DNA of 64,000 nt, from the sequence record PZ452579.1; one strand, given 5' to 3'. Numbering within the stretch: position 1 is the first letter of the stretch; every line of letters begins with the position of its first letter. This document shows, piece after piece, positions 1 to 64,000 of the stretch. The notes under the pieces were generated by a model that worked only from the letters and a program-made list of their open reading frames with translations, had not been told where the DNA came from and made no database searches. A program made the translations under genes and the position numbers. The DNA is from a phage.

Positions 1-768
1 TTTTTTAACTCCACTTGTAGTTGGAGTATAGCTAAATGTAGAGTTAGTTTCTCCACCAACTTGTGAATCATCTACATACCACTGATACGTAGCAGACGCT
101 CCAACTGGTTGAGAAGCTAAGGCAGCAGTAAATTGAACTGGGGTTCCAATTACTCCAGCTGAAGGACTATCAGGAGTTACTGCCAAAGTAGTTGTCTGTG
201 TCTTTTTATTAACAGTCAGTGACACTTCATTAGAAGTAACGCTTAGTGCGTCATAATCTGTTGCGGTTACTTGAGCCACACACTTAATTCTTTTTACCCC
301 GCTTTCGGCAGGAGTGTAATTGAACGTAGCGTTAGTTGCTTCGCCCACAGGAGAATCATCTACATACCACTGATACGTAGCGTTTGCGCCCGATGGCTGC
401 GAAGCTAAAGCGGCAGTAAATTCAATAGCTGTTCCGATTACTCCAGCGTCAGGGCTATTAGGAGTTACAGCTAAGGTGGTCGTTTGTGTCTTATTTTGAA
501 CTGTGATAGTTGTAGTAGCTTCTGCTGTTTCAGCATCAGTATCTGGAACTGTATTTGTTGCAACTACTTTAATAGTCTTTTGACCGGCAGGTCCTTTTAG
601 TACATAACTAAAAGTTGCTTCAGCTCCATCTTGTGGAACATCATCTACAGTCCAAGCATATGTAATAGGTCCATCCCCAGTTTGACCACTGGGTGTAGCA
701 GTAAACTGCTGAGTCTGATCTATAACTCCAGTAGGTGTTTTAGGAGTTATATCAACTGTAAAAGCCAT
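1..768 (-). CDS. hoc: Hoc (highly immunogenic outer capsid protein), N-terminal part; gene runs off the window start
   Basis: Minus-strand ORF with ATG at 768..766; translation MAFTVDITPKTPTGV... matches remembered T4 Hoc N-terminus; tandem Ig-like domain repeats visible at DNA level. Confidence 0.85.
   Translation of the reverse strand, partial: MAFTVDITPKTPTGVIDQTQQFTATPSGQTGDGPITYAWTVDDVPQDGAEATFSYVLKGPAGQKTIKVVATNTVPDTDAETAEATTTITVQNKTQTTTLAVTPNSPDAGVIGTAIEFTAALASQPSGANATYQWYVDDSPVGEATNATFNYTPAESGVKRIKCVAQVTATDYDALSVTSNEVSLTVNKKTQTTTLAVTPDSPSAGVIGTPVQFTAALASQPVGASATYQWYVDDSQVGGETNSTFSYTPTTSGVKK
60..560 (-). repeat. Tandem duplicated ~290-bp segments inside hoc (Ig-like domain repeats)
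   Basis: Motif catctacataccactgatacgtagc recurs at ~69-93 and ~358-382 with similar flanks. Confidence 0.6.
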
Positions 769-777
769 AAGTTATCC

Positions 778-1446
778 TTATTTTAATGTTACGAAAGAAG
801 AATTACGAGTTTCACGAATTAAAACTGATCCATCGCGATTAATGTAATAAATTAAGCTAAATAATGTTTGGTGAGCAGAAGCATGCACAAAACTAGTTGG
901 GCGAGATTTCCAATCTGGGGTTTCGGCTATCCATTGATAAATCCACCAAGGAACAGTAACATACCCTAGGCCTTTGCCTAATTTAATGAGTGTAGGACTA
1001 AAATTTTCAGGCAGAACAAATTTTACTTCTTTATTTACCTCTGTCTCAGGCTCTTTTTCAGATTCAACAACCTGAGTAATTGCTTCTTCGAATTTATCAT
1101 GGTCAAATTCTTTTTCTTGTTCGACAACTTCTAATACTTCAACTTGTTCTGTTGGAGAATCAAACAACAGAATAGCTTCTTCTTTAACTTCTTCGTTGGT
1201 GAAATTAACACCGTCCACATCATCTGCGGCAGTAATTAAATCGGTGATAGATAATCCATCAGTTTCAGGTAATGGTTCATCAGCCAGTGCGTTAAGAGCT
1301 TCTTCGATATCAATAACAATATTATCGAATGATTTTGTTTTCTTAACACTAATGCCAAATTGTTCCGCATATTCAAACAGTTTAGCTTTGGCTTCCTTTT
1401 TATCAGAAAGAGCACGTAACTCTTCAATATAGTCTTTATCGATCAT
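778..1446 (-). CDS. inh: Acidic 222-aa protein between hoc and uvsW; probable Inh (prohead protease inhibitor) by synteny
   Basis: Track ORF; position and size match T4 inh (~226 aa); GAGG RBS before ATG at 1446; sequence identity not confirmed from memory. Confidence 0.5.
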   Translation of the reverse strand: MIDKDYIEELRALSDKKEAKAKLFEYAEQFGISVKKTKSFDNIVIDIEEALNALADEPLPETDGLSITDLITAADDVDGVNFTNEEVKEEAILLFDSPTEQVEVLEVVEQEKEFDHDKFEEAITQVVESEKEPETEVNKEVKFVLPENFSPTLIKLGKGLGYVTVPWWIYQWIAETPDWKSRPTSFVHASAHQTLFSLIYYINRDGSVLIRETRNSSFVTLK

Positions 1447-1459
1447 GATATTTCCTCGT

Positions 1460-1467
1460 TATAAATA
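1460..1467 (+). promoter_or_regulatory. T4 late promoter TATAAATA upstream of uvsW
   Basis: Exact TATAAATA 30 nt upstream of uvsW ATG. Confidence 0.6.
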
Positions 1468-1496
1468 TAACTATATTTATTACATGGTAATTTGAC

Positions 1497-3011
1497 ATGA
1501 CTGACATTAAAGTACATTTTCATGATTTTAGTCACGTGCGCATTGAATGTGACGAAAGTACGTTTTACGAACTTCGTGACTTTTTTAGCTTTGAAGCTGA
1601 CGGGTATAAATTTAACCCAAAATATCGCTATGGGCAATGGGATGGTAGAATTCGACTTTTAGATTACAACCGTTTGTTACCATATGGACTTGTAGGACAA
1701 ATAAAAAAGTTCTGTAACAATATGAGTTATTCTGTATGGATTGACCCTAAAATCTTTGAGACTGAAGACCTTACCAGGGAAGATTTTGACGCATGGCTTT
1801 CTAAACAAGAAATTTATTCAGGCAACGCCAAAATCGAACCACATTGGTATCAAAAAGATGCAGTATATGAAGGACTAGTTAATCGTCGTCGAATTTTAAA
1901 CCTTCCGACATCAGCAGGTAAATCACTAATCCAAGCACTTTTAGCTCGGTATTATCTAGAGAACTATGAAGGTAAAATTCTCATTATCGTCCCTACAACA
2001 GCATTGACAACCCAGATGGCTAATGATTTTGTTGATTATCGCTTGTTTAGTCATTCGATGATTAAGAAAATTGGCGGTGGTGCTGATAAAGCGGACAAAT
2101 CTAAAAGCGATGCTCCAATTATTGTTGGCACATGGCAAACGGTAGTTAAGCAGCCTAAAGAATGGTTCTCTCAGTTCGGTATGATGATGAACGATGAATG
2201 CCACTTAGCAACAGGCAAAAGTATTTCTTCAATCATCTCAGGATTAAATAATTGCATGTTTAAATTCGGTTTATCTGGCTCATTAAGAGACGGAAAAGCC
2301 AATGTAATGCAGTATGTAGGCATGTTCGGCGAAATCTTCCGTCCTGTTAGCACGTCTAAATTAATGGAAGACGGACAGGTAACTGAGCTTAAGATTAATA
2401 GTATTTTCCTTCGTTATCCGGACGAATTCACCATTAAATTAAAAGGTAAAACATACCAAGAAGAAGTTAAAATTATTACCGGACTAAAACGTCGTACAAA
2501 GTGGATTGCTCAACTTTCGGTCAAATTGGCTAAGAAAGACGAGAACGCCTTTGTAATGTTTAAACACGTTACACACGGTAAAGAAATATTTGAAGCTATT
2601 AAAGAGCTTGGATATGAAAAAGTTTATTACGTATCAGGTGAAGTTGATACTGAAACACGTAACGCGCTTAAAGTCATGGCAGAAAATTGTAAAGGCATTA
2701 TTATTGTTGCATCATATGGAGTATTCTCTACTGGTATTTCAGTCAAGAATCTTCATCATGTTATTTTTGCCCATGGTGTTAAATCAAAAATTATCGTACT
2801 TCAAACCGTAGGTCGTGTGCTTCGTAAGCATGGTTCTAAAGCTGTTGCTACAGTTTGGGATCTCATAGATGACGCAGGTGTAAAACCTAAATCATTAAAT
2901 ACTAAAAAGAAGTATACTCATCTTAATTACTTGTTAAAACACGGTATTGATCGTATCCAACGTTACGCTGATGAGAAATTTAACTATGTAATGAAAACAA
3001 TTAATTTATAA
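1497..3011 (+). CDS. uvsW: UvsW recombination/repair DNA helicase
   Basis: 504 aa; near-identical over long stretches to remembered T4 UvsW (MTDIKVHFHDFSHVRI..., PTSAGKS Walker A, DECH box). Confidence 0.97.
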   Translation: MTDIKVHFHDFSHVRIECDESTFYELRDFFSFEADGYKFNPKYRYGQWDGRIRLLDYNRLLPYGLVGQIKKFCNNMSYSVWIDPKIFETEDLTREDFDAWLSKQEIYSGNAKIEPHWYQKDAVYEGLVNRRRILNLPTSAGKSLIQALLARYYLENYEGKILIIVPTTALTTQMANDFVDYRLFSHSMIKKIGGGADKADKSKSDAPIIVGTWQTVVKQPKEWFSQFGMMMNDECHLATGKSISSIISGLNNCMFKFGLSGSLRDGKANVMQYVGMFGEIFRPVSTSKLMEDGQVTELKINSIFLRYPDEFTIKLKGKTYQEEVKIITGLKRRTKWIAQLSVKLAKKDENAFVMFKHVTHGKEIFEAIKELGYEKVYYVSGEVDTETRNALKVMAENCKGIIIVASYGVFSTGISVKNLHHVIFAHGVKSKIIVLQTVGRVLRKHGSKAVATVWDLIDDAGVKPKSLNTKKKYTHLNYLLKHGIDRIQRYADEKFNYVMKTINL

Positions 3012-3023
3012 GGGCTTCGGCCC
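3012..3023 (+). other. Intercistronic GGGC-UUCG-GCCC tetraloop hairpin between uvsW and uvsW.1
   Basis: gggcttcggccc directly after uvsW stop; no U-tract; RBS of next gene follows. Confidence 0.55.
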
Positions 3024-3036
3024 TTAGGAGATAAAA

Positions 3037-3267
3037 ATGGTACTTGAATTTAAACAATTTTTATACGAAGCATCTATTGACGAATTCATGGGTAAAATTG
3101 CTAGTTGTCATACCTTAGAAGGGCTTGAAGAATTGGAAGCTTATTATAAGAAACGTATAAAAGAAACGGAATTAAAAGATACAGATGATATTTCTGTCAG
3201 GGATGCCTTAGCAGGTAAGCGTGCCGAACTTGAAGGCGATGATGAGGATGCGGAAGAAGACTTCTAA
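3037..3267 (+). CDS. uvsW.1: UvsW.1 small acidic protein
   Basis: 76-aa ORF immediately downstream of uvsW with AGGAG RBS; synteny with T4 uvsW.1. Confidence 0.8.
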   Translation: MVLEFKQFLYEASIDEFMGKIASCHTLEGLEELEAYYKKRIKETELKDTDDISVRDALAGKRAELEGDDEDAEEDF

Positions 3268-3270
3268 TTA

Positions 3271-3298
3271 AAAAAGGCCCGACCTTTTTGGAAGGGCC
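3271..3298. terminator. Probable bidirectional hairpin terminator between convergent uvsW.1 and uvsY.-2-like gene
   Basis: aaaaagg-cccga-ccttttt and ggccc...gggcc inverted repeats flanked by A/T runs. Confidence 0.45.
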
Positions 3299-3324
3299 AA
3301 AAACCATAGGCAAAAAAGGTAACA

Positions 3325-3492
3325 CTATAGTAAAAGTTGGGTTTCGTTCAATTGCTCTTCTGAACTTTCTGAAACCGGCAATTGTTGGACATAATTATAA
3401 CAAGGACCAGGATGTGCTGGACCTTTGTCTGTTTCAACAACCAATGCAGAATCGATTGGAGTTTTACAGACAACACAAATCTTATCTGACAT
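3325..3492 (-). CDS. Small CxxC protein (55 aa), uvsY.-2-like; absent from the ORF track
   Basis: Manual translation MSDKICVVCKTPIDSALVVETDKGPAHPGPCYNYVQQLPVSESSEEQLNETQLLL; late promoter motif just upstream. Confidence 0.45.
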   Translation of the reverse strand: MSDKICVVCKTPIDSALVVETDKGPAHPGPCYNYVQQLPVSESSEEQLNETQLLL

Positions 3493-3517
3493 GATTGTCT
3501 CCTCTGAATTATATATC

Positions 3518-3525
3518 TATTTATA
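3518..3525 (-). promoter_or_regulatory. T4 late promoter (TATAAATA on minus strand)
   Basis: tatttata on + strand 26 nt upstream of the 3492 start. Confidence 0.5.
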
Positions 3526-3629
3526 ACCCCATCTTAAAACGCATTTCTTGTACACGCTTTAAACATGCTTCCATTTCTGCTAAAAGTCTAAATACTTCTT
3601 TATAATTTGTCATATTTACCCCATATCTC

Positions 3630-3842
3630 TCATATGCATATCAATGCCCATATCTTTAGAATAAAAATATTCATCAAGATATCCGGCAAATTTTCCTTTA
3701 ATATAAAGGACATCTTCACCACACGGGTGGTCGTCAGGATACGAATATCCTGACGACGTAGACGATACTTTTCCATTAAGAATTTAATTTCAGTTTCAAA
3801 TTCTTCATCATTATTAAAGGCATCTTCAATTGAATAACGCAT
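3630..3842 (-). CDS. UvsY.-1-like small protein
   Basis: 70-aa ORF directly downstream of uvsY; synteny. Confidence 0.6.
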   Translation of the reverse strand: MRYSIEDAFNNDEEFETEIKFLMEKYRLRRQDIRILTTTRVVKMSFILKENLPDILMNIFILKIWALICI

Positions 3843-4255
3843 TATTGCCCCGCTTCAAATTCTCGCATATCCTGGATATGTTTAAGTGCAAAACTACGAG
3901 ACTTAACTGCGTCAAGTGCACCACTACAGAACTCAAGTAAAATTCCCCAGTATTGTAAAGTAGTCTCTATTTTAAGCACATCTTTATCTGCAGCCAGGAC
4001 AGTTTTCATTTCAGATTTCTCGTATCGGTCCATACTGAATTCATCACCATCACCTCGTCCCGAGTAGTAGTCTAATCTTGCTTTTAGAGCAGTTTTCTTC
4101 TGAGTCTCTATACGCAACATTTCTTTACGAATAAATGAGTGCTTACGTAGCCATTTGCTGTATAACTTAACATTATTCGCCGTCTCATATTGCAACTTTG
4201 TCGTATCAATAGCTAAGTCTGCGTCTAACTCTTCCTGTAAATCTTCCAGCTTCAT
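3842..4255 (-). CDS. uvsY: UvsY recombination mediator protein
   Basis: 137 aa from internal Met (MKLEDLQEEL...); matches remembered T4 UvsY (LQYWGILL, SGRGDGDEFSMDRYEKSEMKTV); track ORF extends further 5' through the upstream region. Confidence 0.93.
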   Translation of the reverse strand: MKLEDLQEELDADLAIDTTKLQYETANNVKLYSKWLRKHSFIRKEMLRIETQKKTALKARLDYYSGRGDGDEFSMDRYEKSEMKTVLAADKDVLKIETTLQYWGILLEFCSGALDAVKSRSFALKHIQDMREFEAGQ

Positions 4256-4310
4256 AATATTCTCTCTTTTAACTAATAATCTCCCGGCTGTATCGGAAGG
4301 ACCTAAAACC

Positions 4311-4335
4311 ATTATACATAGGTTGCCTTGAAGCA
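4311..4335 (-). promoter_or_regulatory. MotA-dependent middle promoter for uvsY
   Basis: Minus strand reads TGCTTCA - 12 nt - TATAAT, about 55 nt upstream of uvsY ATG. Confidence 0.5.
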
Positions 4336-4734
4336 TTACACTCTATTGCTTGACGCTAACTGAAGTTTAATTTGTTCAATATCGTCAGGGTTGTCTACGA
4401 CCGAAAATCTAATCTCTACTATAACCGTATAGTCGTCATATACTGGCGTTACACTTACAGAAAGTTTGTCGATGCGTGGCTCATAGTTACGAACAGCTGC
4501 CTGGATATTACGCTCAATCGTATCGGCTGTAAGTGGTGTCATGTTCTCGAAAAGTTCATCGACCAAATCGCATCCAAATTCAGGGTCGAAGGGGCGTGAG
4601 CCTTTTCTAGTTGTCACTATGCCAAGAAGACTATTTTTAATAGAACGAAGTCCTACAGAACGAGCAACGTCCTTGTTCCAATCCATACGCATTTCTGGGT
4701 CGATATCTGAATAAAGTTTATTGATATTAGACAT
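4336..4734 (-). CDS. 25: Baseplate wedge protein gp25
   Basis: 132 aa; MSNINKLYSDIDPEMRMDWNKD... matches T4 gp25; synteny. Confidence 0.93.
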   Translation of the reverse strand: MSNINKLYSDIDPEMRMDWNKDVARSVGLRSIKNSLLGIVTTRKGSRPFDPEFGCDLVDELFENMTPLTADTIERNIQAAVRNYEPRIDKLSVSVTPVYDDYTVIVEIRFSVVDNPDDIEQIKLQLASSNRV

Positions 4735-5360
4735 TATAGTAACTCAAAGAATTCTTTGAGGCCTCGTATTGTGTGAACGTGTGATGCCCCACATTTGGGA
4801 CATTTAATAGGGGTTGCCAGATAAATTGATGGCGATACCAAAAGATTTTTAATATTGATCATGTCATCTTCTGTTATAAGGCCGTAAAGGTCGTTTATTT
4901 CCGCTTCAGTTAAATCTTCAACAGGGATGGACTCTCCATTGACAAAAACAGCCTCAATACATGAAGCAATCATTAATGCGATATTTTTATCGTCAAATAA
5001 TTTAGGTTGACGGAACTTAATTTTAATACCACTAAACGAATACCAGGGATCGGCCTGTTCATCCAATTGAGTGTGCAATAAATTCATATAGACTTGAAAT
5101 GAATGCCCACAGGAACAATTCCAGGTGTGTTCTTGATTCACTTCACCTAACGAATGTGCCCACAGATTTACCAACAATAGCTCGGCTTCTTGTTTAGTCA
5201 AGTTTTTAGCATTAGAGCAATTAGTGATAATATTGTTCACTGCTGATTCAATAGTACCGGTAGCCAGCGCACCTATGAGTCCTAAATATTCTTTTAAAGT
5301 AAAGGCTCTACAATTCACTTCTTTATCGCCTAAACGTACGGTAAACGTATATTTGTACAT
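4734..5360 (-). CDS. 26: Baseplate hub protein gp26
   Basis: 208 aa as in T4; position between 25 and 51. Confidence 0.85.
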   Translation of the reverse strand: MYKYTFTVRLGDKEVNCRAFTLKEYLGLIGALATGTIESAVNNIITNCSNAKNLTKQEAELLLVNLWAHSLGEVNQEHTWNCSCGHSFQVYMNLLHTQLDEQADPWYSFSGIKIKFRQPKLFDDKNIALMIASCIEAVFVNGESIPVEDLTEAEINDLYGLITEDDMINIKNLLVSPSIYLATPIKCPKCGASHVHTIRGLKEFFELL

Positions 5361-5378
5361 GTTAACTCCTTTATTGTG

Positions 5379-5386
5379 TATTTATA
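5379..5386 (-). promoter_or_regulatory. T4 late promoter for genes 26-25 (overlaps the divergent gene 51 late promoter)
   Basis: tatttata on + strand, 19 nt upstream of gene 26 ATG. Confidence 0.6.
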
Positions 5387-5390
5387 AATA
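5383..5390 (+). promoter_or_regulatory. T4 late promoter for gene 51
   Basis: TATAAATA 18 nt upstream of gene 51 ATG. Confidence 0.6.
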
Positions 5391-5407
5391 ATAGAAAAGG
5401 AGTAATT

Positions 5408-6160
5408 ATGGCTAATATAATTCGTTGTAAATTACCGGATGGTGTTCATCGTTTCAAGCCGTTCACCGTGGCGGATTATAGAGACTTTTTACTAGTTAGA
5501 AATGATATCGAACATCGTTCGCCACAAGAACAAAAAGAAATAATTGCCGATCTGATTGATGATTATTTTAACGAATACCCTAAAACATGGCAACCATTTA
5601 TATTCCTGCAAGTTTTTGCAGGCTCTATAGGCAAAACAAAAGTTCCCGTTATTTTCACTTGCCCTAAATGCTCTAAAGAAAAAACTGCACCATTTGAGAT
5701 ATATCAAAAAGAACTAGTCGAACCTGAACTTGATGTTGCTGGTATAAAAATACGTTTTTCTTTCCCTGAAAAGTTTTATGACAACAAGGCATTAATGATA
5801 AGTGAAAACATAAAAGAAATATATTATAATGATGAATGGTACCCATGGAATGATTTGACTGAAGAGAACCAAATCCAAGTAATAGAAGCAATAGACATTG
5901 ACTCGCTCGAGAAGGTTATTGCTTCTATGAACCCTATTAATTTGACCCTTAGATTAGGTTGTTGTGAACGTCATGTTAAAACATATACTGATATCTTAGA
6001 GGTTTTTAAATTGTTAGTTAACCCTGATGAGATTTTTACATTCTATCAGATAAACCATTCACTAGTAAAGAGTCAATACACATTGGATTCTATTATGCAA
6101 ATGATTCCTGTTGAACGTGGTATTGCTTTAACATTAGTAGAAAAGGACCATAAAAAATGA
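5408..6160 (+). CDS. 51: Baseplate hub assembly protein gp51
   Basis: 250 aa; synteny and size match T4 gp51. Confidence 0.85.
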
Positions 6161-7329
6161 CAGTATTCCAACGTCCAGGATATCCTAACTTAAGCGTTAA
6201 ATTATATCAAGATTATTCGGCTTGGCAAGAAAATAGATACGTTGAACTCGCGGCAACAATAACAACTTTAACCATGCGAGATTCGCTATATGGAAGAAAT
6301 GAAGGGATTCTTCAATTTTATGACACTAAAAACATCCACACTAAAATGGATGGTAGACAGATAGTCCAAATCTCTGTTTCAAATTCAAACACACCTCTCC
6401 AAGTTAGAACTCGAATTTACGGATGTAGACATTATTCTGTGTCTGTGGACTCAAAAGGTGACAATATTATTGCAATTGAGCTTGGAACAATACATTCTAT
6501 AGAGAACCTTAAATTTGGGCGACCATTCTTCCCAGACGCAGGAGAATCTATACGTGAAATGTTAGGTGTCATATATAAAGACCGTACGTTAATTACTCCG
6601 CCAATAAACACTATTAATGCTTATGTTCCTGATATTCCTTGGACAAGCACATTTGATGATTATTTGGCATATGTCAGAGAATTAGGACTTGCTACAGCGA
6701 GTGATAAGTTCGTATTCGTATGGCAAGATATTTTAGGCGTAAACATGATTGACTACGATACTCTTATTGGTCAGGAAGGCATTAAGATGGTTGTAGGCGA
6801 GCCAAATACCGTAGGTCAGTATATTCAAGAGCTTGAGTATCCATTAGTATGGGATTTCACCTGGATGACTAAAGCTAACCAATTCACAAGAGACCCTATT
6901 AAAAACGCCACGATATTCGCCCATTCATTTTTAGATACATCTATTCCGGTTATTGTTACAGGCGATGGTGATAATGCTATTGTTGTGTCAAGATCCGGTG
7001 GATATTCCGAAATGACCTATCGTAATGGATTTGAAGAAGCAAGTCGTCTTCAGACAATGGCTCAATATGACGGATATGCTAAATGCACTACTACAGGTAA
7101 TTTTAACATAACGCCTGCTACTAAAATTATATTTGTTGACCAAAAGAACCAATTCAAATCCGAATTTTACGTCGATGAAGTTATTCATGAGTTATCAAAT
7201 AACAACTCACAAACTCATCTGTACATGTTTACCAACTCAATGGTGTTAGAACCTGTTAACCCAGTTAAGGTTAAAAATGAACTTAAATCTGATTCTACCT
7301 CTAAAGAAAATAATTCTACCACAGTCTAA
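6157..7329 (+). CDS. 27: Baseplate hub protein gp27
   Basis: 390 aa (T4 391 aa); synteny; start overlaps gene 51 stop. Confidence 0.9.
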
Positions 7330-7810
7330 TAAAAAGGTAATGATTCCAAAATTAGGGCTCAAACATTATAATCTTTTAAAGGACGTTAAAGGTCCTGACG
7401 AAAACATGAAAATCTTAGCTGATTCTATTTGTAAAAATATGAGTCCCGCAGATTTTGATTTTGCATGTCTACACATATTGGAATTTAATAACAAACTTAA
7501 GTCTGAAGTTGAAAAAGATGGATTCACTTATAAACTAGATGACGTCTATGTATGCCAACGAACAGAATTCCAATTTCAAGGTAATACTTTTTATTTTAGA
7601 CCCCCAGGCAAATTTGAACAATTCGCTACAATCAGTGAAATGCTATCAAATTGCTTAATAAAAGTTAATGACGAAGAGAAAGAAATTTCTTTCCTTGAGA
7701 TGCCTGCTTTTGTAATCAAATGGGCAGAAGACCTTTCGACAACTATTGCTATTCCAGGCCCTAATGGTCCTATTAAGGGTATAGCAGAAATTATTGGATT
7801 GCTTGAATGA
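7277..7810 (+). CDS. 28: Baseplate hub distal subunit gp28
   Basis: 177 aa as in T4; overlaps gp27 3' end by 53 nt; an alternative start at 7340 is possible. Confidence 0.8.
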
Positions 7811-9579
7811 AACCTGAAGAAATGAAATCCATGCGTAGAAATAAGGTCATTGCCGATAATAAACCACAAAAAGTAGCTGCAACAGCAGCTACCGATTCAT
7901 TAGAAGCATTGAATGACATTTCATCAAAACTAGACGATGTCCAAGCCGCGTCTGAACTCACATCACAAAGTGTAGAAGATAAAGGCAATGGAATTATTGA
8001 ATCAATTGGAGACTTAAAGAATTCGACAGATAATACTGCTGAAGGCACAGAGCTTATCGCAGAAGTTATTGAAAAACAAACTGAAGTCACTAAAAGTATA
8101 AACGAAGTTTCTAGTGCAATAAGCTCTAAGTTAGACCGATTAGCTACATTATTAGAGCAAAAATTACAAACATCTACCGCTATTCAAAATACAGGAGGCA
8201 CCTCTCTTGAAGTAATTGAGAACGCAATACCTGTTAAAGTGGTTGAGAATGAAACTTCTGACGAGTTGTTTAAAGCATTCCCTACACCTGAAAAGATTGA
8301 TAATAAGCCAGACGAAGATTTCTTCCCAGCCCCGGTTCAAGAAAGTGCTAATTCTACTTCCGATTCTAAAGGCGGAATTAGCTTTAAATTGAGCGATAAA
8401 ATTGCAATGCTCACCAAAACAGTTCAAACCGGGTTTAATAAATCAATATCAATTTCAGACAGAATTGCTGGGATGCTTTTCAAATACACTATAACGGCTG
8501 CTATTGAAGCAGCAAAAATGGCCGCACTTATTCTTGGTATTGTTATCGGTATTGATTTATTGATAGTCCATTTCAAATATTGGACAGACAAGTTCACTTC
8601 TGCCTGGGATTTATTTGATGAAAACTTTACTAAATTCTCCGATGAAGCTAAAGAGTGGGGTAAATTCTTAAGTGATATATTCACTTCTATTGACTCGATA
8701 AAACAATTGTGGGAAGCTGGAGACTGGGGTGGTTTAACCATTGCTATTGTCAAAGGTGTAGGAACAGCATTAATGAACTTAGGTGAACTAATTCAATTAG
8801 GAATGGCTAAACTCTCCGCGTCTATATTGCGTGCTATAGGTTTTGGTGATACCGCGGACGAAATAGAAGGACGTGCTTTGGAAGGATTCCAAGAAACTAC
8901 TGGGAACAAATTAAAGAAAGAAGACCAAGAGAAAGTCGCCAAATATCAAATGAAGCGTGACGGCGGGGAATTAGGAACCGTTTCTAAAGGTCTTGATATG
9001 TTACAACGCGGCAAAACATTCGTTACTAACTGGGTTCGTGGTAATGACAATAAAGAAGAGTTTAGTACAAGCGATGAGCGTGCTGCGGAATCGGCAAAAT
9101 TAAAAGAGTTACCTGAAGAGGAACGTAAAGAGGCATATATAAAAGCTAATGAAACTCGGGCAGCCTTAGTTAGATTTGAGGATTATATCGATAAAATCGA
9201 TATGACTAATCCGGAAAATGCTAAAAACGTTGAGAAGTCTTATGCCGATTTAAGTAAACTTATTAAAGACCCTGAACTTAATAAAACTCCTGTTGTTAAA
9301 AAGGAATTAGATGCTAGATTTGAAAAGCTAAATAATAAAATGGCTGAAGCCAAAAAAGCTCAGACAACAGTTAAGCCTGAATCTTCAACTAAATCTCCGG
9401 AAGCAAAACAAGTTCAGTCAATAGAGAAAGGACGTGCTTCTGAATCTAAACAACAGCAACCGGTAGCGACGATTAGTAATACAAATAATGTCGTCAAAAA
9501 GAATACCGTAGTCCAGAATATGACCCCTGTAACAAGTACAACGGCTCCTGGAATTTTCCATGCCACCGGTGTTAATTAA
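7807..9579 (+). CDS. 29: Baseplate hub / tail tube length determinator gp29
   Basis: 590 aa as in T4; ATGA overlap with gene 28. Confidence 0.9.
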   Translation: MKPEEMKSMRRNKVIADNKPQKVAATAATDSLEALNDISSKLDDVQAASELTSQSVEDKGNGIIESIGDLKNSTDNTAEGTELIAEVIEKQTEVTKSINEVSSAISSKLDRLATLLEQKLQTSTAIQNTGGTSLEVIENAIPVKVVENETSDELFKAFPTPEKIDNKPDEDFFPAPVQESANSTSDSKGGISFKLSDKIAMLTKTVQTGFNKSISISDRIAGMLFKYTITAAIEAAKMAALILGIVIGIDLLIVHFKYWTDKFTSAWDLFDENFTKFSDEAKEWGKFLSDIFTSIDSIKQLWEAGDWGGLTIAIVKGVGTALMNLGELIQLGMAKLSASILRAIGFGDTADEIEGRALEGFQETTGNKLKKEDQEKVAKYQMKRDGGELGTVSKGLDMLQRGKTFVTNWVRGNDNKEEFSTSDERAAESAKLKELPEEERKEAYIKANETRAALVRFEDYIDKIDMTNPENAKNVEKSYADLSKLIKDPELNKTPVVKKELDARFEKLNNKMAEAKKAQTTVKPESSTKSPEAKQVQSIEKGRASESKQQQPVATISNTNNVVKKNTVVQNMTPVTSTTAPGIFHATGVN

Positions 9580-9587
9580 GGATTATT

Positions 9588-10697
9588 ATGATTAGTGTAA
9601 AAGAAATAGTAGTAGATGCAAAGGATTTAAATAAAGCAATCCCAGTCTCAGAAAGTGCTGGGCAAAGCACTAAAACCGAAACAACTACTAAAACTTATGT
9701 TGCTCAATTTCCTACAGGAAGAGCAGCCGGAAATGACTCCACAGGAGACTTCCAGGTAACAGACCTTTATAAGAACGGATTATTATTTACCGCGTACAAT
9801 ATGTCTGCACGCGATTCAGGATCCCTAAGAAATTTACGTCCGGCATATGCCAGGACTTCATCTAATGGTATCTTATCAGATTTAACTGATAACGTGAAAG
9901 ATGCAGTGACTAAATTCTCAAGCGGATTGCTTCCTGCCGGAGCTAATAAATCTACTATAAATAAAACTCCTGTTGCCAATATCCTTTTGCCGCGTTCCAA
10001 ATCTGACGTTGATACAACTTCACATCGTTTTAATGATGTCGGTGATAGTCTTATTACTAAAGGTGGAGGTACTGCTACGGGTGTTTTAAGTAACATTGCT
10101 TCTACTGCAGTTTTTGGTGCATTAGATTCTATTACTCAAGGGCTTATGGCTGATAATAACGAACAGATTTATACGACTTCTCGTAGTATGTATGGCGGTG
10201 CTGAGAACCGTACCAAAGTCTTTACATGGGATTTAACTCCACGTTCAACTGAAGACCTTATGGCTATTATAAACATTTACCAATATTTTAACTATTTCTC
10301 ATATGGTGAGACAGGTAAATCACAATACGCCCAAGAGATTAAAAGTTATTTAGACGAATGGTACCGTTCAACGTTTATTGAGCCTATGACACCAGACGAT
10401 GCAGTAAAAAATAAGACACTGTTTGAAAAGATTACTGCGTCATTAACAAATGTATTAGTTGTAAGCAACCCTACAATTTGGATGGTTAAAAACTTTGGAC
10501 ACACGTCTAAATTTGACGGGTTAACTGATGTATTTGGCCCATGTCAAATTCAAAGCGTACGTTTTGATAAAACTCCAAATGGACAATTTAATGGTCTCGC
10601 TGTTGCTCCTAACTTACCATCGACATTTACGTTAGAGATAACAATGCGAGAAATTATTACATTAAACCGTTCTTCACTTTATGCGGGGACTTTCTAA
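9588..10697 (+). CDS. 48: Baseplate tail tube junction protein gp48
   Basis: 369 aa; synteny. Confidence 0.88.
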   Translation: MISVKEIVVDAKDLNKAIPVSESAGQSTKTETTTKTYVAQFPTGRAAGNDSTGDFQVTDLYKNGLLFTAYNMSARDSGSLRNLRPAYARTSSNGILSDLTDNVKDAVTKFSSGLLPAGANKSTINKTPVANILLPRSKSDVDTTSHRFNDVGDSLITKGGGTATGVLSNIASTAVFGALDSITQGLMADNNEQIYTTSRSMYGGAENRTKVFTWDLTPRSTEDLMAIINIYQYFNYFSYGETGKSQYAQEIKSYLDEWYRSTFIEPMTPDDAVKNKTLFEKITASLTNVLVVSNPTIWMVKNFGHTSKFDGLTDVFGPCQIQSVRFDKTPNGQFNGLAVAPNLPSTFTLEITMREIITLNRSSLYAGTF

Positions 10698-11659
10698 TGT
10701 ACTCTTTAGAAGAATTTAATAACCAAGCTATAAATGCAGATTTCCAACGAAACAATATGTTTAGTTGTGTATTTGCTACTACACCATCAACCAAATCGTC
10801 TTCACTAATTTCGTCAATTGGTAGTTTTGCTTATAATAACTTAGGGTTGGATTCAGATTGGCTAGGATTGACTCAAGGTGATATCAATCAGGGCGTAACA
10901 ACCCTGATTACAGCAGGAACACAGAAATTAATTCGAAAATCAGGTGTAAGTAAATATCTGATTGGAGCAATGAGTCAACGTACGGTACAAAGCTTGTTAG
11001 GTGAGTTCACAGTAGGAGCTTATCTGATAGACTTCTTCAATATGGCATATAATAATACAGGTTTAATGATTTATTCTGTAAAAATGCCTGAGAACCGATT
11101 ATCTTATGAAACAGATTTCAACTATAACTCACCGAACATCCGAATTACCGGCCGTGAAATGGACCCATTAGTAATAAGCTTTAGAATGGATTCCGAAGCA
11201 TCTAACTTTAGAGCAATGCAGGACTGGGTAAACTCAGTCCAAGACCCTGTAACAGGTCTTCGCGCTTTACCACAAGACGTCGAAGCAGATATTCAGGTTA
11301 ATTTACATGCACGAAATGGTTTACCACATACCGCTGTCATGTTCACCGGATGTATTCCTGTTAGTGTCTCTTCTCCTGAGTTAACGTATGATGGTGATAA
11401 TCAGATAACAGTTTTTGATGTAACATTTGCTTATCGCGTTATGCAATCAGGTGCTGTAAATAGACAGGCTGCTTTAGAATGGCTGGAATCAGGACTTATT
11501 AGTAGTGTTTCAGGAATGTTTGGAAATAATCAGAATGATTCTGGTCTAGGAAGTGCAGTATCAAGACTTTCTAGATTAGGTGGGACTGCTGGAGGTGTGT
11601 CTAATATAAACACATTGACAGGTGTGGTGAATTCTGCGTCAAGAGTTTTAGGACTATAA
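10697..11659 (+). CDS. 54: Baseplate tail tube initiator gp54
   Basis: 320 aa as in T4; synteny. Confidence 0.88.
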   Translation: MYSLEEFNNQAINADFQRNNMFSCVFATTPSTKSSSLISSIGSFAYNNLGLDSDWLGLTQGDINQGVTTLITAGTQKLIRKSGVSKYLIGAMSQRTVQSLLGEFTVGAYLIDFFNMAYNNTGLMIYSVKMPENRLSYETDFNYNSPNIRITGREMDPLVISFRMDSEASNFRAMQDWVNSVQDPVTGLRALPQDVEADIQVNLHARNGLPHTAVMFTGCIPVSVSSPELTYDGDNQITVFDVTFAYRVMQSGAVNRQAALEWLESGLISSVSGMFGNNQNDSGLGSAVSRLSRLGGTAGGVSNINTLTGVVNSASRVLGL

Positions 11660-11660
11660 G

Positions 11661-11690
11661 AAAAAAAAAGGGAGACAACGTCTCCCTTTA
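11661..11690. terminator. Bidirectional hairpin terminator between gene 54 and the alt operon
   Basis: A9 run - gggagac aacg tctccc - ttt; GC stem flanked by A-run and T-run between convergent genes. Confidence 0.65.
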
Positions 11691-11695
11691 GGGGT

Positions 11696-11989
11696 TTATT
11701 TACGGAATGAAAGGAATGCTGGTGCTCGGAATGGAGTATCATCTTTAGAGTATTTAACTAATACGACCATTGGTACCTCTGTTTCTAAATGACCTGTCAC
11801 TACACCGATAAAAATTTGATCAGTGTGCTCAGGGTCACGAAAGTTTTTAAGAGGTTCCATAGCAATATGGAATGCACCTGGGAATACTCGATTCAATTCG
11901 TCAATCACAGCTTCGTTAAAAACATCATCCGCTGGGATAGCATCTTCAACTACTAGTTCTTGACCATTAAAGCGAAGCATAGATTTCAT
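11696..11989 (-). CDS. Alt-downstream small protein (alt.-1/alt.-2 position)
   Basis: Start moved to in-frame Met (MKSMLRF...) with GAGG RBS, because an early promoter lies inside the longer track ORF. Confidence 0.6.
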   Translation of the reverse strand: MKSMLRFNGQELVVEDAIPADDVFNEAVIDELNRVFPGAFHIAMEPLKNFRDPEHTDQIFIGVVTGHLETEVPMVVLVKYSKDDTPFRAPAFLSFRK

Positions 11990-12018
11990 AACGTTTTCCT
12001 CATGTTGTTGATGGGATG

Positions 12019-12048
12019 ATAGTATCACACATCCATGTGTTTGTAAAC
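12019..12048 (-). promoter_or_regulatory. T4-type early promoter (minus): -35 GTTTACA, 17-nt spacer, -10 TACTAT
   Basis: + strand atagta...tgtaaac; followed by GAGG RBS and ATG at 11989. Confidence 0.55.
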
Positions 12049-14135
12049 TATCCTTGGACAAATTTAAACGGAACTGATTCTAAATCCATTAAAGATGCTA
12101 ACAATTTCAATCCTTTAGGAGCACTAGTTTTTTCTACAAATGAGGAGAACGATACCGGCTCATCTGATTCGATTTCACCTGTCATAGCAACCACCTCGCC
12201 TGTTTCCATGAGAACATCACCATCGTAAATGACAGCTTCATCCAACTGGTCTGAGGACATGACTTCAGCTTGAATAAATTTAAGGTTGGATTCTAAACCT
12301 GCACCAGTGTCAGATGACGCATCTGTAATTTTATTTATCTGCAAGAGAATGCCTCTAGGCAAAATAATTTCTTGCTCGTTAGGGTGATTACTCAACTGTC
12401 CTGGATAAATCACGTTAACTTTATGAGCGCCATCAATAGCCCATCCAACGTTAACACGGATTTGTTCTGGCGCATGCATAGCTGTTCTTACTTGACTAGG
12501 AGAAATAGTAACACCTTCGTCATTATTGTCAATGTTAAGCTCTTTGCGAACTTCTTCAGGAGCAAGTCCAAGGGCAACGTTCTCTTTAAACCCACCGAAA
12601 ATAATAGGAGCTAGTGAAGTGGAAACATAGTTTCTGAAGTAGAATACCTTATTTTTAACCATTGCTTCGTAAATAGGCATTCTGATAGACTGAGCTCTAT
12701 ATAACGTTAGTCCTTCAGGTAAACGGTCTCCATTTAAAAACGCCGAATCAAGACCATCAATAGCGCGTTTAACTTCATCTTCATCCGCAACATCGTAAAA
12801 ATCTGGTTTATAACGACCTAACAACATATTATTGATATCGGTATACGCAGAAGAGGCATATTCACTAATAGCTCGTTTTTCAGCAACAGAGTATTGTTTA
12901 GGGTCCCGATTCATTGTTATATTAAAGGTGCCTCTAGCCGATTCTCGTGCATAAGTATACATCACATTAGACAAGAACGCTGATTTACGTTGTTTCCAAG
13001 TTCTTTCAGATACTTCAGCTAAAACGTCGTCGGCCAGTTGGAAATTATCACGTCTAAAATCTTCAAACCATCCGTCTTTAATAGAGTCTGCAATTTCATT
13101 TGCAGCTTCAACAAAAGCAGCTAATGCTTTAACAGATGTTGTTTTTTCAGTTTTAATTTTCTTAGCAAACTTTTCTAAAGCCGGCTTAATAACACCACCA
13201 TAAGAAACTTCATCAGCAAATTTAAAGGATTCATCAATACGATTATAAATCTTATTTTCGATATCAGCAACTAAAGTGCCTTTTGCTGTGGACGATGCTT
13301 GGGCTAGTACTATTTCATATGCTTCAGGAAGTAATTCGGCTGTAGCTGGGCCACTAACTTCTTTAGCAGAATTTTCGTATTTCTGGAATAACTCACCTTC
13401 TTGTCGGTCCGCTTCTAAAGATTGACTTGCTGCAATAGCACGACGAGAAATTTTAGTACGAGCAATAACAGGCTTATCTTTACGTTTTTCTTCTACAGCA
13501 GCAATAGAACCAGCTATAGCCGTTTCTTTGGTGACCTTTTCGCCGGTCTTTTTACTCACATAAACTTCGCCAACATCAGAATCTACTTTAGTGTACAACT
13601 CTGTGTTAATGTTAGGGATGCCTTTAATATCTTCAATGTTGGCATTTTTACGAACCATCATCACATAGGTGTGTTTACCTGTGAATTGATACATTGCCGA
13701 CAATACTTTAAAACGACCACCTGTTTTAGTAGAAACTAAACGAGCAAGAAGAGTTTGAAGCTGCTGTCCACGTCCTTTCAATTTCTTGGTAGGGAATCGG
13801 AACAGAACTGCATCCATACGAAGAGCTTTAACCTGTTCATATACTGTATTGAAAATGGTGTTGATTGCATCAATAGGAGCAGGACCAAGGCCATTTTTCA
13901 ATTCAGCGAGATTACCCTTTTCAGATAGACTCATAATAACAACATGAGCGTATTTGTCGCCAAGTTTAACTTGTTTTACAGCATCACCTTCGGAAAGGTA
14001 AGAGAATAAGCGAACTACGATGTTTGTATCGATATCACCAATTTTCCAGACTTGTGGAACTTTAGCTTTAGGGTTCAAATTGACGACAGGAAGACTGCCT
14101 TCAGATTCAAACACTTCATTTAATTGTTCAGACAT
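12048..14135 (-). CDS. alt: Alt, packaged ADP-ribosyltransferase
   Basis: 695 aa; matches remembered T4 Alt including C-terminal ...KFVQG and RSE-type ART motifs (YRAQS, STS, QEIILPRG). Confidence 0.92.
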   Translation of the reverse strand: MSEQLNEVFESEGSLPVVNLNPKAKVPQVWKIGDIDTNIVVRLFSYLSEGDAVKQVKLGDKYAHVVIMSLSEKGNLAELKNGLGPAPIDAINTIFNTVYEQVKALRMDAVLFRFPTKKLKGRGQQLQTLLARLVSTKTGGRFKVLSAMYQFTGKHTYVMMVRKNANIEDIKGIPNINTELYTKVDSDVGEVYVSKKTGEKVTKETAIAGSIAAVEEKRKDKPVIARTKISRRAIAASQSLEADRQEGELFQKYENSAKEVSGPATAELLPEAYEIVLAQASSTAKGTLVADIENKIYNRIDESFKFADEVSYGGVIKPALEKFAKKIKTEKTTSVKALAAFVEAANEIADSIKDGWFEDFRRDNFQLADDVLAEVSERTWKQRKSAFLSNVMYTYARESARGTFNITMNRDPKQYSVAEKRAISEYASSAYTDINNMLLGRYKPDFYDVADEDEVKRAIDGLDSAFLNGDRLPEGLTLYRAQSIRMPIYEAMVKNKVFYFRNYVSTSLAPIIFGGFKENVALGLAPEEVRKELNIDNNDEGVTISPSQVRTAMHAPEQIRVNVGWAIDGAHKVNVIYPGQLSNHPNEQEIILPRGILLQINKITDASSDTGAGLESNLKFIQAEVMSSDQLDEAVIYDGDVLMETGEVVAMTGEIESDEPVSFSSFVEKTSAPKGLKLLASLMDLESVPFKFVQG

Positions 14136-14171
14136 AGTGTTTTCCTTTTAGTAATAATTTATATTTATGCC

Positions 14172-14191
14172 AAAAAGAGCCCGAAGGCTCT
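14172..14191 (-). terminator. UUCG-tetraloop hairpin terminator (minus strand)
   Basis: Minus RNA AGAGCC-UUCG-GGCUCU followed by UUUU. Confidence 0.55.
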
Positions 14192-14379
14192 TAATCCACA
14201 ATCCGGAGCAAAGTACGATAAACTTCAAAATTAGGGCCTTTTTCGTACTTATCAAAATTGTCCATAAAAATATGATAGGAATCGTTATTAGGAAAATCTA
14301 ATACAATTTGGGAACAAGAGGTGGAAACATCACCACCATCTTTATTAGCGACAACTACTGTTTCTAAATAAGCTTTCAT
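14191..14379 (-). CDS. Hypothetical small protein between ligase and alt
   Basis: 62-aa ORF; stop overlaps ligase start region. Confidence 0.5.
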   Translation of the reverse strand: MKAYLETVVVANKDGGDVSTSCSQIVLDFPNNDSYHIFMDNFDKYEKGPNFEVYRTLLRIVD

Positions 14380-15872
14380 TATAAACCCGTCTGGTCCCAG
14401 GACCCAAATACGTCTTCAAACGAATCCGCTTCTGTTTTATCAAAACGGAACCCTTTAATAATTGGAAGGAAAATACCTACAGTACCTTCACGGCCTTTAG
14501 AATGAACCCAACCATTACATTCACAATCAGCGATACGTCCAATCAATTTACCTTCACGAGCTTCGGACATTAATCGTTCACGGTCCAAATCATGACGCTC
14601 GTCTAAAGGAATAAGAACCTTTACACCGTCAACTGTTTTATGAGTTGTATCTTTAAAACCTGAACCACAATCAGTTGTAATACGACGACAACGTGATACG
14701 AGTTCGACACCACCCAATTTGTTAGGGTCTTTAGAGTGTTCATAGTATCCTACAACTTCTAAAGCGATATCAATAACTTCTTTAAATTTAATTAGGTTCT
14801 TAGAGCGTTTGTTTTCCCAATATGAATCACGGTTTTTAAGGATAATACCTTCAAGACCTTGGTCAACATATTTTTTATAAACCACTTTAGCTTCGTCAAG
14901 ATTACGAACTAACTGATTTTCAATTGGCTCAATTCGCTTAAAGCCTTCAGCCATATTTTCAAGAGCAGCAAAACGAACATCGTATTTCTGACCTTTAATT
15001 TTGCCATCAGAATAGACTTCATCTAAAGGAACATAGTCCCAGGCTTGAAGAACCATACCTTCAGCTTCTTTAGGAGAAATAGTCCCTTGAAGAGATTTAT
15101 TTGCTAAACCATTTGAAGTGCTACGGTCTGCAACCTGTACTTCTTCGGATTCTTCATTATCACCAAATAAGAACGACAGGCCATTTCCTGAGCTCACAGC
15201 CTTTTTAATATCAAATGAATGATAAACTAATTCGCCGTCGATTAAAACCCCATTAGGGTGTCTTTCACGAGCTTCTTTAGTCATTTCCATTAGTTCATCC
15301 GCTAATAGAGTAAGACCATGGTATTCGTTACCGGCACGAGAAAAGAATTGAACACCATCATCGCGAACTTCAGCGAAACAACGAGCACCATCGGCTTTTA
15401 ATTGAGCAAATGCAGGCCATTTAATATTTTTAGTAATCAATTTCTCATCATATGCAGATGCTAACATCTGTGGTTGCAATTGAATAAGTCCAGGCCACAC
15501 CTTATTCGCGATAGACACTGAAGCACCTACTTCAAGGTCGCGCATCATTACACGACGAAGGACTTCTACATCATCAGGTTTACCGTCAGCGATATAACCC
15601 ATGAGCTCTTTAATTGCAGCATTACCAGTGAGTTTACGAGTGGCTAATGTGAACTCAATAAAATCCAACATGTCATCTAATTCGAGAAGTCCATACGCTT
15701 GAGACCTTTCACCTGGTCCTGGCCATTTCTTAATATAATACTGGATACCACGTGCATATGTTAAACGATACACACGTTCAAGTAATTTGTTGTCCTTATT
15801 TTTCTTAAGGATTTCTTGTTTTGTTTTAGTAGAACCGATCGCAGCTATTTGGTTTAAAATATCTAAAATCAT
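14379..15872 (-). CDS. 30: ATP-dependent DNA ligase gp30
   Basis: 497 aa; matches T4 DNA ligase (MILDILNQIAAIGSTKTKQ..., KADG adenylation motif in QLKADGARCF, C-terminal FEDVFG). Confidence 0.96.
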   Translation of the reverse strand: MILDILNQIAAIGSTKTKQEILKKNKDNKLLERVYRLTYARGIQYYIKKWPGPGERSQAYGLLELDDMLDFIEFTLATRKLTGNAAIKELMGYIADGKPDDVEVLRRVMMRDLEVGASVSIANKVWPGLIQLQPQMLASAYDEKLITKNIKWPAFAQLKADGARCFAEVRDDGVQFFSRAGNEYHGLTLLADELMEMTKEARERHPNGVLIDGELVYHSFDIKKAVSSGNGLSFLFGDNEESEEVQVADRSTSNGLANKSLQGTISPKEAEGMVLQAWDYVPLDEVYSDGKIKGQKYDVRFAALENMAEGFKRIEPIENQLVRNLDEAKVVYKKYVDQGLEGIILKNRDSYWENKRSKNLIKFKEVIDIALEVVGYYEHSKDPNKLGGVELVSRCRRITTDCGSGFKDTTHKTVDGVKVLIPLDERHDLDRERLMSEAREGKLIGRIADCECNGWVHSKGREGTVGIFLPIIKGFRFDKTEADSFEDVFGSWDQTGL

Positions 15873-16138
15873 TTGATGTCCTCGATTTTGGTTACGGTTC
15901 TATTATAAGCCACTTCATCTAGAAGCGATTTCAGCGTTTTCTGATAAGTGGTAATCCATTTACCGAGCCCTTCAACATAGTATTCTGAAATGTAGATGAA
16001 CCCTTGTTCAACACACTCTTTAAATATTTCTGCGTCTTTTACTGAACGAAACAATGGCCAGTCTCGAAAGAACATGTTAACGTGACCGTAGTCACGCGTT
16101 GTGTTTTTACCATCTGTAATATCATGAACTACAAACAT
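15869..16138 (-). CDS. Hypothetical protein (30.1 position)
   Basis: 89-aa ORF upstream of ligase in the same operon. Confidence 0.6.
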   Translation of the reverse strand: MFVVHDITDGKNTTRDYGHVNMFFRDWPLFRSVKDAEIFKECVEQGFIYISEYYVEGLGKWITTYQKTLKSLLDEVAYNRTVTKIEDIK

Positions 16139-16147
16139 AATTATCCC

Positions 16148-16963
16148 TTAACAATTTATAGACCAAGTCCATTTAGACGAATCTAAAGGAAAGTTTTGAA
16201 TCGTCCACCACGGCTGCATATCGGTTGGACCTGGGGTTCGCCAGGTATACGGATTCGACGGAGCGCCAATTTGATTAGGCCATGCACCTGGACTTGTTGC
16301 ACCAGATTCTTTAAGCAAATCCGCCAATCGTTTTAAAAGGTCTTCATGATCTGAATCTGAATTATGCTCGGGTGGAACCAAACGAGATTCAATATCATCC
16401 CACGTGTGTACACGTTGTGCAGTGCGAGGAATATCATCACGTTCACCACGAGCCAACCAATAAATCGGTACATTAAGAATTTCTGCCGCATGGTCACAGT
16501 GATGAGCTAAATCGTCAACGTAACAAATCACGTTATATTTTGTTTTAGCTAGTTCGAATAATTGTTCCTTTGAAGAATCATGACCACACATCATTACTTC
16601 AGAGAAAGCGCCTGGGAACAAAGCATTCAAATTAAATTGTCTATTCAATCGAGCATCAATTGAATCACCTAGCGCCGTCACGGCTACAAAATTATAGTCT
16701 TCTTTTAGTTTATTGATAACTCGAAGAGCATCCGAATAAGGCGCTAAGTAACGAATAAAATCAGAGCGATTATATTTTTCTATTAATTGTTTACCAAGGT
16801 TATCGTCGGTATTGAACAGTTTACCAGGAGAAATAAATTTTTCGTCCTGAATCATTTTTAAAATATGTTCTAATGGAAGATTATATTTTTGGGCAAAATA
16901 AGGAAGACCAGATTGCCAGCTTAAACATACACCATCAATATCAGTCAAAATAGTAGGCTTCAT
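16148..16963 (-). CDS. HAD-superfamily hydrolase-like protein (30.2 position) with W/P-rich C-terminal tail
   Basis: N-terminal DxDGV motif (TDIDGVCL) typical of HAD phosphatases/nucleotidases; 271 aa. Confidence 0.6.
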   Translation of the reverse strand: MKPTILTDIDGVCLSWQSGLPYFAQKYNLPLEHILKMIQDEKFISPGKLFNTDDNLGKQLIEKYNRSDFIRYLAPYSDALRVINKLKEDYNFVAVTALGDSIDARLNRQFNLNALFPGAFSEVMMCGHDSSKEQLFELAKTKYNVICYVDDLAHHCDHAAEILNVPIYWLARGERDDIPRTAQRVHTWDDIESRLVPPEHNSDSDHEDLLKRLADLLKESGATSPGAWPNQIGAPSNPYTWRTPGPTDMQPWWTIQNFPLDSSKWTWSINC

Positions 16964-17418
16964 AAAGAGTCTCTTAATAGGTTTAACACATCAATAAATT
17001 CAGCTTCAGTTAGTATTGTATCATCTTTTGTTAGACCACTAGCCATGCTGTGCTTCAAAATTTTTCCTTTAGAGGCTTGTAAGGCATCACGAAACCCCTT
17101 GTTTTGGATCGCGGCTTCAAAATATGCATTTGTGTATAATTCTTTCCACGCTTCGGAGTATCTTGAAAATGGAACTCCTAACCAGAAGAGAGTCCCACGG
17201 TCCTGAGCTCTTGCATAAGACCTTCCTGCTTGCTGTGCAGCCAATCCAGACAACCCAAATATACGTCTTTGTTGTTCAACATTTTTCACCTTACATCCTT
17301 GGAGAAATCCTTCAAGACCTCCGAATTGAATACCATCCATAACAAAAGGCCATTGAGCAAAGTTACTTAATGCACATGACGGCCACTTGAAATTACTTCT
17401 TATTTCTAACTCAGGCAT
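16960..17418 (-). CDS. Hypothetical protein (30.3 position)
   Basis: 152-aa ORF, overlaps neighbours by 4 nt. Confidence 0.6.
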   Translation of the reverse strand: MPELEIRSNFKWPSCALSNFAQWPFVMDGIQFGGLEGFLQGCKVKNVEQQRRIFGLSGLAAQQAGRSYARAQDRGTLFWLGVPFSRYSEAWKELYTNAYFEAAIQNKGFRDALQASKGKILKHSMASGLTKDDTILTEAEFIDVLNLLRDSL

Positions 17419-17603
17419 TTTAAACCTTTAATAGGAGATAGTTCTTTACCCATACGTATGTCAGAAGTCCCATCAACCCATTGAACAGCATACGCTTCAT
17501 TGATAATTCCAGCGGCGGTTTTAAATTCATGGAGAACTTTAAAAATCATCCCAGGGATTCCAACACCTTTTAATTGGACTGTTTGTGCTATTAAAAATTT
17601 CAT
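17406..17603 (-). CDS. Hypothetical small protein
   Basis: 65-aa ORF with early promoter upstream. Confidence 0.5.
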   Translation of the reverse strand: MKFLIAQTVQLKGVGIPGMIFKVLHEFKTAAGIINEAYAVQWVDGTSDIRMGKELSPIKGLKCLS

Positions 17604-17627
17604 ATTTTTCCACTTACTAAAGAAATC

Positions 17628-17658
17628 ATTATACTCTAATCCGTCCTTGGATGTGAAC
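17628..17658 (-). promoter_or_regulatory. T4-type early promoter (minus): -10 TATAAT, -35 GTTCACA
   Basis: + strand attata - 17 nt - tgtgaac; member of the ccttgg subfamily. Confidence 0.45.
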
Positions 17659-18272
17659 TACTTAACGAAATTAATTTCTACCGGATGAACAACAGGTTGA
17701 GCAGTGATATATTGAGTAATTGCTTTCATGACTAGAGCTTCAGAACCAGGATTTTTCTCAACGAATTCACATGCTTGGTTATGAGCTTCAAGTTCACTTA
17801 GTAAACCACTTCGTTGGCATCCACGGTCTTGAGTACCCTGTTCAGATAAAAAGACGACGTTGTATTTTTCATCGTCATACGGTTTAGACGGTTGAGCAAA
17901 TGTTCCTTTACTTCCAAAAGGAGAGTTATGACGCCACATCACGCCGTGAGGAGTTTCAACCTTCGTATATTCATGCGGGCCATTTTTCTTAGTTTCTTGA
18001 TGTGGAACTTCGTAGACCTTAGGGTTAGGACATTCAATAAAATGCTCATCTAAATCAGTCGAGAATATTAAAGAAAAACAATTACTGAATTTACCAACAC
18101 CTGCCTGATAAATTTTACCTTCAGAAGTTCTAATTTCACAAACCGAGCCGGCATCAGTAACTTCTAAAACTTCAAAAGGCTCAATAAGGTCATATGAGAA
18201 CATGTTTTTAAGGCGTGGAGTAATATCCCCATTTTTAAAATTCATTTTATAAAAAGTATTAACTTTAAACAT
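17658..18272 (-). CDS. Hypothetical protein (30.x region)
   Basis: 204-aa ORF. Confidence 0.6.
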   Translation of the reverse strand: MFKVNTFYKMNFKNGDITPRLKNMFSYDLIEPFEVLEVTDAGSVCEIRTSEGKIYQAGVGKFSNCFSLIFSTDLDEHFIECPNPKVYEVPHQETKKNGPHEYTKVETPHGVMWRHNSPFGSKGTFAQPSKPYDDEKYNVVFLSEQGTQDRGCQRSGLLSELEAHNQACEFVEKNPGSEALVMKAITQYITAQPVVHPVEINFVK

Positions 18273-18284
18273 AATTTCCTCAGT

Positions 18285-18300
18285 GGGAGCCGAAGCTCCC
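18285..18300 (-). other. Intercistronic UUCG-tetraloop hairpin
   Basis: gggagc cgaa gctccc between two co-oriented ORFs, directly upstream of RBS. Confidence 0.5.
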
Positions 18301-18307
18301 AGTTAAA

Positions 18308-18673
18308 TTAGATATCGAATTCGTTAAGAACTACATCAAAGATTGCTTCGAGATGTTCAGGTTTAGCTCGGTTACTCAGGATACGACGAATCCAAGTTTT
18401 AACCAGAAGTTTACGATTAACACCGTTCCAGCAAGGATGAGTACCTAAATCACGCTGACGGAAATCATCATCTAATGCAATTTTGAAGTTGGAACCTTCC
18501 ATCGTGATTGAAACCGTGATGCCATTTTCAAATCGCATATAAACGTAATTAGGAGTCATATACTGCTCAATTTCACATACTGTACCGTTTTCGTGTTTCC
18601 ATAAGCAAATAACTTCAGAAGAACCAGCGATACCGTTAGAAACATATTTACGTTCGAAGTTGATGTAGTTCAT
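18308..18673 (-). CDS. Hypothetical protein (30.x region)
   Basis: 121-aa ORF, GGAG RBS. Confidence 0.6.
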   Translation of the reverse strand: MNYINFERKYVSNGIAGSSEVICLWKHENGTVCEIEQYMTPNYVYMRFENGITVSITMEGSNFKIALDDDFRQRDLGTHPCWNGVNRKLLVKTWIRRILSNRAKPEHLEAIFDVVLNEFDI

Positions 18674-18714
18674 TTTATTCTCCAGATGTTTAGGTTGTTT
18701 GTTGATACAGGTCT

Positions 18715-18744
18715 ATAATAACATAACCTGTACCAAAGTAAACT
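18715..18744 (-). promoter_or_regulatory. T4-type early promoter (minus)
   Basis: + strand ataata - 17 nt - agtaaac, within a gttgatacaggtctataata PeSL-like context. Confidence 0.5.
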
Positions 18745-18747
18745 GTT

Positions 18748-19116
18748 TTATGCAACTTTAATCCAATTGTCTAAATTTAAAACACCTTTGGCTTTCATTT
18801 TTTCGATCAGGTTATCTGCTGTAATGCGTCCATTTTGATACCATGTAACATCTTCAGAGTAACCAGTTTCTTCGTCAACATATGTTTCTGAACGAATTTT
18901 ACCGGTAATAATAGTTTTTAATTCGTATGTGTCACCTGTGAAAAAGTTTGCTAACACAATTTTCCAAGAGAAATCATTTGAAGGACCTTCAGGGGTCATA
19001 CAACCTACGAACTCAAATTGCTCTTTGTATAACATCCACTGGAATTCTTTAATTTCGATAGCTTTATAACCGTCGTGGTCTTTACATTTGATGTATGAGT
19101 TCAGATTGATTTTCAT
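18748..19116 (-). CDS. Hypothetical protein (30.x region)
   Basis: 122-aa ORF, GGAG RBS. Confidence 0.6.
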   Translation of the reverse strand: MKINLNSYIKCKDHDGYKAIEIKEFQWMLYKEQFEFVGCMTPEGPSNDFSWKIVLANFFTGDTYELKTIITGKIRSETYVDEETGYSEDVTWYQNGRITADNLIEKMKAKGVLNLDNWIKVA

Positions 19117-19156
19117 TTTGTTCTCCGGTTTGTTTTATCGATTAGGTGGTACAAGT

Positions 19157-19187
19157 CTATAGTAACACATCCTACAGGAGAGTAAAC
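19157..19187 (-). promoter_or_regulatory. T4-type early promoter (minus)
   Basis: + strand ctatagta...agtaaac. Confidence 0.45.
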
Positions 19188-19217
19188 ATCTTTTTAAACT
19201 TTTTCTGCCCTAAACGC

Positions 19218-19241
19218 ACAAAAGGGAGACCGAAGTCTCCC
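19218..19241 (-). terminator. UUCG-tetraloop hairpin terminator (minus)
   Basis: gggagac cgaa gtctccc; minus RNA hairpin followed by U-rich tract; identical stem-loop to the gene 32 terminator. Confidence 0.55.
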
Positions 19242-19246
19242 TAAAA

Positions 19247-19426
19247 TTATGCAACAACCTTTCCAAAACGAGAAGCATCATCTCGAAGAACTGCACGTGC
19301 TCTGCGCATGATCTTCTCAACTGTTTGATTAATACGAGAGTTCGACCCACGCTTGTATCCAGCGCGTTTAGAGGTACCATCAACTTTCTTTTCAACTGCT
19401 TTCTTTGCTTTAGCTTGTTTTGCCAT
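19247..19426 (-). CDS. Small basic protein (59 aa), 30.9 position; absent from the ORF track
   Basis: Manual translation MAKQAKAKKAVEKKVDGTSKRAGYKRGSNSRINQTVEKIMRRARAVLRDDASRFGKVVA; terminator hairpin follows. Confidence 0.55.
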   Translation of the reverse strand: MAKQAKAKKAVEKKVDGTSKRAGYKRGSNSRINQTVEKIMRRARAVLRDDASRFGKVVA

Positions 19427-19720
19427 TATAAATTCTCTTTAAATGAAAATGCAGGACTTATTGACATTGCCTGCGCAAGCCCTCAATGGGAACATAGGTT
19501 TTGGATATTTAACGACAGGATAACCATAAACCCGTCATCATACCAACCACGACTTAGACAGATAACCTTTTTCTGACGCGTGATAGTACAAAATACATTC
19601 AAGAGGTACACCGTAAAACTGCCGGGGTCTTAAAACTATAATGATTCGCAAATCATTAATCAGACAGTTCGACGGCTCCTCGATTTTCTAGCCGCACTAA
19701 GGTAGCGAATCACCTAAAAC

Positions 19721-19969
19721 TTATTTAAGGGTAATAACAAAATGACGTACTGCTTTACGAGCTGCAGAAGCCAAAGGCTTAGCATATTTCAGTTCATCTT
19801 TTGCTTCCAGTTCAGAGGCCAAAGCCGCCTGTACCGGGTTCAGATGTTTGAAATAACGCAGGATTTCCAGTGCTTCGGCTTCAACATCAATTGACGCGCC
19901 GTAGTTTTCATGACCGTTATTCCATGCGTTGCGTTGCAGTTCAAGAGCGTGTTGTAATTGTTTAATCAT
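19721..19969 (-). CDS. rIII: rIII lysis inhibition accessory protein
   Basis: 82 aa; near-identical to remembered T4 rIII (MIKQLQHALELQRNAWNNGHENYGASIDVEAEALEILRYFKHLNP...). Confidence 0.93.
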   Translation of the reverse strand: MIKQLQHALELQRNAWNNGHENYGASIDVEAEALEILRYFKHLNPVQAALASELEAKDELKYAKPLASAARKAVRHFVITLK

Positions 19970-20085
19970 TTTAAATTCTCAATTCGAGATAATATTTAGT
20001 AGCCACGTTCGTCTGAATTTCACCTTCTTTCGACAAGTCTCTCAGTTGTAGGCTACCGCTTAGAAGAGTGTTCTCTTCATATAGT

Positions 20086-20093
20086 TATTTATA
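20086..20093 (-). promoter_or_regulatory. T4 late promoter TATAAATA (minus) upstream of rIII
   Basis: tatttata on + strand ~117 nt upstream of rIII ATG. Confidence 0.4.
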
Positions 20094-20426
20094 TCACTTA
20101 TAAAGACACGGAATAGCTTTATAGTGGCATGTTACGAATTTCTGTTTAATTTCTTTAGGTTGTTTAAGTCCTAAAGCCACAAATGGATGTGGAACATTTC
20201 GAATTTGTCCAACTGGTAGTGGAGTCAAATCACCGACTTCAACAAAACCTTCAGGAACATCAGGACCTACAGAATGAACTACACATAGTTCAGGAACTTC
20301 ACCTTGAACACGTTTACCAATCACAAGTCCTGATTCGGTAACTTCTTCATCACCTGCTTGAGCGGGTTCAGAAACCAGAATGACATATTCACCAACAGCA
20401 CGAATTGGGAGTTGTACTTCAGACAT
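20094..20426 (-). CDS. 31: gp31 co-chaperonin (GroES analogue for capsid folding)
   Basis: 110 aa; matches T4 gp31 ([29 protein letters not shown]...KAIPCLYK). Confidence 0.95.
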
Positions 20427-20456
20427 CTTATTTCCTTGTTGTTTGACGATAGATTA

Positions 20457-20481
20457 ATAATACCATACTATTCGTAAAGCA
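20457..20481 (-). promoter_or_regulatory. MotA-dependent middle promoter for gene 31
   Basis: Minus strand TGCTTTA - 12 nt - TATTAT, then AAGGA RBS. Confidence 0.5.
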
Positions 20482-20483
20482 TA

Positions 20484-20792
20484 TTACATAAGAAGCAAAC
20501 GTTCTACCGGAGTACCATCAACCGAAATTACTTTATCAAGGCGGAAAGAACGCCACTGACCTAACTCGGTATCAAATGCTCGAACTGATTCGCGAGGTTC
20601 AGAACGAACTTCTGTTGCCGGATTTCTATTTTCATATTTGACCTCAAGTTCATCGCGGGAGGCAAACATCGTACGAATATCACCGTTAGCCTTTTCAAAT
20701 ACAACACAATGAACGCCTACAGACAGAATAGTTTTAATACGTTCACGAAGAACCATAGTTTCTTGTTCAGTTAAAATCATATTATTCACCAC
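20484..20792 (-). CDS. Hypothetical protein (31.1 position)
   Basis: 102-aa ORF between cd and 31. Confidence 0.6.
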   Translation of the reverse strand: MVNNMILTEQETMVLRERIKTILSVGVHCVVFEKANGDIRTMFASRDELEVKYENRNPATEVRSEPRESVRAFDTELGQWRSFRLDKVISVDGTPVERLLLM

Positions 20793-21363
20793 AAAAGTTT
20801 CGGATTTGTTCCCAATTCAGAGAACGAAGATTATTACGAGAGTACTGAATTACTTCAATACCAGCTTGTTTTAGAATGTCAGCCCAATTTTCAGGAGATC
20901 TGTCATATAATTCTGCGTATACAACCTTTTTAATACCTGACTGTGTAATAGCTTTAGTGCAATCAGGACATGGAGAAAGCGTCGTATATAACGTAGCACC
21001 TTCAATAGAATTACCTTTACGAGCTGCAAACAAAATTGCATTCAATTCTGCATGGATTTCATTATTAGCAGACCATGCACTATGAGCGGCCCGATGTTCT
21101 TTAGCCAAAACAAAATTATCTGCCCGTCCAAATGCTGTAGTGCCTTCTTTATGACCAGCAACGATGACCGGGCTTGGTTTATTCTTCAACCAGCCGTTTT
21201 CGGATGCATGTTCGCAACAGTTAACACCACCTGAAGGAGAGCCATTATAACCTGTAGAAATAATGCGTCCATCTTTTTCAATGACCGCACCTACTTTCCA
21301 TGAACAACATTTTGATTCTTGAGAAATCAAATAAGCAATTTGAAGATATGTGCTAGCTTTCAT
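20782..21363 (-). CDS. cd: dCMP deaminase
   Basis: 193 aa; zinc deaminase motifs HAELNAI and PCPDCTKAI; synteny. Confidence 0.93.
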   Translation of the reverse strand: MKASTYLQIAYLISQESKCCSWKVGAVIEKDGRIISTGYNGSPSGGVNCCEHASENGWLKNKPSPVIVAGHKEGTTAFGRADNFVLAKEHRAAHSAWSANNEIHAELNAILFAARKGNSIEGATLYTTLSPCPDCTKAITQSGIKKVVYAELYDRSPENWADILKQAGIEVIQYSRNNLRSLNWEQIRNFCGE

Positions 21364-21599
21364 TATAGTGTTCCGTATACGCGAGTTGCTTCAACTAAAC
21401 CGTCACTGCCTAATTTAAGGCTAGTAATCTGGTCACCATCTTTAGGATTAACAATTATGAGAAAAGAACGTGGAGATTCTTGAATAACTCGTAATGTTGC
21501 ATCCTGGAAACGTTCAGACACTTTATTTATGAGTGCTTGAGCAAATTCTTTTACTTTAATCTGAAATTCGTGCACTGTAATTGGGTTTTCACTTAGCAT
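21363..21599 (-). CDS. Hypothetical protein (cd.x)
   Basis: 78-aa ORF with GAGG RBS and early promoter upstream. Confidence 0.6.
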   Translation of the reverse strand: MLSENPITVHEFQIKVKEFAQALINKVSERFQDATLRVIQESPRSFLIIVNPKDGDQITSLKLGSDGLVEATRVYGTL

Positions 21600-21628
21600 T
21601 TCGATTTCCTCATTGTGTTGGTAGAGTC

Positions 21629-21658
21629 ATAGTATCACAACTCCACCATGTTGTAAAC
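21629..21658 (-). promoter_or_regulatory. T4-type early promoter (minus): -35 GTTTACA, -10 TACTAT
   Basis: + strand atagta - 17 nt - tgtaaac. Confidence 0.55.
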
Positions 21659-21660
21659 CA

Positions 21661-21936
21661 TTAAATTGCTTTGCATTCAATTTTTTGTGTACCGAAATTG
21701 ATATCACATTGGATAACTAAATCGCCGTCAAGATCAAATACCACGATGACGTGTGCAGACCCAGGGAGAAGAGTAATAGCAATAGAATCTACTTGGTCCG
21801 GGAGCAAAGCATTGAGTACATGAGTTACTTGAGCATGAACTCTGAGTTCGGCTGCATTATCAAGCACTTCAAACATATTATTAGCAATAATCTGACTGAA
21901 GACTACCTTTACAATTTCAGAATAAGTTGGGAACAT
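21661..21936 (-). CDS. Hypothetical protein (cd.x)
   Basis: 91-aa ORF. Confidence 0.55.
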   Translation of the reverse strand: MFPTYSEIVKVVFSQIIANNMFEVLDNAAELRVHAQVTHVLNALLPDQVDSIAITLLPGSAHVIVVFDLDGDLVIQCDINFGTQKIECKAI

Positions 21937-21943
21937 AATTACC

Positions 21944-22168
21944 TCAGTGTACAGTATTTACTTTAACTCGAACAACAAATTGCTCGGTCGGTTCGCCTAC
22001 AGGAACAAACTCTACATGATATTCGCCTTTGTAACGAGTATTCAGGTCGTTACGAATTTCGGTAAGCTTGTTGATTAATGTAGAACTCATATTAAGTCCC
22101 ACTAGTTTACGAAGCATTTTGTATGCTTCATCTTCGATTTCATGATGTTTATCGTACATAGTTTTCAT
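21944..22168 (-). CDS. Hypothetical protein (cd.x)
   Basis: 74-aa ORF. Confidence 0.55.
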   Translation of the reverse strand: MKTMYDKHHEIEDEAYKMLRKLVGLNMSSTLINKLTEIRNDLNTRYKGEYHVEFVPVGEPTEQFVVRVKVNTVH

Positions 22169-22339
22169 TTAACCATTCAATTGCTTGGACGACGTTATCA
22201 AATATACCGCCGCCCAAACGTTCTTCATGCTCATAGTCCAGCACATCAATACCGAACTGTCCATTTACTAAAGGCCAGGCTACAAACAAATATTCTTTAT
22301 GCTGTTCGATGGCCTCAATCACTTCATATAATCGTTTCA

Positions 22340-22340
<1 letters not shown>
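22149..22340 (-). CDS. Hypothetical protein (cd.x)
   Basis: 63-aa ORF. Confidence 0.5.
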
Positions 22341-23426
<1,086 letters not shown>

Positions 23427-23427
<1 letters not shown>

Positions 23428-23726
23428 TATTTTATTCCTAAGAAAGTTTCAAGAATACGAATGTTATGCTCGCGCCGGTCTTTATTAATTTCAGCAACGT
23501 TTTTATTAATTGACGTACTTCTAACGTTTGAAGAAATAAATTTAATCATATGACTTTTGAGTTGTTGCAAATCCAAACCTTTTTCTTTAGCAGCTTTACG
23601 AAGAGCTTTACCTGCTTCATCTAGGGCCTTTGCTGCATCTTTATCATAATTGACAAGTGACATTCCACGGCAGATATCAATATACTCATCTGACCGTTTG
23701 ATGTAATTCTCTAGTAATATTTTCAT
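23427..23726 (-). CDS. Hypothetical protein
   Basis: 99-aa ORF with GAGG RBS and early promoter upstream. Confidence 0.55.
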
Positions 23727-23754
23727 TTAGATTTCCTCAATTATCCATGGGAGC

Positions 23755-23784
23755 ATTATACTCTGCTCCCGAGAGTTTGTAAAC
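23755..23784 (-). promoter_or_regulatory. T4-type early promoter (minus) with -10 inside a 7-bp inverted repeat (PeSL-like)
   Basis: + strand gggagca ttatactc tgctccc gagagtt tgtaaac; minus reads GTTTACA - 17 nt - TATAAT. Confidence 0.6.
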
Positions 23785-24008
23785 TATTTTACTAAAGATT
23801 CGATATACTCATGAAGAGCTTTAGTCGCTACTGCCCACTTGTTCTGATATTCATTTTTCAGATTAGCACGAGACTGAACTAACAAGCGGTCGTTAGTCGG
23901 AGGCAAAGATTCTAATCGTTGAATCTGACGGCCATAAATCATAGCCGCCATTTCAGAGTCATAGATAAGTCCTTTAAGGTATTCATGCTGTTCTTTAGTC
24001 ATTGACAT
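23784..24008 (-). CDS. Hypothetical protein
   Basis: 74-aa ORF. Confidence 0.5.
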   Translation of the reverse strand: MSMTKEQHEYLKGLIYDSEMAAMIYGRQIQRLESLPPTNDRLLVQSRANLKNEYQNKWAVATKALHEYIESLVK

Positions 24009-24289
24009 TTTTCCTCTTTTAAACCACTACGATAATAACATAACATAGTCTTCTGGTCATGTACATATCTTTTTACGTCGTTTAACCAGATACGAAATTC
24101 TTGAGAGTCTTCAAATGGCATTCCAACCCACGGATTACCATCGATAACTTTTACTTGCCATTTCTGACTATATTCAACAATAGATTCAGGCCACGGCGGA
24201 TGTAAAGTTTCTTTAGGGCTTAAGGGCACATCCTGGGCACATCCAGCCAAAATGCCAATAGATAATACAACTGCGGTTAATTTAATCAT
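23999..24289 (-). CDS. pseT.2: Outer-membrane spanin (o-spanin lipoprotein)
   Basis: 96 aa; signal peptide with lipobox LAGC; adjacent to i-spanin as in T4. Confidence 0.7.
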   Translation of the reverse strand: MIKLTAVVLSIGILAGCAQDVPLSPKETLHPPWPESIVEYSQKWQVKVIDGNPWVGMPFEDSQEFRIWLNDVKRYVHDQKTMLCYYRSGLKEEKCQ

Positions 24290-24642
24290 TCTGAGAGCTT
24301 CCTGAGGTCTTCCGCAAAGGAATCGAAGGACCTGTTGATTTGTTTTTCGACCAATCCTGGTTTACTTGCCACCACGTTCTTCTTCTTCGAATCCTTACGG
24401 AGCTTTTCATTTTCGGCCTTAAGTTGGTCAACTAAAACACGGTTCTTATAAGTCATTTCTTCGATTGACTGATATTGAACCTTGAAGTCGTCTAATACTT
24501 TAGCATTGTTTTTAGCGGTCTCTTTGACAGAAGCTAATTCAGTATTCAACGAATCAACTTTGTTGTTTAAGACAACTATTGTTACCGTAGAAACTAGAGC
24601 AAAAGCTGCTACTATAGCATAAATCGGATTTACTTTAAGCAT
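24286..24642 (-). CDS. pseT.3: Inner-membrane spanin (i-spanin)
   Basis: 118 aa; N-terminal TM helix then coiled-coil region; overlaps o-spanin start. Confidence 0.7.
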   Translation of the reverse strand: MLKVNPIYAIVAAFALVSTVTIVVLNNKVDSLNTELASVKETAKNNAKVLDDFKVQYQSIEEMTYKNRVLVDQLKAENEKLRKDSKKKNVVASKPGLVEKQINRSFDSFAEDLRKLSE

Positions 24643-25130
24643 GTTTTAATAATCTCAATGATTTCATCTCGGGATAATCCATTGATAAGAACGGTTTTCA
24701 AACCATCACACTGGATTTTGTACGATTCAAACAATACACACAACTCTTCTGCTGTATGATACGGGCTTGAAATTCCGAGGCGGTTGAATTTGTCGGTAAG
24801 AGGGTCGCAAATGATGTAGAATTTTATACCTGCGATATGTACGTTTGGTTGACTAATATTAATGAACACATTAGCGTCGTATTTAGTCAAATTGTTTTGA
24901 AGAAATTCTACCATGGCATTAACTGCTTCCGGCATCGCTTCGCGTTTCTCTTCAGCGTATCGGGTGGAATACTCTTTTTGTTTTACTTTCTTTTTAAGAT
25001 TTTTGGCCAGTGTAACACGGAGGTCAGTAAGATAACCAACTGGACGTCCTTTCTTAAAGACTCGGATTCCGTCGGTTGTGTCTCCAAAAGCTGTTACGAC
25101 CATATCGTTAGTAATCAATTGCATATTCAT
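24630..25130 (-). CDS. alc: Alc (inhibitor of host transcription on cytosine DNA), by synteny
   Basis: 166 aa from internal Met with GGAG RBS (T4 Alc 167 aa); lies between rnlA and the spanins. Confidence 0.55.
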   Translation of the reverse strand: MNMQLITNDMVVTAFGDTTDGIRVFKKGRPVGYLTDLRVTLAKNLKKKVKQKEYSTRYAEEKREAMPEAVNAMVEFLQNNLTKYDANVFINISQPNVHIAGIKFYIICDPLTDKFNRLGISSPYHTAEELCVLFESYKIQCDGLKTVLINGLSRDEIIEIIKTCLK

Positions 25131-25160
25131 AATTTTCTCCTCGGGTTGTTGATAAAAGCC

Positions 25161-25190
25161 ATAGTAACACCTTCCTTGGTGTTTGTAAAC
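25161..25190 (-). promoter_or_regulatory. T4-type early promoter (minus)
   Basis: + strand atagta - 17 nt - tgtaaac. Confidence 0.55.
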
Positions 25191-25192
25191 CA

Positions 25193-26326
<1,134 letters not shown>

Positions 26327-26343
26327 TCAGTTAGTTTTTTTAA

Positions 26344-26373
26344 ATTGTACCACAATCCTTGTGGTATGTAAAC
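26344..26373 (-). promoter_or_regulatory. T4-type early promoter (minus): -35 GTTTACA, -10 TACAAT
   Basis: + strand attgta - 17 nt - tgtaaac upstream of rnlA. Confidence 0.5.
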
Positions 26374-26783
26374 TACTTTTTCTTATGTTGGATATTCCAA
26401 GGCGGGTTGAACTTTTTGATAAAAAGTGGTTCTTCAAGGTCCATTGTTGCGATGGTCATTGAACCAAGTTCGTTGGTGACTGAAAGGTCAAAACATTGGC
26501 GGGCCCAGAATTCAACCTTTTTGCCTTGCATTAAGGCATCCAAAATCATAAGTGATTTTCTTGAATCTGAAGTCTGGTCTTTTCGATTTATGGCTGTTCG
26601 ATAATAGTTAATGCGTTTCTTTAAATTCTTGGTTTTACCAATATACACAAGTTCGTCATCTATAGCAATAGCATATATAACATTTTTCTTATTAGGGGCA
26701 TCAATGGTTTTAATTGTTGCATCTTCTAATAGCTCCAATTCTATATATTTAATAAAGGAATATTCGGCGGCAATATCTTTCAT
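26373..26783 (-). CDS. denA: Endonuclease II (GIY-YIG family)
   Basis: 136 aa; near-identical to T4 EndoII (VIYAIAI..VYIGKTKNL..RINYYRTAINRKD). Confidence 0.93.
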   Translation of the reverse strand: MKDIAAEYSFIKYIELELLEDATIKTIDAPNKKNVIYAIAIDDELVYIGKTKNLKKRINYYRTAINRKDQTSDSRKSLMILDALMQGKKVEFWARQCFDLSVTNELGSMTIATMDLEEPLFIKKFNPPWNIQHKKK

Positions 26784-26791
26784 AATAAAGT

Positions 26792-26805
26792 GGGACCGAA
26801 GTCCC
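26792..26805 (-). other. Intercistronic UUCG-tetraloop hairpin between nrdB and denA
   Basis: gggac cgaa gtccc. Confidence 0.45.
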
Positions 26806-26809
26806 GTCC

Positions 26810-27985
26810 TTAGAAATATTTTTTGTATGAATTGATTACATTTTGGTCTACATCATTATCAATTTGTGCAACAAGATAAGAACTGATTTCAACTTCCTGA
26901 GGAGCTGCTTGAACTAAATCAGAGTTCAGATATTCACGAATCCAAGGATAAGGATGTTTTGACGGAGCATCAGTAATTGGACACGGCAAACCACACTGTT
27001 TCATACGAGACACAGTCAAGTAATCAACAAAAGCACACATACTCTGTGTATTGATACCTGGACATGTACCGTCTTTAAAGAGGTGTGCAGCCCATTCCTT
27101 CTCTTGACTATTTACTTCCATAAAAATGTCAACTGCTTCTTGTTCACATTCTTTAGCAATTTGAACCCACTCATCGCCATCAGTACCAGATTGAAGTTGA
27201 CGGATAATGTACTGAGTACCCTTGAGATGGAGTTGTTCGTCACGAGCAATGAACTTCATAATCTTTGCATTGCCTTCCATAATTTCCATATTTTTATGGA
27301 AGTTGAAAGTACATGCAAATGATACGTAAAAACGAATAGCTTCTAAGGCGTTGATAACATGCAAACAGAGATAAAGAGACTTCATTAAATCACGCTTGGC
27401 GTTAAACATTATTTCTTCGTACATCTCAATATCATTCTGCTGACATGAGCCTATTGAACACTCATAAACTTCCTTAGCATTTTCCCAATGACGAGTCTTG
27501 ACTAGAACATCATCGTAATATTTACCTATTGATTCAGCTCGTTTCATGATTGCTTCGTCTAATACAATCTCATCAAATACTTTGGATGGATCGGTATAAA
27601 GATTTCGCATAATATGAGTATATGAACGAGAGTGAATAGTTTCACTGAATGTCCATGTTGCAACCCACGTATCTAATGAAGGGTCGGAAAGCAGTGCCAT
27701 AAGTACCGCAGATGGGGCCCTGCCTTGGATAGAATCCAATAATGATTGATACTTAAGATTGTTTGTAAAGATGTCCTGTTGGAACTGAGGAAGCTTATTG
27801 AACTGTGCAGAGTCCAACATCAAGTTTACCTCTTCGGGGCGCCAGAAAAATGACAAGGATTTTTCTATAAGTTCTTCAAAAACTTTATGACGCTGAATAT
27901 CATACCGTGCAAGACCAAGACCAGAACCAAAGAACATCGGTTCATTCAAAACATCGACTTGTTGTGTGTTAAAAACTGTACTCAT
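26810..27985 (-). CDS. nrdB: Ribonucleotide reductase small subunit (intron-less)
   Basis: 391-aa single ORF with R2 di-iron ligand motifs; no group I intron or I-TevIII ORF. Confidence 0.93.
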   Translation of the reverse strand: MSTVFNTQQVDVLNEPMFFGSGLGLARYDIQRHKVFEELIEKSLSFFWRPEEVNLMLDSAQFNKLPQFQQDIFTNNLKYQSLLDSIQGRAPSAVLMALLSDPSLDTWVATWTFSETIHSRSYTHIMRNLYTDPSKVFDEIVLDEAIMKRAESIGKYYDDVLVKTRHWENAKEVYECSIGSCQQNDIEMYEEIMFNAKRDLMKSLYLCLHVINALEAIRFYVSFACTFNFHKNMEIMEGNAKIMKFIARDEQLHLKGTQYIIRQLQSGTDGDEWVQIAKECEQEAVDIFMEVNSQEKEWAAHLFKDGTCPGINTQSMCAFVDYLTVSRMKQCGLPCPITDAPSKHPYPWIREYLNSDLVQAAPQEVEISSYLVAQIDNDVDQNVINSYKKYF

Positions 27986-28040
27986 TATATTTTCTCACTT
28001 AGTTATTAACTCATCCATGAGTAAATTATAATCAAAAGTC

Positions 28041-30296
28041 TTAAAGCTTACAAGCAGAACAATCTTCAGCTTTAGGTGTTTCTAATTCATAGTCATCTGT
28101 ACCTGACCCATCACGGGTGTTATGATAGTAGAGGTTTTTTCCGCCAAAGTACCAGAAGTAAAGCAGATCGTCAAGCATTACTGACATTGGCACTTTACCT
28201 TTCTCAAATACCGCAGGGTCATAATAAGTATTAGCAGAAGCAGATTGGCACACCCATTTCAACATGATAGCAACTTGGGTCAAATAAGGTTTATTACCTT
28301 TCTTAGCAAGTTTCCACGCGTAGTCGTAAAGACTCATGTTATGTTCGATATTAGGAACAACCTGTCGGAAGTTGCCTTCTTTAGATTCTTTAATACTTAC
28401 AGGTCCACGAGGTGGTTCTATACCATTTGTGCTATTTGAGACTTGACTGCTTGATTCACATGGCATGAGAGCACTAAGTGTACTGTTACGAATTCCATGT
28501 TCTTTGAGTTCAGCTCGAAGTTCTTCCCAGTCACAGACGTAGTTCGGGGCCGCGATTTGGTCAATCTTTTTATTGTACCAGTCGATAGGTAATTCGCCTC
28601 TAGACCATTTAGTGTCTGAATAATACTCACAAGGTCCTTTTTCTTTGGCGAGTTTGATTGAAGCTTTGATAAGGCCATATTGCAATCTCTCGAACAATTC
28701 ATGAGTCAAATCGTTAGCGTCTTCATATGAAGCAAAGTTAGAAGCTAACCATGCAGCATAGTTCGTCACACCGACACCGAGATTTCGACGCTTTTTAGCT
28801 TTTAAAGCTTCTGGAACCGGATAATCTTGATAGTCTAACAGGTTATCAAGTGCACGTACTTGTACTTCAGCAAGTTCATTAATTTTATCTTGGTCTTGCC
28901 AATCAAATTTATCTAATACAAAAGCAGATAACGTGCATAAACCAATTTCAGCATCAGGACCATTCACATCATTAGTTGGAATAGCGATTTCACAACATAA
29001 GTTACTCTGACGAATTGGAGCTTTTTCACGAATAAACGGAGTGTAGTTATTCGTGTTATCAACAAACTGTGGATAAATTCGAGCAGTACCAGAACGTTCA
29101 GTCATGAACAATTCAAAGAGTTCTAGTGCTTTGATTCTTTTCTTTCTGATTGTTGGGTCTTTTTCAGCTTTCTCATAAAGCTCACGGAATTTATCTTGAT
29201 CTTCAAAGAATGAGTAATATAGTTCGCCTGACATTTCGTGAGGGCTAAATAAAGTAATATAATCATTTTTACCAAGGCGTTCCATCATGAGGTCATTAAT
29301 CTGAATTCCGTAGTCCATATGTCGAATACGGTTTTCATCCACGCCTTTGTTATTTTTCAGAACTAATAGGTTCTCTACTTCTAAGTGCCACATCGGATAA
29401 TACGCTGTAGCAGCACCACCACGAATACCACCTTGAGAACAAGATTTTACTGCAGTTTGGAAATGTTTCCAGAATGGAATAACACCCGTATGTCGAACTT
29501 CACCCATACCGATCTTAGAACCTTCTGCACGAAGCATACCAACGTTGATACCAATACCAGCTCGTTTAGAAATATATTCAATAATTGATGCTGAAGTTTT
29601 GTTAATAGATTTTAACGAATCACCGGCTTCAATAACTACACAACTAGAGAACTGGCGAGTTGGAGTACGAGCACCTGCCATAATTGGGGTTGGCAATGAA
29701 ACTTGATGAGTAGAAACGGCATCATAAAAACGAATAATATGTTTCAAACGGTCATGAGTTTCGTCTTGGTGTAAGGCCATACCAATAGCCATGATAGCAA
29801 ACTGGGGAGTTTCATAAATCTTCCCAGTTGTTTTATCTTTAACCAGGTATTTTTCTTTAAGCTGCATAGCACCAGCATAAGTCAGGTCAAAATCTCGCTC
29901 ATGTTTAATCCGAGAATCAAGATAAATGATTTCTTCTGCAGAATATCTAGACAACAGCTCAGGGTCATATTTGCCTTCATTAACACAATAAGAAATATGG
30001 TCGATAAAAGCAGGCGGTTCAAACTGCCCGTATACATCTTTACGAAGTGCAAACATTAGCCCTTTGGCGGCGACATACTGATAATCAGGTTCTTCGACAG
30101 AAATCGAGTTAGCTGCAACTTTAATACAAATCTTCTGGATATCTTTGGTGCTCATCCCATCGACAAGATGGGTCTTAATTTCTTCGTACAATTCATATGG
30201 GTCAATTTGTGTTCCTTCACATTGCCAAGTTAAGACTTGAATAATTTTCTGTGCATCAAAATTTTGGGATACACCACTGCTCTTAGTTACTTGCAT
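28041..30296 (-). CDS. nrdA: Ribonucleotide reductase large subunit
   Basis: 751 aa; active-site NLCCEI and C-terminal CSAC pair. Confidence 0.95.
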   Translation of the reverse strand: MQVTKSSGVSQNFDAQKIIQVLTWQCEGTQIDPYELYEEIKTHLVDGMSTKDIQKICIKVAANSISVEEPDYQYVAAKGLMFALRKDVYGQFEPPAFIDHISYCVNEGKYDPELLSRYSAEEIIYLDSRIKHERDFDLTYAGAMQLKEKYLVKDKTTGKIYETPQFAIMAIGMALHQDETHDRLKHIIRFYDAVSTHQVSLPTPIMAGARTPTRQFSSCVVIEAGDSLKSINKTSASIIEYISKRAGIGINVGMLRAEGSKIGMGEVRHTGVIPFWKHFQTAVKSCSQGGIRGGAATAYYPMWHLEVENLLVLKNNKGVDENRIRHMDYGIQINDLMMERLGKNDYITLFSPHEMSGELYYSFFEDQDKFRELYEKAEKDPTIRKKRIKALELFELFMTERSGTARIYPQFVDNTNNYTPFIREKAPIRQSNLCCEIAIPTNDVNGPDAEIGLCTLSAFVLDKFDWQDQDKINELAEVQVRALDNLLDYQDYPVPEALKAKKRRNLGVGVTNYAAWLASNFASYEDANDLTHELFERLQYGLIKASIKLAKEKGPCEYYSDTKWSRGELPIDWYNKKIDQIAAPNYVCDWEELRAELKEHGIRNSTLSALMPCESSSQVSNSTNGIEPPRGPVSIKESKEGNFRQVVPNIEHNMSLYDYAWKLAKKGNKPYLTQVAIMLKWVCQSASANTYYDPAVFEKGKVPMSVMLDDLLYFWYFGGKNLYYHNTRDGSGTDDYELETPKAEDCSACKL

Positions 30297-30337
30297 ATAT
30301 TCCTCAGTATAGGTTGATAGACATTACTCCAAACGGG

Positions 30338-30367
30338 ATAGTATTTATCCCGTTAATTTATTATACA
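30338..30367 (-). promoter_or_regulatory. Possible early promoter within a 7-bp inverted repeat (PeSL-like) upstream of nrdA
   Basis: aacggga tagtattta tcccgtt; -35 match is weak. Confidence 0.35.
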
Positions 30368-30383
30368 CTTTTAAACTGAAGCG

Positions 30384-30638
30384 TTAATTATCCTTAGCAA
30401 TAATTTCTTCGTATTCTTTAGGTGTCAAGACTGTGATATTGAAATAAACCAATGGTTCTTTTTCCATACCGAATCCACCACAGAATTCACGATATTCATA
30501 AATTCGTTCGTGTGAATAGCAAATGAATCGTTCACCTTTAACTGTGATTTCACTATTCGGTGAAGGGATATCCAGTTCGGTAGGATTTTTCATTTCAAAA
30601 ATTGTGGTGCCATATGAATTAATAAAACGTAAAATCAT
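30384..30638 (-). CDS. Hypothetical protein (nrdA.1 position)
   Basis: 84-aa ORF between td and nrdA. Confidence 0.6.
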   Translation of the reverse strand: MILRFINSYGTTIFEMKNPTELDIPSPNSEITVKGERFICYSHERIYEYREFCGGFGMEKEPLVYFNITVLTPKEYEEIIAKDN

Positions 30639-30639
30639 T

Positions 30640-31500
30640 TTATACCGCCATTTTAGCTTTGATAGCTGGATGTGATTCGTAATTTTTAAGAACGAAATCA
30701 GAATGTGTCATTGTTCCAGTAACCCAGTCCATTTGGATTTTTGTAGGCCAATTCTCAAAATTACTAGGCCAATTAATTTCAAGAGAACATAACTCTTTAG
30801 GTTCACGACGAAGAACTTCTTTGCATTGTTCTACATGATTGCTGTAGATATGCGTGTTGCCGCCTGAGAACACTAAATCACCCGGGATAAGGTTACACAT
30901 CTTCGCTACAATATGCGTCAAAGCAGCGTACGAGGCAATGTTGAACGGCAGGCCCAAGAAAACATCTACACTGCGTTGATACCATTGTAAATCAAGATGT
31001 CCATTACGCACATTAAATTGATAGAACATATGACAAGGAGGAAGAGCCATTTGGTCAATTTCGGCTGGGTTCCATGCAGAAACTATTTGACGACGATCAT
31101 TAGGAAGAGCTTTAATACGGTCGATAGTTTTGACCAATTGGTCTACACCACCAAAATCACGCCATTGCTTACCATAAATAGGACCAAGTTCGCCGCTATG
31201 ATATCCAAGGTCTTTTGCCTGATTTTCATAGTTGTCGTCCCAAATAGTTTTACCTTGAATAAGACTACCATGAGTACGAATACGCAAATCATTAACATTG
31301 GTAGAACCAGACATGAACCATAATAGCTCGGCAATACAAGCTTTCCATGCAAGCTTCTTGGTTGTTACTGCAGGAAATCCTTTAGTAAGGTCCCATCGCA
31401 ATTTAGTTCCGAATAGAGCAATAGTGCCGGTACCTGTACGGTCGTCTGTTTCGTAGCCATTTTCTAAGATATCTTTAATCAAATCTTGATATTGTTTCAT
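30640..31500 (-). CDS. td: Thymidylate synthase (intron-less)
   Basis: 286-aa single ORF; active-site PCH (LPPCHMFYQF); no group I intron or I-TevI. Confidence 0.95.
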   Translation of the reverse strand: MKQYQDLIKDILENGYETDDRTGTGTIALFGTKLRWDLTKGFPAVTTKKLAWKACIAELLWFMSGSTNVNDLRIRTHGSLIQGKTIWDDNYENQAKDLGYHSGELGPIYGKQWRDFGGVDQLVKTIDRIKALPNDRRQIVSAWNPAEIDQMALPPCHMFYQFNVRNGHLDLQWYQRSVDVFLGLPFNIASYAALTHIVAKMCNLIPGDLVFSGGNTHIYSNHVEQCKEVLRREPKELCSLEINWPSNFENWPTKIQMDWVTGTMTHSDFVLKNYESHPAIKAKMAV

Positions 31501-31515
31501 TTAACACCTATATAA

Positions 31516-31863
31516 TCAATACGGTTTAGCATCAAATTTTCTTTCAATTTCAGGCGTGAAATATAATTCTTTACCACGCTTAGAAAAGCGACCGATAATA
31601 TGATAATTATTTTCGTCGAACGTGATATTACCGAGGTCCATAGCTTTTAACCAATCATCAATACTTCTGTGCAGTTTTATATCAAAATTCCAGTATTGAG
31701 AACTATTACCGCGGATACTACAAGCAGATTCAGTAAAACAACTACTATAAATCTTGTCTTTAGGAACTACTAATTGATAAACACCTTTAATAAACTGAGG
31801 ACCTTGCCACTTTGGCTGTTTCGCATCTTCTTCTAATAGAATAGGGTAATAATTAAAATTCAT
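31516..31863 (-). CDS. Hypothetical protein inserted between frd and td
   Basis: 115-aa ORF; in T4 frd and td abut, so this is extra relative to T4. Confidence 0.6.
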   Translation of the reverse strand: MNFNYYPILLEEDAKQPKWQGPQFIKGVYQLVVPKDKIYSSCFTESACSIRGNSSQYWNFDIKLHRSIDDWLKAMDLGNITFDENNYHIIGRFSKRGKELYFTPEIERKFDAKPY

Positions 31864-32447
31864 TTATATACACTCTCAGTAATTTCGGTGAGTTCATCGA
31901 TTCTGTAGTAATGAGATTCTACCATAGAACGTTGAAGCATAATATCTTGGATGAAATCTTTATCAAGTTGAACATCTGAATTAACACGACATTTCTTAAT
32001 GATTTTAGTCATCACGATTTCATCGGCATAAGGCAGGGCTTGTTTTAATAGAGCAGGGCCACCAATAACAGATACATCAACATGTTCAGTAGAAAGTTTA
32101 AACGGTACGTCAGTTGCAGGGCTAAACAGGTTAATTTCACCACCCATTACCAAGGTAATAAATTCAGATTGGGTGATATAGAAATGCGCAAATTCGTTGG
32201 TTTTGGACCTAGGCAGTTTTCTGGCCATATCAGTGACAACCACATGAGTACGATCTGGGAGTAGACGAGGTAATGATGCAAAAGTCTTAGCACCCATAAC
32301 CATTACAGTGTTTTTAGTGCGAGCAACAAAGTTACTCATATCTTGTTTGATATGCTTCCATGGAAGTCCATCACCTAATCCAAAAGCATATTCCAGTTTA
32401 TCATCAACTGTTTTAGACGGTGCGCATGCGAATACTAATTTAAGCAT
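31860..32447 (-). CDS. frd: Dihydrofolate reductase
   Basis: 195 aa; DHFR motifs GLGDGLPW and MGAKTFASLP; matches T4 Frd. Confidence 0.93.
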   Translation of the reverse strand: MLKLVFACAPSKTVDDKLEYAFGLGDGLPWKHIKQDMSNFVARTKNTVMVMGAKTFASLPRLLPDRTHVVVTDMARKLPRSKTNEFAHFYITQSEFITLVMGGEINLFSPATDVPFKLSTEHVDVSVIGGPALLKQALPYADEIVMTKIIKKCRVNSDVQLDKDFIQDIMLQRSMVESHYYRIDELTEITESVYK

Positions 32448-32688
32448 TTTTAAGTCCTTTAATAACTTTTTGGATTTGTGATTTAGACGAAACTAGTTCT
32501 GTCTGAATTTCCCAACCATCGGTTTGGTCAAATGTTGTAACACAAACACGAGGTTTTGTTGTGTATCGTCCAGACAAATCAAATGCATCACCAATGAATT
32601 CGGCCAAATCCGGATGGTCTAAATTAACTGAAGTATAAACTTCATATCCGACATCAGCGCCTTGAGAGTATTCAACAACAACATTCAT
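32440..32688 (-). CDS. Hypothetical protein (frd.1 position)
   Basis: 82-aa ORF. Confidence 0.55.
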   Translation of the reverse strand: MNVVVEYSQGADVGYEVYTSVNLDHPDLAEFIGDAFDLSGRYTTKPRVCVTTFDQTDGWEIQTELVSSKSQIQKVIKGLKNA

Positions 32689-32690
32689 AA

Positions 32691-32939
32691 TTATTTCCTC
32701 AGATTTTTCTTAACAACTTTCCAATCAGCTTTAAACGATTCAACATCAGAGTGGTGAATCCAGAATCCTGCACTTTCACCATCTTCGTAGAGTGGACATC
32801 CATCACATTCTTCGTTCCAACCCATTTCACGTAAAGCTTCTTCAGCTTGTTCAAGGAGTTCAGCGTCTTTACCAACGATGTTGAAGTACCATTTACCTCT
32901 AACTTCAGAATCTTTGATGCTCTGGCGTTGCAATCTCAT
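32691..32939 (-). CDS. Hypothetical protein (frd.2 position)
   Basis: Start set at ATG 32939 (MRLQRQS...) with GGAG RBS; the track start at 32954 corresponds to a GTG codon. Confidence 0.55.
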   Translation of the reverse strand: MRLQRQSIKDSEVRGKWYFNIVGKDAELLEQAEEALREMGWNEECDGCPLYEDGESAGFWIHHSDVESFKADWKVVKKNLRK

Positions 32940-33000
32940 TTTATTCTCCTTCACTTTTATTTGATAGGGCTATGTTATAGTAGCCCTATCTTGTTATAAA

Positions 33001-33393
33001 CTACTTTTTAAAAGTTTTTTGCAAAAGTTTGATGATTTCGTCGACGTTGGTTTCATCTACGATACAATGGATTTTTGTTACACCTAAAGTTATACCTTCG
33101 TTAGTAGGTTGAGGCTTTACTAAATCTACCTCAGTAAAGTATTTGAACTCATCATAATAAATCTCAAAATAAGTTTCAATTTCACCACCAGCAGAACATA
33201 CAGTACCATCTTCCATAGTTACACTTACTACGTTTGACGTATCGCTATCATAATCAGGTTCCATTCCGTTTACAACAAAACTAGGCCCGTGGAGTTCAAT
33301 CAATTTTAACATCTTAGCGTTATTGTGTGGTGCTTCTTGAACAAAGTCGTCTTTAAATAAAGGGTTAATGATATAAGATTTTCCGATTTCCAT
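33001..33393 (-). CDS. Hypothetical protein (frd.3 position)
   Basis: 130-aa ORF. Confidence 0.6.
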   Translation of the reverse strand: MEIGKSYIINPLFKDDFVQEAPHNNAKMLKLIELHGPSFVVNGMEPDYDSDTSNVVSVTMEDGTVCSAGGEIETYFEIYYDEFKYFTEVDLVKPQPTNEGITLGVTKIHCIVDETNVDEIIKLLQKTFKK

Positions 33394-33421
33394 TTTGATT
33401 TCCTCATGTTGTTGATAGGTC

Positions 33422-33451
33422 TATACTAACACATCCAGGGAAGAAGTAAAC
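33422..33451 (-). promoter_or_regulatory. T4-type early promoter (minus) in a gataggtctata PeSL-like context
   Basis: + strand tatact...agtaaac. Confidence 0.45.
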
Positions 33452-33482
33452 AACTTTTTCGGCAATTTACAGATACTCAAAA

Positions 33483-33500
33483 GGGAGACCGAAGTCTCCC
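33483..33500 (-). terminator. Gene 32 transcription terminator (UUCG-tetraloop hairpin plus U-tract)
   Basis: gggagac cgaa gtctccc 7 nt after the gene 32 stop; minus RNA has UUCG loop and downstream U-rich tract. Confidence 0.7.
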
Positions 33501-33506
33501 GATTTA

Positions 33507-34409
33507 TTATAGACCAGCTAACAGGTCATCGAGGTCGCCATCATCAGAGGATGAGGTAGAGCTCATGAAGTCATCTTCAGTTTTTGCAGAACTAAAGGCT
33601 TCCATGTCTTTATCAAAATCGTCAAGGTCAGAAGCAACTTTATCTGCAACAGAAGCTGCTGCGGCTGCTGCACCACCAAGAGCGGCAGTACCAAGAACCT
33701 TAGCGAAAGATTCATTTAATTTTTCAAAGGATTTGAACTGGTCTTTAGCCGTCAAAGTAGTAAGGTCTACCATCTGGTCATATAGTTCTTTCTGGAATGC
33801 TTCGTCATTAATACGAGGAATTTCAGATTGACCCAAGAATTTAGATTCGTCATAGTTACTAAAACCGGAAACCTGCTTAGCTTTCAGAACGAAGTTAGCA
33901 CCTTCAAACGGACAAGTAACATCAACTGGAGTTTCACCCATTTCGGTATCAACAGCAATCATTGCATTGATTTTGTCCCAAATCTTTTTGCCGAAACGAT
34001 ATTTAAATACTTTACCTTCGTTATCTGGAGCTTGAGGGTCTTTAACAACCAGAATATTAGCCCAATAAGAAGTTTTACGTTTCAGTTGAGAATATTCAGT
34101 TTTGTTGGTATTGTACAGGTCATTTTTACTAATGTACTGACATACAGGACAAGAGTCATAATCACCATGTGTAGAAGAGCAATTTTCAATATACCATTTA
34201 CCATTTTTCTTGAAACCGTGGTTAACAAGAATTGCAAATGGTAGTGCATCATCAGTTTTTGCTGGCAAGAAACGAATTACCGCTTGACCATTACCGGATG
34301 CATCTAGCTTCAGCTTCCATTCGCCTTTATCTTCTGAAGAGAAACCTTTGTTACCATTCAGTTTAGCCATTTGAGCAGCGAGGTCAGCAGTAGATTTACG
34401 TTTAAACAT
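33507..34409 (-). CDS. 32: Single-stranded DNA-binding protein gp32
   Basis: 300 aa; matches T4 gp32 ([23 protein letters not shown]..., acidic C-terminus DDLLAGL). Confidence 0.96.
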
Positions 34410-34480
34410 TATATTTACCTTTATTTAGATTATTTAATTTATTTACAGTTGGTTGCTACGACACTTATACCTCGTAGCTG
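34410..34480 (-). promoter_or_regulatory. Gene 32 translational operator: hairpin/pseudoknot region followed by an unstructured A/U-rich leader
   Basis: Minus-strand leader gcuacgagguauaagugucguagc hairpin then repeated UAAAUA elements up to the AUG, as in the T4 gp32 autoregulatory site. Confidence 0.5.
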
Positions 34481-34488
34481 GTATGATT

Positions 34489-34496
34489 TATTTATA
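34489..34496 (-). promoter_or_regulatory. T4 late promoter TATAAATA (minus) upstream of gene 32
   Basis: tatttata on + strand ~80 nt upstream of ATG. Confidence 0.5.
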
Positions 34497-34524
34497 AAGT
34501 AATTTTAACACACAAGAATAAAGC

Positions 34525-35178
34525 TTAATACTTACATGATTTGATTGTTTCTATGAACAATTTCTTAGCAGCATTTCCATCGATTTGAAGTATTTTTCGA
34601 TATGCCTTTAATTTGGTAGAATAATTTTGCCAGACTAAGTTATCGGTGAGTTCGTCGTGCTTATCTATAATATTCAAAAACGAGTCCAACAATAAGAAAG
34701 TTTCAAATGAAATTATATTGCTTTGTAGCAATTTAAATATGTAGCTCGACTGAACGTTGTTATTATAATCAAATATATCTTGAAGCGCACTAACTTCAAC
34801 TTTCTTACTGAAATAGTAGATGTTACGTACATCTTCAGCAAACGTCTCCTTGGCTTGTTTGAGACGTCCAATATATTCCCTATAGAAAACTAATGCATCA
34901 GCGTCCGATATCTCACCAATCCATGCGTCTTGGTTAGCAACTAAGTTGCTTATGAATATCAAGGTGAGTTCCTTCAATTTATATTTCTCTGCTAGTTTTT
35001 CAAAGAAATATTTATCTCGGCGTTTTTGATACGCATTATCCGAAACACGCATGCACCAGTTATATTTGATTACGTCATACCGACCATTAAAATGTTGTTT
35101 GCACATCAAGTATAGTTTGTATACCGATTTTCCGTTAATATAACGTTCTCCATCAGGAGGCATGCGTATTTTAATCAT
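34525..35178 (-). CDS. 59: gp59 helicase loader
   Basis: 217 aa; strong match to T4 gp59 (MIKIRMPPDGERYINGKSVYKLYLM...). Confidence 0.95.
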   Translation of the reverse strand: MIKIRMPPDGERYINGKSVYKLYLMCKQHFNGRYDVIKYNWCMRVSDNAYQKRRDKYFFEKLAEKYKLKELTLIFISNLVANQDAWIGEISDADALVFYREYIGRLKQAKETFAEDVRNIYYFSKKVEVSALQDIFDYNNNVQSSYIFKLLQSNIISFETFLLLDSFLNIIDKHDELTDNLVWQNYSTKLKAYRKILQIDGNAAKKLFIETIKSCKY

Positions 35179-35513
35179 AATAAGAAATCTAACGTATTAG
35201 TTTTTTCGCCACGAGCAACTGATGGGCGAAGCATGTTTTCGTCAATTGCTTCGCTTGTAATTTTTTCAACAATTCCTGTAGGAATAAATTTAGCAAATTG
35301 TGTTTCTGGAATAGAATTTTCTTCCAAGAAAGCAGTTGTTGCTTCTAAATAAGACATACCAAATTGTTCAACCATGGATTCGATAATGAATCCGTTTTCT
35401 TGACGGTCAAGCAATTTAGCGATATCATCTTTATCGTGTTTTACTGCTAATTCTTGTTCAGATAAACCGGTCTCATCAACCGGTTTAATATCACTTAGTG
35501 AAAACTGTGTCAT
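35175..35513 (-). CDS. 33: gp33 late transcription co-activator
   Basis: 112 aa; matches T4 gp33 (MTQFSLSDIKPVDETGLSE...DFLL). Confidence 0.95.
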   Translation of the reverse strand: MTQFSLSDIKPVDETGLSEQELAVKHDKDDIAKLLDRQENGFIIESMVEQFGMSYLEATTAFLEENSIPETQFAKFIPTGIVEKITSEAIDENMLRPSVARGEKTNTLDFLL

Positions 35514-35760
35514 AAAGCTCGACTACCTCTTCGTTTTCAGCTTCAAATTGGTCACGAGCATCTTTATGATAAAGAGCTAACAAACGATTAAACATTTTTC
35601 CATCAACGCCAAGCTCTTCTTTAGCACGAGTACGAATGTCTTTAATCAGTTCATTATAACCAGAAATTTTAAGTTTGTTATCGGAAGCTTCCTTGACTAG
35701 TTTAGCCAGTTCTTCACCATGCACATCTTGATTAAATTCAACTGCTTCTTTCTTAGCCAT
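35491..35760 (-). CDS. dsbA: DsbA double-stranded DNA-binding protein
   Basis: 89 aa from internal Met MAKKEAVEF...; matches T4 DsbA; overlaps gene 33 start. Confidence 0.9.
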   Translation of the reverse strand: MAKKEAVEFNQDVHGEELAKLVKEASDNKLKISGYNELIKDIRTRAKEELGVDGKMFNRLLALYHKDARDQFEAENEEVVELYDTVFTK

Positions 35761-35767
35761 GTTTACC

Positions 35768-36685
35768 TCAGAATTCATTAATTACACTTGTTAATTTAGA
35801 AAGACCAGATTTTACAAAGTATGAATAAATCTTGCCTTTAGGTTGTGGTTGATATGAGTTATAATACTCTATAATGGTTGAAGCAATATTATCAGGGATA
35901 TAATCAAAATCAATGAGAACCAAATTTTCTTGGTACCGTTTATATTCTTCTGCACTTAATAATACTTCAGCTTGAGAACGATCATTGGCAATTGCTTCAA
36001 TGATCGTTGTTTTCATGCTTGGAGTTCGTTCGCCTTCAACTCGAGTAAACCAGAAATCACCACGAACTCGAACAGACGCAACACCATCTTTACGGTCGCC
36101 TTTAAGAATTTTAGTCATGCAATCAATTTCGGCAGAACCATTCTTAATTTTAACCCATTTTTTCTGCGGTGGCGACCACTGTTTAACGTTAGGATATTTG
36201 TGTAATTGTGTAAAGTCACCATCTGATGCAACAATACATACCTTATGACCAGCTAATGACAAATATTTAGTTAATACACCGATATGGTCGTCCGCTTCAT
36301 ACTTGTCAATATCCATTACAACGTATGGCATGTATTTCTTAATCTCATCAACAACTTGATGGAGTGCAGTAAAATATCCTTCCCAATCCCACTTTGAAGC
36401 TTCACGATCAGTTTTACGATTTTTCTTGTAGTAGTAAGCAAAGTCGCGTCGCCAATACCCAGAAGTAGCGTTATCCATGCACAATACAAATTTTGTATAA
36501 CCTTGCTTACGGAACATCACTACGTTTTTACGAATTGAATTCAAGACTACATGACGAACCATCGGAACGGTAATTTTATCACCATCTTCAAAGTTGTTTA
36601 ATGCAGCTGCCAATGCAATGTTACTAAAGTCTGCAAGCGCAATACCTTCTTTGTAATCTTCATCCAACATCATTTCTAAATCCAT
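35768..36685 (-). CDS. rnh: RNase H (5'-3' exonuclease, FEN-1 family)
   Basis: 305 aa; matches T4 RNase H (MDLEMMLDEDYKEG...SINEF). Confidence 0.95.
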   Translation of the reverse strand: MDLEMMLDEDYKEGIALADFSNIALAAALNNFEDGDKITVPMVRHVVLNSIRKNVVMFRKQGYTKFVLCMDNATSGYWRRDFAYYYKKNRKTDREASKWDWEGYFTALHQVVDEIKKYMPYVVMDIDKYEADDHIGVLTKYLSLAGHKVCIVASDGDFTQLHKYPNVKQWSPPQKKWVKIKNGSAEIDCMTKILKGDRKDGVASVRVRGDFWFTRVEGERTPSMKTTIIEAIANDRSQAEVLLSAEEYKRYQENLVLIDFDYIPDNIASTIIEYYNSYQPQPKGKIYSYFVKSGLSKLTSVINEF

Positions 36686-36718
36686 ATGAACCTCTTGTTC
36701 AGTTAGTCAACTTGGACT

Positions 36719-36748
36719 ATAGTAACATACTAGTTCGAAAGCGTAAAT
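36719..36748 (-). promoter_or_regulatory. T4-type early promoter (minus) upstream of rnh
   Basis: + strand atagta - 17 nt - cgtaaat. Confidence 0.5.
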
Positions 36749-36763
36749 AGTCTTTTACTCATT

Positions 36764-36771
36764 TATAAATA
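36764..36771 (+). promoter_or_regulatory. T4 late promoter for gene 34
   Basis: TATAAATA 34 nt upstream of gene 34 ATG. Confidence 0.6.
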
Positions 36772-36805
36772 GTAAAATAGAACACATAATGATAAGAGGA
36801 CTACC

Positions 36806-39800
36806 ATGGTTGACATCAAACGTAAGTTCAGGGCCGAAGATGGTCTTGACGCAGGCGGTGATAAGATAGTTAACGTTGCGCTTGCTGACCGCACAGTTGG
36901 CACCGATGGCGTGAACGTTGACTTTTTGGTGCAAGAAAACACCGTACAGAATTATGACGAGACGCGCGCGTATACAAAAGATTTTATTGTTCTTTATGAT
37001 AATCGTTTTTATCAAGCTTTAAGCGATATTCCAGCTCCGGCGGGCCCTTTCTCTTTGGCTAAATGGAAGGCAACTCGTACAGATGCAGAATGGATTACAG
37101 TTCAAGGCGGAGATTTCCAATTATCAGTAGGTAACTCTATTGCGGTTGATACTTCAGCTGGCACTGATATTAATTTCACTTTGCCTCAAAATCCTTTAGA
37201 TGGCGATACAGTTATTTTGTCTGATATTGGCGGTAGAGTAGGCTATGTAAAAGTTCAAATTACTGCAGCGGCTCAAAGTATTGTAAACTTTAGAGGACAA
37301 CAGGTTCGTTCAGTTTTAATGACGCACCCAAAATCTAAAATGGTCTTCATTTTTAGCAACCGCCTATGGCAAATGTATGTTTCTGATTACGAACGTAATG
37401 CAGTCACAGTAACTCCTGCTACGCCATATCAAGCGCAACCTAATGATTTTATCATTCGACGTTTTACATCAGCCGCTCCTATTAATATTACATTGCCTCG
37501 TAATGCTAATAATGGCGATATTATTAATTTAGTGGATTTAGACAAATTAAACCCATTATATCACACAATTGTCAAAACTTACGATGATACAACTTCTATA
37601 CGAGAAGCTGGTGTTCATGTAGCAGAAGGACGTAATACTGCGGAAGCATTCTTTGTTTATGATTCTGCCAATAGTTTATGGCGTGTTTGGGAAGGTGACC
37701 AGAAATCTCGTTTACGTATAGTTCGTAATGATACTGATTTACGCCCTAATGAAGAAGTTCTTGTTTTTGGAACTAATAATGATACAATCTCGACGGTAAA
37801 TCTTACTTTGCCTACAGATATTTTGTCTGGCGATACTGTTAAAATATCGTTGAATTATATGCGTAAAGGGCAAACTGTAAAAATTAAAGCTGCTGAAGGC
37901 GATACAATTGCTAGCAGTATTTCTTTATTACAGTTCCCAAAACGTTCGGAGTATCCACCTGATGCACAATGGGTTTCTGTTAGTGAGCTGGAATTTAATG
38001 GTGATACTTCGTATGTACCTGTACTTGAGTTAGCTTATATAGAAGATTATTCATCTGAAACAAAATATTGGGTAGTTCAACAAAACACCGTAACCGTCGA
38101 ACGAGTCGATGCATCGAGCAATAACACTCGAGCTCGTTTAGGTGTTATTGCTCTTGCTTCTCAAGCGCAAGCAAATGTCGATTTAGAAAATGCTCCTGGT
38201 AAAGAACTGGCTATTACTCCGGAAACATTAGCAAATCGTACAGCAACTGAAACTCGTCGTGGTATTGCTCGTATTGCAACAACTGCACAAGTTAACCAGA
38301 ATACCGATTTTGCATTCCAAGACGACTTGATTATTTCTCCTAAGAAATTGAACGAACGTACAGCAACTGAAACCCGTAGAGGTGTTGCTGAAGTTGCAAC
38401 TCAGGCTGAAACTAATGCTGGCACAGATGATACCACTATTATTACTCCTAAGAAATTGGATGCCCGTCAAGGTTCTGAAGTTTTATCTGGTATTGTAAAA
38501 TACACATCTACGACTGGTACTACAGCTGCTACTATTCGTGGTAATGCTGGGACTAACGTTTATAACAAAGCCGTAGATAATTTAACTATTTCTCCAAAGG
38601 CTCTTGACCAGTATAAAGCTACCCCTACTCAGCAGGGTGCAGTAATTCTTGCTATTGAAAGTGAAGTTATCGCTGGCGAATCACAAGCTGGTTGGGCTAA
38701 TGCTGTAGTGACCCCTGAAACTCTGCATAAGAAAACTTCTACTGATGGACGTATTGGTTTAATTGAAATTGCTACGCAAGCAGAAACTAACACTGGAACT
38801 GATTATACTAGAGCAGTAACGCCTAAGACGTTAAATGATAGGAAAGCTACGGAAGGATTATCTGGCATAGCCGAAATTGCTACGCAAGTTGAATTTGATA
38901 CTGGAACTGACGATACTCGTATCTCGTCTCCACTGAAAATTAAAACTCATTTTGATTCTTCTGGCCGTACTAGTGTTAATTCTGATTCCGGACTTATTGA
39001 AGAAGGAACCTTGTGGAACCATTATACTCTTGATATTTCTAAAGCAAATGAAACACAACGCGGTACACTTCGCGTAGCGACCCAGGCAGAATCTAATGCA
39101 GGAACTTTAGATGATGTTCTTATTACTCCTAAAAAGCTTTTAGGGACTAAGTCCACTGAAACGTCTGAAGGCGTAATTAAGGTTGCTACTCAGGCTGAAA
39201 CTGTAACAGGAACTTCTGCTAATACTGCTGTATCACCTAAGAATTTAAAATGGATTGTTCAATCAGAACCATCATGGACTGCTACTACGGCAATTCGTGG
39301 ATTCGTTAAAACTTCATCTGGTTCTATTACATTTGTCGGTGACGATACTCAAGGTAATACCCAGGATTTGAATCTTTATGAGAAAAATAGTTATGCTATT
39401 TCTCCATATGAATTAAACCGTGTACTTGCTAACTACTTACCGTTGAAAGCTAAAGCAGCTGATAGTAATTTGTTAGATGGTCTAGATTCTCTTCAGTTCA
39501 TCCGTAGAGACATCGACCAAACGGTTAATGGTTCTTTAAGTCTTACTAAACAGACCAACCTGAGTGCTCCTTTAGTATCTACAAGCACCGCTTCTTTTGG
39601 TTCCGAAGCATCTGTTACTCGTAGATTAACTCTTAATGACTCTAGCGGTTCCGAAATAGTTTTCACTAAAGGAACCCAATCTCTTAGTAATAAAGAGAAT
39701 TTCGTTGTTAGAGCATGGGGTAATAGCGCTACAGATGGTGACCGTGATACAGTATTTGAAGCGGGTGACGAAACCGGATACCATTTCTATTCTCAGCGCG

Positions 39801-40639
39801 CTGCTGATAATAAAGTATCATTTAATATTAATGGAACACTTTATTCAACAGGCATTGTTTCTACAAATGGATTAAATGTTACAGGTGTTTCTACCTTTAC
39901 CGGGCCTATTAGTGCTACAGGCGAAATTGTTTCTAGTTCTCCTATTGCATTCAGAGCTATTAACGGTAACTATGGTGTTATGCTTTATAACGCTGGTAAC
40001 AGTTCTTATATTGCATTAACTAACTCAGGTGACCAGACCGGGACGTTTAATAACTTACGCCCGATCACGATTAACAACGCCACAGGCTTAGTTCGTCTTG
40101 ACAATGGTGTTCAAATCACAAGTGGTGCAACAATAACTACCGGTGGGTTAACTGTAAATAACAGAATTATTTCTAACGGCGTTAAAACTGCCACTGTTTA
40201 TACCGATAAACCAACAGCTTCTACTGTAGGTTTTTGGTCTATTGACATTAACGATTCTGCTGTATATAGCCAATTCCCTGGATACTGGACGCGTGATAAC
40301 AAAGGTAACCGTGACCAAGAAATTAAATATCCTGGTACTTTGACTCAATTCGGCAATAGCTTAGATTCGCTTTATCAGGATTGGATTTGTTATCCTACAG
40401 GTGCAAATGGTGGTAGCATTCGATATACTCGTACCTGGCAGAAAAATAAAGATGCTTGGACTTCATTTGCAATGGTATTTGATAGTGGCAACCCACCTTC
40501 ACCTAGCGATGTCGGTGCTATCCCATCTGATAATGCTGTTATTGGAAACCTTACTATTCGAGACTTCTTACAATTAGGAAATGTGAGAATTGTTCCAGAC
40601 CCGGTTAACAAAACAGTTAAATTTATATGGGTTGAATAA
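36806..40639 (+). CDS. 34: Long tail fiber proximal subunit gp34
   Basis: 1277 aa (T4 1289 aa); internal phage fibre repeats; synteny 34-35-36-37. Confidence 0.93.
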   Translation: MVDIKRKFRAEDGLDAGGDKIVNVALADRTVGTDGVNVDFLVQENTVQNYDETRAYTKDFIVLYDNRFYQALSDIPAPAGPFSLAKWKATRTDAEWITVQGGDFQLSVGNSIAVDTSAGTDINFTLPQNPLDGDTVILSDIGGRVGYVKVQITAAAQSIVNFRGQQVRSVLMTHPKSKMVFIFSNRLWQMYVSDYERNAVTVTPATPYQAQPNDFIIRRFTSAAPINITLPRNANNGDIINLVDLDKLNPLYHTIVKTYDDTTSIREAGVHVAEGRNTAEAFFVYDSANSLWRVWEGDQKSRLRIVRNDTDLRPNEEVLVFGTNNDTISTVNLTLPTDILSGDTVKISLNYMRKGQTVKIKAAEGDTIASSISLLQFPKRSEYPPDAQWVSVSELEFNGDTSYVPVLELAYIEDYSSETKYWVVQQNTVTVERVDASSNNTRARLGVIALASQAQANVDLENAPGKELAITPETLANRTATETRRGIARIATTAQVNQNTDFAFQDDLIISPKKLNERTATETRRGVAEVATQAETNAGTDDTTIITPKKLDARQGSEVLSGIVKYTSTTGTTAATIRGNAGTNVYNKAVDNLTISPKALDQYKATPTQQGAVILAIESEVIAGESQAGWANAVVTPETLHKKTSTDGRIGLIEIATQAETNTGTDYTRAVTPKTLNDRKATEGLSGIAEIATQVEFDTGTDDTRISSPLKIKTHFDSSGRTSVNSDSGLIEEGTLWNHYTLDISKANETQRGTLRVATQAESNAGTLDDVLITPKKLLGTKSTETSEGVIKVATQAETVTGTSANTAVSPKNLKWIVQSEPSWTATTAIRGFVKTSSGSITFVGDDTQGNTQDLNLYEKNSYAISPYELNRVLANYLPLKAKAADSNLLDGLDSLQFIRRDIDQTVNGSLSLTKQTNLSAPLVSTSTASFGSEASVTRRLTLNDSSGSEIVFTKGTQSLSNKENFVVRAWGNSATDGDRDTVFEAGDETGYHFYSQRAADNKVSFNINGTLYSTGIVSTNGLNVTGVSTFTGPISATGEIVSSSPIAFRAINGNYGVMLYNAGNSSYIALTNSGDQTGTFNNLRPITINNATGLVRLDNGVQITSGATITTGGLTVNNRIISNGVKTATVYTDKPTASTVGFWSIDINDSAVYSQFPGYWTRDNKGNRDQEIKYPGTLTQFGNSLDSLYQDWICYPTGANGGSIRYTRTWQKNKDAWTSFAMVFDSGNPPSPSDVGAIPSDNAVIGNLTIRDFLQLGNVRIVPDPVNKTVKFIWVE
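38236..39250 (+). repeat. Tandem phage tail-fibre peptide repeats within gene 34
   Basis: Recurring ~35-aa units of type ATETRRG(I/V)A.(I/V)ATQAE.N.GTDDT..ITPKKL. Confidence 0.7.
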
Positions 40640-40647
40640 GAGGTTAT

Positions 40648-41772
40648 ATGGAAAAATTTATGGCAAGGTTTGGACAGGGATACGTCCAAACGCCGTTTTT
40701 ATCGGAAAGCAATTCAGTTAGATTTAAGCTAAGTATAGCGGGTTCATGCCCGCTTTCAACAACTAATCCGTATATTTTGTTCCAAAACGAGCCTTTAGGG
40801 TTGCAGTCTTTTGGTATTGGACTAAATGTTAGGGTAATAAATCCGGAAAATGGAACTATAGTTGATAGTAAATTATACAATTTTGCGCCTACAAATAATG
40901 CAACTTCAGCTGCATTTATTTCGTTTGTTAATACATACGCAGATAATTTCATTTTCGCATTTATTTCTAATAACAAATTTAATTTGCCGCCAGAAATAAT
41001 TGAATGGTTTAAAGCTGCTGGGAGTTCAGTTATACCGTCAATTGAAGTTGCTAGTCTTGTTGATATTTCATATTCAGCGTTTTATGTTTCAGGTAAAAAT
41101 ACTATTGCATTAGAACACATAAAATACAGTAATAAGAAAACAATTTCTGATTACGCAACTCCATTAGATATTGTATATGACTCTATTGCTGATATAGGTG
41201 CTACCGGCTATCCTAGACGTACATATGAAGCTCTAGAAACGTTTTTATCTCCTGTTGGAGGAACTAACAATGAAATAAAAAGGATGCCTACATCATCCCT
41301 TGTTACTCCTATCGCAAACTATGGATTAAAACCTACAGATTTTCTTTATTTGAAATTTCAATTAATGGCTGATGAAGAATTATTAGAGGAAGGAACCACA
41401 AGACTTTCAATTCGTTTCTTTAAGACTCCATCTAGCTCTCCTATATCATCTAAAGATATAAACTTTGATGGAACTGCCGGGGAGTGGAAGTTATATGAAG
41501 AATACGTTGAAATACCAGCTGAAGCTGATGGCTTTACAGTATATTGTTACCGTACGGCCTCAGTCGGTCAAGGTGGACTAAGAAATGTTATTTTCACTGA
41601 AGTATCATGTAACGGAAGTATAGCAAAACCCGCCGAGTTTGGTATAAACGGTATTCGTGTTAATTACATTGATGAATCATTAACCGGTAATGATATAATG
41701 GACTTGCCTACTCAGTTATCTAACGACACAGGTAAGGTATTTGGGCAGGAATTTAAAGAGTACACAGAATAA
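40648..41772 (+). CDS. 35: Long tail fiber hinge protein gp35
   Basis: 374 aa (T4 372 aa); synteny. Confidence 0.88.
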   Translation: MEKFMARFGQGYVQTPFLSESNSVRFKLSIAGSCPLSTTNPYILFQNEPLGLQSFGIGLNVRVINPENGTIVDSKLYNFAPTNNATSAAFISFVNTYADNFIFAFISNNKFNLPPEIIEWFKAAGSSVIPSIEVASLVDISYSAFYVSGKNTIALEHIKYSNKKTISDYATPLDIVYDSIADIGATGYPRRTYEALETFLSPVGGTNNEIKRMPTSSLVTPIANYGLKPTDFLYLKFQLMADEELLEEGTTRLSIRFFKTPSSSPISSKDINFDGTAGEWKLYEEYVEIPAEADGFTVYCYRTASVGQGGLRNVIFTEVSCNGSIAKPAEFGINGIRVNYIDESLTGNDIMDLPTQLSNDTGKVFGQEFKEYTE

Positions 41773-41773
41773 A

Positions 41774-41793
41774 GGAGACTTCGGTCTCCTTTT
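41774..41793 (+). terminator. UUCG-tetraloop hairpin terminator after gene 35 (plus strand)
   Basis: ggagac ttcg gtctcc followed by tttt. Confidence 0.65.
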
Positions 41794-41797
41794 CGCG

Positions 41798-41805
41798 TAT
41801 AAATA
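41798..41805 (+). promoter_or_regulatory. T4 late promoter for genes 36-37-38
   Basis: TATAAATA 26 nt upstream of gene 36 ATG. Confidence 0.6.
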
Positions 41806-41831
41806 CTTTAATATTAATAAGGAGACACGAA

Positions 41832-42488
41832 ATGGCCGATTTAAAAGCCGGAAGTACAGTTGGTGGTTCCGTCATATGGCATCAAGGCAATTTTCCTTTA
41901 ATGCCAGCTGGCGATGACATCCTATATAAAACATTTAAATTATATACCGAATATAACAAGCCAAAAGCGGCTGATAACGATTTCGTATCTAAAGCAAATG
42001 GTGGGACATATCTCAAAAAGGTAATCTTTAACGAAGGTGTTGCAGTCAAAACAGCAGATGACCAAACGAATGGTATTTTTTCTGGTGGTGGTGACGCCGC
42101 GACATTCGACCAAACAAACATGGATATTGTTTCGTGGTATGGTATTGGGTTTAAATCATCTCAAGGTACAGGTGAAAGAACTGTTGTAATTGATACTCGC
42201 ACCGGTAATATAAGTTCTAAAGGCATTATTGAAGCATCTCAATTCAGAGCCACAACGTTAGCACCTTTAAATAATTACGACCTTACTCGCAAAGATTATG
42301 TTGATAGTCAAATAAATACAGTTAATGCTAATGCAAACAGTCGTGTACTCCGTTCAGGAGATACGATGACCGGCGCGCTAACCGCCCCAAACTTTTTCTC
42401 ACAGAATCCTGCATCTCAACCCTCGCATGTTCCACGATTTGACCAAATTGTTATTAAGGATTCTGTTCAAGATTTCGGCTATTATTAA
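41832..42488 (+). CDS. 36: Long tail fiber distal connector gp36
   Basis: 218 aa (T4 221 aa); synteny. Confidence 0.88.
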   Translation: MADLKAGSTVGGSVIWHQGNFPLMPAGDDILYKTFKLYTEYNKPKAADNDFVSKANGGTYLKKVIFNEGVAVKTADDQTNGIFSGGGDAATFDQTNMDIVSWYGIGFKSSQGTGERTVVIDTRTGNISSKGIIEASQFRATTLAPLNNYDLTRKDYVDSQINTVNANANSRVLRSGDTMTGALTAPNFFSQNPASQPSHVPRFDQIVIKDSVQDFGYY

Positions 42489-42496
42489 GAGGACTT

Positions 42497-45400
42497 ATGG
42501 CTACTTTAAAACAAATACAATTTAAAAGAAGCAAAACTGCAGGAGCACGTCCTGCCGCTTCAGTATTAGCCGAAGGTGAATTGGCTATAAACTTAAAAGA
42601 CCGTGTACTTTTTACTAAAGATGACCAAGGAAATATTATTGATCTGGGTTTTGCTAAAGGCGGTAGTATTGACGGGAATGTTATTCATACAGGCAATTAT
42701 AACCAAACTGGCGATTATACTTTAAATGGCGTCTTCACCCAGACTGGTAATTTTAATTTAACTGGTATTGCTCGAGTAACTCGCGATATTATTGCCGCTG
42801 GGCAGATTATGACTGAAGGCGGAGAACTTATTACAAAAAGTTCAGGTACAGCACATGTTCGTTTTCATGATTCGGCTGATCGTGAACGTGGCATTATTTA
42901 TGCACCGGCTAATGATGGATTAACTACGCAAGTAGTTAATATCCGCGTTAAAGACTACGCCGCTGGTGATGAAAGCACCTATGCATTTTCGGGCAGTGGA
43001 CTATTTACTTCACCTGAAGTGTCAGCATGGAAATCTATGTCAACTCCTCAGATTTTGACAAATAGAGTTATTACTAATAATAAATCTACGAGCGATTATG
43101 ACATTTATTCTATGGCAGACAACGTTCCATTGTCTGAAAGCACTACTGCTATTAATCATCTCCGTGTTATGCGCAATGCTGTAGGCGCTGGTGTATTCCA
43201 TGAAGTTAAAGATAATGATGGAATAACTTGGTATACTGGAGATGGCTTAGACACTTATCTTTGGTCGTTTACCTGGTCCGGTGGATTGAAAGCAGGCCAT
43301 TCTATTTCTGTTGGTACTCCTGGTGGCAATAAAGGATACTCTGAATTAGGGACTGCTTCAATTTCTCTTGGCGATAATGATACCGGGCTAAAATGGCATC
43401 AGGATGGATATTATTTCAGCGTCAATAATGGAACGAAAACATTTTTATTTAGTCCCAACGAAACAACTAGCCTAAGAAAATTTGTAGCTGGATATTCTAC
43501 TACCGGAACCGATTTAACTACTCCTCCAACTGAAAACTATGCTTTGGCCACTGTTGTTACTTACCATGATAATAACGCGTTTGGAGACGGTCAGACTCTT
43601 TTAGGATATTATCAAGGCGGTAACTATCATCATTATTTTCGCGGTAAGGGTACTACAAACATTAATACTCACGGCGGTTTGTTAGTTACTCCAGGTAATA
43701 TTGATGTTATTGGCGGTTCTGTTAATATCGATGGTAGAAATAATGCTTCTACACTGATGTTTAGAGGTAACACAACTGGTAGTAGTTCAGTTGATAATAT
43801 GACAATTTCTGTGTGGGGTAATACGTTTACTAATCCTAGTGTAGGTGATCGTAAAAACGTCATGGAAATTTCTGATGCAACTGGTTGGATGAGCTATATT
43901 CAAAGACTTACAACAGGTGAAGTAGAAATGAACGTTAACGGTTCATTTGAATCATCTGGTGTTACTGCTGGAAATAGAGGAGTTCACACAACAGGTGAAA
44001 TTTCATCTGGAGCAGTGAATGCGCTTCGCATTTGGAATGCAGATTATGGAGCTATTTTTAGACGTTCAGAAGGAAGTCTTCATATTATTCCAACTGCTTA
44101 TGGTGAAGGCAAAAATGGTGATATCGGTCCACTTCGCCCGTTTAGTATGGCTTTAGATACCGGTAAAGTTACTATTCCAGATTTACAATCAAGTTACAAT
44201 ACGTTCGCTGCGAACGGCTATATTAAATTTGTTGGTCATGGAGCGGGTGCCGGCGGTTATGACATTCAATATGCTCAAGCGGCTCCTATTTTCCAGGAAA
44301 TTGATGACGATGCTGTAAGCAAATATTATCCGATTGTTAAGCAGAAGTTTTTAAACGGTAAAGCAGTTTGGTCTTTAGGTACTGAAATTAATTCGGGTAC
44401 ATTCGTTATTCATCATCTGAAAGAAGATGGTTCACAAGGACATACATCTCGTTTTAATCAAGACGGTACAGTTAATTTCCCTGATAATGTTCAGGTTGGT
44501 GGTGGTGAAGCTACTATTGCTCGCAACGGTAATATTTTCTCTGATATTTGGAAAACGTTTACTTCTGCAGGTGATGTAACTAATACCCATGACGCTATTG
44601 CTACTCGTGTTGCCAAAGAAGGTGATACGATGACCGGGCGCTTAACTCTTAATGCAAACTCGGATGCTATTGTTATTAACAGTGCTGCAACCGAATCTGG
44701 TTATGTGAAAGGACAAAAAGCAGGCGTTGATAACTGGTATGTAGGTAATGGTGGGGCTGATAATGCTATATCGTTTTATAGTTTCCGAACTAATTCAGGC
44801 ATATATGTTAATAATGGCGGTGATATTGCTTTAAACCCGGAAGGGTCTGCTACTTTTAATTTTAATAGGGATCGAATTTATATAAATGGGTCAGTCTGGA
44901 CCGCACACCAGGCTGGCGATTGGGGAAATCAATGGCGCCAGGAAGCTCCTGTATTTGTGGATTTTGGTAATGTCGGTAATGATAGTTATTATCCTATTAT
45001 TAAAGGAAAATCTGGTATTACTAATGAAGGTTATATATCTGGTGTAGATTTTGGTATGCGCCGTATCACTAATACATGGGCACAAGGTATTATTCGTGTA
45101 GGCAACCAGGAAGGCGATTCTGACCCACAAGCGATCTATGAATTCCACCACAATGGAGTTATGTATGTTCCTAACATGGTTAAAACCGGAGCAAGATTAT
45201 CGGCTGGCGGTGGTGACCCGGTGTGGACTGGACCATGTCTTGTTATTGGTGATAATGATACCGGATTAGTTCATGGTGGTGATGGGCGAATTAACATGGT
45301 TGCAAATGGAGTGCATATTGCTTCGTGGTCTTCATCTTATCATTCTCATCCTGGCCTTTGGGATTCAAACGGTGCTTTGTGGACAGAAGTTGGCAAAGCA

Positions 45401-45808
45401 GTTATTTCTCATGGTCATTTAGTTCAGGCGAATGACAACTATTCAACATATGTCCGCGATGTTTATGTCCGCTCTGATATTCGTGTTAAAAAGAACCTCG
45501 TTAAATTTGAAAATGCTTCTGAGAAGCTTTCTAAAATTAACGGTTACACTTATATACAGAAGCGAGGCCTAGATGAAGAAGGTAATCAGAAATGGGAACC
45601 AAACGCTGGGTTAATTGCTCAAGAAGTTCAAGCTATTTTACCTGAATTAGTTGAAGGTGATCAGGATGGTGAAGCTTTACTTCGTTTGAACTATAACGGT
45701 GTAATTGGTTTAAATACAGCTGCAATCAATGAGCATACTGCAGAAATTGCAGAACTTAAGTCAGAGATTGAAGAGCTTAAAAAATTAGTTAAATCATTGT
45801 TAAAATAA
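42497..45808 (+). CDS. 37: Long tail fiber distal subunit gp37 with C-terminal intramolecular chaperone domain
   Basis: 1103 aa; C-terminal ~110 aa carry an S|DxRxK autoproteolysis motif ([10 protein letters not shown]) and coiled-coil tail, as in T2-type gp37. Confidence 0.9.
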
Positions 45809-45813
45809 TAAGA

Positions 45814-45827
45814 GGGGCTTCGGCCCC
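45814..45827 (+). other. Intercistronic GGGGC-UUCG-GCCCC hairpin between genes 37 and 38
   Basis: ggggcttcggcccc directly before the GGAGG RBS of gene 38. Confidence 0.55.
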
Positions 45828-45839
45828 TTGGAGGTTTAT

Positions 45840-46613
45840 ATGGCAGTTGAAGGACCGTGGGTAGGATGGTCTGCAAGGGTACAGACTGGAGATCCTTGGA
45901 TGGGTGGTGCCGCACAGAGATTGAGAATGGGAATTCCGTTTTGGATGAGTAATATGATAGGTCGATCTGTTGAAGTAATTCACACACTTGGAGCAGACCA
46001 TAACTTCAATGGTCAATGGTTCCGAGATAGATGTTTTGAGGCAGGTAGTGCACCTATAGTGTTTAATATCACTGGAAATTTAGTATCATATAGTAAAGAT
46101 GTTCCATTATTCTTTATGTATGGCGATACACCAAATGAATATGTTACTTTGAATATTCACGGTGGAGTTCATATGTGGGGACGAGGTGGTAACGGTACTG
46201 TAAACGGAAACCCAGGCACAAATGGCGGCGATGTAATCCAAAATGATATCGGCGGAAGACTTCGTATTTGGAACTATGGCGTTATTGCATCAGGCGGCGG
46301 CGGTGGTGGTGCAATGTCGTTACAGAATAGCTGGGCGCCAAATGCTACAGCAGGTGGCGGTGGTGGTAGACCATTTGGCCTCGGCGGAGGCGGCGTTAAT
46401 TGGCCGGGTGGTAATGCTAGTTATGACGCCCCGGGCGGTGCCGGTTACACTTCCCAATTCGGCGGAGGCAATGGCGGTGATGCTGGAGGTCGTGGCGGAG
46501 ACGGATGGGGTAATCACTTATCTAGATCTGGCGGTGGTGCTCCTGGCAGAGCAGTATTCGGAAGTTCACCGTCATGGGGTGCTACAGGCACAATCTACGG
46601 CTCCTGGATTTAA
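45840..46613 (+). CDS. 38: gp38 receptor-recognizing adhesin (T2/T6 type) with glycine-rich motifs
   Basis: 257 aa from ATG at 45840 (GGAGG RBS); conserved N-terminus ([35 protein letters not shown]) and poly-Gly islands separating variable segments. Confidence 0.9.
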
Positions 46614-46631
46614 ACGATAATACCTCTCAAT

Positions 46632-46639
46632 TATAAATA
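46632..46639 (+). promoter_or_regulatory. T4 late promoter for holin gene t
   Basis: TATAAATA 8 nt upstream of the t RBS. Confidence 0.6.
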
Positions 46640-46646
46640 TTGATAA

Positions 46647-47318
46647 ATGGGAGGTAATATGGCAGCACCAAAAGTATCATTTTCGCCTAGTGATATTTTA
46701 TTTGGGTTGCTAGACCGCATTTTCAAAGATAACGCCTCTGGAAATATTCTTATTTCAAGAGTTGCTGTTGTAGTTCTTTTGTTCCTAATGGCACTAATAT
46801 GGTACAAAGGGAATATTTTTATGGATTATTACGTGAGGTCGAAATATGATACTTACACAGAAGTAATTCAAAAAGAAAGAAATACACGATTTGAATCTGC
46901 GGCTTTAGAACAACTACAAATAGTCCACGTCACATCAAGGGCGGATTTTAGTTCGGTGTATTCTTTCAGACCTAAAAATCTAAATTATTTCGTCGACCTT
47001 ATTGCGTATGAAGGTAAGTTACCTAGCACAGTAACTGAAAAATCTATGGGAGGATTTCCTGTTGATAAAACGACAGCAGAATATTCGGTCCATTTAAGTG
47101 GACTTCACTTTACTTCTAAAACAGATTTTGCTTTCTTACCTACCAAATCAAAAACTCCGGAACTGGCGTATATGTATAGTTGTCCTTACTTCAATTTGGA
47201 TAACATATATGCGGGAACTGTTTCTATGTATTGGTATAAGGGGTCGGATGTGTTAAATGAAGAACGCTTGGCTGCAATATGCAACCAAGCAGCAAGGATA
47301 TTAGGGCGGGCTAAATAA
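46647..47318 (+). CDS. t: Holin T
   Basis: 223 aa; strong identity to T4 holin (MAAPKVSFSPSDILFG..., single N-terminal TM, C-terminal ARILGRAK). Confidence 0.95.
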   Translation: MGGNMAAPKVSFSPSDILFGLLDRIFKDNASGNILISRVAVVVLLFLMALIWYKGNIFMDYYVRSKYDTYTEVIQKERNTRFESAALEQLQIVHVTSRADFSSVYSFRPKNLNYFVDLIAYEGKLPSTVTEKSMGGFPVDKTTAEYSVHLSGLHFTSKTDFAFLPTKSKTPELAYMYSCPYFNLDNIYAGTVSMYWYKGSDVLNEERLAAICNQAARILGRAK

Positions 47319-47591
47319 TTAGTTGTTAGAATACATCGTCAAATGGCGATAAATATTTTCAAAACCTTCATTGAATTCACTAATCAGTGTTTTCTTTTCT
47401 TCGGCAGTTAAATTTGTAATTAGTTTTCTGAACGAATTCTGATTTAGCTGCCGACCATCTTTTTTAATTCCAATCTCATTCAAGAATCCGATGAAATTTG
47501 CTCGGTCTTCAACAATATCTTCCCTCGAGAATTTAATCAAAATAGAAGCAACCGTAATAATTTCACGTACAATTTCAATATCTTTATTCAT
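47319..47591 (-). CDS. asiA: AsiA anti-sigma70 factor
   Basis: 90 aa; near-identical to T4 AsiA (MNKDIEIVREIITVASILIKFSREDIVE...). Confidence 0.95.
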   Translation of the reverse strand: MNKDIEIVREIITVASILIKFSREDIVEDRANFIGFLNEIGIKKDGRQLNQNSFRKLITNLTAEEKKTLISEFNEGFENIYRHLTMYSNN

Positions 47592-47625
47592 AACGTTTTA
47601 TTCATTCCATTTGGTTGATATGAGT

Positions 47626-47655
47626 ATAGTACCATTATCAGTGTTGATTGTAAAC
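47626..47655 (-). promoter_or_regulatory. T4-type early promoter (minus) for asiA
   Basis: + strand atagta - 17 nt - tgtaaac. Confidence 0.55.
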
Positions 47656-47799
47656 AGCTTTTTCTACACTTTTAACGTAATCAGTGTAGTCTTCCTGTTC
47701 ATACGAGTGTAAGGCCAAGAATGTGGCTAATAGTTCATTATAGACTAAAGCCTCACGCTCACGTTCTGCCTCTACTACGTTCTGAAGATTATGGCTCAT
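47638..47799 (-). CDS. Hypothetical small protein (asiA.1 position)
   Basis: 53 aa from internal Met to avoid a 53-nt overlap with arn; low support. Confidence 0.4.
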   Translation of the reverse strand: MSHNLQNVVEAEREREALVYNELLATFLALHSYEQEDYTDYVKSVEKAVYNQH

Positions 47800-47800
47800 A

Positions 47801-48088
47801 TCATTCCTTATAACTATCAATGTAGTCCTGTATGTCAAAGAATGACATTTCATATTCTAGGGCGTTAAGAGCCCGTTCTTCAGTATAGTCAGAACCAAAG
47901 ACGATAGTGATTTCACCAGGCTTCATGTGATTGAAATCAACACTAAAAGGAATACGAGAACATACTTCGTCTGCCATATCTACGATAACACTACGACACA
48001 CTTCTCGGTTAACCTGATAAAGCTCTGCAAGTTCTTCGCAACGAATAACAAGTTCAGTGGCAGGATTTTCTTTTATTTTAGTAAGCAT
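47801..48088 (-). CDS. arn: Probable Arn (anti-restriction nuclease) by synteny
   Basis: 95-aa acidic protein immediately upstream of asiA as in T4. Confidence 0.6.
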   Translation of the reverse strand: MLTKIKENPATELVIRCEELAELYQVNREVCRSVIVDMADEVCSRIPFSVDFNHMKPGEITIVFGSDYTEERALNALEYEMSFFDIQDYIDSYKE

Positions 48089-48162
48089 AGTCTTTACCCT
48101 TATGTTTTTGTTTACGTTTAGATTGAAGTTCCGATTTCTTCTTGTCCTTATGGACAGAAGCC

Positions 48163-48390
48163 TTATTGAAATCGTGTTTTGCTACAAGATTGTTCATAAT
48201 GATTTATAACCTCATTTAAACATTTATAGGTAAAAGAAAACTTTTTAGCCACAGAACATTCGATGATGTGTTCTTTCAAATCTTTAGAGTCAGTATAACC
48301 CATCTCAGTAATAAAGTGGCGAATTAAAGCTTTATTCTTATCATTAACAGAATTAAAATAATCTGCTTTAGAATCAATTATTCTCATCAT
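48163..48390 (-). CDS. Hypothetical protein (arn-motA islet)
   Basis: 75-aa ORF. Confidence 0.55.
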   Translation of the reverse strand: MMRIIDSKADYFNSVNDKNKALIRHFITEMGYTDSKDLKEHIIECSVAKKFSFTYKCLNEVINHYEQSCSKTRFQ

Positions 48391-48655
48391 CTAATTTCCT
48401 TAATTGATATTGCAACGAGCTAATAATTTCTTCGTTCATTTTAATATACATGTCGCGCAAGAAAGGTTTTAACCCATCACGAATAATTGCTAACGTATCA
48501 CCTTTACATAAATTAACCAAATAAGGATGGTCTAAAGCATCCCAACCAGGCTGATTAGCATACATACCATAGTTTTCTTCCATCATATGATTAAGACGTT
48601 TGATATCTTGGATACGTGATTCAATAGCATCTTTCTGGAGTTGTTTAATATTCAT
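48374..48655 (-). CDS. Hypothetical protein (arn-motA islet)
   Basis: 93-aa ORF. Confidence 0.55.
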   Translation of the reverse strand: MNIKQLQKDAIESRIQDIKRLNHMMEENYGMYANQPGWDALDHPYLVNLCKGDTLAIIRDGLKPFLRDMYIKMNEEIISSLQYQLRKLDDENN

Positions 48656-49116
48656 TAATAAAGGTCCTCTGAATAAAGTTCTTTCTCACTTCCGCCACGT
48701 TCAATACGTACCTGTCCAGCATATGTTGCAATAATCATTGCTTCTTCACGAGTCCAGTAATTAGAGTATTGGTCGATAAAGCCTTGGTCGTCGCCACAAA
48801 CTTGTTGCGAGACTAATTGAGGACCAACTATATCAAGTACTTCAGCCATATCTTTAGAGTAATGACGAACTCCAGGAATAACCAGAGTTCCACCGCTCTT
48901 CAATTTAAACCTATTAGCTGCACATACTATAACACGTTGAACTTTTTGGTCATTATTCCAATAGCACGTTTGCCAACAGATTTCAGGAACTTCATTTATT
49001 ACATCATCAACAGAATAATTATAACCGTAGGACTGGAATTTTTCTGCTAGACTTTCAGGAGTCTCACGAGACAAGGCTAAATCTAATAACTCTAAACGTT
49101 CTTTAAATGATTTCAT
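48655..49116 (-). CDS. Hypothetical protein (arn-motA islet)
   Basis: 153-aa ORF, overlapping stop/start with neighbours. Confidence 0.6.
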
Positions 49117-49442
49117 TTAAACCATTCCTTAATACGTTGCCAAATAGATTTTTGTGCTTGTTTATTTACACCAATCGAACGAATAACCGGTTGTGACTGC
49201 TGGTATTCTTTATAATCTTCTTTATAAATTTCGTAAGCTGCATCAACAAATGAACTGATCGCTGCCATGTAGTTTTTACGAAGGCCAAATGGCGCGTCAT
49301 TATTTTCACGAATAACCGTATATTGGCCTGCTTTAATCTTTACAATTGTCCCTAAATAAGCCCCGTGGTACCAAATATCCCATCCTTCCTGAGTAGGTTC
49401 TGCACATTTACGAAGTTCGTTAATAATATTCAGCTTATTCAT
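49113..49442 (-). CDS. Hypothetical protein (motA.1 position)
   Basis: 109-aa ORF. Confidence 0.6.
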
Positions 49443-49452
49443 TATGTATTCC

Positions 49453-50085
49453 TCACAGTACGTTAGTTACAAGGGTAATGATTTCTTTGGACACATTAGG
49501 GAAGTCAATATAAGTATATTTACCACCGATCTTAATCTTAACATCATTTTCAAGAGAAGTAAACAGCTTTGATTCAGTTTCTGACATGTTGTATGCAAAG
49601 ATTCTAAGAGCGCCATCTCGACGAATTTCGATCTGACGAATACCTAGAACTCGTTTTGCAAATCGAACTTCCAAGTTACTACGGTTTTCACCAATTTCCT
49701 TAACTTCAACTTTATCTTTAATATTTTCAAAAACAAAGTTTGCTAATTCATGCATTTCAGGAGTAACTCCACGTGCTTTTCTAGTGTTACGTTTCTGAAG
49801 AAGTTCTGGAGCGTTTTCTTGGGCAAAGAGGTCTGCAGCTTTTTGGATAATATCCATTGCTTCGCCTGTTGCTACAAGTCCATCACCGGATTTTTCGACT
49901 AAACCTTTCTTAATCAATACACCAATGTTAGAGTTAACAACTGATGCATTGTATTCCGCTTCCAGAGCTTCACGGACATTGGCAGCAGTGGTGAAGTTGT
50001 TCTTAATGATATAAACCATTATTGCAGCAGTTTTTTCATTCAGAGCGTTTTCAGAAGCTTTGATGATGTAAGTAACTTTAGACAT
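49453..50085 (-). CDS. motA: MotA middle-transcription activator
   Basis: 210 aa; matches T4 MotA (MSKVTYIIKAS...VLIKKGLVEKSGDGL...). Confidence 0.95.
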   Translation of the reverse strand: MSKVTYIIKASENALNEKTAAIMVYIIKNNFTTAANVREALEAEYNASVVNSNIGVLIKKGLVEKSGDGLVATGEAMDIIQKAADLFAQENAPELLQKRNTRKARGVTPEMHELANFVFENIKDKVEVKEIGENRSNLEVRFAKRVLGIRQIEIRRDGALRIFAYNMSETESKLFTSLENDVKIKIGGKYTYIDFPNVSKEIITLVTNVL

Positions 50086-50123
50086 TTTATTTCTCCAATT
50101 TGGTTGTTTTGTTTTGATAGGTC

Positions 50124-50153
50124 TATAATATCATGTTTGAAGCACATGTAAAC
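50124..50153 (-). promoter_or_regulatory. T4-type early promoter (minus) for motA in a gataggtctata PeSL-like context
   Basis: + strand tataat/ataata - 16-17 nt - tgtaaac. Confidence 0.55.
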
Positions 50154-50170
50154 TGTTTTGTGAGAAAAAT

Positions 50171-50194
50171 GCACAAAAGGGAGCCGAAGCTCCC
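50171..50194 (-). terminator. UUCG-tetraloop hairpin terminator downstream of gene 52
   Basis: gggagc cgaa gctccc; minus RNA hairpin followed by UUUUGUGC. Confidence 0.55.
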
Positions 50195-50270
50195 TAATCA
50201 TGTTTGTCCAACCAATACAGCCAAATCACTAGTGCAGCTATTGCACTGAGAAATCCTAAGGCTAGGGCAC

Positions 50271-51596
50271 TCAAAGTGCCTCCAAGTCTTTAGTGTACTC
50301 TGTCACAACATCAGTAGACTTCCAATACTCATTTTCTTCTTTCTTAGCTTTAGCTTCTTCTGCCAGTTTACGTGCTTCGTCGGAAGTGATATGGAAGATG
50401 TTAAGACCTACCAGTTTATCGACATGTTCTTTATACATTTCGATTTGTGCTAGCTCTTCAGTCAAAGCTTTACGAGTCTTGCCCTGAATCACAATTTCGC
50501 CACTGATAACTTTTTTGATGAAGTGTGCCTTAGCAAAAGCAAGTTTAAATGCTTTTTCAGATTCAAGGATTTTGTTGTCAATACGTTTCTGAACGTAAGT
50601 CTTACGGACTTCAACAAAATCTTTGATTAAGTCCACTACGTTATCGTAGACCGCTAATTTACCCTTTTCATTAATCACTGTGATGTTTTGTGAACGACGT
50701 TCGATGAGACTGAAATCTTTCATGATTTTTTCATGACGTAGCTCTTCATCATCAGGAAGCGAGTACTCTTTACGGAACTTCACCTTAAACCCAAAGCCGT
50801 GTTCACCGCAATCATCTTCCCATGAGATTAGACCTTTATCTTCCAACGGGTCGAGAACCTTACTCACATACGTTTCACGGTCGAATTTATATGGGATTTC
50901 AGTTATCTGCATTTGAGTGCGAGATGTGAACTTATATGTTCCGTGAATCTCATAACGCCCATCAACTTCATGTACTTCACCACGGAATTCCGGGAATTCA
51001 ACTTTTGGCTTAGTGACATTTTTACCTTGAAGAGCTTGTAATACAGCCTTTTTGACTGATTTAAAACTATGAGGCAGAATATTTGTTGCGTAACCGGTTG
51101 CAATACCAGAGACACCATTCAAAAGAACTGTCGGAATAATAGGAAGATAGAATTTTGGTGGAATATGTTCTTTATCTTCATGAGCTGGAGCATATTCAGT
51201 ATCTTTATATACGTTATAGAAATTTTTACTTACACGAGCAAAAATATAACGAGATGCTGCAGCTTTTTGGACTGTTCTAGAACCAAAGTTGCCTTGGCCA
51301 TCTAACAGTGGATAGTTGTTGTTCCATGTGTTAGCCATTAATGCACCTGCATCTTGTGCAGAAGATTCACCATGGTGATAACCTAAATCTGCAACACCGC
51401 CTGCAATTGACGCAAGTTTATGAAATTTTTCTTTATTACCACGAGCCAAATCTAACGCACGATGAACCACAAAACGTTGAACCGGCTTAAATCCATCAAT
51501 CATGTTTGGGATTGCACGGTTTTCAACGGTGTACATCGCATATGCTAAGGCTTCGTTATCAATAATACTTTTTAGATTACGAGAATTCAATTGCAT
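50271..51596 (-). CDS. 52: DNA topoisomerase II medium subunit gp52 (GyrA-like)
   Basis: 441 aa (T4 442 aa); GyrA-type N-terminal domain; synteny. Confidence 0.93.
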   Translation of the reverse strand: MQLNSRNLKSIIDNEALAYAMYTVENRAIPNMIDGFKPVQRFVVHRALDLARGNKEKFHKLASIAGGVADLGYHHGESSAQDAGALMANTWNNNYPLLDGQGNFGSRTVQKAAASRYIFARVSKNFYNVYKDTEYAPAHEDKEHIPPKFYLPIIPTVLLNGVSGIATGYATNILPHSFKSVKKAVLQALQGKNVTKPKVEFPEFRGEVHEVDGRYEIHGTYKFTSRTQMQITEIPYKFDRETYVSKVLDPLEDKGLISWEDDCGEHGFGFKVKFRKEYSLPDDEELRHEKIMKDFSLIERRSQNITVINEKGKLAVYDNVVDLIKDFVEVRKTYVQKRIDNKILESEKAFKLAFAKAHFIKKVISGEIVIQGKTRKALTEELAQIEMYKEHVDKLVGLNIFHITSDEARKLAEEAKAKKEENEYWKSTDVVTEYTKDLEAL

Positions 51597-51600
51597 ATTT

Positions 51601-51741
51601 TCACCATATTAATGAACGAATAACCATTATAACATCTGAAATGAAAAGCACTACTTGGATTAGTCCAAACATCACACCATAGTACAGAACCGTAAGCAAC
51701 AACAAGAGCCCGAAGGCTCCTGCTAAGATTTTCTTAAACAT
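51601..51741 (-). CDS. Small hydrophobic membrane protein (46 aa), 52.1/ac/stp region; absent from track
   Basis: Manual translation MFKKILAGAFGLLLLLTVLYYGVMFGLIQVVLFISDVIMVIRSLIW; stop 4 nt before gene 52 ATG. Confidence 0.45.
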   Translation of the reverse strand: MFKKILAGAFGLLLLLTVLYYGVMFGLIQVVLFISDVIMVIRSLIW

Positions 51742-51887
51742 TACTCGCCTTTTAATACGTTAAGAAGAGCTAAGACCGCTAAGGTACCTTGTGATACGGC
51801 CTGTTGAAATACTGTTGTTTCGCCTGTAACTAAAGTGTTAACGAATAAAAACGACCAACACAGCAATGCAATAATCCATGCTACCAT
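51741..51887 (-). CDS. Small hydrophobic membrane protein (48 aa), possibly ac-like; absent from track
   Basis: Manual translation MVAWIIALLCWSFLFVNTLVTGETTVFQQAVSQGTLAVLALLNVLKGE; TAATG overlap with the next ORF. Confidence 0.45.
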   Translation of the reverse strand: MVAWIIALLCWSFLFVNTLVTGETTVFQQAVSQGTLAVLALLNVLKGE

Positions 51888-51939
51888 TTTAATTACCTCA
51901 AAAATAAATTAAAGGCCTATTAAGCTAGGCCTATATAAA

Positions 51940-52386
51940 TTAGTAACTCTGCAGAATGAATTTGAAATTATCTGCCAGAAGACGGTTCATTTCAGTGAGT
52001 GTTTGATATTCTGATGTATGATTGCGAGTGAATGCCAGAGCCAATTGTCCTTTACCGTAACCAGTAGTCAGGGGTTTCATGTTCTTAGCTGCAACAAAGA
52101 TTACATCATATTCAATATTGTTAGTGCCCATGGTACGGGCTAGTTGCGAACGGCCTTGACGAATGTGAGAAAGAATTGCATCCAACCCTTGTTTAGAACG
52201 TTGACGTCCTACAAAGAATCGTGCTGCTACTTGTCGCCAATCAGATGAACCTTTAACAAAGAAGTAAAAACCTTCACGAGAACGAAACTCTTTAGAAACT
52301 TCAGAACCGTATTCACCATTACGAACTACTGCAACAACTTCACCACCAACTGCCAGAAGGTCTTTACGAGTTAAATATTTGGACAT
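51940..52386 (-). CDS. ndd: Ndd nucleoid disruption protein
   Basis: 148 aa; matches T4 Ndd (NQRSKQG...[51 protein letters not shown]). Confidence 0.92.
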
Positions 52387-52430
52387 ACTAATTTCCTCAA
52401 TTGATTAATGTTTTTGTAATCCATGAGAGC

Positions 52431-52460
52431 ATTATACTCTGCTCTCAAGAGTTTGTACAA
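52431..52460 (-). promoter_or_regulatory. T4-type early promoter (minus) for ndd; near-copy of the promoter at 23755
   Basis: + strand gagagca ttatactc tgctctc aagagtt tgtacaa; -10 TATAAT inside an inverted repeat. Confidence 0.6.
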
Positions 52461-52462
52461 TT

Positions 52463-52663
52463 TTATTCGGTCATATCAGAACGTTCAAAAAGCTCTTCAA
52501 CAGTTAAACATTCGGTGTCATCCTCAATAAAGAATCGGGTCCAACACGTTGGGGCGATGCAGTTATGAGTTTGTCCGGCTATAGAAGCTACACGAATAAG
52601 CTGCTGACCATTATTCAGGACAAATTTTTCACCAATTTCAACATCTTTAAAAAGCTTAGCCAT
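52463..52663 (-). CDS. Hypothetical protein (ndd.x region)
   Basis: 66-aa ORF. Confidence 0.55.
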   Translation of the reverse strand: MAKLFKDVEIGEKFVLNNGQQLIRVASIAGQTHNCIAPTCWTRFFIEDDTECLTVEELFERSDMTE

Positions 52664-52692
52664 TTTGATTTCCTCATGTTGTTGATAGGACT

Positions 52693-52722
52693 ACTATACC
52701 ATAATCCTACCTTGATGTAAAC
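52693..52722 (-). promoter_or_regulatory. T4-type early promoter (minus): -10 TATAGT, -35 GTTTACA
   Basis: + strand actata - 17 nt - tgtaaac, gataggactacta context. Confidence 0.55.
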
Positions 52723-52914
52723 AATTAAATTACATTAAAATATGTTAAAGCCAACCATGTTCCAGTGAACGAACATGCGATGTAAAAACCCGTATCACAA
52801 ATTGTTCTTAGTACAATAAGAAGTGCATTTTTCATAAGTACCTCAATACAATTGAAAATATTATACAAATCATAGGGATACTAAGCAACCATATTCCGAT
52901 CCACATTTTAGAGC

Positions 52915-53178
52915 TCATATCTCAACTTCCGCGAGTTCCATATATCCTTTGTTGATAACCTCTTTAAGGTCTTTAGAAAGAATAACACTAAAATGGTCGT
53001 TCATATGTCCATTAACTAAACGAGTTATTTCGGCTTCAGATGACATATAAGGCACGTCTGAGTCCCAATGAGATAGACCTAAATGGGTATAAATCATCCC
53101 TTCGTCGTCTGCAGTGTTGTACATTGAAACAAATTCGCCTGTTACTTTATGTTTTGCGTAGAAAAATTTAAATTTCAT
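52915..53178 (-). CDS. Hypothetical protein (ndd.x region)
   Basis: 87-aa ORF. Confidence 0.55.
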   Translation of the reverse strand: MKFKFFYAKHKVTGEFVSMYNTADDEGMIYTHLGLSHWDSDVPYMSSEAEITRLVNGHMNDHFSVILSKDLKEVINKGYMELAEVEI

Positions 53179-53204
53179 GATGTTATCCTCTTTTAGATAG
53201 GACT

Positions 53205-53234
53205 ACTATATCATAGTCCTACTTAGTTGTAAAC
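53205..53234 (-). promoter_or_regulatory. T4-type early promoter (minus) with aggacta/tagtcct inverted repeat
   Basis: + strand actata - 17 nt - tgtaaac. Confidence 0.55.
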
Positions 53235-53246
53235 ACTTTTATGAAA

Positions 53247-53867
53247 TTAAAGATGAAGATACCACCCGTTGTAGTTGCTCTTGCGGACGATTTTCTTTAG
53301 GTCTTCATGGTCTCCCACGAACTTTATAGAATAAGAGAAGACGTCAGGTGAGGTTTCTTTGACATCTAATATAATAATGCAATCTGCGACTCGATGGTTC
53401 AAGAAGGGCCCTATATTGATTCCATTACCACCAGGATAATCACCACTGTATCCTGTGGTAACCGAAATCCATTTAGAATCTATCTGGTGCGTCTTGACTT
53501 CGACACGCAACCCGCAGTATTTAGGATGAGCTAACACGTCCCATGCATACGTGTACGGGTCTTCTACGTCTTCATTACCTTTATTAACATATCCGTCTAG
53601 CCAATTTGCTACTACATACTCTGCAAAGACTGCAACCTTACAACGTCGAACAACGTCTTCTTTTATTTGACCTGGATCTTGTTTCAACGAGTACCGAGCA
53701 GTATCAGCGATCTTAACCTTCATTTCGCTAGTCAAAAACTCATTCGACAGGATAAATGTCGGAAGACTCTTCAGCCTCAACAGCCCCAAGTTCGTCTTTA
53801 CCATAGATACCTCTGATGTGTAGTTCACCAAAATAAATGCGGTCACCTTCTTCAAGATATTCTGCAT
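53247..53867 (-). CDS. Possible endonuclease IV (denB) by position; start uncertain
   Basis: 206-aa ORF; the internal Met at 53804 would give 185 aa, the T4 DenB length; sequence not verified from memory. Confidence 0.4.
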   Translation of the reverse strand: MQNILKKVTAFILVNYTSEVSMVKTNLGLLRLKSLPTFILSNEFLTSEMKVKIADTARYSLKQDPGQIKEDVVRRCKVAVFAEYVVANWLDGYVNKGNEDVEDPYTYAWDVLAHPKYCGLRVEVKTHQIDSKWISVTTGYSGDYPGGNGINIGPFLNHRVADCIIILDVKETSPDVFSYSIKFVGDHEDLKKIVRKSNYNGWYLHL

Positions 53868-54027
53868 CTACAGGCGGAATTTCAATAACAACTTCGTCGC
53901 ATTCTAACCAGCCGTAGTGTGCATCGCCAGGATGTTTTACCAATTTAGCACAATAAACTGATTTACACTTATGATGACCACGAAGATTAGCAATTTTGGA
54001 TTCTGATACGTCAAATGGATGAATCAT
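53740..54027 (-). CDS. Hypothetical protein between rIIB and the denB-like ORF
   Basis: 95-aa ORF; overlaps the longest version of the downstream ORF. Confidence 0.5.
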   Translation of the reverse strand: MIHPFDVSESKIANLRGHHKCKSVYCAKLVKHPGDAHYGWLECDEVVIEIPPVDAEYLEEGDRIYFGELHIRGIYGKDELGAVEAEESSDIYPVE

Positions 54028-54041
54028 AATTACCCCTAAAG

Positions 54042-54063
54042 AAAAAAGGGGGCCGAAGTCCCC
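54042..54063 (-). terminator. Hairpin terminator downstream of rIIB
   Basis: gggggccgaagtcccc preceded on + strand by an A6 run (U-tract on minus RNA). Confidence 0.5.
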
Positions 54064-54068
54064 AATTA

Positions 54069-55004
54069 TTATTCTGCAAATAATTCAGTAACGTCTGAAA
54101 TTACTTCGTAACGACAAGTACGCATCTTAGCATCACCATAGTCAACTGGGATAGACACAACATCACGTGGATGAACTTTAACCTTAACAACTTTATCTGA
54201 GCTAGAACCAAAGTAACGAATATATGATTTAGCACAAACATGTAGACCACGTGAGCAGGTTTGAGTATCATCATCGTTAACACGAGTACGAGGCATTGAA
54301 ACAACTTTACCAGGCGAGTTATCAAATGTGCCGCTATAGCAATCTAAATAGTCTTTACGAACTACTTTCCACGCATAGAAATGCCCATCTTCAGTGATTT
54401 CAATATCATTTGCAACCAAGAAGTCGAATAAACGTTGTACAGCTTTTTCGCTTGGGTTTTCTAACAGGTTTTCAAGGAACGGCAGATAGAATTTAAAGTC
54501 TTCGCCTTTTTCCATAGAATCAATAATACGATTAACCAGTCCTGAACGAATTTCTATACCTTGATAAAATAAACTACCACCTTCAATAGTAACATTACCG
54601 TCAACAAACTTAGTAATAGCTTTCTTGATGTTAATAAGTTCGACAGCTTTACTAAGGTTTCCTGCGACCAAATTAGCTTTAATTTCTTCAAAATTTGCAT
54701 GACTTGATGGGGTCGCATTGTATGCTACGCGTCCTTCAATGATTGAAATAAATTTAGATGACGCGTTCCATACGATTTCTGGACGATGACCGGTAATAAT
54801 AGGTTCATTATTTTCTGGGACCTGTTCTTCGTCTTCAAATTCAGCTGCTTTCTCTTCATCTTTAAAATTCTTAACAATCTTACGAAGAGTATCTGTTGAA
54901 ATGTCGAAGTAATCGGCAATTTCTTTACGAGTCCATTTGCCCGATTCAACCAGGCCGTAAGCTTCTAACTGTTCTTCTTGGGACAAGCATTTGATATTGT
55001 ACAT
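54069..55004 (-). CDS. rIIB: rIIB membrane-associated protein
   Basis: 311 aa; strong identity to T4 rIIB (MYNIKCL..., C-terminal PRTRVNDDDTQTCSRGLHVCAKSYIRYFGSSSD). Confidence 0.95.
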   Translation of the reverse strand: MYNIKCLSQEEQLEAYGLVESGKWTRKEIADYFDISTDTLRKIVKNFKDEEKAAEFEDEEQVPENNEPIITGHRPEIVWNASSKFISIIEGRVAYNATPSSHANFEEIKANLVAGNLSKAVELINIKKAITKFVDGNVTIEGGSLFYQGIEIRSGLVNRIIDSMEKGEDFKFYLPFLENLLENPSEKAVQRLFDFLVANDIEITEDGHFYAWKVVRKDYLDCYSGTFDNSPGKVVSMPRTRVNDDDTQTCSRGLHVCAKSYIRYFGSSSDKVVKVKVHPRDVVSIPVDYGDAKMRTCRYEVISDVTELFAE

Positions 55005-55013
55005 AATGTTTCC

Positions 55014-57227
55014 TTATTTGGCCGCTTCCACGGCCTTCATGAATTTAACGATTTGAGCGACTTGTTCTTTAGAAAGAGTACCACGTCGTCCCATGTAGTC
55101 TGACACAATATGATAATTGGTTTCGAATTCAATAACCATTTTATCATCATTATCGTAAGCATTATCTTTAAGCTTATCGAAAATTTTAGCACACAATTCT
55201 AACTTCCTGTTCAGGTCTCTGTTATCAGCACCTGCGAATCGATTCCATCCCCAACGATTATTTACTGTTGAAAGTTTTGCAAAATCTTTACTTATTTCTT
55301 TGTTCTTAGAGCTAAAATACTTACTAAGGAAGTTAAGCTCTTCATTACGAGTAATATGATTCAAATAAGGCTGTGCTCTACGACTTGGTGATACATACTC
55401 ATCATAATCCACTTTATCAATTAGCGTAATATAGTCATTAATTGATTTTTCGAACAAGCATTCTACTTCACCAAGTTTACGAACTTTCTTAGCAATCTGT
55501 GGACGGACTACAGTGAACTCTTTAATACCTGACAAATCAGCGATGCGGGTCAAGAAATTAGAATCATAGTTCAACCAACCTTTATCTGCGTCAAGACATT
55601 CAGCGTTAGAACGATTACGAATTACAACATAACCTTGAATCTCATCAGCTTCACTCGCTGGAATAAAGAGATCTTCTGATACCCAAACATCGTTTTCATT
55701 CTTAAAGAACCGATGAGCGCTTGGGGATTTAGGACGAGGCTGCGATGAACGTTCTTTAACTTCAATCCATGGTTTAACTAATGCAAGAATTTCAGAGGTC
55801 TTATAAAATTTAAGGCTATCACCAGCGAAAATAACCTTTAATCGTTCCAGAAGTTTCATTGCAACTTCATCTTCCGGGTTAATGAATAATACGCTACTAC
55901 CCAGTCCGGAAGGAACCTTATCAACGAGTGTTGATGCATCCGTGGAAGTCAAAGCATCATTCAGAGCACGCATCATTGGTACTCGGCCTTTCACATCGTC
56001 AATAACAATATCAATATGCTTACGACTAATACCTAGCAGGCTATTAATTGAAATAGTTGCAGACGAGCTTCCGCTTTCACGAATACGACGAAGTCGTGGG
56101 TCTGAAACGATATCGTATACAACACCAAGGTTGCACCATTCGGGACCCATTTTAAACCGTTTGTACAACTCAGAATAAGTTAGCTGTTCTTTAGAATATT
56201 TCAGTGATTCAATATTAGAACCAGCTTTTTCCATGTATTTACGAGCAGAGTAACCAAGAGAATCGATTTCACGGAATACATGACGTGGATATTCACAATC
56301 AATCCATTTCTTAGAATCTTCAGCAAATAATTTTGCATCAATTTCTGCAACACGTTTATGGATATTTGCTACTGTACGTTTATCAAATGACAATGCTTCA
56401 CGAGACGGAGCTACATCTAGTTCACCCATAGGGAATTTAATATAAGCTGTAGTGCATCGCGTCATCATCCATGTTTGTTCTTTAATAACACTTCCGATTG
56501 GATATACAATACCACCATAAACAGCCATGATATTACCACGTTCACCCCATGGAGCTTCCTTGGCTAAATAAACATCATCGAATTCCGGGAAGTATTTGAT
56601 ATCTTTAACACCACGAACTTCTGCAATATCGCCGAGAGGACGCATAACATAAGCAATTTCGGATGCGAACTTTTCAAAATCTTCTGGGTTAACAGGCACA
56701 ACTACTTCAACGCCGGTTCGGTCATCAGGACCCATCTTATCTACGAAGGTTGGCTTAATTTGTGGACCTGTGTCATCTTGGTAGATTACGTAACCACGAA
56801 CTTCACCGTTGTGATAAGACGTAAGGTTAAATGTATCGGTATATGCTAGTGGAGCTTTAGAGCCGAGTCCGAATCCACCAATGAAATCGTTACTCGATGT
56901 TTTAGTTGAAGCAAAATATGAATTATAGATTCCTGGCTCTTCGTCATTACCTCGAATAGTGAAATCACTCATACCAGGACCAAAGTCTCGAACTACAAAA
57001 CGTGGGTCTAAACGACCTGGAGCCTGAACAATAAACTTATCAGTGCAACCATTAAGAATTTGTCCATCGATACAGTTTGTGATTAATTCACGTACACAAG
57101 CCAATTCTTTGTTTGTATAAAGGTCATTAGACAAAATCTTATAAACTTTGCTATTGCCTTGAATAGTGAATGCTGTGCTCTTACCGCCTGAACCAATAAT
57201 CGTTTCTTTAGCCGTTTCAATAATCAT
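55014..57227 (-). CDS. rIIA: rIIA protein
   Basis: 737 aa (T4 725 aa); N-terminal MIIETAKETI...; synteny with rIIB. Confidence 0.93.
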   Translation of the reverse strand: MIIETAKETIIGSGGKSTAFTIQGNSKVYKILSNDLYTNKELACVRELITNCIDGQILNGCTDKFIVQAPGRLDPRFVVRDFGPGMSDFTIRGNDEEPGIYNSYFASTKTSSNDFIGGFGLGSKAPLAYTDTFNLTSYHNGEVRGYVIYQDDTGPQIKPTFVDKMGPDDRTGVEVVVPVNPEDFEKFASEIAYVMRPLGDIAEVRGVKDIKYFPEFDDVYLAKEAPWGERGNIMAVYGGIVYPIGSVIKEQTWMMTRCTTAYIKFPMGELDVAPSREALSFDKRTVANIHKRVAEIDAKLFAEDSKKWIDCEYPRHVFREIDSLGYSARKYMEKAGSNIESLKYSKEQLTYSELYKRFKMGPEWCNLGVVYDIVSDPRLRRIRESGSSSATISINSLLGISRKHIDIVIDDVKGRVPMMRALNDALTSTDASTLVDKVPSGLGSSVLFINPEDEVAMKLLERLKVIFAGDSLKFYKTSEILALVKPWIEVKERSSQPRPKSPSAHRFFKNENDVWVSEDLFIPASEADEIQGYVVIRNRSNAECLDADKGWLNYDSNFLTRIADLSGIKEFTVVRPQIAKKVRKLGEVECLFEKSINDYITLIDKVDYDEYVSPSRRAQPYLNHITRNEELNFLSKYFSSKNKEISKDFAKLSTVNNRWGWNRFAGADNRDLNRKLELCAKIFDKLKDNAYDNDDKMVIEFETNYHIVSDYMGRRGTLSKEQVAQIVKFMKAVEAAK

Positions 57228-57239
57228 ATTTTTCTCTCA

Positions 57240-57440
57240 TCACAAGTTACGTTTAAAAATTTCTGCTACTTCAAGAAGTTCTTCTTTAGTAGCTGTATCG
57301 GTTTGTATTTTATATCGAATTTCTTTAAAGCGTTCTTTAAAGGACTCTGCTGATTCGATATCAAAAAATCTTTGGATAAGCCGGAATTCCCGGAGCACTG
57401 CTTTATCAAAAAGTTCCAAGTCCACGTTATATGTTCTCAT
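57240..57440 (-). CDS. rIIA.1: rIIA.1 small protein
   Basis: 66-aa ORF immediately upstream of rIIA. Confidence 0.7.
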   Translation of the reverse strand: MRTYNVDLELFDKAVLREFRLIQRFFDIESAESFKERFKEIRYKIQTDTATKEELLEVAEIFKRNL

Positions 57441-57458
57441 AATATTCTCTTCAGTAGA

Positions 57459-57527
57459 TTCCTAGGGCACTATTACTAAAGACCATATAATCTATCATCT
57501 TATGTGTAATAGTGCCTCAGGCTATTC
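57459..57527. repeat. Inverted repeat (about 12-bp arms, ~30-nt spacer) between rIIA.1 and the glycosyltransferase-like gene
   Basis: gggcactattac ... gtaatagtgcc with a TATAAT-containing spacer. Confidence 0.5.
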
Positions 57528-57532
57528 AGGAT

Positions 57533-58633
57533 TTACGCTGTGAAGATTTTATCCCACATCGCAACAACTGCATCTCGGTTATACTTCTTCCATACTGCTT
57601 CAGCACGTTTAACTCGAGCTTCGTACGTGTCAGTGAATTCTAATACAGCTTTTGTGTAAAGCGCAACTACTTCTTTCTTAGGAGTAGAGGAATCAATTTC
57701 TACACGCACAGTATCTGGGTCGTATTCAAATGTCGCATGAGGATAATCCTTAAAAACTAACTGGATTACAGGGACACCTTTAGAGATGGCTTCAATAGAA
57801 CTATTCTCTACCGTACCTGTGTCAGGACACGTATTAATAAGTGCTTTAGCTGTTTTAAGACGTTCCATGATTTCACTGTGTGGAGCATCAATAATAACAG
57901 GATACTTAGCCGGTGGTGCCCATTTGCTTGGACAATAACCAATACCATTTTCGCCTAGTGCTTTAATCGCTTCAAGAGCAACATCAGTACGACGCATTTT
58001 AGTGTCATAACGTTGTGCACTAATAATCAGATCAGTCGCCGGAAGAACTTCAGGTTTCTCATTCAAACAAATAACCGGATAATCTTCGGCTTCAAACAAC
58101 GGATTTGCTCGCCAATAATCATAATCAATTTTGTCAGTCAGACCTGAAGTCATATGACAATATTTGCGTTCAAATTCACGGAAGGCTTTAGTAGGAGCAT
58201 AACTCTTACCACCATTCTTATGAATTTGAATAGTCTGGTCCCAAATTTGAACAATGCCACGAGATACCGGTTCAAATGGTGTTGCCATAAAATTCTTATG
58301 AACTTTAGAGAGACCTGCGTCTTTAATTGCCTGAACGGTTAGTTTAGTCGGTTCCATAGTAACAACAAAATCGTATTCATGGATGCCGGCTAGTTCAACA
58401 ATCTTACGAGCCATAGTATAACTCATACCTAGACTGAATTTAGTCAGATGACCAACAGGATGATGATTAACTTTCCAATCACCAAATGTGTCATTATCAA
58501 AACCGATATAATCAATATCGGCACCAATAGAAACTAAATATTTCAACACATTTAAATGTACTGCTTCAAGACCACCTTGTACACGGTCAGGATTAAATGG
58601 GACTGCACGAGATGGGATAAACATAACTTTCAT
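57533..58633 (-). CDS. Putative GT-B fold glycosyltransferase (GT4-like), inserted between rIIA.1 and gene 39
   Basis: 366 aa; N-terminal MKVMFIPSRAVPFNPDRVQGGLE and C-terminal ENSSIEAISKGVPVIQL resembling GT4 donor-binding motifs; fold assignment is motif-based only. Confidence 0.55.
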   Translation of the reverse strand: MKVMFIPSRAVPFNPDRVQGGLEAVHLNVLKYLVSIGADIDYIGFDNDTFGDWKVNHHPVGHLTKFSLGMSYTMARKIVELAGIHEYDFVVTMEPTKLTVQAIKDAGLSKVHKNFMATPFEPVSRGIVQIWDQTIQIHKNGGKSYAPTKAFREFERKYCHMTSGLTDKIDYDYWRANPLFEAEDYPVICLNEKPEVLPATDLIISAQRYDTKMRRTDVALEAIKALGENGIGYCPSKWAPPAKYPVIIDAPHSEIMERLKTAKALINTCPDTGTVENSSIEAISKGVPVIQLVFKDYPHATFEYDPDTVRVEIDSSTPKKEVVALYTKAVLEFTDTYEARVKRAEAVWKKYNRDAVVAMWDKIFTA

Positions 58634-58659
58634 AATTAAGCCTTATTAAAATTAAAATG

Positions 58660-58677
58660 AAGCTCCCGAAGGAGCTT
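58660..58677 (-). other. UUCG-tetraloop hairpin overlapping the gene 39 stop codon
   Basis: aagctcc cgaa ggagctt. Confidence 0.5.
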
Positions 58678-60493
58678 AGGACATCCATTCTTTACGAAGT
58701 TCTGAATCATCACCCATCAACATTTCAAAGAGTTCTTTCCAATTTTCAGGAAGTTTAACTACGTCGTACACAGGGTTCTGAATCATTTCACGATATTCTG
58801 ACTTTTCAAGGGAGCCTAATCCCTTGATGTATCGAATACTATGCTTAGGAAGCGTATCTTTAACTTCTTCATACTCAGCTACAGTATAAAACCATTTTTG
58901 AGTTTTGCCAATTTGTGCAATAATTACAGGTGTTTTAACAAAGCGAATACGTCCTTGTTCAAACAATTCAGGCCAATTACTAAAGAAAGCAAGCAAAGCC
59001 GGATAGATACTTCCAAGACCGTCATGATCGGCATCGGTCATAATTGCAATATTACGATAGTTCGTATTCTCTGCCTTTTCACCAAGAATAAGACCCGTGA
59101 TAGCACAGATATCAAAGAGCTCTTTGTTCTTCATCATATCAGCATATGACATACCCCAGCTATTCATCACCTTACCACGTAATGGGAATCCACCGTGTAG
59201 TTCACGGTCACGAACATCAATGAGATAACCAATTGCCGAATCACCTTCTGTTAAGAACAATGTCGTATCTGCATCTTTACCACATTGGTTAGCTTTAATA
59301 TGCTTATGAACCTTAGCTTTAGTTGCCTTTTTAGCTGCTTTAGTTTCTGCAGCCTTTTCTGCCGCCAATTTACGAGCTAATGCGGCTTCAACAATAGGCA
59401 TAATCAAGGCTTCGTTTTTAAGAAGTGCCTGAGCAATTTTCTTAGCATCTAATTGGATATGATTACGAATATCACCATACGTTGACGTTAAACGTTCTTT
59501 AGTCTGAGAATCAAAACGCATGTTGCTCATGTCTCTAATAAACATCAACATTGTGAGACATTCTTTAACACGAGCTTTAGTGACTTCAATACCCTTATAT
59601 TTCTTTTTAATACCGGGCAAAAGATGTTCGCAGATATCATCCATTACACATTCAACATGATGACCACCATTTTTAGTATGGATGTTATTCACATAAGTTA
59701 AATGACGGAAGCCATCTGGTGATGTTGTGAATGCTATAGAGACTTTATCATTTTCTTGAATGATGTTATCTTCACCAAATTGTTTAGCAAATCGTTTAAA
59801 ATTACCATCAACCTTTTTACCATTAAATGTGAACTTGATATCAGGATAAACGACTGCCAATGTTTGAAGTCGGTCTAAAGTAATATCTAAATAAATTTGA
59901 GATAAATTATGCTCTTCAAATGAAGTGAAATCAGGAGTGAAGATTACTTTAGTGCCTTTACCTTTAGATTTCTTAGAAGACCATGATTTGTTTTCCATTC
60001 CGTTTGAACAGTTAACAGTGATTTCATTTTCGCCATCTGACGTGATGCCTGTAAACAACGTAGAGAAGATATTAGTTAAACTACTCCCGACGCCGTTCAT
60101 ACCACCAGTCTTGCGTTCAGAGTCATCACCAAAGTTACCACCGGCCTTTGGAATAGTCCAGGCTGCTACAGGCCCAGGAATTTGTTCACCTGTTTGGTCG
60201 GTAACTAAACCTTGAGGAATACCACGTCCGTTATCTTCCACCGAAACTTGATTATTTTTAATTTGCACATCAATTTTATTTGCAAACTTAAATGACGTAC
60301 GAATAGCTTCATCAACCGAGTTGTCAATAATCTCATCGATTAATTTAACCAGACCAGGAACATATTCAACTTGTTGATATTTACCAAACAAAAAACGCTC
60401 ATGTGCTTCTTTAGCAGAAGAACCAATATACATACCACTACGTTTCTTAATATGTTCTACATCTGATAATACCTTAATTTCATTTTTAATCAT
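58676..60493 (-). CDS. 39: DNA topoisomerase II large subunit gp39, uninterrupted GyrB-like form
   Basis: 605 aa; GHKL ATPase motif IIDNSVDEA, TOPRIM EGDSA and DADHDG; full length in one ORF with no gene 60 or bypass element. Confidence 0.95.
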   Translation of the reverse strand: MIKNEIKVLSDVEHIKKRSGMYIGSSAKEAHERFLFGKYQQVEYVPGLVKLIDEIIDNSVDEAIRTSFKFANKIDVQIKNNQVSVEDNGRGIPQGLVTDQTGEQIPGPVAAWTIPKAGGNFGDDSERKTGGMNGVGSSLTNIFSTLFTGITSDGENEITVNCSNGMENKSWSSKKSKGKGTKVIFTPDFTSFEEHNLSQIYLDITLDRLQTLAVVYPDIKFTFNGKKVDGNFKRFAKQFGEDNIIQENDKVSIAFTTSPDGFRHLTYVNNIHTKNGGHHVECVMDDICEHLLPGIKKKYKGIEVTKARVKECLTMLMFIRDMSNMRFDSQTKERLTSTYGDIRNHIQLDAKKIAQALLKNEALIMPIVEAALARKLAAEKAAETKAAKKATKAKVHKHIKANQCGKDADTTLFLTEGDSAIGYLIDVRDRELHGGFPLRGKVMNSWGMSYADMMKNKELFDICAITGLILGEKAENTNYRNIAIMTDADHDGLGSIYPALLAFFSNWPELFEQGRIRFVKTPVIIAQIGKTQKWFYTVAEYEEVKDTLPKHSIRYIKGLGSLEKSEYREMIQNPVYDVVKLPENWKELFEMLMGDDSELRKEWMS

Positions 60494-60515
60494 GTTGTCT
60501 CCTCGTTATGAAGGT

Positions 60516-60540
60516 ATTCTATCATCCGAAATCTAAAGCA
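60516..60540 (-). promoter_or_regulatory. MotA-dependent middle promoter for gene 39
   Basis: Minus strand TGCTTTA - 12 nt - TAGAAT, then GAGGAG RBS. Confidence 0.5.
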
Positions 60541-60556
60541 AAAAGGGCCGAAGCCC
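60541..60556 (-). terminator. UUCG-tetraloop hairpin terminator upstream of the gene 39 promoter
   Basis: gggc cgaa gccc; minus RNA hairpin followed by UUUU. Confidence 0.55.
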
Positions 60557-60982
60557 TTATTTAAATTTAATTTTCTGAAGTGCATCAATTGCAGCCAAAC
60601 GCCCTTGTTCACTTTTAACTGTAATGACTACATCGCCTGATACGATCACCGAACCATCAACAAATTCTATAGAGCCTTTTTTGAAATCGACAGCTGTATC
60701 TGGTTCCGGAACTTCTTCAAAGAATTTAAATTCTGCACCATAAAGCAGAATATCACCTTGCATACTATGAATAGTTCGGCCGTAATCGCCTACGGCTTCT
60801 ACAGCAATAATCGAAACGCCGTAACCAATCATCTCTTCCACAATAAAATCTTTGGACAATAAAGTAGTATGCAGATTAGTATTAAGACGTTTACCAGTCG
60901 TATTAAGAATTCTCAAGAAATTATCTTCCTGTCCTTTGATAATACGATATTTCTTACCAACTTCAAAACCTTTAAAAGCCAT
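60557..60982 (-). CDS. Hypothetical protein (39.1/39.2 position)
   Basis: 141-aa ORF. Confidence 0.6.
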   Translation of the reverse strand: MAFKGFEVGKKYRIIKGQEDNFLRILNTTGKRLNTNLHTTLLSKDFIVEEMIGYGVSIIAVEAVGDYGRTIHSMQGDILLYGAEFKFFEEVPEPDTAVDFKKGSIEFVDGSVIVSGDVVITVKSEQGRLAAIDALQKIKFK

Positions 60983-60984
60983 AA

Positions 60985-61164
60985 TTAACCCTTCTTAAGT
61001 AAGTCGTAAAAACCACCGTTCACATGTTTAGGAGCAGAAACCCGACGAGTAGACAGACGATGACATTCAGGGCAAACATCGTTTTCTCGTTCAGAAATTC
61101 TTTTAATTTTTTCATATTCATGACCACAATCTTCAGATTGGCATTTATAGTCGTATAACGGCAT
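60985..61164 (-). CDS. FmdB-type zinc-ribbon protein (59 aa); absent from track
   Basis: Manual translation MPLYDYKCQSEDCGHEYEKIKRISERENDVCPECHRLSTRRVSAPKHVNGGFYDLLKKG with two CxxC pairs. Confidence 0.6.
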   Translation of the reverse strand: MPLYDYKCQSEDCGHEYEKIKRISERENDVCPECHRLSTRRVSAPKHVNGGFYDLLKKG

Positions 61165-61166
61165 TA

Positions 61167-61595
61167 TTATTCCTTAAAATGTGCTTTCAACATTTGATAC
61201 AAAGACCATGCCTGGTCATTATTTTTGATAGTAATCGTCATCACAGGAAATTCAGACAATTCATCAAGTTCACCAGAATCTTGCTCTTCGGACGCTTGAT
61301 ACGGATTTCCAACTTCGTCAAAGAACTCTGCTTCATTCGTGGAAAGCCAGATAAAGTTTTCATCAAGGATATCACCGCCTGTTGCGTATCCAACCATGCC
61401 AGTAGATGTCACAATTTTAGTAGGACGTCCAAGATGGTCAACATCTAATACTTTAAATGGTTCCATGCCAAGACGTCGTGCATAAATCCCATTATCAGTG
61501 TGGTCTTTAATAAACTCTTCTTGGGCACGTTTATCTTTAAATTGGTACCATGAGTTAACGCGGAATTTATTAGCCATTAGTAAGTTTCCTTCCAA
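61167..61595 (-). CDS. Hypothetical protein (goF/comC-alpha position)
   Basis: 142-aa ORF; T4 goF is 141 aa at the equivalent position; identity not verified. Confidence 0.5.
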
Positions 61596-61849
61596 TAAGT
61601 TGTACCGTTTTCAGTGATTTCACGGAAGATACCATAGATAGGCATTTCATCACCGAGTTTTTCGTAAACGTAAACCACTTCGGTGTAGCATAAAAATTCG
61701 GTCCAGTTTTTCTGTACAACAACTAAATCAGGATTAAACAGAACATCTTCAAACTCATCGATGTTTGAATCAGTAGTTACGTTTTTAATGATTTGACGTT
61801 TCATAATATTCTCCTCTTGTTTTGATAGGTCTATAGTATCATAGACCAT
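61577..61849 (-). CDS. Hypothetical protein
   Basis: 90-aa ORF with AGGAG RBS and early promoter upstream. Confidence 0.55.
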
Positions 61850-61862
61850 AGTTGTTGTACAT
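61833..61862 (-). promoter_or_regulatory. T4-type early promoter (minus) with ggtctat/atagacc inverted repeat (PeSL-like)
   Basis: + strand ggtctatagtatcatagacc ... tgtacat. Confidence 0.45.
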
Positions 61863-62386
61863 CATTTTAGCAAAATAAAATCAACTTGTTCTGCCAATGA
61901 ACGTCTGAACATTAATTGACAACTTCCGAGGATGAAATCAGGTGCTTCATAGACCGCGATGTAGTATCCTTTAGCTTTCAAGAGTTCAACATCCACCTGG
62001 TCATCAAACCATGCATAAACCGCGTCAACACTTTCAAATCCAAAATAGAACCCTTGAGCCCAATCTTCACTCAATTCAAATGTATGCTCAATTCTATAGT
62101 ATCTTAAGATATTTTGTTCAAGGAGTTTGTCTTCATTTACTGTAGGACGATTAGGGACATTATAGTTGTCGCCGTGATGGTAGAAGTTACCTGAGAGTAT
62201 TCCATGCTTATCAAGGAACTCCCATGTTTCTTCAGAGTTGTCGGTGCCCGACCAACCGTATGGCGAACGAGGTTCTTTATTCCAAGAGGTTTCCCAAATT
62301 CTGACGGCTTTACCGTCTTCGATAGCAATTCCTGGTAATGATTCACGTTGAGTACAAAAACTACGTTCTACGCGGTAAACTAACAT
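61862..62386 (-). CDS. Hypothetical protein
   Basis: 174-aa ORF. Confidence 0.6.
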   Translation of the reverse strand: MLVYRVERSFCTQRESLPGIAIEDGKAVRIWETSWNKEPRSPYGWSGTDNSEETWEFLDKHGILSGNFYHHGDNYNVPNRPTVNEDKLLEQNILRYYRIEHTFELSEDWAQGFYFGFESVDAVYAWFDDQVDVELLKAKGYYIAVYEAPDFILGSCQLMFRRSLAEQVDFILLK

Positions 62387-62397
62387 ATTATTCTCCT

Positions 62398-62441
62398 CTG
62401 GTTGATATGGTTATAATATCAAAACCAGAGGAGAAGTAAAC
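62398..62441 (-). promoter_or_regulatory. T4-type early promoter with -10 in the loop of a perfect 13-bp stem (PeSL-like)
   Basis: ttctcctctggtt gatatggttataatatcaa aaccagaggagaa gtaaac; the stem includes the RBS complement. Confidence 0.6.
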
Positions 62442-62445
62442 AACT

Positions 62446-62865
62446 TTATGCGAAAGCAGCTGGGCTATATTTTTTAATTTGGAATTCAGGAACTACCATG
62501 AACTGTCCAGCGAAAACGATGTTATAAAGCTTAACACCATCTTCTACCCAACGGTCGCTAATAAATCCGGCGATTTGCTTAGTTTTCCACGGTGTTCCAT
62601 CAGTTGCCGCAGCAATAGTAAATTCATGGTCTTTTTCAACAGAAACTGATCTGCATAGTCCCCATTTGAACGCTTTTTCTTCTGGTTCAATGAATTGGCT
62701 TGAGACATAACCAATGTTACCATCAGCGTCACGAACTTTAACTTCGTTACGTCCAAAAACCGGATCACTCACAGAAAGAACTTCAACCAACTTCCCGGCA
62801 ACTTTAGAGCGAGAAGCAACGGATACATATACGTAATCACCTGTAGAGAGATTTACAATATTCAT
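62446..62865 (-). CDS. Paralog family member A (139 aa)
   Basis: Shares FKWGLC and GFISDRWVEDG.KLYNIVF.G.F.VV motifs with the next two ORFs. Confidence 0.65.
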   Translation of the reverse strand: MNIVNLSTGDYVYVSVASRSKVAGKLVEVLSVSDPVFGRNEVKVRDADGNIGYVSSQFIEPEEKAFKWGLCRSVSVEKDHEFTIAAATDGTPWKTKQIAGFISDRWVEDGVKLYNIVFAGQFMVVPEFQIKKYSPAAFA

Positions 62866-62874
62866 AATAATTCC

Positions 62875-63393
62875 TTAAGCTTTACGAGGAGACACGTAGC
62901 GAGTGATTTCAGATTCTTTAACAACTCGGAAGTCACCTAAGAATACGATATTGTATAACTTTTCACCATCTTCAACCCATTGGTCACTAATGAAGCCACA
63001 CATAGTATCAGTTTTGCTTGGATAACCGTATTCATCGATGAAGTCAAATTCTTTATCAGTCTGGAATTCAACACCTTTGCAAAGGGCCCATTTGAACTGT
63101 ACATTAGGTTCAGTAGAAGCAAAATGAGCGCTCACATGAGTTTCCAAGAATTTAGGACTTACGTAAGCGTACTGAGTTTCAGTTTTTCCAGAACTAGGAA
63201 TGATTCGAACTTTAACTTCTTTAACACGACCAGTACCATTAGTACGAAGTCCTACCACTTCAACTAGACGACCTGCAGCTTTAGAACGAGATGCAGACGA
63301 TACACGCTTAATTTCACCAATAGTAATCATAATTTCTCTCTCTTTGTTTAAATTGAATTCACTATACTCCATCCATCCTTGGATGTACAACAT
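62875..63393 (-). CDS. Paralog family member B (172 aa)
   Basis: FKWALCKGV and GFISDQWVEDGEKLYNIVFLGDFRVV motifs. Confidence 0.65.
   Translation of the reverse strand: MLYIQGWMEYSEFNLNKEREIMITIGEIKRVSSASRSKAAGRLVEVVGLRTNGTGRVKEVKVRIIPSSGKTETQYAYVSPKFLETHVSAHFASTEPNVQFKWALCKGVEFQTDKEFDFIDEYGYPSKTDTMCGFISDQWVEDGEKLYNIVFLGDFRVVKESEITRYVSPRKA
63361..63391 (-). promoter_or_regulatory. T4-type early promoter (minus), ccttgg subfamily
   Basis: + strand actatactccatccatccttggatgtacaa. Confidence 0.45.
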
Positions 63394-63887
63394 TAATTAA
63401 GGATATTAACCACAGCACTACGTGGAACTACACTAAAATCACCTGCATGAACAACGTTCAGAAGTTCAACACCGTCTTCAATCCACTGATCGGTTACCCA
63501 TCCACTCACTGGTCCTGCGAACGGACGTCGAATTGAAACAGCTTTACACAACAAATCAGTAGGCTCAATAGGCTTAATCAGAGTACCGTACATACAAGCG
63601 ATATCCATATCAATACAGATGTCTTTAACGGGTTCTACTTCTTCAATCAACAGTTCAAAGTCGGTGTTTGGAAGGGCGGTAGTAGAAATTGTACCGTATG
63701 AATTTTTAATTTCTAAGAATAACCAAGGGCCTTCAGCTTGTTTGATGAAGTTAACAATAGTGAAACTATTACCTTGAGTGGCGCCTAAAATTTCACAAAA
63801 CTTTTCATACGCTCGCACTGAAGCACCGTACCAGTTGATTTGTTTTTCGTCTTTCAGGATGTAAGTAGCCGTAGTATTGATATTCAT
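63393..63887 (-). CDS. Paralog family member C (164 aa); possibly MotB-like by position
   Basis: GWVTDQWIEDGVELLNVVHAGDFSVV motif; size close to T4 MotB (162 aa), identity not verified. Confidence 0.6.
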   Translation of the reverse strand: MNINTTATYILKDEKQINWYGASVRAYEKFCEILGATQGNSFTIVNFIKQAEGPWLFLEIKNSYGTISTTALPNTDFELLIEEVEPVKDICIDMDIACMYGTLIKPIEPTDLLCKAVSIRRPFAGPVSGWVTDQWIEDGVELLNVVHAGDFSVVPRSAVVNILN

Positions 63888-63918
63888 AATGTTTTTCCTG
63901 TTTGGTTAAGATAGAAAG

Positions 63919-63948
63919 ATTATACTCCAACCATCCTTGGTTGTAAAC
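63919..63948 (-). promoter_or_regulatory. T4-type early promoter (minus): -35 GTTTACA, -10 TATAAT
   Basis: + strand attata ctccaaccatccttggt tgtaaac. Confidence 0.55.
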
Positions 63949-64000
63949 TGGTTTTATCGCTGTTTTACACTTAACGGGTCAGGATTCTCAGGGACATCTT

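Follow-up and report, generated by a model that had tools for sequence, protein, structure and literature searches.

We read the 294-nt spacer between rIII and the gp30.9 gene of a T4-type, Mosigvirus-like phage, with moderate confidence, as a string of autonomous structured-RNA modules, transcribed with the cd-31-rIII-30.9 message and coding for no protein, in which one module, E5, would serve as a ToxI mimic. The spacer occupies positions 19427-19720 of the window (the whole 64-kb stretch of PZ452579.1 that was analysed), and both flanking genes, rIII (19721-19969) and the gp30.9 gene (19247-19426), lie on the minus strand. The corresponding interval in T4 is 130541-130784. Compensatory changes preserve the base pairs of modules B, D1 and E5, whose G·U pairs fit a sense RNA only. 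By its sequence, E5 corresponds to one ToxI-type antitoxin repeat, having a pseudoknot core and an A-rich tail as at the ToxN processing site of natural arrays, and comparison of related loci indicates that the modules have been shuffled, lost and swapped among phages. E5 may help the phage to blunt host defence.

The initial annotation had singled out an ORF-free region after rIII, which was confirmed: across the 294 nt, the longest ORFs on the transcribed strand have 42 aa (GTG start) and 37 aa (TTG start). Its remark that most gaps in the operon are below 60 bp holds for neighbouring gaps of 57 and 35 nt and fails for those of 124 nt (31–rIII), 130 nt (30.9–30.8) and 74 nt. The spacer was present in each of the rIII-carrying relatives examined (unannotated, 240-420 nt in T4 and relatives), and in none of them does it hold a conserved ORF. 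Its longest stop-free stretches vary among relatives, and 1-nt indels separate close relatives within blocks whose conservation is otherwise about 95%. Mean pairwise identity is 0.91-0.96 over 19611-19670 and 0.90-0.96 over 19431-19520, compared with 0.81-0.96 for rIII and 0.61-0.94 for 30.9; by this measure, the conservation of B and D1 is equal to or above that of the flanking genes. Although no lytic phages have been studied more closely than T4 and its relatives, sequence in this spacer proves to be more conserved than the neighbouring genes. No tRNA or tmRNA was found in the spacer with ARAGORN, and searches of the window region and seven related loci against Rfam 15 gave sub-threshold chance matches only (the top one scored 20 bits, where the gathering score is 382). 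Folded as a single sequence, the spacer gives unexceptional z-scores (minus strand, -0.98; plus strand, -1.52).

The hairpin that had been flagged in the spacer, a perfect 9-bp inverted repeat placed at 19643-19664, does exist, with a length of 8 bp and a position of 19639-19658. Its arms are TAATGATT (19639-19646) and AATCATTA (19651-19658), separated by a 4-nt loop; the extra flanking T/A pair is absent from the sequence, in which A19638 stands opposite A19659. A perfect 8-bp inverted repeat alone is unremarkable, as the 64-kb window has 30 of them with loops of 3-8 nt (9.0 ± 3.5 in block shuffles), and we take the flagged hairpin to be real because of its conservation and compensatory change in relatives. 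On the minus strand it forms helix P3 (UAAUGAUU-UGCG-AAUCAUUA) of module B, a 79-nt three-helix RNA domain at 19603..19681 that was defined by covariation and RNAalifold. The domain consists of P1 (GAGG/CCUC), P1b (GCCGU/ACGGU), P2 (GAACUGUC/GGCAGUUU) and the apical hairpin P3. Among 16 distinct sequences, 99.3% of the pair cells of B are paired, including 100% of those in P3, where the pairs vary as AU/UG/GC/GU (34-49), UA/CG (35-48) and UA/UG (39-44). Six pairs are compensatory, and both sides changed in 15 cells, compared with 3.1 ± 1.4 in shuffles, within a module whose variation is limited and in part stems from few lineages. RNAalifold independently returned the identical 25 pairs, and the invariant G·U pairs are compatible with a minus-strand RNA only. 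Of the options initially offered for the region, a small or structured RNA is therefore the one that gained support: the covariance and structure check proposed with it found base pairs kept by compensatory change, with RNAalifold in agreement for B, and on the transcribed strand the hairpin belongs, as one of the helices, to a domain supported by covariation. At least two further supported folds are present in the spacer. Four loci from a pattern scan for B (L051, L052, L054 and L055) were unrelated chance matches and were discarded.

The other options fared less well. The TATAAT hexamer reported beside the hairpin is there (19637-19642), on the plus, non-transcribed strand, and it overlaps the hairpin arm. 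A promoter and terminator scan found no promoter-like site in the spacer on either strand, and no terminator-like one; its single promoter-like site across 1.2 kb, where 2.7 are expected, is outside the spacer. A degenerate promoter or PeSL is thus unsupported, given the lack of a promoter-like site and a TATAAT on the wrong strand and within a hairpin arm. As a PeSL comprises an early sigma-70-type promoter and a stem-loop on the transcribed strand, it was rejected for lack of a promoter-like site in 19427-19720. An intrinsic terminator was rejected as well, as the scan returned no terminator-like site in 19000-20200 and the flagged hairpin, rich in A/U, has UAGUUUUAAG after it within a larger helix. 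A decayed gene found no support in the related loci, where 0/43 have a conserved ORF and 1-nt indels fall in conserved blocks; a gene that is conserved in homologous phages and only frameshifted here was looked for in the same 43 loci and was not seen. The ToxI-like unit at the interval's 5' end, the pseudoknot and the modular build had not been part of the initial annotation.

The solitary ToxI-like (‘pseudo-ToxI’) unit E5 is located at 19684..19719 on the minus strand (UUUU-AGGUGAUUCGCUACCUUAGUGCGGCUAGAAAA), begins 2 nt past the rIII stop codon and ends with an A-rich tail, GAAAAUC. By BLAST, it is 84% identical over 45 nt, with a 19-nt exact match, to an array of four 36-nt repeats on an IncX4 plasmid (NZ_CP068036.1), which is upstream of a ToxN gene (the toxin matches PF13958 with 146.5 bits). 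In other phages, the E5 variants have their matches in ToxI arrays on plasmids of Enterobacter (97% over 33 nt), Pectobacterium, Lelliottia, Hafnia, Klebsiella and Pseudomonas; three arrays inspected in sequence had a ToxN gene next to them. In an alignment of phage units and plasmid repeats (A6), stems S1 and S2 are 92.4% paired, compared with 26-57% for slid partners, and the covariation was matched by 0/500 shuffles. Compensatory changes include G10-C24 to A-U, C9-G25 to U-A or A-U, and G2-C15 to A-U, while T4-type copies break U4-A13 and T4's own copy has a weakened S1. ToxI residues that are conserved or contact ToxN have been reported, together with the cleavage motif AA|AU or GAA|AU (PMC8860590), and the window unit has most of these residues: A1, G5, A6, U7, U8, U12, G21, U22 and the GAA/AU site. 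Its loop L2 is 1-2 nt shorter than in plasmid repeats, with a single A replacing A19/A20, its 5' overhang is non-native (UUUU versus AUC(U/C)), it has no cleavage site at the usual distance, and its 3' tail is CUAGAAAAUC, compared with ACGAAAAUC or CUCGAAAAUC in natural arrays. One copy of E5 is present in the window and in every phage locus examined, with no ToxN ORF near it; RB69 lacks the unit through a clean indel of about 32 nt. E5 therefore has the repeat homology, the H-type pseudoknot core (including the U12·U22 position) and the A-rich tail with a cleavage motif that are expected of ToxI. A ToxIN locus, with at least about 1.9 tandem repeats running from promoter to terminator and then toxN, was not found around this one unit, and E5 qualifies by sequence only as a solitary phage pseudo-ToxI.

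Compared with ToxI of the type III ToxIN systems of E. coli and P. atrosepticum (PMC8860590; PMC3401426), E5 shares the core AGGUGAUUCGCUACC..AGUGCGG, the pseudoknot stems and the GAAAAUC tail, but apart from the shorter L2 it differs in having neither a tandem array nor a promoter-array-terminator-toxN operon. The pseudo-ToxI of the Pectobacterium phage ΦTE (Blower et al, 2012; PMC3475682) is likewise intergenic, in a lytic myovirus, and without toxN. Both units resemble natural ToxI without being identical to it, and for both the expected effect would be RNA mimicry that neutralises ToxN. The ΦTE unit is made during infection and suppresses ToxN; it has 1.5 repeats, escape required expansion to 4.5-5.5, a single cloned pseudo-ToxI repeat failed to neutralise over-expressed ToxN, and ΦTE-F gained toxI through recombination with a plasmid (PMC3475682). 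Whereas ΦTE is rV5-like, the window is T4-type and has one full processed-frame unit with a non-native 5' side, which directly follows rIII, sits within a larger chain of RNA modules and is known here from sequence alone. T-even phages also have TifA (T4 gene 61.4), a protein inhibitor that traps ToxN on cellular RNA (PMC9391042; PMC10853763). TifA and, as a candidate, E5 are alike as anti-ToxIN counter-defences of T-even phages, but TifA is a protein whose gene lies at another place in the genome, and E5 is a putative RNA mimic; these two papers make no mention of a ToxI-like RNA in T-even phages. Plasmid-borne ToxIN restricts T4, T2 and T6, with RB69 less restricted, for which the published explanation is TifA (PMC9391042). 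We considered the presence of E5 as a cause of the lower sensitivity of RB69 and rejected it, as RB69 has no E5 and there is no correlation.

Module D1 (19488..19543, minus strand), identified by covariation and a covariance model, is an H-type pseudoknot with an A-rich third loop. Stem S1 pairs GACGGG (19531-19536) with CCUGUC (19514-19519) and S2 pairs GGUU (19522-19525) with AACC (19497-19500); the loop GUUAAAUAUCCAAAA is conserved, as is GUAUGAUG upstream of the fold. D1 was found in 43/43 related loci. In an alignment of 28 distinct sequences (A1), 81% of its cells are paired (28-50% with slid partners), and 56 cells show double changes, compared with 23.7 ± 3.7 in shuffles, none of which reached this value (0/500). 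Covariation is present in both stems, with several pair types in S2; in the subgroup of T4 and the window, S2 is apparently shifted to GGUU/AACC, a register read from the sequence of that subgroup alone. With the covariance model (R1), one copy is detected in the whole 64-kb window, at 71.7 bits. TenpI/CptI antitoxin RNAs combine an H-type pseudoknot with a conserved A-stretch (PMC12283969; PMC3401426), and D1 resembles them in size (about 50 nt, within a test range of about 40-57 nt), in its two-stemmed H-type pseudoknot and in a conserved run of A placed to contact stem 1. Unlike them, it has no tandem array, no cognate toxin and no sequence similarity to plasmid or E. coli loci, and the resemblance is architectural only, in a comparison that covered plasmids, E. 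coli genomes, ToxN-family loci and metagenomes. The preQ1-I riboswitch aptamer is also a small H-type pseudoknot, in which an A-rich tail ends in the 3' strand of stem 2. It was rejected for D1, with no Rfam match at E<=10 in the window region or at E<=1 in seven related loci; loop 3 of D1 is also about twice as long, and no link between T-even phages and preQ1 is known.

Modules also occur beyond the rIII context, B being present in A7_1, W70 and phi92. In A7_1 (Vequintavirinae), B and D1, with many compensatory changes, head a cluster of tRNA-Met and an rnaD-like gene, and in W70, B alone lies in the same operon as tRNA-Met and an rnaD-like RNA; in both, the modules are upstream of tRNA-type genes and there is no 30.9 gene. 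In phi92, a whole T4-type spacer lies within a tRNA cluster. Because they are present in the tRNA and stable-RNA clusters of unrelated phages, we regard B and D1 as autonomous, mobile modules that extend beyond a 30.9 leader. Module order relative to 30.9 varies, as D1 is found before or after a 145-nt element and E5 at several positions. Like T4 rnaC and rnaD, which are co-transcribed and processed with tRNAs, B and D1 would be phage non-coding RNAs; rnaC and rnaD have tRNA-like 3' parts, whereas the spacer modules have, by eye, no similarity to them in sequence or fold. Searching E. coli genomes with the whole spacer at E<=0.01 gave no counterpart of B, C, D1, D2, D3 or the 145-nt element, and 5,426 E. 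coli genomes had none of D1-D3 at E<=10. Plasmids, searched at E<=10 and also with a 2.8-kb concatenate of nine variant spacers at E<=1, gave ToxI matches only, and 80 ToxN-family loci from genomes had no D1 or B by nhmmer or blastn. A metagenome scan for tandem D1 cores yielded 44 loci, of which 0 were D1 by the covariance model; they are chance or coding repeats, the best of them a coding VKYPKPNP repeat. Apart from E5, then, neither the modules nor the 145-nt element had a counterpart in the bacteria and plasmids searched, and a decoy role for them could be proposed by analogy only.

Several other accounts of the spacer have to be weighed against this evidence. We judge it unlikely that the whole spacer is a cis-regulatory 5' leader of 30.9, acting on translation, mRNA decay or processing, for example if gp30.9 bound the pseudoknot in its own message. 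The layout would suit such a role, as D1, D2, a hairpin and an SD-proximal hairpin stand directly 5' of 30.9 in 43/43 T4-type loci, a possible SD-sequestering pairing is conserved in kind, and gp30.9 (phrog_1427, no known function) is strongly basic; however, A7_1 and W70 carry B or D1 without 30.9, the module order is variable, and E5 is homologous to a trans-acting antitoxin. It seems quite unlikely that the spacer is passive mRNA architecture, with protective or insulating hairpins and RNase sites between rIII and 30.9, and with E5 as a functionless relic of recombination with a toxIN plasmid. Plasmid recombination did give ΦTE-F its toxI (PMC3475682), a clean indel separates loci with E5 from those lacking it (RB69), the T4 copy looks degraded in S1, and D2-type hairpins often abut the rIII stop. 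Yet B and D1 are conserved at 0.9-0.96 in their loops as well as their stems, beyond the need of simple protective hairpins, and B evolves through compensatory change in a second phage family. The phage E5 variants, moreover, each match a different natural ToxI across core and tail, at up to 97%, which argues for repeated matching over a single decaying relic.

An element acting at the DNA level, be it a promoter cluster, a PeSL cassette, an origin of replication or a site of recombination, is very unlikely. The plus-strand TATAAT, an ‘ori type 2 repeat’ annotated near the 30.9 start in ATK47 and the status of the spacer as a module-exchange hotspot would fit it, but the spacer lacks any site resembling a promoter or terminator, and the opposite strand would have A·C mismatches wherever the RNA keeps an invariant G·U pair or switches between G·U and Watson-Crick pairing, which indicates a sense-strand RNA. 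Least credible is a decayed or very small coding gene, such as an ATGATG-started peptide overlapping D1, which we hold to be extremely improbable. A conserved AUGAUG before D1 opens an ORF of 10 aa in the window and 33 aa in T4, and small ORFs are annotated in the spacer in GenBank records including those of PTE-Eco05, HX01 and AR1; against this, the frame, length and sequence of the ORF differ in close relatives (10, 19, 33 and 34 aa) via 1-nt indels, substitutions track base pairs and not codon positions, and no ORF is common to the 43 loci. The small ORFs annotated in several GenBank records are probably spurious.

For the preferred reading, a chain of autonomous RNA modules with E5 as a ToxI mimic, we propose that the spacer RNA would be abundant during infection, assuming its expression and processing. 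In cells with a matching ToxIN (of the IncX4 or pPA21A type), ToxN would bind E5 and possibly trim it, so that E5 would replace the host ToxI lost by decay after host transcription shut-off, and abortive infection would be delayed or blunted, as with the ΦTE pseudo-ToxI. A single E5 copy may be a weak inhibitor, and may also be a seed that could be expanded under selection. Weighing against this reading are the repeat expansion that ΦTE required, the one unit per T4-type locus, the shortened L2 and altered 5' side of E5, the restriction of T4, T2 and T6 by ToxIN, the ordinary folding energies and the limited variation of B. By analogy, B and D1 most likely also act in trans, as decoys, antitoxin-like RNAs or stable RNAs, while D3 and the hairpins of the SD region would probably set only the translation and stability of 30.9. 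If E5 works, T-even phages would have an RNA counter-defence against type III toxin-antitoxin systems alongside the protein TifA, which could explain strain-specific ToxIN sensitivity and would offer a starting point for rapid escape through expansion of the repeat. A bolder proposal, which we consider doubtful, is that the spacer is an ‘RNA anti-defence island’, a cassette site at which small structured RNAs are exchanged among T4-like, rV5-like and phi92-like phages, where E5, D1, B and the 145-nt element (found in phages of the Klebsiella and Enterobacter type) would each imitate an antitoxin or act as a decoy towards an RNA-dependent immune system of the host, a different one in each case. 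This would make B, D1 and the 145-nt element novel RNA families with novel targets. B and D1 are in any case candidate new phage non-coding RNAs, as they are absent from Rfam and no published account of the spacer modules in T-even phages was found in the full-text literature searched (by sequences, T4 rIII/30.9 non-coding RNA and pseudo-ToxI).

The remaining structures, all on the minus strand, are shorter hairpins. Module C (CAGA-AAAAGGUUA-UCUG, 19559..19575) lies within a variable segment at about 19545-19590, which is missing from T4, where B and D1 adjoin each other, and from two other loci (L005 and L012) and replaced by the element of about 145 nt in three (L008, L017 and L019). Its stem changes from CAGA/UCUG in the window to CAGC/GCUG in two loci (L007 and L024), which is weak support from two variant sequences only. 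Module D2 (GUUCCC-AUUG-AGGGCUUG, 19476..19493) is a short G+C hairpin with conserved flanks. Almost every locus has it, in the form GU(A/U)CCC..GGGCUUG, with loops that vary, some extended stems (CCUCUUAGAGG and CCCUAUGGGG) and modest covariation; in some phages it is directly 3' of the rIII stop. Module D3 (GCAGG-CAAUGUCAAUAAGU-CCUGC, 19451..19474) was taken from the minimum-free-energy fold, and in distant loci its position is held by GGGAGC...GCUCCC hairpins of 15-80 nt. In the translation-initiation region of gp30.9 (AUUUUCAUUUAAAGAGAAUUUAUA-AUG, 19424..19450), pairing of UUUUC with GAGAA could cover the Shine-Dalgarno-like AAGAG, and distant phages have an analogous UCUCC-AAAAU-GGAAGA immediately 5' of the ATG. 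Downstream of gp30.9, an intrinsic-terminator-like hairpin (GGGAGAC-UUCG-GUCUCCC followed by UUUU, 19220..19241) accounts for the weak partial Rfam matches to the terminator parts of PhrS and BSR0709. Judging from its sequence, it would end the transcription unit containing the spacer, and a terminator is annotated at the same place in ATK47.

The window comes from a T4-type phage and shares 99% identity with the Mosigvirus Escherichia phages JM17 and mar005P1. Its minus strand carries cd, 31.1, 31, rIII (19721-19969), gp30.9 (19247-19426), 30.8 and onward, and the interval flagged in the initial annotation as ORF-free (19427-19720) is exactly the 294-nt rIII–30.9 spacer. As a terminator-like hairpin lies 3' of 30.9 (19241-19220, minus strand), the spacer sits within a transcription unit. 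It was found in 43/43 related loci that could be delimited, with lengths of 120-416 nt, and is matched by 774 GenBank phage records, including T4, T2, RB-type, Shigella, Yersinia and Salmonella phages; in T4, it spans 244 nt (130541-130784) and is not annotated. Across 17 T-even genomes, two blocks of the spacer (19611-19670, mean pairwise identity 0.91-0.96; 19431-19520, 0.90-0.96) are conserved at least as well as the flanking genes (rIII, 0.81-0.96; 30.9, 0.61-0.94). In alignments, the spacer consists of discrete modules whose presence, absence and order vary among phages. On the transcribed (minus) strand, 5' to 3', these are E5 (19719-19684), directly 3' of the rIII stop; B (19681-19603), which includes the flagged hairpin; C (about 19590-19545), which is variable, absent in T4 and replaced in other phages by a ~145-nt element; D1 (19543-19488), a pseudoknot; D2 (19493-19476), a short hairpin; D3 (19474-19451), a hairpin; and the 30.9 ribosome-binding region (19450-19424) at the 3' end of the spacer. 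No Rfam family matched any of the spacer modules.

When the spacer was compared to plasmids using BLAST, only positions 1-43 matched, on IncX4 plasmids. The match there is a tandem array of four 36-nt repeats, (TC)TAGGTGATTCGCTACCTTTAAGTGCGGGACGAAAA, followed by a terminator and then a gene for a ToxN toxin (PF13958, 146.5 bits), which makes it a classical type III ToxIN locus. The E5 unit of the window is AGGUGAUUCGCUACCUU-AGUGCGGCUAGAAAAUC; over its first 17 nt it agrees exactly with the repeat unit of P. atrosepticum pPA21A, where 13 repeats occur, and the two have the GAAAAUC tail in common. The E5 variants of further T4-type phages align with further natural ToxI arrays over the core as well as the tail (Enterobacter, 97% over 33 nt; also Lelliottia, Hafnia, Klebsiella, Pseudomonas and Pectobacterium), and a plasmid search with nine variant spacers matched no module besides E5. 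In a joint alignment of phage units and plasmid repeats, the ToxI pseudoknot stems were 92% paired, with compensatory changes. Most of the residues that are conserved or contact ToxN in the E. coli ToxIN structure (PMC8860590) are kept in the window's E5 (A1, G5, A6, U7, U8, U12, G21, U22 and the GAA/AU site). However, compared to plasmid ToxI repeats, loop L2 is 1-2 nt shorter and the 5' overhang is non-native. E5 was present as one copy in every phage locus examined. This single-copy unit has the sequence and fold of ToxI but neither the array nor the operon, and is therefore a solitary phage "pseudo-ToxI". One earlier example of this kind is on record, from the rV5-like phage ΦTE (PMC3475682). 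Within the searchable literature (subscription papers lay outside its scope, and absence of a report is unproven), we found no account of structured RNA between rIII and 30.9, nor of a ToxI-like unit in T-even phages. While a phage RNA antitoxin mimic is already known, here it is solitary and lies within a chain of undescribed structured-RNA modules.

The type Mosigvirus RB69 (L155:7344-7606, NC_004928.1 132343-132605) is missing E5 by a clean ~32-nt indel, so the pseudo-ToxI is polymorphic within Mosigvirus; outside the indel, the RB69 spacer is nearly identical to that of the window. A Clostridia MAG contig (CAMZNU010000035.1, L145:183-307) has two GGTGATTCGCTACCTT-like cores, 108 nt apart, upstream of a distant ToxN homologue, and the phage-type ToxI core is thus conserved far beyond Enterobacteria.

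The hairpin in module B had initially been annotated as a 9-bp perfect inverted repeat. The repeat does exist, but comprises 8 bp (TAATGATT/AATCATTA, 19639-19646 and 19651-19658) with a 4-nt loop. A single perfect 8-bp inverted repeat is unremarkable by itself; the 64-kb window has 30 with 3-8-nt loops, compared to 9.0 ± 3.5 in composition-matched shuffles (~3-fold). The window therefore carries many further hairpin-forming sites. Single-sequence folding of the spacer gave z-scores of -0.98 and -1.52, indicating no unusual stability. In the minimum-free-energy fold, the hairpin is nested in three more helices (GAGG/CCUC, GCCGU/ACGGU and GAACUGUC/GGCAGUUU) and is P3, the apical helix of module B. 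Taking the window's own fold as the starting structure, standard pairs filled 99.3% of pair cells across 16 distinct sequences (28-63% with the partners slid), and 6 pairs had two-sided changes (15 such cells versus 3.1 ± 1.4 in shuffles), with the variation stemming largely from a few lineages (L022/HX01 type and A7_1/W70). An independent RNAalifold run returned the same 25 pairs. Within P3, pair types were AU, UG, GC and GU at 34-49, UA and CG at 35-48, and UA and UG at 39-44. Two G·U pairs are invariant and others alternate with Watson-Crick pairs; as G·U pairs would be A·C mismatches on the opposite strand, the structure is that of the sense (minus-strand) RNA.

D1 was found in every related locus. 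Its crossing stems were 81% paired across 28 distinct sequences (28-50% when slid), with 56 double-change cells versus 23.7 ± 3.7 in shuffles (reached in 0/500). It is an H-type pseudoknot, with the general build reported for TenpI/CptI antitoxins. Stem 2 varies by phage (GUAG/CUAC, GUGAG/CUCAC, GUUGG/CCAAC, GAUGG/CCAUC, GAAAG/CUUUC) and seems to have shifted to GGUU/AACC in the near-identical T4/window subgroup, and the loops (GUU..., CGUUAAAUAUCCAAAAC) are the best-conserved parts. As a D1 covariance model identified one copy in the 64-kb window (71.7 bits; runner-up, 12 bits), D1 is not a dispersed regulatory motif.

The initial annotation had suggested a small RNA, a degenerate promoter or PeSL, or a decayed gene; its observation was borne out in part and its interpretation is partly supported, with the promoter, PeSL and decayed-gene options rejected. 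A site scan returned no promoter-like or terminator-like sites within the spacer, and the TATAAT sits on the non-transcribed strand, overlapping a hairpin arm. A conserved gene that is merely frameshifted in this genome was looked for in the 43 related loci. These have no spacer ORF in common, and close relatives show single-base indels within otherwise nearly identical blocks, which rules out a frameshifted gene. Several deposited genomes have small "hypothetical protein" ORFs annotated within the spacer, or 30.9 extended upstream into it (window 19483-19611, minus strand; equivalents in PQ306573 (L003:1784-1912), NC_018855 (L068:417-497), AP011113 (AR1_216) and FJ839692 (30.9 start)). The small ORFs are probably mis-annotations, as they are not conserved among relatives and overlap RNA modules.

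B and D1 could instead be merely a leader of 30.9, which their contexts in other phages speak against. In A7_1 (Vequintavirinae), B and D1 form a fused pair; identity is 80-86% and compensatory changes are numerous (GGGG/CCCC, GAUUGUC/GACAAUC, UAGUGAUU-UACG-GAUCACUA). The pair lies away from rIII and 30.9, heading a cluster of a tRNA-like sequence, tRNA-Met and an rnaD-like RNA. Its relative W70 has B and no D1, and in T4 B directly adjoins D1. In phi92 (Stephanstirmvirinae; L071:1469-1815, NC_023693.1 ~53493-53839), the full T4-type spacer and the last 29 rIII codons are found within its tRNA cluster, permuted so that the spacer precedes the rIII 3' end, with a direct repeat, TTTATTGGAGATT, on both flanks that overlaps the tRNA-Gln 5' end/acceptor stem. 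This insert looks as though a small fragment, circular or duplicated, had integrated by homology, and the annotated phi92 "rIII" CDS is a fusion artefact. B and D1 are therefore autonomous, mobile modules.

The non-coding operons of A7_1 (L069, OP795442.1; ~800-200, minus strand) and W70 (L073; 1370-1900) lie downstream of a TTGACA-17-TAAGAT promoter and comprise ~150 nt of unknown RNA, module B (in A7_1 also D1), the tRNA-like sequence (no ARAGORN call), tRNA-Met and the rnaD-like RNA, which is clearly homologous to the stable RNA rnaD of T4.

Beyond the observed anatomy, conservation, folds and ToxI homology, we infer a mode of action in which the spacer RNA would be part of the transcript that runs from cd to 30.9. 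Where the host has a ToxIN system that matches, ToxN could bind E5 and possibly trim it at the GAAAAU site; E5 would then stand in for host ToxI, which decays after host transcription has been shut off by the phage. For B and D1, analogy suggests that they may serve as decoys acting in trans or as stable RNAs. D3 and the SD region probably adjust how strongly 30.9 is expressed. Several points count against a strong E5 effect: ΦTE escape required an increase from 1.5 to 4.5-5.5 repeats, and one cloned repeat failed under over-expression (PMC3475682); S1 is degraded in T4's own E5; T4, T2 and T6 are restricted by plasmid-borne ToxIN (PMC9391042); and RB69, without E5, is less restricted, for which the published explanation is TifA (PMC9391042). 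No host counterparts of B, D1 or the remaining non-E5 modules were found in E. coli genomes, plasmids, 80 ToxN-family loci or a metagenome tandem-pattern scan. The outcome is a set of concrete RNA elements, open to testing, in the best-known phage family, with the functions proposed for B and D1 being candidates only.

The ~145-nt element (ACGGCAAGTGCATGC...GCTAACGGTGTGCAACAGATAAGAG) stands where the window has module C; it is found in the Klebsiella phage Marfa type (L037:1865-2015) and also in comparison loci L008, L017, L019, L023, L025, L027-L030, L032, L033, L035-L040 and L042. It is absent from this window, without Rfam or plasmid matches, and occurs once in each of 403 GenBank phage genomes (Klebsiella, Enterobacter, Escherichia, Yersinia, Aeromonas, Erwinia) at 80-100% identity, conserved far above the surrounding proteins; judged by eye, its stems seem to covary. 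The gene for gp30.9 (window 19247-19426, minus strand), a strongly basic 59-aa protein of phrog_1427 (unknown function) with no Pfam family, invariably lies directly 3' of the structured spacer in T4-type phages; that gp30.9 binds RNA is conceivable. At the D3 position, Klebsiella-/Enterobacter-type phages have a long GGGAGC...GCUCCC hairpin (L037:2057-2140; equivalents in L025, L027, L029, L030 and L032) enclosing repeated GAAAGAA and CGAAAG motifs (GNRA loops possible), followed by a conserved AUGUAUUUCUCCAAAAUGGAAGA just 5' of the 30.9 start.

Follow-up and report, generated by a model that had tools for sequence, protein, structure and literature searches.

Early promoters in the phage DNA analysed here (record PZ452579.1; "the window", 64,000 nucleotides) are combined with stem-loops: an inverted repeat is built into 11-12 of the 19 early promoters, and its pairing exceeds what base composition gives by chance and is kept among paralogs and orthologs. 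We read these composite early-promoter/stem-loop cassettes as the equivalent, in Mosigvirus, of the PeSL (promoter-early stem-loop) cassettes known from coliphages RB49 and phi1 (Arbiol et al. 2010, PMC2839356), with the hairpin acting in read-through RNA, and put the probability of this reading at roughly 70%. The kind of element is already described, as the PeSL of RB49; what is new is its occurrence in the RB69-like lineage, where the cited sources do not describe it. RB69 is absent from the text of the 2010 PeSL paper (PMC2839356), the passages of the 2014 paper on which we draw (Comeau et al., PMC4122927) do not mention it, and the text of Nolan et al. 2006 has no mention of hairpins, stem-loops or inverted repeats.

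Early promoters and their embedded hairpins

Bases 22000-26000 share 97-98.6% identity with Escherichia phage RB69 and many other Mosigvirus genomes, and with its 98% identity to RB69 the window is an RB69-like T4-type phage (Mosigvirus). According to the RB69 annotation, the order of genes is uvsW, alt, the pseT-nrd-td-frd-32 early region, the tail-fibre genes and the asiA-motA-ndd-rII-39 early region. The early genes lie on the minus strand, therefore all sites of the finding are read as reverse complements. A motif scan of the window, combined with inspection of all minus-strand gene junctions, gave 19 T4-type early promoters of the form TTTACA-N16-18-TATAAT, all on the minus strand. Each of the 19 sites fits TT(T/G)AC(A/T)-N16-18-TAnnnT and lies 5' of a Shine-Dalgarno sequence (SD) and ATG, which corresponds to the sigma-70-like promoter of the PeSL (Arbiol 2010). 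Nolan et al. 2006 list predicted early promoters of RB69, and our 19 promoters correspond to these: Pe:136687, for example, is our p23783, and Pe:165022, Pe:165283 and Pe:165795 are likely p52459, p52721 and p53233 by their order in that list.

A cassette takes up a gene junction of 55-80 nt and comprises the upstream stop codon, a GTTTACA-16-18 nt-TATAAT-like promoter, a short leader, the SD and the ATG. In junction sequences such as TAGTTTACA...GAGGAAATCTAAATG, the upstream stop lies in an AT-rich region and the SD and start codon stand at the 3' end, again as in the PeSL; the A+T content of the 25 nt 5' of the -35 is 48% for p62440 and 64-88% for the other 18 promoters. The 19 copies have the common leader CTATCAACAACATGAGGAAATCAAAATG and are mostly found 5' of ORFs of 66-174 aa without known function, some of them before conserved genes (ndd, cef). 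The sequence-only reading had them flanking most small accessory ORFs, which is not supported as stated: an early promoter is present at only 18/69 early-region junctions, about 10 of these with a hairpin enclosing the -10. A near-identical 5' leader, CTATCAACAACATGAGGAAA(T/A)C..AATG, follows several early promoters on the minus strand (12000-12020, 33400-33425 and 52665-52690).

The embedded hairpins form two classes. In class 1 the spacer holds the 5' arm, a loop of about 8 nt takes in the -10, and the 3' arm has the final T of that box as its first base and ends near +3 (-7 to about +3); this 3' arm is based on the conserved start-region motif (-7..+3) TAGNCCTATC, and the spacer arm varies to match it. 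Members are 23783, 52459, 52721, 53233, 33000, 61861 and 21657, with larger loops in 18742 and 62440. TAGNCCTATC or a close variant is also present at the three unstructured promoters 19186, 33450 and 50152. Class 2 is a small hairpin wholly within the spacer, frequently with an 'aagga' loop, clearest in 26372 and 25189 and weaker in 12047, 17657 and 63389, while 63947 has a small repeat of this type in its spacer, yet its best fold encloses the -10. Structure is weak or absent in 7/19 promoters.

The focal cassette p23783 (23724..23786, minus strand) reads TAG-TTTACA-aactctc-GGGAGCA-gagTATAA-TGCTCCC-atggataattGAGGAAAtctaaATG and consists of the upstream stop TAG, the -35 TTTACA (23783-23778), the -10 TATAAT (23760-23755) in the loop of the hairpin GGGAGCA-gagtataa-TGCTCCC (23749-23770), the SD GAGGAAA and the ATG of a 99-aa ORF. 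Its paralog p52459 (52384..52462, minus strand) is located 5' of ndd and reads TGTACA-aactct-TGAGAGCA-gagTATAA-TGCTCTCA-atggat..., with the -35 TGTACA at 52459-52454, the -10 TATAAT at 52436-52431 and the hairpin TGAGAGCA/TGCTCTCA, that is (T)GAGAGCA-gagtataa-TGCTCTC(A), at 52424-52447; its leader has a 16-nt insertion relative to p23783, and the cassette is unchanged in 11 orthologs. The two copies had been described as nearly identical over about 40 nt with paired differences, and both observations hold: there are 3 differences in about 38 positions, of which two together turn stem pair 2 from G-C into A-U, and the third gives an extra U-A pair. A focal cassette, TGGGAGCA...TGCTCCCG with the -35 TATACA, also occurs at about 418-455 of the metagenome contig OBRI01002173.1, matching nearly every position of the 38-nt core, and precedes an ORF of at least 114 aa without detectable similarity to ndd or the 99-aa ORF.

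The remaining cassettes, likewise on the minus strand, carry other stems. The p52721 hairpin GGTAGGATTA-tggtatag-TAGTCCTATC (52684..52711) contains two G.U pairs and folds on the sense strand only (z = -5.7 vs antisense z = -0.2), and the p53233 hairpin GTAGGACTA-tgatatag-TAGTCCTAT (53197..53222) has the -10 TATAGT in its loop. In p61861, GGTCTAT-gatact-ATAGACC (61828..61847; arms 61828-61834 and 61841-61847) is found 5' of a cef-like gene. The 13-bp perfect stem TTCTCCTCTGGTT/AACCAGAGGAGAA of p62440 (62391..62435; arms 62391-62403 and 62423-62435) has the -10 TATTAT in its loop, folds with an MFE of -23.9 kcal/mol (z = -7.2) and holds in its 3' arm the SD GAGGAG of gene 61862-62386. The p21657 hairpin TGGTGGAGTTGT-gatact-ATGACTCTACCA (21619..21648), with three G.U pairs, is kept in T4 with pair-preserving changes, and the p18742 hairpin TTGGTACAGGT...ACCTGTATCAA around the -10 TATTAT (18702..18736) is kept in T4 as well. 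Class 2 is represented by p26372, with TACCACAA-gga-TTGTGGTA (26348..26366) between -35 and -10, by p25189, with the spacer hairpin AACACC-aaggaa-GGTGTT (25166..25183), and by the weak small spacer hairpin ACACA-tgga-TGTGT of p12047 (12027..12040).

The p33000 hairpin GATAGGGCTA-loop-TAGCCCTATC (32963..32990, minus strand) has perfect 10-bp arms (32963-32972 and 32981-32990) and an 8-nt loop (32973-32980), which reads ctataaca on the sense strand in the window vs tgttatag in most relatives, the exact reverse complement. By this flip the sense strand loses the TATAGT -10 and the plus strand gains TGnTATAGT. The flipped loop was found at 98% identity or more in 3 phage records only (pEB20, moha and KAW3E185); most of the other ~140 records covering the p33000 query match at 83-91%, as an unflipped loop would give. 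All five sites named in the sequence-only reading thus exist, all on the minus strand; the 13-bp stem, the 10-bp arms and GGTCTAT/ATAGACC are real, with coordinates that were off by one to a few bases.

Pairing beyond chance, covariation and strand

Folding covered, for each promoter, the stretch from the spacer to 14 nt past the -10, and the result was compared with shuffles in which the -10 was kept and spacer and downstream bases were shuffled separately. The summed MFE of the 19 promoters was -167.6 kcal/mol vs -61.9 +/- 8.6 kcal/mol in the shuffles (z = -12.3), a value reached in 0/500 of them, indicating that inverted repeats are enriched around the -10. Individually, 11/19 promoters gave p <= 0.01, and a second folding tool returned z values of -2.9 to -7.2 for nine sites. 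Only 0.9% of the 37-nt minus-strand windows reach -12 kcal/mol, while 9/19 promoters reach -13. The stable stem-loop within or next to the promoter that belongs to the PeSL is found in 11-12/19 promoters. An Rfam search of the window returned no family.

Covariation was evaluated in an ungapped alignment of 29 distinct paralog and ortholog variants, with the register fixed by the -10 and orthologs taken from eight Mosigvirus genomes, T4 and metagenomic contigs. Among these variants, 92.4% of the stem cells pair, vs 79.6 +/- 1.2% in shuffles (reached by 0/500), and sliding the partner by 1-3 columns lowers pairing to 32-52%. Both sides have changed in 8/10 pairs, and the covariation score is 0.540 vs 0.264, values to be read with the relatedness of the variants, the modest number of independent substitutions and a structure read from the same sequences in mind. 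Position N of TAGNCCTATC, the variable one, changes in step with the base it pairs with among the paralogs, being T/A in 52721 and 53233, C/G in 33000 and A/U in 61861. Stem changes between orthologs mostly keep pairing. The outermost focal stem pair is G-C in the window, G.U in seven phages or contigs (RB69, 348Ecol098PP, NHEP29, SCS57 and 3 contigs) and A-U in three (LF82-5 and 2 contigs), and other stems alternate between G-C and G.U, U.G and U-A, or C-G and U.G. For the focal pair we used about 9 true homologs among 16 matches of a metagenome pattern scan, the rest being chance matches; an IMG/VR search with Ndd gave 3 close loci only, too few for statistics. The hairpins of p18742 and p21657 are kept in T4, where the wider region has about 75-77% nucleotide identity. 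The suggestion that structure is under selection is thus borne out by the pairing of 92.4% and the two-sided changes: the inverted repeat around the -10 is selected for pairing.

The two strands are not equivalent. The summed fold of the 19 promoters is -167.6 kcal/mol on the sense strand vs -130.1 kcal/mol on the antisense strand, the stems contain 5 G.U vs 1 A.C, and no structure is seen on the antisense strand of p52721 or p21657 (z = -0.2 and -0.6). A G.U pair on the sense strand is A.C on the other, therefore a two-sided cruciform would be penalised. This asymmetry favours a single-stranded structure of the sense strand over a symmetric cruciform, a palindromic protein site or an antisense terminator, and the wobbles, found mainly on the sense strand, suggest a hairpin formed in read-through RNA, not a cruciform or a site bound by protein. 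RNA and single-stranded sense DNA are not strictly told apart by this asymmetry, because same-strand DNA hairpins, too, tolerate G.T better than any other mismatch.

Terminators, a proposed role in read-through RNA and rival explanations

Three promoters of the window, 19186, 33450 and 50152, have a canonical terminator with UUCG loop and U-tract just 5' of the -35, and their fold z is close to 0. The terminator of p19186, a promoter without embedded hairpin, lies at 19216..19245 (minus strand), and the same terminator-then-promoter arrangement is seen at 33480-33502 (p33450) and 50176-50197 (p50152). Within the TAGNCCTATC group, the promoters without an embedded hairpin are exactly these three. 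With 12/19 promoters structured, all three terminator-bearing promoters would be unstructured by chance with a probability of about 0.036 (hypergeometric). TransTerm predictions in RB69 (Nolan et al. 2006) place terminators at those three places (132140, 146032 and 162727) and none at the embedded hairpins. Our minus-strand terminator scan of the window also made no call at the embedded hairpins, whose 3' arms are followed by AUGGAUAA, AACAACAUG, AAAUAAAAG and similar sequences; a U-tract follows none of them. They were accordingly rejected as classical intrinsic terminators.

With its -10 in the loop, the promoter should itself start transcription at or after the 3' arm, and the hairpin would therefore form only in RNA from upstream early promoters. 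We propose that in such read-through RNA it would be an intercistronic structure that attenuates or pauses transcription, or a barrier that stabilises the 3' end, and that it may take over the job of the canonical UUCG-loop terminator in very compact junctions, between the upstream stop and the next start site. Because it is without a U-tract, classical termination is a less likely role for it than attenuation, pausing or a barrier at the 3' end. At p62440 the SD is hidden in the 3' arm, so translation would be expected only from transcripts started at p62440, with the read-through RNA masked. Across the first 10 promoters, SD accessibility in read-through vs promoter-initiated RNA was inconsistent; at p62440 the helix clearly includes the SD. 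The repetition of 40-85 nt of cassette sequence could incidentally provide homology for occasional recombination. A literature search for T4 5'/3'-end maps gave nothing usable. A bolder version, which we consider speculative and rather doubtful, has the embedded hairpins serve as RNA-level insulators and not terminators, which would hide the AU-rich promoter sequence, set points of processing or 3'-end protection and give each small early gene its own mRNA fate; loops with perfect arms could also flip, as at 32973-32980, switching the -10 off or to the other strand.

Several explanations compete with a hairpin acting in read-through RNA. The repeat may be extruded in DNA as a cruciform or single-strand hairpin, tuning promoter melting or serving recombination or cleavage (for example by endonuclease VII) and so driving cassette shuffling. 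The exact inversion of the p33000 loop relative to about 138 relatives speaks for this, as such an event needs arms interacting in DNA; crossovers of RB49 mini-circles were mapped within the loop (Arbiol et al., PMC2839356), and RB49 stems fold equally well on either strand, with no sense/antisense difference in the folding of RB49 promoters. Several stems in the window, however, fold on the sense strand only, their G.U becoming A.C on the other, and the cassettes show no significant enrichment of breakpoints. Poor extrusion is also established for stems of 7-10 bp with 8-nt loops, and we hold a DNA-level role to be unlikely. The p33000 inversion is equally used by an account in which the repeats have no function of their own and are by-products of promoter duplication and quasi-palindrome (template-switch) mutation, mimicking compensatory evolution by paired changes made in one step, since it demonstrates that such DNA events occur here. 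Many of the promoters are obvious paralogs (23783/52459 and 52721/53233, for example), and T4 rII is a well-documented case of templated quasi-palindrome correction. Yet at least 7 stems of unrelated sequence are positioned alike with respect to the -10, T4 and the window have kept two hairpins in common, and hairpins are missing at just those promoters that have a terminator. Many genomes keep G.U intermediates, which fits stepwise change under a pairing constraint, whereas a template switch would give perfect pairs; mutation without function is accordingly a quite improbable origin of the repeats.

Two further explanations place the function elsewhere. The hairpins could terminate late or antisense transcription on the plus strand, where the complement of the -35 and UP region, rich in T, comes after each of them, and a simple scan does list 53198-53221 and 61828-61847 (both plus strand) as terminator-like. 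The antisense folds are, however, much weaker where the sense strand has G.U (-3.2 vs -13.7 and -6.9 vs -16.0 kcal/mol), and the T-run begins at least 5 nt past most stems, which makes plus-strand termination very unlikely. Palindromes overlapping the -10 are in the typical position of an operator, at which a dimeric regulator might shut off early promoters, but the stem sequences (GGGAGCA, TAGGACTA, GATAGGGCTA, GGTCTAT, TGGTGGAGTTGT and CTCCTCTGGTT) are unrelated, and what is conserved is pairing and not sequence, with G.U pairs breaking the palindrome. We give regulator binding hardly any credence. Single-strand hairpin promoters of the N4 type were rejected, as the promoters here are ordinary sigma-70 -35/-10 promoters.

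Other hairpins of the window were noticed in passing. The UUCG-tetraloop hairpin GGGAGCttcgGCTCCC (18283-18303, minus strand), without U-tract, lies directly 5' of the SD of gene 17658-18272 and at the right-hand boundary of the segment 17425-18266, which is replaced in RB69, NHEP29 and Bas45. At 30318-30383 (minus strand), 5' of nrdA, a MotA-box-like middle promoter CGCTTCA-N11-TATAAT is followed by the leader hairpin GGGATAaatacTATCCC and GTTT; this hairpin is possibly an attenuator between the middle promoter and nrdA. Very stable local minus-strand hairpins (-17.6 to -19.5 kcal/mol), unconnected with promoters and apparently in coding sequence, lie at 3729-3765, 22183-22219, 23919-23955 and 47264-47300, the last three of them inside cd.4-, pseT.1- and asiA-like ORFs.

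Gene content and relation to known promoter/stem-loop elements

Gene-content breakpoints were collected by aligning the window to eight Mosigvirus relatives, which gave 57 distinct boundaries, 17 of them intragenic. Breakpoints used 31/69 early-region junctions, and promoter-bearing junctions made up 10/31 of these vs 18/69 overall; in this small sample of 8 Mosigvirus genomes the enrichment at promoter junctions is not significant (odds ratio 1.8, p = 0.41). Indels common to the largest number of relatives are at promoter-less junctions or are insertions of homing endonucleases and introns. The former include the 1094-bp DAHP-synthase gene at 21348-21366, the ORFs 31503-31859 and 32451-32691 and about 200 bp at 17418-17425, and the latter are at 27312, 27986, 30951 and 35175. 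The DAHP-synthase gene at junction 21348-21366 is present in six relatives and missing in the window and RB69. A 115-aa ORF between td and frd (31516-31863) is common to NHEP29 only, an 82-aa ORF (32440-32688) is missing in RB69, NHEP29, SQ17 and G2285, and a 366-aa ORF (57533-58633) is missing in Bas45.

Single events of a cassette-like kind do exist. An LF82-5-specific ORF is flanked by hairpin promoters, one of them with the new stem CAGGGTAAT/ATTACCCTG; the repeated p33450 leader is interrupted in RB69 by an additional gene, RB69ORF245c, and is present on both sides of it; and Bas45 (PaulHMueller) has insertions at p53233 and p21657. Contig OBRI01002173.1, with the focal cassette before an ORF dissimilar to both downstream genes of the window, is a further case of cassette behaviour. 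Of the supposed part in modular gene shuffling, these individual events stand, but a general association of breakpoints with promoter junctions is not significant in this small sample (p = 0.41). It is plausible that recombination at the cassettes is an occasional event.

The assignment to PeSL elements agrees with both the PeSL definition and the sequences of RB49 itself. Like the PeSL of RB49 and phi1, the cassettes have an upstream stop in AT-rich sequence, a sigma-70-type promoter, a stem-loop between -35 and -10 or over the -10, an SD and an ATG; they share G-T stem pairs (noted in PMC2839356) and occur in many copies before small early ORFs. In RB49, 12/28 promoters are structured and both classes are present, with GGGGATC...GATCCCC in the spacer and GGGGGTA-gtaata-TACCCCC around the -10, the latter in the same register as the hairpins of the window. 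Unlike those of RB49 and phi1, the stems of the window are of mixed sequence on TAGNCCTATC and not polyG/polyC, the -35 is TTTACA/TGTACA instead of TTGACA, and the association with breakpoints is not significant. PeSL were extended to T4/PST and KVP40/nt-1 by Comeau et al. 2014 (PMC4122927), who place the stem-loops of T-even phages 5' of the promoter. Most hairpins of the window, in contrast to this T4/PST type, are inside the promoter, in a T-even relative, and in the homologous region of T4 2/11 promoters are structured, namely the orthologs of p18742 and p21657. The embedded hairpins resemble the canonical terminator-then-early-promoter arrangement (T4/PST-type PeSL) in lying between the upstream stop and the next start, the two being mutually exclusive in the window, whereas the canonical terminators have a UUCG tetraloop and a U-tract and are located 5' of the -35. 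In RB43, many of the terminators that TransTerm predicts, with stems of 8-9 bp, fall within predicted early promoters, for example 3977-3995 with Pe:4005, 26343-26364 with Pe:26374 and 95389-95409 with Pe:95419 (Nolan et al. 2006, Additional files 3 and 6). From these RB43 predictions, promoter-embedded hairpins seem widespread among T4-like phages.

Two other systems offer partial parallels. In T4, a promoter inside a hairpin mediates translational control of genes e, soc, 49 and I-TevI, the internal promoter being late or middle. Only p62440 is like this, with its SD in the 3' arm of a predicted -23.9 kcal/mol helix and its -10 in the loop; unlike in T4, its promoter is early, and in the other cassettes the SD is outside the hairpin. 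REP-like intercistronic hairpins are stabilisers that form 3'-end barriers in polycistronic mRNA. Like them, the hairpins of the window are stable, without U-tract and just past the stop codon of a polycistronic transcript; unlike them, they are superimposed on a promoter, and by this analogy their stabilising role is putative.

For phage engineering, the 60-nt cassettes represent compact, self-insulating expression units. PeSLs were proposed as regulatory and recombination 'connectors' of plastic T4-type regions, and the function of the stem-loop rests on one reporter construct, the terminator effect in RB49 having been shown for a single stem-loop, PeSL211/210 (PMC2839356). Our data set, in which breakpoints are not enriched at cassettes, tempers the shuffling claim. 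The pairing kept on the sense strand, together with the mutual exclusivity with canonical terminators, leads to a testable model in which an RNA hairpin acts on read-through transcripts.

Follow-up and report, generated by a model that had tools for sequence, protein, structure and literature searches.

The T-even phages carry free-standing homing endonuclease genes (seg, mob, hef and segH) that are optional, lie between conserved nucleotide-metabolism genes and are discordant with their flanks in sequence similarity. The gene analysed here, td.1, resembles them in all of these respects. However, it encodes neither a nuclease or DNA-binding domain nor conserved catalytic residues, is about half as large and has occupied a single locus since ancient times. 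A different comparison is offered by the bifunctional dihydrofolate reductase (DHFR)–thymidylate synthase enzymes of protozoa, which have a junction region. The td.1 gene likewise lies between a DHFR gene and a thymidylate synthase gene arranged in that order, and its product is presumably made together with both enzymes. Unlike that junction region, to which it has no sequence relationship, the td.1 product is a separate polypeptide, and the parallel is by analogy only.

Members of the td.1 family itself occur as tandem paralogues in Kanagawavirus, Marfavirus, Gelderlandvirus and Winklervirus (for example, gp155 and gp154 of Salmonella phage S16). Specifically, these paralogues share with td.1 a predicted fold, a position overlapping frd and td, and the motifs LLE..QKKW, HG(I/V)Y, GN and GRFxKxG...F. 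They differ in that their identity to td.1 is only 30–45% and in that the second, or b-type, copy carries an insertion of roughly 21 residues (ALVIxGxxPTIEQYKRNPxxY). Tequatrovirus and Mosigvirus, unlike the genera with tandem paralogues, retain the a-type copy alone or neither.

The name td.1, for a hypothetical protein, was given in the GenBank record of phage T2H (AY262132.2, protein ABI48932.1). Residues 4–111 of the protein match positions 2–125 of the 126-position PHROG 1928 profile (E = 9.2e-36), and the distant a-type and b-type relatives match the same profile. With a name and a PHROG number, td.1 is already catalogued as a gene of unknown function. The protein considered here is 100% identical in amino acid sequence to annotated proteins of phages SF, PTK, AlbertHofmann and Shf125875, and GenBank holds the identical protein for about a dozen phages. 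In RB3 and the majority of the other genomes it is annotated as a hypothetical protein, and it is unannotated in the T2 record AY310907.2, where a 413-nt ‘gap’ separates frd and td. In three BASEL phages the label is ‘putative homing endonuclease’, and other labels include ‘putative glucose-1-phosphate adenylyltransferase’ and ‘putative dihydrofolate reductase’. Records with inconsistent td.1 annotation include OR125554.1, OM386666.1, PV287714.1, OK272476.1, MZ501047.1 and AY310907.2. None of the functional GenBank labels was supported by the searches made here. Full-text searches for td.1 and its synonyms among papers outside subscription journals found no discussion of the gene.

The td.1 reading frame and its junctions

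The window, which is the whole 64,000-nucleotide stretch of phage DNA analysed (PZ452579.1), carries the frd–td junction on its minus strand, and all features of the junction described below are on that strand. The initial annotation noted a 115-aa open reading frame (ORF) between frd and td, and such a frame is indeed present at 31516..31863, with an ATG start, 115 codons and a stop codon at 31518..31516. The encoded protein begins MNFNYYPILLEEDAKQPKWQGP. Its upstream partner is frd (dihydrofolate reductase, 31860..32447), an RB69-type allele with 95.7% nucleotide identity to that of RB69, and its downstream partner is td (thymidylate synthase, 30640..31500), also an RB69-type allele (97.1%). 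The td gene of the window encodes 286 aa in one unbroken frame and is intronless, without I-TevI. In T4, as the initial annotation stated, nothing lies between frd and td, and the two genes overlap.

The 4-nt overlap reported between the start of the ORF and the end of frd is borne out. The sequence ATGA (31860..31863) contains both the td.1 start codon and the frd stop codon, and the same 4-nt overlap joins the DHFR gene to the td.1 homologue in phage S16 and in three further loci (L014, L015 and L017). This arrangement is a predicted translational coupling of td.1 to frd. A Shine–Dalgarno-like sequence, GAGAGTG (31871..31877), is located within the frd coding region 8–14 nt upstream of the td.1 ATG and may act in td.1 translation. 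At the other end of the gene, a 15-nt spacer, TTATATAGGTGTTAA (31501..31515), contains the td Shine–Dalgarno sequence AGGTG (31509..31505). The distance of 13 nt originally given between the end of the ORF and this ribosome-binding site needs correction: AGGTG begins 6 nt past the td.1 stop codon, and the 15 nt of spacer extend to the td ATG.

The gene is bracketed by two copies of an 8-bp direct repeat, TAAATGAA, the left copy (31859..31866) at the frd stop and td.1 start and the right copy (31496..31503) at the end of the spacer and the td start. These copies flank exactly the 363 nt that are absent from RB69-type genomes. Excision of one TAAATGAA copy together with the intervening DNA regenerates the type of frd–td junction found in RB69 and T4, TAAATGAAA, in which the two genes meet at ATGA.

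The length of the td.1 ORF is weak proof of coding, because the other frames of this AT-rich region contain fortuitous ORFs that reach 108 aa. Together with the dispensability of the gene in T4 and RB69, these nearby spurious frames fit the reading of td.1 as a chance ORF or a decaying, functionless remnant. The pattern of substitution is opposed to this reading. Between the window and T2, td.1 has 30 synonymous and 9 non-synonymous differences (dN/dS of 0.044), so that the absence of coding signal which would have counted against the initial annotation is not what is seen. Values of 0.03–0.05 were obtained for every inter-genus pair, and within-genus pairs exhibit 8–10 differences, of which none is non-synonymous. 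Moreover, the protein was found in 589 phage records by tblastn, hundreds of genomes contain the reading frame at full length and the protein has a confident predicted fold. A chance ORF or remnant is ruled out by the dN/dS values, the 589 records and the fold prediction, and we assign practically no probability to it. By these sequence measures, td.1 is a functional protein-coding gene.

No promoter of its own was detected for td.1, as promoter-like sites in the region do not rise above the shuffled background, and no T4 late-promoter sequence (TATAAATA) is present near the gene. Likewise, a search for a td.1 terminator revealed only one additional terminator-like hairpin near the gene, which is weaker and resides inside td (31342–31325). 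Just downstream of gene 32 (33483–33500, on both strands), the sequence GGGAGAC-TTCG-GTCTCCC forms a perfect, GC-rich hairpin ahead of a run of T. The gene 32 transcript probably ends at this hairpin, and a unit running from frd.2 to td probably begins there. The string of genes after this hairpin is frd.2-frd.1-ORF82-frd-td.1-td. The lack of a dedicated promoter or terminator, along with the tight packing of the genes, suggests that td.1 is expressed within the frd–td unit.

In this string, ORF82 (82 aa, 32440–32688, minus strand) separates frd.1 (DUF5417, 32691–32954) from frd, with an 8-nt overlap at the frd start, and matches no Pfam family. Small ORFs resembling it are annotated just upstream of frd in RB3 and AlbertHofmann, and not in T4 or RB69.

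The td.1 family and the history of the cassette

An exhaustive profile search of 1.84 billion representative proteins recovered only 50 clusters. Three long matches that might have revealed a function through domain fusion are SprB-repeat or ricin-lectin repeat proteins and were set aside as spurious, whereas the genuine members outside these 3 clusters are stand-alone proteins of 95–148 aa. The td.1 family (PHROG 1928) is confined to T4-like phages. In every context examined but one, a family member directly follows the DHFR gene and precedes the thymidylate synthase gene, overlapping or abutting both. The synteny comparison proposed in the initial annotation thus places the family after frd throughout the sampled T4-like lineages, with a single contig as the exception. 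The frd-adjacent members include those of Kanagawavirus ZX14 and KLB31, Jiaodavirus Mineola, Marfavirus F48, Gelderlandvirus S16, Winklervirus CHI14 and Erwinia phage COW86c, as well as those of four lineages known from metagenomic or genomic sequence, some of them with an frd at only about 36% identity. Overall, the same placement is observed in 14 other loci representing at least 9 lineages. This fixed place after frd in the sampled lineages indicates that the td.1 family is old at the frd–td site.

The exceptional member, a 139-aa protein (P0040) encoded on a metagenomic contig (L016, 4001–4420), is not beside frd in the available part of that contig, which ends at P0040. An NMN transporter gene and a NadR-like gene are among those upstream of it.

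Most of the more distant lineages examined carry two tandem copies of the gene, and the a-type and b-type proteins are homologous (hhalign probability 99.7%, E = 1e-26). Within the window, no td.1 paralogue was found elsewhere; the only weak profile match (E = 0.02, 49456–50130) is MotA. When distant genera are compared with the window, td.1 shows 32–45% identity and frd 45–48%. This parallel divergence of td.1 and frd fits vertical descent at a fixed locus.

Among tequatroviruses, about 349 records carry td.1, with 90–95% amino acid identity to the copy in the window, and 32, most of them from T4 or laboratory derivatives of it, have a direct frd–td junction. The presence of td.1 is the majority state in this genus, and T4 is the exception. 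The proportions are different in Mosigvirus, in which 14 records carry td.1 (at least 99% identity) and 127 have the RB69-type direct junction without it. The split occurs even inside one species, as PhAPEC2 lacks td.1 and AlbertHofmann (Mosigvirus phapec2) has it. The earlier description of the ORF as ‘inserted’ therefore holds for the lineage of the window, where a precise 363-nt cassette distinguishes it from RB69 and 127 Mosigvirus records. Across the T4-like genera td.1 is ancestral at the locus, and in Tequatrovirus its presence is the majority state.

The similarity of td.1 to its counterpart in T2 contrasts sharply with that of its flanks. Specifically, td.1 of the window and of T2 are equal in length (115 aa) and have 88.8% nucleotide and 94% amino acid identity, whereas frd and td are 66% and 76.5% identical in nucleotide sequence and 57% and 84% in protein sequence. 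The window frd is also 66% identical in nucleotide sequence to that of T4, and synonymous divergence is 0.75 for td.1 as against 2.06 for td. In megablast searches, RB69-type genomes match the window on either side of a clean 363-nt gap, and tequatroviruses match only query positions 585–940, which correspond to td.1. The window is thus an SF-like Mosigvirus in which td.1 is a 363-nt cassette between TAAATGAA repeats. The T2-like character of td.1 (about 89%) between RB69-like flanks (96–97%) points to acquisition by recombination with a Tequatrovirus-related donor.

The cassette of T2 is longer, at 417 nt, and is bracketed by the 9-bp repeat TAAATGAAA, copies of which are present at 3498–3506 and 3915–3923 of AY310907.2. 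T2 and RB3 have a spacer of 20–24 nt between the frd stop and td.1, in contrast to the direct ATGA fusion of the window, and the T2 spacer between td.1 and td is 45 nt rather than 15 nt. The latter spacer of the window looks like that of T2 minus about 30 nt. The T2 spacer that follows the frd stop begins with the vestigial sequence ATGAAATAA, which reads Met-Lys-stop and has no obvious use; its first six bases are those of the td start, ATGAAA. This sequence may have been left over from a former direct junction of frd with td or with td.1.

The junction of the window, an RB69-type frd fused directly to td.1, was found in four records only: SF (twice), NHEP29 and NHEP36. A different junction is present in AlbertHofmann, in which td.1 is accompanied by a T4-type frd allele (87.9% nucleotide identity to T4 and 65% to RB69). 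The combination of a T4-type frd with td.1 in Mosigviruses of the AlbertHofmann type indicates that a larger block was taken up and that frd was swapped between genera together with td.1.

Several additional features of these frd alleles were observed. PHB12 also has a T4-type frd, at least at its 3′ end, and td of both PHB12 and AlbertHofmann remains RB69-type. In RB3 (L012, 1897–2511) and AlbertHofmann (L001, 2394–3011), an additional A ahead of the usual frd stop codon causes a frameshift, by which Frd gains about 10 C-terminal residues and its gene overlaps td.1 by 11 nt. By comparison, Frd of T2 and of the window ends in ...ESVYK.

A gene whose presence varies in two genera at one exact position between conserved neighbours, whose similarity is discordant with that of its flanks (89% to T2, compared with 66% for frd and 76.5% for td) and whose ends carry short direct repeats is also what a mobile endonuclease gene might leave behind. 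On this reading, which agrees with the label in MZ501047, MZ501066 and MZ501067, td.1 would be a free-standing homing endonuclease that cuts the frd–td junction of genomes lacking it and copies itself in. The paper on the BASEL collection, whose annotation is comparative-genomic, gives no specific evidence for that label. Furthermore, td.1 has no Pfam match even at E ≤ 10, and hence no GIY-YIG, HNH, LAGLIDADG, other nuclease or NUMOD domain; no family was matched by more than one of 63 aligned members; and none of the invariant residues is a His, Asp, Glu, Asn or Cys. At 115 aa, the protein is also about half as long as I-TevI (245 aa) and SegG (210 aa), and Seg and Mob enzymes are generally about twice as large as td.1. 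Deep orthologues (30–45% identity) occupy the same slot and diverge along with frd, which indicates vertical descent rather than homing. A homing endonuclease is rejected on these grounds of absent nuclease motifs, small size and deep vertical history, and we regard it as very improbable.

Another candidate explanation, in which loss of td.1 hitch-hiked with the td intron and its endonuclease I-TevI, is contradicted by RB3, NBG2, Isf-Pm2 and ESCO58, which carry both td.1 and I-TevI, and by some Mosigviruses that lack td.1 and have a td intron. The td intron is itself polymorphic within Mosigvirus: G2469 and TH12 match the window td in three pieces, and a ‘group I intron endonuclease’ is annotated with their split td.

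The simplest reading of these observations is ancestry followed by loss and regain, in which we infer the direction of some steps. The td.1 family would be ancestral at the frd–td locus, and the lineages of T4 and RB69 would have lost td.1 by recombination between the short repeats formed by the overlapping stop and start codons. A minority of Mosigviruses would then have regained the gene by recombination with a donor related to Tequatrovirus, and a later, second crossover at ATGAA would have produced the junction of SF and the window. Confidence is high in this account of the identity and evolutionary history of td.1 taken alone.

Predicted fold and candidate functions

The observation of the initial annotation that td.1 has no recognizable motif extends to the databases, as no sequence match was found in Pfam (even at E ≤ 10), NCBIfam or PADLOC, the last of which covers defence proteins and not anti-defence proteins. 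When the td.1 sequence alone and two profiles were searched against the sequences of solved structures, the best E value was 0.045. The neighbouring genes frd.1 and frd.2 that T4 encodes, and frd.3 of related phages, have Pfam families, and td.1 has none.

An AlphaFold2 model built with an alignment of 63 sequences provides the structure prediction that had been proposed as a check, and it is a confident one (mean pLDDT 92.7, pTM 0.85). The model appears to be a single-domain beta-barrel with one helix. Its predicted elements are strands at residues 6–12 and 27–34, an irregular stretch, a strand at 62–64, a helix at 68–77, a strand at 80–82 and a hairpin of strands 86–96 and 99–104. The predicted order, b1-b2-b3-helix-b4-b5, is that of OB folds, and the weak fold matches of the model are mostly OB folds. 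Matches in BFVD are uncharacterized proteins of T4-like phages only, and td.1 is effectively without a solved relative.

Alignments of 15, 28 and 63 sequences reveal W19, G91, K95 and G97 as invariant in the family and L9, G27, Y29, F93 and F102 as nearly so, and Q16 and R92 are conserved in most members. The window protein has all of the family motifs (W19, G27, Y29, G91-R-F93-x-K95-x-G97 and F102). An enzyme, and a nuclease above all, is made less likely by the lack of a conserved His, Asp, Glu, Asn or Cys. The family is only mildly basic, with a median pI of 8.6.

Our preferred suggestion for the function, which we offer tentatively, is that td.1 encodes a dispensable, non-enzymatic binding or adaptor protein that would be made with Frd and Td and would aid the thymidylate cycle or the dNTP-synthesizing complex. 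The one positive point in support of an adaptor is the tight packing of td.1 between frd and td. This point is weakened by the conservation of gene order among T4-like phages, since adjacency may reflect descent and not function. Unrelated T4 genes also commonly overlap at ATGA, and T4 and RB69 grow well without td.1. In a more specific version, which we consider quite improbable and which draws on the protozoan analogy, td.1 would be a non-covalent partner of DHFR and thymidylate synthase, either as a small barrel that bridges or regulates them or as a tether to single-stranded DNA at the replication fork.

The fold prediction brings in a related proposal, that td.1 is an OB-fold protein that binds single-stranded DNA or RNA, for example as a translational regulator of the frd–td mRNA or as a protein that connects dNTP synthesis with the replication fork. 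Like the OB domains of SSB, RPA, PriB, Teb1 and HIN, td.1 would be a small barrel with the predicted topology given above, and such domains are its commonest weak structural matches. However, no relationship to OB families was detected in Pfam, PDB profiles or NCBIfam, and hhalign comparisons with SSB, CspA and PriB, for which the comparison sequences were entered by hand, gave probabilities of at most 0.5%. We judge this proposal unlikely.

The distribution of the gene raises another alternative, in which td.1 has no connection to nucleotide metabolism and encodes a host-takeover or anti-defence protein that would bind a host protein and neutralize or redirect it, its place in the genome being merely inherited. 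Many small early genes of T-even phages act on the host, and td.1 is small, dispensable, present or absent within a species (PhAPEC2 compared with AlbertHofmann), exchanged laterally between genera and without an enzymatic signature. Its lack of a match to PADLOC families is a point against this alternative from a library of defence rather than anti-defence proteins. In addition, its position is fixed even in lineages in which frd is about 36% identical, and at depth it diverges at about the rate of frd. This combination of fixed position and frd-like rate is unlike that of counter-defence genes with fast turnover. We give a takeover or anti-defence role about the same probability as the adaptor reading. 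To return to the adaptor reading, the chance that the whole explanation is right, with identity, history and this functional suggestion taken together, seems to us about even.

The observation of td.1 is in itself ordinary, as this is a widespread T-even gene that was already known. Its interest resides in what the locus illustrates. Annotation centred on T4 hides td.1, and its GenBank labels are inconsistent or wrong; a corrected annotation of the gene is a by-product of this analysis. The gene also represents a clean case of a cassette whose loss and regain at a translational-coupling junction proceed through 8–9-bp repeats, and which has moved between genera. Moreover, the td.1 protein is strongly constrained, has a confidently predicted fold and lacks a solved relative, which makes it a reasonable and cheap target for study in phage nucleotide metabolism. 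If it does prove to be a partner of DHFR and thymidylate synthase, its role would have been missed because the reference phage, T4, deleted the gene.

Follow-up and report, generated by a model that had tools for sequence, protein, structure and literature searches.

The window analysed here is a stretch of 64,000 nucleotides of phage DNA (sequence record PZ452579.1). Positions 32000-35000 are 97.8% identical to Mosigvirus genomes (RB69-like T-even phages), and the gene order is that of T4: uvsW through 25-54, alt, 30, cd, pseT, nrdB/A, td, frd, 32, 59, 33, rnh, 34-38, t, motA, 52, rIIB/A and 39. Gene 32 corresponds to ORF 33507-34409 on the minus strand and gene 35 to ORF 40648-41772 on the plus strand. 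Both genes had been assigned correctly in an earlier note on this DNA, made from the letters alone, and the genome is of T4 type. Gene 39 was found as one ORF of 605 amino acids (58676-60493, minus strand), equivalent to the fused 39 + 60, so the window lacks the split at the mobA/60.1 insertion.

Short G+C-rich hairpins with a C(UUCG)G cap are distributed over this map (Table 1). They were collected using a strict scan, in which a TTCG loop was required and the stem was extended through Watson-Crick or G-U pairs. Strands were called from transcription blocks built from large ORFs, together with the annotations of T4 and of the relative MM02; a greedy ORF map (30-aa minimum) was dropped because it placed spurious small ORFs over hairpins. 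The earlier note had listed 12 such hairpins. All of them proved real, and 11 were recovered by the strict scan, the missed one being 54048-54063, which carries a mismatch. A thirteenth hairpin, absent from that list, was found at 51700-51725. Twelve of the 13 are intergenic, though only ~7% of the window is non-coding.

Table 1. C(UUCG)G hairpins of the window, a triloop relative and adjacent promoter motifs
Feature	Position	Strand	Context
Hairpin UAAGGGC-UUCG-GCCCUUA, without U-tract	3009..3026	+	Includes uvsW stop codon, abuts SD GGAG of uvsW.1
Bidirectional terminator-like hairpin AAAGGGAGAC-GUU-GUCUCCCUUU, then U7	11667..11689	both	Junction of convergent gene 54 (+) and alt.-3-like ORF (-)
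Hairpin AAGAGCC-UUCG-GGCUCUU, then UUU	14175..14192	-	alt.1/alt junction; followed by late-promoter-like CATAAATATAAAT (approximate match)
Hairpin UGGGAGC-UUCG-GCUCCCA, without U-tract	18284..18301	-	30.7/30.6 junction, 2 nt ahead of SD GAGG
Early-promoter-like TTTACT-N16-TACTATAGAC	19155..19186	-	Downstream of the 19223 hairpin
Hairpin AGGGAGAC-UUCG-GUCUCCCU, then UUUGUG	19223..19242	-	30.9/30.8 junction; 18-nt core equals gene 32 terminator
Hairpin GGGAC-UUCG-GUCCC, without U-tract	26792..26805	-	Between nrdB stop/SD-like UAAGGA and denA AUG, the latter 8 nt downstream
Early-promoter-like TTTACT-N16-TAGTATAGAC	33419..33450	-	3' of gene 32 hairpin, ahead of SD GAGG and ATG of ORF 33001-33393
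Gene 32 terminator hairpin GGGAGAC-UUCG-GUCUCCC, then UUUU	33483..33500	-	6 nt past gene 32 stop codon
Gene 35 terminator hairpin AAAGGAGAC-UUCG-GUCUCCUUU	41771..41792	+	Overlaps gene 35 stop codon
Late promoter motif TATAAATA, perfect	41798..41805	+	For gene 36; 5 nt past the 41771 hairpin
Hairpin GAGGGGC-UUCG-GCCCCUU, without U-tract	45812..45829	+	Just past gene 37 stop codons, abuts SD GGAGG of gene 38
Early-promoter-like TTTACA-N16-TATTATAGAC, TG-extended	50121..50152	-	Ahead of motA; 50152 promoter also in consensus scan
Hairpin AGGGAGC-UUCG-GCUCCCU, then UUUGUGCAUUUUU	50178..50195	-	Upstream of motA
11-bp C(UUCG)G hairpin including G-U pairs	51700..51725	-	Inside gene 52.1 CDS (51601-51741), codons 6-13
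Hairpin GGGGAC-UUCG-GCCCCC, one A.C mismatch or bulge, then UUUUUUCUUU (U6)	54048..54063	-	After rIIB
Hairpin AAGCUCC-UUCG-GGAGCUU, U-tract ambiguous	58660..58677	-	Overlaps stop codon of fused gene 39; SD AAGG 15 nt downstream
MotA-box match UUUGCUUUA	60534-60542	-	Immediately 3' of the 60543 hairpin
Hairpin AAGGGC-UUCG-GCCCUU	60543..60558	-	Upstream of gene 39

Mapping of the flanks divided the hairpins into two groups. Seven of them (14175, 19223, 33483, 41771, 50178, 54048 and 60543) are followed by a U-tract, which is short (4-6 U) and often interrupted. Within 0-40 nt of six of these seven lies a promoter motif of the next unit, which is early and sigma-70-like at 19223, 33483 and 50178, a MotA box at 60543, and late at 41771 and, by an approximate match, at 14175. 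A U-tract is lacking in five or six hairpins, which sets them apart from canonical terminators; three of these (3009, 18284 and 45812) stand directly ahead of a Shine-Dalgarno sequence. The same two groups, U-tract hairpins and hairpins right before a ribosome-binding site, had been proposed in the earlier note, and the flanks agree with this division except at 26792, where the hairpin separates the Shine-Dalgarno sequence from the start codon. A consensus scan for promoters and terminators was rejected as evidence, since it gave the same counts as shuffled sequence and put several UUCG hairpins on the wrong strand, both hairpin flanks being AT-rich; its sole yield was the 11667 hairpin and the 50152 promoter.

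The 11667 hairpin has the structure A8-GGGAGAC-AAC/GUU-GUCUCCC-T10, that is, the stem of the gene 32 terminator with a triloop and not UUCG, as is expected where both strands are transcribed. The single coding exception lies in gene 52.1, whose product, a membrane protein of 46 aa, clearly has a homologue in T4. T4 52.1 carries a different hairpin, GGGCUA-UUCAU-UAGCCC, at the same codons, though the amino acids differ, and in the relative MM02 the 52.1 hairpin is labelled a terminator while the gene itself is omitted. An RNA structure may be conserved here within a gene, upstream of gene 52.

Abundance, strand bias and folding energy

Following 300 dinucleotide-preserving shuffles of the window, perfect C(UUCG)G hairpins with a stem of at least 5 bp were found 0.34 times on average and twice at most, compared to 12 times in the window itself. 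On all 13 hairpins the UUCG is on the transcribed strand, as the earlier note had stated for its 12, and in ~590 kb of T-even relatives 55 intergenic UUCG hairpins were sense and none antisense. Tetraloops were tallied for intergenic hairpins with a stem of at least 5 bp and at least three G-C pairs; UUCG accounted for 11 of the 15 sense-strand hairpins in the window and for 55 of the 109 distinct ones in the ~590 kb of relatives. In these T-even loci (L002-L031), the sense tetraloops UGGA (7) and CGGA (6) also recurred in intergenic regions, and UCCG was, correspondingly, seen eight times antisense.

The bare hexamer CTTCGG is only modestly enriched in the window, with 27 occurrences against 16.5 expected. 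In coding regions 14 are antisense and one is sense, a skew that is most likely an effect of codon usage; none of the antisense ones has a stem, so that the strand finding stands. The hairpin was not equally frequent on the non-transcribed strand or in coding regions, the pattern which the earlier note had named as counting against the family.

Stems measure 5-11 bp, with nearest-neighbour ΔG values from -7.1 to -15.9 kcal/mol. Sense and antisense energies were also compared as a test of strand choice, using ViennaRNA, and this test was discarded: the sense hairpin was only ~0.9 kcal/mol better than its antisense CGAA counterpart. Computed thermodynamics alone thus leave the absolute strand bias unexplained. 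The 5' arms are rich in purines (0.7-0.9) and many contain GGAG or GAGG.

Covariation and orthologous junctions

Around gene 32 homologues, 80 loci with 38-100% protein identity were collected. A C(UUCG)G hairpin stands just behind the gene 32 stop codon in the majority of the T-even relatives, and in some of the distant ones too, on at least seven unrelated stems: GGGAGAC, GGAGCC, GGGACC, GGCUACUC, GGAACC, GGACUC and GGGAUC. Loop variants are UCCG, UACG and UUUG, with CUAGA/CUAGU, GAAA and others in other lineages. An alignment of 15 distinct sequences had 105 of 105 cells paired, with double compensatory changes in six of the seven pairs; in this set the closing C-G is invariant and the loop is UUCG, UCCG or UACG. 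The rows were chosen as the best hairpin at the orthologous position, a selection to be kept in mind in reading the covariation score of 0.653, which compares to 0.19 in shuffles (0/500 reaching the observed value) and collapses when the partner column is slid.

In T4, UUCG hairpins with different stems were found at the orthologous alt.1/alt, 30.9/30.8 and 37/38 junctions, accompanied at alt.1/alt by a perfect TATAAATA and placed at 37/38 between the Shine-Dalgarno sequence and the AUG. Imperfect UUCG hairpins occur at 35/36 (GGGACCC-UUCG-GGUUCCC) and rIIB/denB.1. The 30.7/30.6 junction has GAGGGGC-UUCA-GCCCCUU, with a UUCA loop, and 39.1/39 has AAAGGCC-UUCG-GGCCUUU followed by AGCUUUA, in a similar arrangement with the MotA box. 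The T4 gene 32 terminator has a CUAGA loop where the window has UUCG. Over the ~44 kb shared by the two phages, the strict scan found 10 perfect copies in the window and five in T4.

At the nrdB/denA junction (26783-26812, minus strand), UAAGGA is followed by 1-2 nt, a hairpin of 14 nt, 8 nt and AUG. Some 14 distinct relatives have stop/SD UAAGGA(G), a hairpin, a spacer of 7-9 nt and AUG in this order, with 12-16 nt from loop to AUG. Most of them have a UUCG loop, while T4-like genomes have GCAA and a single relative has UUUG. The hairpin, aligned over 13 distinct sequences, had 65 of 65 cells paired and double changes in three of the five pairs. A split design, with a hairpin between Shine-Dalgarno sequence and AUG, has been documented for T4 genes 38 and 25 (review PMC3014915). 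denA is similar in that an SD-like AAGGA lies ~24 nt from the AUG and the hairpin cuts the effective spacing to ~10 nt. It differs in being another gene, unnamed in that review. Next to genes 38 and 25, this junction is apparently a third case of a split ribosome-binding site; its hairpin would shorten the spacer and bring the denA Shine-Dalgarno sequence and AUG to a functional distance. The T4 RefSeq entry starts denA at a GTG upstream of the hairpin. This start is probably wrong, and if the split reading is true, T4 denA has been mis-annotated from the upstream GTG.

At both gene 32 and nrdB/denA the stems covary with 100% pairing while a UNCG loop and its C-G closing pair are kept, which argues for selection on RNA. 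The modest enrichment of the bare hexamer would suit an artefact of chance or composition, and short repeated hairpins could also be the remains of REP- or MITE-like mobile repeats. Against both origins, the shuffles give far fewer hairpins than the window and the stems covary at orthologous sites. Moreover, promoter cassettes apart, the flanks had no apparent shared sequence or terminal repeats, the three cassette loci being the only ones formally aligned. The whole window, scanned against Rfam at gathering thresholds, had no match to a repeat or RNA family; we read this empty result as the hairpins being too small for a curated family. An origin by chance or from mobile repeats, which the absolute strand bias of the loop also speaks against, was rejected as exceedingly improbable.

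A different explanation starts from the absolute strand bias and the near-invariant loop, which exceed the computed energy advantage: the UUCG loop or the GGAG stem could be a specific protein signal, recognized by RegB, RNase E, an RNAP-associated factor or a phage RNA-binding protein. The purine-rich 5' arms with their GGAG or GAGG would be in line with this. However, CUUCGG is described, in the account given in PMC4371310, as an autonomous element to which no proteins bind. Orthologous loops are swapped for UACG, UCCG, GCAA, GAAA and CUAGA, which points to selection for stable loops generally, and the GGAG of the stem is base-paired and so a poor substrate for RegB, assuming that RegB needs an unpaired target. 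We consider a protein signal very unlikely.

Identical copies and promoter cassettes

The 18-mer GGGAGACCGAAGTCTCCC is identical at 19224-19241 and 33483-33500, in agreement with the earlier note, according to which the gene 32 terminator recurs at the former site. The note had also described the gene 35 terminator as the same stem in opposite orientation. This stem (41773-41790) is indeed inverted in the DNA; two of its 18 positions differ, though, with a compensatory A-U in place of the outer G-C, and in the RNA its orientation is that of the gene 32 copy. The stem GGAGAC...GTCTCC occurs four times in the window, against 0.01 expected, one occurrence being 11667-11689. Stems are also common to two further pairs of sites, 3009 with 60543 and 18284 with 50178.

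Over ~100-130 nt, the intergenic regions at 19223, 33483 and 50178 can be aligned with a mean column identity of 74%. They share the order hairpin, UUUUG, A-tract, GTTTAC, N16, TAnTATAGAC, and the early-promoter pattern TTTACW-N16-TAnTATAGAC was found four times in the window against zero expected. The recurring stems and purine-rich 5' arms are such that stem identity could come from a limited stem vocabulary, from homogenisation of the cassettes, or from both.

These three cassettes resemble the promoter-early stem-loop (PeSL) of T4-type phages, which in the T4/PST pair has its stem-loop just upstream of a TTTACW...TAYWAT promoter (PMC4122927; also PMC2839356). They have the stem-loop, the AT-rich tract, the TTTACW -35, a TAYWAT-type -10, the Shine-Dalgarno sequence and the start codon, and they too are conserved over ~100 bp across unrelated intergenic sites. 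They differ in their promoter spacing of N16, and neither a UUCG loop nor strand specificity belongs to the PeSL as published (no occurrence of UUCG or tetraloop in PMC2839356 or PMC4122927). T4 itself has ~40 identical nt, cttttttattttaaaaattttttcacaaaacggtttacaa, after different hairpins at 32/frd.3 and motA.1/motA (21803-21949 and 38603-38731 of locus L082), which is a PeSL-type repeat within T4.

PeSL-mediated recombination has been published for T4-type phages (Arbiol et al. 2010, PMC2839356; Comeau et al. 2014, PMC4122927). The hairpins might thus act primarily at the DNA level, as repeated recombination sites of PeSL type for modular shuffling, the RNA hairpin being secondary. The common cassette of the three loci, the recurrent GGAGAC...GTCTCC stem and the stretch repeated within T4 all favour this. 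Only three of the 13 hairpins lie in cassettes, however, and at orthologous sites it is the stem that varies freely and the loop that is retained, when a site depending on homology would require the reverse. A cruciform or homology patch is symmetric in DNA and cannot place UUCG on the mRNA strand in every hairpin of the window and of its relatives. Symmetric DNA-level functions therefore fail on the strand bias of the loop, which places the primary selection on RNA. A DNA-cruciform function was rejected on these grounds, and recombination sites as the primary function are improbable; recombination is more plausibly an additional effect of some of the hairpins than what the whole family is for.

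Relation to known elements and proposed roles

The first description of CUUCGG hairpins in T4 mRNA is that of Tuerk et al. (1988, PNAS 85:1364), as cited in passages of PMC4371310 and PMC8948821. Unusually high measured thermal stability and stops of reverse transcriptase are among the marks of that class. According to the passage in PMC8948821, hairpins of the form (X)2-8 CUUCGG (Y)2-8 are especially abundant in T4 intergenic regions. The window hairpins have the same loop, closing pair and short inverted repeats, are mostly intergenic, come from the same phage group and occupy several orthologous junctions. They differ from those of T4 in belonging to a Mosigvirus (RB69-like), in having other stems at every orthologous site and in their larger number of perfect copies. 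By all criteria that apply at the level of sequence, the family is of the T4 CUUCGG class; it is an ordinary one, already known for T-even phages.

UUCG hairpins also occur in another T4 context. The translational-bypass hairpin of T4 gene 60 (T4 2834-2857) is likewise capped by C(UUCG)G, a 'stabilizing tetraloop' (PMC3014915). Unlike the window hairpins, it is located in a coding gap, and its action is on the ribosome. No such coding-gap hairpin was found in the fused gene 39 of the window.

Seven of the 13 hairpins resemble Rho-independent terminators in having a G+C-rich stem, a tetraloop and a 3' U-tract right after a stop codon; the five or six without a U-tract differ from these and abut a ribosome-binding site. 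UUCG and GNRA tetraloops are reportedly over-represented in Rho-independent terminators of E. coli and its phages, a finding attributed to d'Aubenton-Carafa, Brody and Thermes in 1990.

We consider it highly probable that the UUCG hairpins are RNA-level punctuation elements of T-even mRNAs, placed at the boundaries of genes and transcription units. Beyond the observed sequence, strand bias, position and covariation, effects on termination, stabilisation and translation are suggested by the anatomy of the hairpins and by published work on T4. With its exceptional stability, the C(UUCG)G cap would allow a G+C-rich stem of 5-9 bp to fold fast and to stay folded in an AT-rich transcript. The seven hairpins with a U-tract would act as intrinsic terminators or attenuators, each ending a transcription unit and probably shielding the released 3' end from exonucleases; together with the next promoter they would form a terminator-promoter cassette or boundary. 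In a literature search no relevant mapping of T4 transcript 3' ends was found, and none for the phage of the window. The hairpins that fill the space from stop codon to the next Shine-Dalgarno sequence (3009, 18284, 45812 and probably 58660) are most likely barriers to 3' exonucleases or folding insulators, which would keep the downstream ribosome-binding site open.

A more far-reaching version of the punctuation reading is a code specific to the lineage. The Mosigvirus cassettes would be kept identical (19223 and 33483, with the stem also at 41771 and 11667) by ongoing gene conversion, UUCG would have spread beyond the T4 junctions, and the loop would be chosen for more than stability, for example resistance to or recognition by host or phage RNases; its modest part is nrdB/denA as a third, apparently undescribed split region. 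We give this version little credence. As it stands, the analysis is a rediscovery, from raw sequence, of the feature behind the recognition of UUCG as the most stable small RNA hairpin. The pattern extends to RB69-like phages at higher density and opens no new question. What the analysis adds is modest: numbers for strand bias and covariation, the higher density found in the RB69 lineage, the cassettes around the identical copies and the conserved split region of denA.

For the annotation of T-even genomes, the hairpins are reliable markers of the boundaries of genes and transcription units. Three annotation problems were met at hairpins: 52.1 in MM02, the GTG of T4 denA and the T4 uvsW/uvsW.1 fusion. 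In the last case, the hairpin of the uvsW/uvsW.1 junction in T4 NC_000866 (~114.19 kb; ~2680-2700 of locus L083) has two G's of the 5' arm missing (AAG--CTTCGGCCCTT). The T4 record has a single fused uvsW of 587 aa, and the window has separate products of 504 aa and 76 aa. A sequencing compression at the hairpin may have fused the two genes in the T4 record.

A related hairpin lies within uvsY.-1 (ORF 3630-3842), at 3730-3757 on the minus strand. Its stem of 12 bp is perfect, its loop is A(UUCG)U, and the sequence codes for RQDIRIL. The T4 counterpart has 9 bp (114805-114826), and the RB69 ortholog has one stem position changed. Compared to RB69 and T4, one nucleotide is missing from the window at the 3' foot of the stem, which shifts the frame of uvsY.-1 and leaves the conserved C-terminal half in another frame; either the gene is a true pseudogene or the deletion is an error of sequencing at the hairpin. 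In the 3' half of uvsY.-1 (~3600-3730, minus strand), ~108 nt are 100% identical in the window phage, RB69 and T4, with flanks of ~80-90%, which suggests a recent exchange or a constrained nucleic-acid element.
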